Below, piece after piece: positions 1 to 14,469 of a DNA stretch of 14,469 bases. Where the stretch lies: the IMG/VR virus record IMGVR_UViG_3300033074_002177; one strand, written 5' to 3'. The notes beneath the pieces were generated by a model that worked only from the letters and a program-made list of their open reading frames with translations, had not been told where the DNA came from and searched no databases. Positions within the stretch are counted from its first letter, which is position 1; each line of letters begins with the position of its first letter. A program made the position numbers and the translations under genes. Source of the DNA: a virus.

Positions 1-7611: not shown

Positions 7612-7615
7612 ACAA

Positions 7616-8371
7616 ATGAAGAAACGCAGGAAGATAATCATCGGTGACGTCCACGGTTGCGTCGACCAACTCGAACGGCTACTGAAGGACGTCAATAGGA
7701 CACCTGACGATCACGTGATCATGTTGGGAGACCTCGTCGACAGAGGACCCGACAGCGCCGCTTGCATCGACGTCGCGATCCGGATCCAACTCGAACAAGG
7801 TTCGCCGTCAGCCATCATCGGCAACCATGAAGAGAAACACCTCATGTACGAACACAATCGTCGCGAGCCGACGCACCCTGAGCACATACGTACACGTTCA
7901 CAGTTGAAACGTCATCACTACGATTTCATCCGTTCGATGCCGACGTACGTCTCTCTGCCTGAAAACAACGTCGTCTGTGTACATGCAGGCGTGTGGCCCA
8001 ACAGACCGATGCACGAGCAAAGGATGACGCATCTGCTCCACGCTCAGATGATCAATCCTAGCGGCGACACAGAAAAATCGTACTGGCCGAGCAAGGTTCC
8101 ACAGCATCAAACGGGCTGGGAATTTTGGACGAAGCACTGGAAGGGACCAGAAAGGGTCGTGTTCGGTCACACTGTCATGACAGAGCCGTTAATTACAGAC
8201 AAGGCGGTCGGTCTAGACCTCGGGGCCTGCTTCGGCGAACGATTGTGTGCACTCGTCATTGATCCTGATGACGTTGAACACATCGTCACAATCGATTGCA
8301 GCGAACTGAAGGGAGGTCACACCCGCGTCTCAAGACATCATATCGAAGGAAACGTTTACTGCTACGGGTGA
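7616..8371 (+). CDS. PPP-family metallophosphoesterase (lambda-phosphatase / ApaH-like Ser/Thr phosphatase or phosphodiesterase)
   Basis: Canonical motifs are present: GDVHG (IIIGDVHGC), GDLVDRG, GNHE, HAG and GH (VVFGHTV). GAGGT lies 9 nt upstream of the ATG at 7616. The track's 7586 start is in frame but lacks an RBS. Confidence 0.8.
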   Translation: MKKRRKIIIGDVHGCVDQLERLLKDVNRTPDDHVIMLGDLVDRGPDSAACIDVAIRIQLEQGSPSAIIGNHEEKHLMYEHNRREPTHPEHIRTRSQLKRHHYDFIRSMPTYVSLPENNVVCVHAGVWPNRPMHEQRMTHLLHAQMINPSGDTEKSYWPSKVPQHQTGWEFWTKHWKGPERVVFGHTVMTEPLITDKAVGLDLGACFGERLCALVIDPDDVEHIVTIDCSELKGGHTRVSRHHIEGNVYCYG

Positions 8372-8379
8372 GGTGTGAA

Positions 8380-8592
8380 ATGAAGGAACACATGAAAGTC
8401 GGATCATTCGTGAAGATGTCGTGGGGTCTCAAGGTCCGTCTCAGCCGCGAACCTGGCAACGACGAGCACATCCGTGACTTCGGATCACGGATCGGTCGCA
8501 TCGAAGAGATCAATCACGGATATGCAACCGTGATGTGGTTCCCAAGCAGAGAACAACACACGTACGAGGTCGACGACCTCATCGAGATCTGA
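8380..8592 (+). CDS. Hypothetical small protein, 70 aa
   Basis: GAGGTG box 4 nt upstream of the ATG at 8380, immediately after the phosphatase stop. C-terminus ...HTYEVDDLIEI. Confidence 0.45.
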   Translation: MKEHMKVGSFVKMSWGLKVRLSREPGNDEHIRDFGSRIGRIEEINHGYATVMWFPSREQHTYEVDDLIEI

Positions 8593-8835
8593 TCAACTAC
8601 GCCAGGCGATTCTGCCGCGGGTGAGGTCGTACGGCGATACGACGACCTTGACGTGATCACCGGGTAAGATCTTGATCTTGTTGATCCTGAGCTTGCCAGA
8701 CAACGTACACAACACATCGACTCCATTTCCGACGGTGACCTTGAAAAGGGTCCCTGGCAATGCCTCAGAGACGACGCCGTCGAGAGAAACCTGATCGTCA
8801 CGGCTGGAATCGTCGTTTCCACGCTTTTGTTTCAT
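8593..8835 (-). CDS. infA: Translation initiation factor IF-1 (S1-like OB fold)
   Basis: About 50% identity by eye to E. coli IF-1 over the whole domain. GVVSEALPGTLFKVTVGNGVDVLCTLSGKLRINKIKILPGDHVKVVVSPYDLTRGRIAWR aligns to [60 protein letters not shown]. Confidence 0.85.
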   Translation of the reverse strand: MKQKRGNDDSSRDDQVSLDGVVSEALPGTLFKVTVGNGVDVLCTLSGKLRINKIKILPGDHVKVVVSPYDLTRGRIAWRS

Positions 8836-8900
8836 GTAGACTACAATACACCATGACGATCAAATGTGCACCTTGACCGGGCACATGGTACAATCGTACA

Positions 8901-9377
8901 ATGAAACGAATTTTCATTGTCGCGTTGTTCACCGCATCGTGTGCATTTCACATCGATCCCGCCGCCACTGTGCACGTGCCTCAAGCGTGCACGCTCGATG
9001 GACAAACGTGGTCGTTGACTGTCCCAATCGATTGGGCGTGTCGAGACAACTACGCCGACTCTGCGACGGATCCTCCCTATGCAGCGGTCGTCGTCAATGA
9101 TTGGCCGCGTCTCCCACTAGAGCGCGGCGCGTTCTCAGCTGTCGTGCAATCAGTGACGTTGGCAGTTCACCACAACGTCACGAGCGTCCAACAGGTGTCT
9201 GTCGGTGACAGTGCCGGCTCGTTGGTCGAATACGATGACGGCAGTCTCGTGATGACACAACTGGCGTTCCAATGTGGAGACGTCGGCACCGTCGTCAAGT
9301 GCGCGTCAACGAACGCCAGAGGGCTTGAAGCCTGCCGTTCGATCGTTTCGAGCATTGACGTCGTCTGTCCGCAGTGA
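8901..9377 (+). CDS. Secreted/periplasmic cysteine-rich protein, 158 aa, with an N-terminal signal peptide
   Basis: N-terminus MKRIFIVALFTASCAFH is a hydrophobic signal sequence. The rest contains 8 Cys. No domain recognised. Confidence 0.5.
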   Translation: MKRIFIVALFTASCAFHIDPAATVHVPQACTLDGQTWSLTVPIDWACRDNYADSATDPPYAAVVVNDWPRLPLERGAFSAVVQSVTLAVHHNVTSVQQVSVGDSAGSLVEYDDGSLVMTQLAFQCGDVGTVVKCASTNARGLEACRSIVSSIDVVCPQ

Positions 9378-9551
9378 CCGTCGGCGTGTCTTCAGCCACA
9401 CGTTGAACGTGTACTTCGCCGTGATCAGCACGATCGCCAGGCTGAACGTGAAGTAGTCGTTCAATACATTGCCGACGATCGCCACGATGATCACCGACAG
9501 CAACAACGCGATTGCGTTCATCAACGTATTTTCGCCCTTCATTTTGTGCAT
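9306..9551 (-). CDS. Small membrane protein, ~81 aa, with two predicted TM helices and a basic C-terminus (holin-like topology).
   Basis: NAIALLLSVIIVAIVGNVL and FTFSLAIVLITA are hydrophobic stretches, followed by the basic stretch KTRRRSLR. Codon usage is strongly genome-typical (ACG/ATC/GTC/GAC). It overlaps the 3' end of 8901-9377 convergently by 72 nt. No RBS seen. Confidence 0.35.
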   Translation of the reverse strand: MHKMKGENTLMNAIALLLSVIIVAIVGNVLNDYFTFSLAIVLITAKYTFNVWLKTRRRSLRTDDVNARNDRTAGFKPSGVR

Positions 9552-9578
9552 TTTATCAACTAACTAAGGATAGTTTTC

Positions 9579-9950
9579 ATGAAAACGACTGTCAACAAAT
9601 TGAAACAATTCATCCGTGAATCAATGCGAGACGACCTCTTGAAGGCCTACGGGATCGATTCCGTCGATCACGCAGTGTCATCAGCGATCGTCAAGAACCT
9701 CATTGACAAATACGGTGAAGAAGACTTCGATCATGCAATGTTCGTCGATGACATGGAGGGATTCGACCTCAGGGACCACATCGCCTCAGGCGACGAAGAG
9801 GCCGCGATCATCACGATCGATGAGATCCTTCAATCGTTCCCGTTCGGTGGCTTCGACGAACACGGCAAACCGCTCCCAGGCTCATACGATCCATTTGCGA
9901 ACAACTTCAACGGACCGGAACCAAAGCGTAATCGTTTTGAGATGAATTGA
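9579..9950 (+). CDS. Hypothetical acidic protein, 123 aa
   Basis: AGGA box 8 nt upstream of the ATG. Stop lies 13 nt from the groEL stop (convergent). Confidence 0.5.
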   Translation: MKTTVNKLKQFIRESMRDDLLKAYGIDSVDHAVSSAIVKNLIDKYGEEDFDHAMFVDDMEGFDLRDHIASGDEEAAIITIDEILQSFPFGGFDEHGKPLPGSYDPFANNFNGPEPKRNRFEMN

Positions 9951-9963
9951 CGCTGCTCGATCG

Positions 9964-11571
9964 TCAAACGTCATAAACGACAGCATCAAGCTGAAGGAAG
10001 GTCAGTGCGACGGACACCGCGTGTCTTAGCGCTGACCTCGTGACATTTGCTGGATCGATGATCCCAGCGTCAACCATGTTGACGTACTCACCGGTCGCCG
10101 CGTTGAATCCAACGCCCGGCGAACAGATCCTCGTGATCTCTGCGATGACGACCTCAGGCACCATGTCAGCGTTCGCGACTATCCTCGAGATGGGAGCCTT
10201 CAAGGCCGAAAACAGCACGTCCATACCAGTTTTTACATCCCGTGTAATGGTGGTATCCAATGGCCTGTGCCGGTCAATTATTCTAGCGGCCTCTAGAAGG
10301 GCAAGACCACCGCCTGGTACGACCCCTCCAATGGCCGCGGCCTTGGTGGCATTCAAGGCATCCTCGACACGAGCCTTTCTCTCGACCATCTCGACCTCTG
10401 TCGCTCCTCCGACCTTGACGACAGCGACACCGCCCGTCAACCTTGCCAACCTCGACCTGATCCACGCTAGGTCCTCGGCGCTTAGCGTCGGATCAGCGAC
10501 GAGTTCTCTGACGTTGTTGACGTGCTCCTTCAACGCTTCTGATGCCTGCGACACGACCAACGTCGTCGACTTTGCGTCAACTATGAACTTTTTCACCGTT
10601 CCGAAGCACTGTGCCGGGCTCGTCAACGAGCCTCCAGTCGCAGAGGACAACAACTTCGCTCCTGTCAATGCACAGATGTCGGCCAACATGTCAGCCTTCC
10701 TTTGACCGTGCGCAGGTGCCTTGACCACGCACAACGAGATGTTCTTGCGAGCGACGTTTACGACGGCCGTGTTCATCGCCTCATTTTCAATGTCGTCTGC
10801 GATGATCAGCAACGGATGACCAAACTTTGCGGCCGCCTCCATGGCCGGAACGATGTCGCCCAACGTCGACAGTTTCTTGTCGGTCACCAAGACGACTGCG
10901 TCGACGTACGTAGAGACCATTCGCTCTGGATTCGTGACGAAGTACGGCGAGACGTACCCACGTTCGAACTGCATGCCCTCGACGAGGGTCATCGTCGTCA
11001 TCATCCCGACGGCATCTTCGACGGTGATGATGCCGTCAGAGCCGACCTTCTCCATTGCATCAGCAATGAGATCGCCGATCTTAGAGTCACCGTTTGCACT
11101 GACGGTGGCGACCTTGGCGAGGTCTGCACGTGACTTGACAGGGATCGCGTTGTCCTCGAGGTGTTTGTCTACGATGAACGCTGCACGTTCGATGCCCTCG
11201 CACAGTGCCCTTGGCGAGAATCCAGCATCACGTAAACGAAGGCCTTCCGCCACCAACGCGAGCGTCAAGACCGTCGAGGTCGTCGTGCCATCACCTGCGA
11301 CATTGTTCGTCGCAGACGCAGATTCTTTGACGAGCGCAGCACCCATACGTTTGACCGGATCGGCGAGGTCGATGGACCTACAGACTGTCACGCCGTCCTT
11401 CGTCACCAAGGGTGTGCCATCTTCACGTTGGATGATGACCGTCTTCCCCTTAGGTCCTAAGGTCGTCGCGACAGCTTTTGCTGCGATCTCGAGTCCCTCG
11501 AACAACCGTTTCGTTGCGGAGGGAGAGAATTCGACCTCAGTGGTTCGTTTCTTCGATCTTTCGTCAATCAT
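9964..11571 (-). CDS. groEL: Chaperonin GroEL/Hsp60 (group I, Cpn60), 535 aa. Divergent, with no C-terminal GGM tail.
   Basis: GroEL signatures throughout: TLGPKGKTVII, TKDGVTVCRSIDL, AGDGTTTSTVLTLAL, GMQFERGYVSPYFV, KAPAHGQRKADM, GGVAVVKVGGATEVEMVERKARVEDAL, GVVPGGG and GIIDPANVTRSAL. Confidence 0.9.
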   Translation of the reverse strand: MIDERSKKRTTEVEFSPSATKRLFEGLEIAAKAVATTLGPKGKTVIIQREDGTPLVTKDGVTVCRSIDLADPVKRMGAALVKESASATNNVAGDGTTTSTVLTLALVAEGLRLRDAGFSPRALCEGIERAAFIVDKHLEDNAIPVKSRADLAKVATVSANGDSKIGDLIADAMEKVGSDGIITVEDAVGMMTTMTLVEGMQFERGYVSPYFVTNPERMVSTYVDAVVLVTDKKLSTLGDIVPAMEAAAKFGHPLLIIADDIENEAMNTAVVNVARKNISLCVVKAPAHGQRKADMLADICALTGAKLLSSATGGSLTSPAQCFGTVKKFIVDAKSTTLVVSQASEALKEHVNNVRELVADPTLSAEDLAWIRSRLARLTGGVAVVKVGGATEVEMVERKARVEDALNATKAAAIGGVVPGGGLALLEAARIIDRHRPLDTTITRDVKTGMDVLFSALKAPISRIVANADMVPEVVIAEITRICSPGVGFNAATGEYVNMVDAGIIDPANVTRSALRHAVSVALTFLQLDAVVYDV

Positions 11572-11611
11572 GACGATCGATCTTACACCGAGCCTCAGAT
11601 GTTGTTTAATG

Positions 11612-11872
11612 TCATGCGTCGCGGGTGACTCTTATGTACGACAGTTTACCGCGCTTCCACGCAACTGCTATGTCACCGTCGACGAAATCATCTATCAGGT
11701 CGAGGATGATGTTTCGCTGTTGTTTGTCGGTGATGTTCATCACGTAACGTCGCATACGAAACTCGCTGAGGTCTAGGACGTTCCGTGTGTCCTGTGACCT
11801 CAGCGAGGAATGCAACGCATAGTCTGTCGAGCAGTCGAACGAACCGATTCCGGTGGGATTTTTCGTTGCCAT
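11612..11872 (-). CDS. Hypothetical protein, 86 aa, immediately upstream of groEL on the same strand. Not recognisably GroES.
   Basis: Clean ATG start. No GroES mobile-loop or roof motifs. Confidence 0.45.
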   Translation of the reverse strand: MATKNPTGIGSFDCSTDYALHSSLRSQDTRNVLDLSEFRMRRYVMNITDKQQRNIILDLIDDFVDGDIAVAWKRGKLSYIRVTRDA

Positions 11873-11880
11873 CGTGAGTT

Positions 11881-11908
11881 CGTTTTGTGGTCTAGACCCT
11901 TCAAAACG
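11881..11908 (-). promoter_or_regulatory. Hairpin/palindrome between the AAA ATPase gene and the small ORF. 7-bp stem cgttttg/caaaacg enclosing a perfect 10-bp palindrome GGTCTAGACC.
   Basis: Seen directly. It lies 8 nt upstream of the 11872 start codon on the − strand. No U-tract follows, so it is a candidate operator or RNA element rather than a terminator. Confidence 0.3.
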
Positions 11909-11955
11909 TAACTATCGTGGCATCTTGAACAATGTCGATGCAACCCACTTTCAGT

Positions 11956-13266
11956 TTATTCATCAACTTCGTCTTCATCAAGAACAAAATCTGCCTTAGA
12001 CTTCAAAAAGTTACTACCGTACTTCCTGCGTGTCATCTCTTCTTTCTGCCAGGCATCATTTGACTGATCTCCCGCCTTGAAGACATCCGACCACGATCGG
12101 TCTGTCGATCGACCCAGCGTCCTGGCCCTGTTCGCCAACTCTAACATGCTCTGTTCAGCGTCCTCTGAGGACATGAACTTACGTCTGGCGACGTACTCTT
12201 GGATGAACGCGATCGGCCACTCTTTCACGAACTCAAAACCGTCCTGGTACTCGCCAAGGACCTTCTTGACGACTCCTTCGTCCATACGGTCAACGTCGAT
12301 GAGTTCGTCGAACCTACCCGGTCTCAACAACGCGTCCTCGAGGCGGCTGACGTTATTTACTGAGACGATGACGAGCTTTACGTTCTTTTTGAAGAACTCG
12401 ACGACGTCGAGCGCCGCTGTCTGGTTGTGAATCCTGTCAAAGTCATCGATGATGAGAGCCTCCGGCTTGAACAACGAGATGATGTCGTACACGACAGTCG
12501 AGACATTTCCATCGAGATCGCCGACCTTGATTCGGAACGATCGAAGCCCAAGGATAGAGATGATCGTTTGTGCCATCGTCGACTTCCCCGTGCCCGGGGG
12601 TCCCTTCAACATCACACAACGGTGAACGTCTGCGTCAAGGCATCTCTTGATGTACGTTGCATAACGAGTCGCCTGTTCGCTCTCGAGCGCATCGTGCATG
12701 TTATCAACGTTGAACACGTGTCGTTTTGATGAACTGGTGTCCATCATCTGGAACGGCGCGACGTTCAGGACCAACGACTTTGATCCATACTTTTCCCACA
12801 AAATGTGTGAAACGATGTCACGAGCCTTTTCTACCTTGTCAGAGCTGACCAACATCGAGATCAACGCCATTGTGTTGACGTAGTACGTGAATCCGAACGT
12901 GACACCGTCGATCGTCACGAGGAAGATGGCGCTGGTACCCTCCGACGTCTTGATCGATCGACGATCGGGATGGTTCTTCATCAGCGAGAAGACCACCTCA
13001 CTGATCATTCGTGAACACGGTTCGATCCAGTCCTCAGAGTCAAAGTACTCGTGCGTCCAGACCTCAGCATCGTCCATGATGATCTTTCCTATCGCGAAAG
13101 CTGAGCGTGCTATCTGGATCGGTCCGGGTTTCTCGAATGCGGGTGCCAAAGAATCGAACACCTTCGTCCCAACGTTGACGACACGTTTGACCGTCGGTTG
13201 ATTCGCGACCTTGTTCAAACCGTCCATCGTCGTCCGGACAAGAGTAATCGCATCACCGATTTTCAT
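11956..13266 (-). CDS. AAA-family ATPase (classical AAA with second region of homology), 436 aa
   Basis: Walker A LKGPPGTGKST. Walker B ALIIDDFD. SRH/arginine fingers LLRPGRFDELIDV. A ~200-aa N-terminal domain of unknown type. Confidence 0.85.
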   Translation of the reverse strand: MKIGDAITLVRTTMDGLNKVANQPTVKRVVNVGTKVFDSLAPAFEKPGPIQIARSAFAIGKIIMDDAEVWTHEYFDSEDWIEPCSRMISEVVFSLMKNHPDRRSIKTSEGTSAIFLVTIDGVTFGFTYYVNTMALISMLVSSDKVEKARDIVSHILWEKYGSKSLVLNVAPFQMMDTSSSKRHVFNVDNMHDALESEQATRYATYIKRCLDADVHRCVMLKGPPGTGKSTMAQTIISILGLRSFRIKVGDLDGNVSTVVYDIISLFKPEALIIDDFDRIHNQTAALDVVEFFKKNVKLVIVSVNNVSRLEDALLRPGRFDELIDVDRMDEGVVKKVLGEYQDGFEFVKEWPIAFIQEYVARRKFMSSEDAEQSMLELANRARTLGRSTDRSWSDVFKAGDQSNDAWQKEEMTRRKYGSNFLKSKADFVLDEDEVDE

Positions 13267-14191
13267 TTTTGAACTTACCTTTCAAGTTGAACTTTCGAAG
13301 AGGATGATTGATGTACATCAGATCCTTGCCCAATTGCACGAGTCTGTCTCGATCAGATCGAATGAAATCCCGGTCAAAGAACTCAGGTAATTTTTCGTCC
13401 TTATAACGATGCGACGCTATGGCCCATGACAACGCAGCGACCGTCCTCGTTTCGCCACCAAACATGATCGCATCTGATAGAATTCCCATCAACGTTCTTT
13501 GGCGAGTCACAAGATGACTTACGGCACATGCGACGTTCATCTGCTTGTTCATCTTCCTGTGATCGATCGGTCTGTCGTTGACGGGCCCGTGCCAAGGATC
13601 AGCAAAAACTTTGTGTGCAGGGTGCCTTTTGACGATCCAATCGTGCATTGTCATGAATGAACATTGGTAGATCGAGAAGTGCATCATCAACGCTACTGAT
13701 ATCGCTGCGTTGATCGACGACCACGACTGCTCAGTCAACAATGACGATGTCACCGTCGCCTCGATGACCTTCGACGGATCTGACATGACACCAAACGCAG
13801 CGGCTCGCTTGATTGCCGTCATCGTCGACTTCAAGTTTGTTGCTTGAAACTTGAACTTATCGACGGTCGTGCCTCGTTCAAGTACACGAACGTATTCCTC
13901 TTCGTGTCCGTACCGTGCGTTCGACGCATGCTCTTTGATGATCGCTGCGATGCACCGGTCGTTCGTTATGTGAACGTTGTCTTCTTTGAGAAGTTCACAC
14001 ATCGATACCATCGACTCTGTGACGTCAGTGTACGACCTACTCGAATAGTTCCCATACCCGTTGAACGCCAACGCGGCTGCCATGTCGGTCTTGTGTTGTT
14101 GTTGATCGTATCTTTCACGAGTGTAATCAGCAGCGTACGCATCAGCCTGCGCCATCCGAAACAGAAATTGTTCGTTATACCGTTTGCTCAT
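13253..14191 (-). CDS. All-alpha protein, 312 aa, possibly of ADP-ribosylglycohydrolase (ARH/DraG) fold with substituted metal-binding residues. Tentative.
   Basis: The ORF is solid and its stop overlaps the AAA ATPase start by 14 nt. C-terminal FGGETRTVAALSWAIAS resembles the ARH motif GGDTDTxAAIAGAL, but the second Asp is Arg and the N-terminal GDAxG motif is not conserved. Call is from memory of the motif only. Confidence 0.4.
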   Translation of the reverse strand: MSKRYNEQFLFRMAQADAYAADYTRERYDQQQHKTDMAAALAFNGYGNYSSRSYTDVTESMVSMCELLKEDNVHITNDRCIAAIIKEHASNARYGHEEEYVRVLERGTTVDKFKFQATNLKSTMTAIKRAAAFGVMSDPSKVIEATVTSSLLTEQSWSSINAAISVALMMHFSIYQCSFMTMHDWIVKRHPAHKVFADPWHGPVNDRPIDHRKMNKQMNVACAVSHLVTRQRTLMGILSDAIMFGGETRTVAALSWAIASHRYKDEKLPEFFDRDFIRSDRDRLVQLGKDLMYINHPLRKFNLKGKFKNENR

Positions 14192-14315
14192 TACTAGTGT
14201 CCAATTTACACTTTGTATACGTGCACTTCATCTGCATGAACTTTTTGTTCACACACAACGAATAAACGAGGCCCGAGGTCAGGTTCAACTGTTATCATAT
14301 TTTGGAGGCTGCAGC

Positions 14316-14469
14316 ATGGTAAAAGGTCTTGTACGGTTTTTAACGCTAGCGTTCTTGGTTGTTTCGCTGGCATGTTCACTCATCGCTTGTACGTGCACAA
14401 GTTCTGGTTCAAACAGCGCGAACAACCTATCCACGATCATCACGAATGAAACGGTGGCGTTGACGACTG
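14316..14469 (+). CDS. Putative lipoprotein; N-terminal 51 aa only, running off the 3' window edge.
   Basis: GGAGG lies 8 nt upstream of the ATG. Signal peptide MVKGLVRFLTLAFLVVSLACSLIAC carries a lipobox-like L-I-A-C, followed by a Ser/Asn/Thr-rich linker. Start coordinate may be off by 1. Confidence 0.5.
   Translation, partial: MVKGLVRFLTLAFLVVSLACSLIACTCTSSGSNSANNLSTIITNETVALTT

What the first reader, a model, noticed from the sequence alone, without database searches (positions are those of the whole stretch)
8593..8835. Orphan bacterial-type IF-1 (infA) among hypothetical genes
This is a clear IF-1 homolog, about 50% identical to E. coli IF-1. It sits between a PPP phosphatase and secreted or hypothetical proteins. 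It is not in a ribosomal-protein or adk-map context. This suggests a second, accessory or mobile-element copy.

A phage-borne IF-1 could bias host translation initiation toward phage mRNAs or substitute for a host factor. Its 8-residue N-terminal extension, MKQKRGNDDSSRDD, is unusual.
Basis: partly seen in the sequence, partly recalled or inferred. Interest (0 to 1): 0.55.

Follow-up and report, generated by a model that had tools for sequence, protein, structure and literature searches.

The report
Phage-encoded translation initiation factor IF-1
This is a real, intact copy of the bacterial translation initiation factor IF-1, carried next to a chaperonin gene by an uncultured, large-genome, phage-like lineage; IF-1 genes in huge phages are already published, so it is a new example of a known phenomenon.

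Summary
Window 8593-8835 (minus strand) is an intact 80-aa ORF that passes the curated IF-1 thresholds (TIGR00008: 88.3 bits, cutoff 61.15). Its model has the IF-1 OB fold, about 1 A rmsd from ribosome-bound IF-1.

The context is not a bacterial chromosome. The gene lies in a conserved module (ADP-ribosylglycohydrolase, AAA ATPase, 86-aa gene, GroEL, IF-1, PPP phosphatase, vault-like protein). Parts of this module, with IF-1 near GroEL or the phosphatase, recur on 12 independent contigs of 17-345 kb. Several are IMG/VR viral contigs. They carry phage-type genes and no ribosomal-protein context. Shine-Dalgarno motifs on the window's own contig point to a bacterial host.

These IF-1s form a distinct subtype: LPG instead of LPN, Tyr/Phe44 replaced by Arg/His/Lys, and usually a basic N-terminal tail. 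Their divergence tracks GroEL divergence, so the gene is inherited with the genome rather than freshly captured.

Phage-encoded IF1 is published (Al-Shayeb 2020; Lak phages; Sinorhizobium phage Phosso). The likely role is supplying IF-1 to host 30S subunits during infection; this is inferred, not tested.

No terminase, portal or full-length capsid gene was found in the DNA I could reach. Interest is modest.

The parts
8593..8835 (-). IF-1 (infA-type) coding sequence, 80 aa plus stop. It is the only minus-strand gene between two plus-strand genes, so here it looks monocistronic.
   Evidence: ORF; PF01176 73.7 bits; TIGR00008 88.3 bits over cutoff 61.15; phrog_30201 74.9 bits. The identical protein is found in three independent samples. 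Both nucleotide differences from the 99.3%-identical copy L002 are synonymous.
8806..8835 (-). Codons 1-10: N-terminal tail (MKQKRGNDDS), basic then acidic, predicted disordered.
   Evidence: Mean pLDDT 49 for residues 1-10. Window residue 11 aligns with E. coli residue 2. LPG-type IF-1s have a median of 17 residues before the core, with net charge +3.3 in the first half and -1.8 in the second.
8596..8805 (-). Codons 11-80: S1-like OB-fold core of IF-1, carrying the subtype signature (LPG at 26-28, CT at 43-44, Lys53 at the Tyr44 position of E. coli).
   Evidence: AlphaFold2 block-mean pLDDT is 79 for residues 11-20 and 90-91 for residues 21-80, with five strands and a short helix. Foldseek top hits are bacterial IF-1 at 0.9-1.2 A rmsd, including the 30S-bound chains 1hr0_W and 9fco_I.
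8836..8900 (.). 65-bp divergent intergenic region between IF-1 and the 8901-9377 gene. There is no Shine-Dalgarno motif before either ATG. It contains TACAAT boxes and short inverted repeats.
   Evidence: Sequence; upstream 20-mers; three TACAAT copies and the inverted repeat ATGTGC/GCACAT. One promoter-like site on the plus strand and none for IF-1. Five of the 59 differences from L002 fall here.
9964..11571 (-). GroEL-type chaperonin, the conserved neighbour of IF-1 in this lineage.
   Evidence: PF00118 221 bits. NCBIfam GroEL subfamily models pass, but the equivalog TIGR02348 does not (554.7 below cutoff 582.1). phrog_5725. Relatives of 50-54% identity lie 1.5-7 kb from IF-1 on ten other non-redundant loci.
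11612..11872 (-). Conserved 86-aa gene immediately upstream of GroEL, function unknown.
   Evidence: tblastn relatives at the same position on L085, L086, L005, L093, L095 and L125.
11956..13266 (-). Clade-specific AAA+ ATPase (classic AAA, FtsH/proteasomal-ATPase-like domain).
   Evidence: PF00004. 37-43% identical orthologs upstream of GroEL on 9 loci. No full-length match in the phage collection. One relative in GTDB.
13253..14191 (-). ADP-ribosylglycohydrolase-family gene; overlaps the AAA gene by 14 nt.
   Evidence: PF03747; syntenic on L085, L086, L093 and L125.
7616..8371 (+). PPP-family (ApaH/NinI-like) metallophosphatase, the conserved neighbour on the other side of IF-1. The longest ORF starts at 7586.
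   Evidence: PF00149; phrog_246 NinI-like, E 7.8e-38; 42-51% identical orthologs near IF-1 on L085, L093, L095 and L124; a Metallophos gene in the same position on L118 and L119.
7022..7348 (-). Conserved hypothetical gene (108 aa as called; the ORF extends to 7477).
   Evidence: Called on L001. tblastn relatives of 36-45% identity near IF-1 on L097, L093 and L095.
1667..4396 (+). Major-vault-protein-like gene (start at GTG 1667 or ATG 1781). It is part of the same syntenic block in some relatives.
   Evidence: MVP_shoulder 101.5 bits, plus Vault and Band_7. In the phage collection the only matches are the curated huge-phage genomes LR756500, LR756501 and LR756503, at 41-42% identity. Relatives of 59-63% identity lie on eight IMG/VR contigs, three of which also carry the phosphatase, with IF-1 (L121, L124) or GroEL (L125) beyond it.

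Best explanation
The ORF encodes a functional IF-1 that belongs to the genome of an uncultured, large-genome (probably over 300 kb) tailed phage of bacteria. The gene is a long-standing resident of that lineage and is inherited together with a neighbouring chaperonin / AAA ATPase / phosphatase block. During infection the protein most likely binds the A site of host 30S subunits, as bacterial IF-1 does, between helix 44 and uS12. There it would co-operate with host IF2 and IF3, raising or maintaining the IF-1:ribosome ratio so that initiation on phage mRNAs continues once host gene expression is shut down. It would act alongside other phage-encoded helpers of protein production found in the same lineage: GroEL, peptide deformylase and methionine aminopeptidase. 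What is shown: family membership, fold, conservation, synteny, and the non-chromosomal context. What is inferred: ribosome binding, and any benefit to the phage.
For: IF-1 identity.

Residues invariant across 53 homologs include Lys48, Arg50, Arg75 and Arg79. These correspond to E. coli Lys39, Arg41, Arg66 and Arg70. Assigning them to the 30S-binding surface is from my own knowledge.

Constraint: the identical protein occurs in three samples, and both differences from L002 are synonymous.

Lineage gene: all ten closest homologs whose context I examined sit near GroEL, and nine of those also have the AAA gene upstream. L124 shows phosphatase-IF-1. IF-1 pairwise identities correlate with GroEL (Mantel r 0.40, p 0.005) and with AAA (rho 0.43). 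The gene's GC equals the window's (0.539).

Viral context: syntenic IMG/VR contigs of 160, 309 and 340 kb. PHROG matches for GroEL, NinI-like phosphatase, endolysin, NUDIX and exonuclease. T4 endoV, FEN, GIY-YIG, endonuclease VII and phage lysozyme in the flanks. Short proteins carrying the Gp23 capsid-family motif. The vault-like protein matches only curated huge phages in the phage collection.

Bacterial host: SD-like motifs precede 51% of genes on the window's contig, against a 12% background.

Not cellular: only 1 relative of the AAA gene in GTDB, and no L36, S13, S11 or Adk near any clade IF-1.

Precedent: huge phages carry IF1 and IF3, interpreted as redirecting host translation. A cultured 469-kb phage, Phosso, has an annotated IF-1 near Clp ATPases, a DnaJ-like protein and peptide deformylase. 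In bacteria a raised IF:ribosome ratio changes translational preference in cold shock (abstract of PMC6511846).

Related helpers in the lineage: peptide deformylase on L095 and type I methionine aminopeptidase on L125, both above the curated cutoffs.
Against: No terminase, portal or full-length major capsid gene was found in roughly 300 kb of DNA held for this lineage. The Gp23 hits are 165-205-aa proteins carrying only the N-terminal motif.

IMG/VR membership is a computational call. One relative is binned in a Bdellovibrionota MAG.

One relative with the same layout (L125) has no IF-1 at the syntenic position, so the gene is dispensable for at least one member.

The subtype departs from canonical IF-1 at positions that are usually conserved (Asn19 to Gly, His35 to Thr, Tyr44 to Lys/Arg/His in E. 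coli numbering). This could mean altered or weakened ribosome binding.

Neither a Shine-Dalgarno motif nor a consensus promoter was found for the gene.

Nothing about expression or activity was tested.
Confidence: 0.6

Rival explanations
1. It is a specialised reprogramming factor rather than a simple supplement. In this reading the LPG-type core changes and the basic N-terminal tail alter start-site or mRNA selection on host ribosomes, so that phage messages are preferred. Such messages might have weak or absent Shine-Dalgarno sequences, short leaders or unusual start codons. The tail would play a role similar to the tails of eIF1A.
For: The subtype signature is consistent across the clade. 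The smallest tree split holding all 11 syntenic IF-1s contains 68 sequences, all LPG-type and none canonical. Tails are basic then acidic, with a median of 17 residues against 3. An unrelated cultured phage, Bacteroides phage SJC03, encodes an IF-1-like protein with a basic tail of about 35 residues. Phage rpS21 proteins also carry basic N-terminal extensions. SD usage varies widely between clade members (51% against 12% background on L004; 12% against 10% on L117). eIF1A and aIF1A are structural relatives.
Against: Two of the 11 syntenic orthologs essentially lack the tail (L117 MNNNND, L119 MDE), so it is not essential. The tail is poorly conserved in sequence and predicted disordered. Bootstrap support for the subtype clade is weak (16 of 100 under a strict criterion). 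The core is as similar to the best canonical IF-1s (69%) as to many clade members. There are no functional data.
Confidence: 0.2
2. It acts mainly as an RNA chaperone or cold-shock-like RNA-binding protein (for example in transcription antitermination or RNA melting) rather than on the ribosome. This would use the S1/CspA-like OB fold.
For: The fold is the S1-like OB fold shared with RNA-binding proteins. There is a weak match to the RsgA N-terminal OB domain. From my own knowledge, not checked here, E. coli IF1 has RNA chaperone activity. Several residues typical of canonical IF-1 are replaced.
Against: The protein scores above the curated equivalog cutoff for IF-1 itself. All top sequence and structure matches are IF-1, not Csp or S1 proteins. 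The basic residues invariant in IF-1 are retained.
Confidence: 0.08
3. It is the housekeeping infA of a bacterial chromosome or a small-genome symbiont; the contigs were wrongly called viral.
For: One related contig belongs to a MAG labelled Bdellovibrionota. No full-length capsid, terminase or portal gene was found. The flanks of relatives contain some cellular-type genes: a PrkA-DUF444-SpoVR operon, aspartate carbamoyltransferase, PRPP synthetase and a tRNA.
Against: No ribosomal protein, Adk or L36 lies near any clade IF-1. The AAA gene has only one relative in 185,579 species genomes. The gene content is dominated by short ORFs with no Pfam match on record and by phage-type genes. GroEL falls below the bacterial equivalog cutoff. 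Several syntenic contigs are in IMG/VR. One layout-identical relative lacks the gene, which an essential sole infA could not tolerate. The PrkA/SpoVR/DUF444 genes match PHROG phage families strongly.
Confidence: 0.04
4. It is a passenger gene captured from a host, with no role for the phage.
For: The gene is absent at the syntenic position in one relative (L125). No recognisable SD or promoter precedes it.
Against: It is retained near GroEL or the phosphatase in 12 of the 13 non-redundant loci that cover that region, across GroEL divergence of about 50%. The ORF is intact everywhere. Its divergence tracks neighbouring genes. Differences between strains are synonymous only. Its composition equals that of the genome.
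Confidence: 0.05

Closest known systems
Bacterial translation initiation factor IF-1 (infA; e.g. E. coli chain 9fco_I, C. difficile 6C00, T. thermophilus 1HR0 chain W)
   Same: It is a single S1-like OB domain and scores above the curated family cutoffs. It is 47-54% identical to solved bacterial IF-1s and superposes at about 1 A rmsd, including on ribosome-bound forms. The invariant Lys and Arg residues are retained.
   Different: It is encoded on a virus-like genome rather than a chromosome. It has a 9-residue N-terminal tail. It carries LPG instead of LPN, Thr instead of His35, and Lys instead of Tyr44 (E. coli numbering). It is probably not essential to its carrier.
IF1 genes of huge phages (Al-Shayeb et al. 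2020, PMC7162821; Lak megaphages MK250015-29; uncultured phage LR756511; soil huge phages, PMC11748809)
   Same: This is the same phenomenon: a bacterial-type IF-1 on a phage genome of hundreds of kilobases, interpreted as interception or redirection of host translation. IF-1 relatives occur on 242 IMG/VR stretches, and few of the best 80 have a bacterial operon context.
   Different: The lineage is different. There is no nucleotide match to any deposited phage, and IF-1 is only 49% identical to the Lak and LR756511 copies. The clade-specific AAA gene is absent from the phage collection. The conserved AAA-GroEL-IF-1-phosphatase block and the LPG subtype did not come up in the four papers I consulted; I did not search the literature for them specifically.
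Sinorhizobium phage Phosso (PV764938, cultured, 469 kb), annotated IF-1
   Same: It is a cultured huge phage whose IF-1 lies among protein-quality-control genes (Clp-family ATPases, a DnaJ-like protein, peptide deformylase). This parallels the GroEL/AAA neighbourhood here.
   Different: Its IF-1 is the canonical 72-aa LPN type without a tail and is 46% identical. It shares no AAA or vault-like homolog with this window.
Bacteroides phages SJC03 and DAC15-like (MT074146 etc., cultured, about 170 kb), unannotated IF-1-like gene SJC03_4
   Same: It is a cultured tailed phage with an IF-1-like protein that has a long basic N-terminal tail and with a GroEL homolog. GroEL is the last gene of the record and the IF-1-like gene is the fourth, so they would be neighbours if the record's ends are contiguous.
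   Different: The core is much more divergent (50% identity over 60 residues, E 2e-10) and is neither LPG nor LPN type. The host group differs. The adjacency depends on an unverified joining of the record ends.
eIF1A / aIF1A (eukaryotic and archaeal orthologs of IF-1)
   Same: It has the same OB core (Foldseek probability 1.0, TM-score normalised to the query 0.70-0.73) plus unstructured terminal tails.
   Different: This protein is clearly the bacterial type by sequence. It has only a short N-terminal tail and no C-terminal tail or helical subdomain.

Membership tests
Bacterial IF-1 (infA; TIGR00008 / PF01176) | Sequence match to the curated family model above its trusted cutoff | tested here: met
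   TIGR00008 equivalog 88.3 bits (cutoff 61.15), covering profile positions 1-68 of 69. PF01176 73.7 bits (cutoff 30.2).
Bacterial IF-1 (infA; TIGR00008 / PF01176) | Single-domain S1-like OB fold (five-stranded barrel with a short helix between strands 3 and 4), about 70-90 aa | tested here: met
   AlphaFold2 model: mean pLDDT 84, strands at 16-26, 30-35, 40-45, 61-66 and 73-79, helix at 47-51. The best Foldseek hits are bacterial IF-1 at 0.9-1.2 A rmsd. This is a prediction, not a solved structure.
Bacterial IF-1 (infA; TIGR00008 / PF01176) | Conserved basic residues of the loop and C-terminus that face the 30S subunit (E. coli Lys39, Arg41, Arg66, Arg70; assignment from my own knowledge) | tested here: met
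   Lys48, Arg50, Arg75 and Arg79 are invariant in the 53-sequence alignment. However, Tyr44, His35, His30 and Asn19 of E. coli are replaced.
Bacterial IF-1 (infA; TIGR00008 / PF01176) | Binds the 30S A site and stimulates IF2/IF3-dependent initiation | not testable with these tools
   This needs biochemistry or cryo-EM. The canonical binding mode is described in PMC13345285.
Bacterial IF-1 (infA; TIGR00008 / PF01176) | Essential housekeeping gene of a cellular genome | tested here: not met
   The context is virus-like, with no ribosomal or adk/map/rpmJ neighbours. A layout-identical relative lacks the gene. This feature concerns the carrier, not the protein family.
Phage-encoded translation factors of huge phages | Gene located on a phage genome (virion and packaging genes on the same molecule) | tested here: inconclusive
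   Syntenic contigs are IMG/VR entries of 160-340 kb. Many phage-type genes are present. Gp23-motif proteins are present, but no full-length capsid, portal or terminase gene lies within the DNA I could reach. Walking further along the contigs was not possible.
Phage-encoded translation factors of huge phages | Genome over 200 kb | tested here: inconclusive
   The window's own contig is at least 65 kb and incomplete. Syntenic relatives reach 309, 324, 340 and 345 kb.
Phage-encoded translation factors of huge phages | Bacterial host (bacterial-type translation signals) | tested here: met
   SD-like motifs precede 51% of genes against a 12% background on the window's contig. Start/stop overlaps are typical of operons.

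The most novel reading that the evidence does not exclude
The LPG-type IF-1 of this lineage is a phage-adapted initiation factor. Its altered decoding-site loop (Tyr44 to Lys/Arg/His, His35 to Thr, Asn19 to Gly) and its basic-then-acidic N-terminal tail would change how host 30S subunits select mRNAs or start codons. In this reading the factor is co-inherited with a phage chaperonin / AAA / deformylase / aminopeptidase set as a viral 'protein production module'. The independent appearance of a basic tail on the IF-1-like protein of cultured Bacteroides phage SJC03 would then reflect convergent evolution.
Probability: 0.2. Interest if true: 0.6.

Novelty: new member of a known kind. Interest (0 to 1): 0.3.

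Why it matters
Phage-encoded initiation factors have been catalogued but, as far as my literature searches showed, not characterised functionally. This locus defines a well-populated, recognisable IF-1 subtype. At least 68 database sequences group with it, and 12 of them (11 next to GroEL, one next to the phosphatase) have their syntenic context confirmed. It is inherited with a chaperonin block in a lineage of large soil and environmental phages. That gives experimenters a concrete set of natural variants, with and without the tail, to test whether viral IF-1 merely tops up the host pool or changes start-site selection. It does not reveal a new principle.

Tried and rejected
- Megablast of the whole window against 50,697 phage records: no match.
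- Exact-pattern search of IMG/VR for the IF-1 gene: no match. The window itself is not in IMG/VR.
- Look-ups of the vault-like protein with two alternative starts: not on record.
Pattern-derived loci return only about 9 kb. I therefore could not reach virion genes.
- Synteny with the curated huge phages LR756500 and LR756501 around their vault-like genes: only the vault-like gene is shared. I do not place this lineage in their clade.
- I suspected the many 70-100-aa ORFs in the window were paralogs of one small beta-domain family. BLASTP and phmmer all-against-all found nothing, so I dropped the idea.
- Searching IMG/VR with the Gp23-motif alignment to find a full-length capsid gene on the clade's contigs returned only the short genes plus unrelated T4-like capsid genes.
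- The first GTDB scan with the single AAA protein found nothing. The alignment-based scan found one relative.
- Rfam scan of the window: nothing. tRNA scan of the window: nothing.
- The consensus promoter and terminator scan gave no site for IF-1. My by-eye idea that the -10-like TATTGT 7 nt before the ATG makes the mRNA leaderless is not supported by any tool, and the feature is not conserved (L085 has an SD).
- I considered a eukaryotic giant virus, because UvdE, Fpg, papain, TANGO2 and MVP recall such viruses. I rejected it on SD enrichment, operon-style overlaps, and bacterial-type Def, Map and IF-1.
Full report
**1. The observation**

The window contains an ORF at exactly 8593..8835 on the minus strand, with an ATG start and 80 codons plus stop. 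It matches Pfam PF01176 at 73.7 bits (cutoff 30.2). It also matches the NCBIfam infA equivalog TIGR00008 at 88.3 bits (cutoff 61.15), covering almost the whole profile.

All twelve solved-structure sequence matches are bacterial IF-1. The best is the C. difficile protein 6C00, at 85 bits.

Identity to E. coli IF-1 is 47-48% without gaps. The aligned part is unaffected, and searches are independent of it.

Window residues 11-80 align with residues 2-71 of the 72-aa E. coli chain. The protein is therefore 9 residues longer at the N-terminus and one shorter at the C-terminus.

An AlphaFold2 model built on 53 homologs has mean pLDDT 84. Block means are 90-91 for residues 21-80. It shows the five-stranded OB barrel with a short helix, and a disordered N-terminal decapeptide. 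It superposes on bacterial IF-1 at 0.9-1.2 A rmsd, including the 30S-bound chains 1hr0_W and 9fco_I.

**2. What kind of genome this is**

The window also encodes:
- a major-vault-protein-like protein (1667/1781-4396);
- a PPP/ApaH-like phosphatase (7616-8371; phrog_246, NinI-like);
- a GroEL-type chaperonin (9964-11571; phrog_5725; below the bacterial GroEL equivalog cutoff);
- an AAA+ ATPase (11956-13266);
- an ADP-ribosylglycohydrolase-family protein (13253-14191);
- many short ORFs without family matches.

There is no tRNA and no Rfam family in the window.

The identical IF-1 protein is on contigs from three independent samples, the longest 65 kb. The window is 99.9% identical to that contig and 99.3% identical to a second one. 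The extra flank on that contig carries two NUDIX genes, a FEN-type 5'-3' exonuclease, a T4-endoV-type pyrimidine-dimer glycosylase, an HhH-GPD glycosylase and a trypsin-like protease.

The window has no nucleotide-level match in 50,697 phage records and is not itself in IMG/VR.

**3. A conserved module in a lineage of large, virus-like genomes**

Using GroEL, IF-1 and the vault-like protein as probes, I found the same gene order (ADPRGH, AAA, 86-aa gene, GroEL, then IF-1 on the GroEL strand, then the phosphatase, then in some members the vault-like gene) or parts of it on these contigs:
- IMG/VR contigs of 340, 309, 160 and 42 kb (L085; L086 and L121, which are the same contig; L005; L124);
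- ENA and Logan contigs of 345, 324, 50 and 18 kb (L093, L118, L119, L116), and a JGI contig of 68 kb (L117);
- a 142-kb contig of NCBI assembly GCA_020049755.1 (L095);
- an 89-kb contig binned in a Bdellovibrionota MAG (L097).

Every one of the ten closest IF-1 homologs whose context I examined lies in this module.

Their flanks hold phage-typical genes: GH25 and phage-lysozyme endolysins, GIY-YIG and NUMOD3 homing-endonuclease domains, endonuclease VII, UvdE, Fpg and NUDIX. A PrkA-DUF444-SpoVR set is also present, and its best matches are PHROG families. None of the family matches listed by the bulk scans (the 25 most-matched families per scan) is a ribosomal protein.

Short proteins of 165-205 aa carry the N-terminal motif of the T4 Gp23 major-capsid family, above Pfam's cutoff. 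However, they are not full-length capsid proteins.

The clade-specific AAA gene has one relative (L097) among 185,579 GTDB species genomes and no full-length relative in the phage collection.

In the phage collection the vault-like protein matches only three records, representing two genome sizes, all curated huge phages: LR756500 (462 kb) and LR756501/LR756503 (735 kb). That resemblance does not extend to neighbouring genes.

SD-like motifs precede 51% of the genes on the window's contig against a 12% background, and start/stop overlaps are common. The translation signals are therefore bacterial, which argues against a eukaryotic giant virus.

My reading is that this is an uncultured lineage of large tailed phages. 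The missing piece is a terminase, portal or full-length capsid gene, which I could not reach.

**4. The IF-1 is a resident gene of that lineage and forms a distinct subtype**

Among 11 non-redundant syntenic loci, IF-1 pairwise identity is 49-77% (GroEL 50-81%). IF-1 divergence correlates with GroEL divergence (Mantel r 0.40, permutation p 0.005) and with AAA divergence (rho 0.43). The gene's GC content equals the window's (0.539). Both nucleotide differences from the 99.3%-identical strain are synonymous.

All 11 share a signature: LPG instead of the canonical LPN, Cys/Ala-Thr instead of Ala-His, and Arg/His/Lys at the position of E. coli Tyr44.

In a neighbour-joining tree of 184 unique cores, the smallest split holding all 11 contains 68 sequences, all LPG-type and none canonical. 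Bootstrap support is weak, as expected for 67 residues.

LPG-type proteins have a median of 17 residues before the core, against 3 for canonical ones. The first half of that tail is basic (net +3.3) and the second acidic (-1.8). Two syntenic orthologs essentially lack it.

One relative with the same overall layout (L125) has no IF-1 between the phosphatase and GroEL. The gene is therefore usually retained, but not always.

**5. How it most likely works**

Residues invariant across 53 homologs include the Lys-x-Arg of the loop after strand 3 and the C-terminal arginines. The fold matches ribosome-bound IF-1.

Canonical IF-1 sits in the 30S A site between helix 44 and uS12 and holds A1492 and A1493 flipped out (PMC13345285). 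In E. coli, a raised IF:ribosome ratio shifts translational preference during cold shock (abstract of PMC6511846).

The most economical mechanism is that the phage protein joins host 30S subunits and keeps initiation running, or speeds it up, during a long infection in which host gene expression is curtailed.

The lineage also encodes GroEL next to IF-1. Individual members encode a bona fide peptide deformylase (L095) and a type I methionine aminopeptidase (L125). Together these suggest a set of helpers covering initiation, nascent-chain processing and folding.

All of this is inference. Expression and activity were not tested, and no SD or consensus promoter precedes the gene.

Rivals are set out in the Rival explanations section: a start-site reprogramming factor, an RNA chaperone, a chromosomal infA, and a passenger gene.

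**6. Comparison with what is known**

Phage-encoded IF1 is published. Al-Shayeb et al. 2020 state that many huge phages carry IF1 and IF3 and interpret them as intercepting or redirecting host translation. A 2025 study reports the same for soil huge phages.

In the phage collection, IF-1 relatives are found in the following:
- Lak megaphages;
- the 595-kb uncultured phage LR756511;
- the cultured 469-kb Sinorhizobium phage Phosso, where it is annotated and lies near Clp ATPases, a DnaJ-like protein and peptide deformylase;
- cultured Bacteroides phages of the DAC/SJC group, where it is unannotated.

Some other 'phage' records with hits look like bacterial contamination; for example, Acinetobacter phage MD-2021a carries both infA and groL.

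In IMG/VR, 242 stretches encode relatives, and only 5 of the best 80 have Adk or L36 nearby.

Three things appear specific to this locus: the lineage itself, the conserved AAA-GroEL-IF-1-phosphatase block, and the LPG subtype.

**7. Verdict**

However, the phenomenon is already known, so I class this as a new member of a known kind, with interest 0.3.

The most novel reading not excluded is that the LPG-type, tailed IF-1 is a phage-adapted factor that changes mRNA or start-codon selection. I give it probability about 0.2, and interest 0.6 if true.

Noticed in passing
window 1667-4396 (+): An approximately 870-910-aa major-vault-protein-like gene (MVP shoulder, Vault repeats, Band_7). In the phage collection it matches only the curated huge phages LR756500, LR756501 and LR756503 (41-42% identity). 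It has 59-63% relatives on eight IMG/VR contigs of up to 369 kb. A 2023 preprint (10.1101/2023.11.10.566534) reports what it calls the first viral MVPs, from two gut phages; these environmental ones look like a larger, separate set.
   Followed up: partly
window 9964-13266 (-) and relatives L085, L086, L093, L095, L097, L116-L119, L125: An AAA+ ATPase, a conserved 86-aa gene and GroEL always occur in this order on one strand. The AAA protein has no full-length homolog in the phage collection and only one relative in GTDB. This could be a phage-specific chaperone or unfoldase system. The 86-aa protein has no family match and does not look like GroES.
   Followed up: partly
window 6138-7058 (+): The precomputed annotation of this gene on the source contigs lists Pfam PF26128 'Gad2'. 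My own Pfam scan found no family and PHROGs gave only an unknown-function family (phrog_4400). In the literature Gad2 is a phage anti-Gabija protein. I did not verify that PF26128 is that family.
   Followed up: partly
window 7059-7376 and 8836-8900: Of the 59 differences between the window and the 99.3%-identical contig L002, 9 fall in the 7059-7376 stretch (part of it overlaps the conserved minus-strand ORF 7022-7348) and 5 fall in the 65-bp IF-1 upstream intergenic region. These are far denser than in the coding regions.
   Followed up: no
window 8836-8910: The divergent intergenic region has three TACAAT hexamers (8842, 8889, 8897; the last overlaps the ATG at 8901), an inverted repeat ATGTGC/GCACAT, and a perfect 9-bp hairpin spanning the start of the 8901 gene (8898-8906 / 8912-8920). 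No SD motif precedes either gene. These may be regulatory, or the mRNAs may have short leaders.
   Followed up: partly
L095 19081-19575, L118 14653-15207, L122 14552-15166, L124 15462-16082, L127 19937-20542: Conserved 165-205-aa proteins fuse a small beta-domain (PGDWV...VLWS) to the N-terminal motif of the T4 Gp23 major-capsid family (VxIQPMxxPxxxIFYLDY). They are too short to be capsid proteins, and no copy was detected in the window.
   Followed up: partly
L097 (JBBAUR010000009.1, MAG labelled Bdellovibrionota) 3944-8379 and 16237-17196: A relative of this lineage carries a PrkA / DUF444 / SpoVR operon (strong PHROG matches), an aspartate carbamoyltransferase, and a tRNA-Gly next to the AAA-UvdE-GroEL-IF-1 block. 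The binning may be a weak hint about the host, or it may be a binning artefact.
   Followed up: partly
L004, L093, L117, L118: Shine-Dalgarno usage differs sharply between members of the lineage: 51% against a 12% background on the window's contig, about 32% on L093 and L118, and 12% against 10% on L117. This suggests hosts with different initiation signals.
   Followed up: no
L125 4829-5593; L095 12439-12939: Members of the lineage encode a type I methionine aminopeptidase (TIGR00500, 255.6 bits, cutoff 171) and a peptide deformylase (TIGR00079, 136.6 bits, cutoff 104). Together with IF-1 and GroEL these form a set of protein-production helpers.
   Followed up: yes
MT074146.1 (Bacteroides phage SJC03) 629-934 and 165151-166773: In this cultured phage an unannotated 101-aa IF-1-like gene with a long basic N-terminal tail is the fourth gene of the record, and a GroEL homolog is the last gene. 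If the record's ends are contiguous they are neighbours, echoing the GroEL-IF-1 linkage seen here.
   Followed up: partly
window 8901-9377 (+) and 9306-9551 (-): The 158-aa ORF has a signal-peptide or lipoprotein-like N-terminus (MKRIFIVALFTASC...). The convergent 81-aa ORF, which overlaps it by 72 nt, is strongly hydrophobic and membrane-like. Both are called as genes on the source contigs, and neither has a family match.
   Followed up: no
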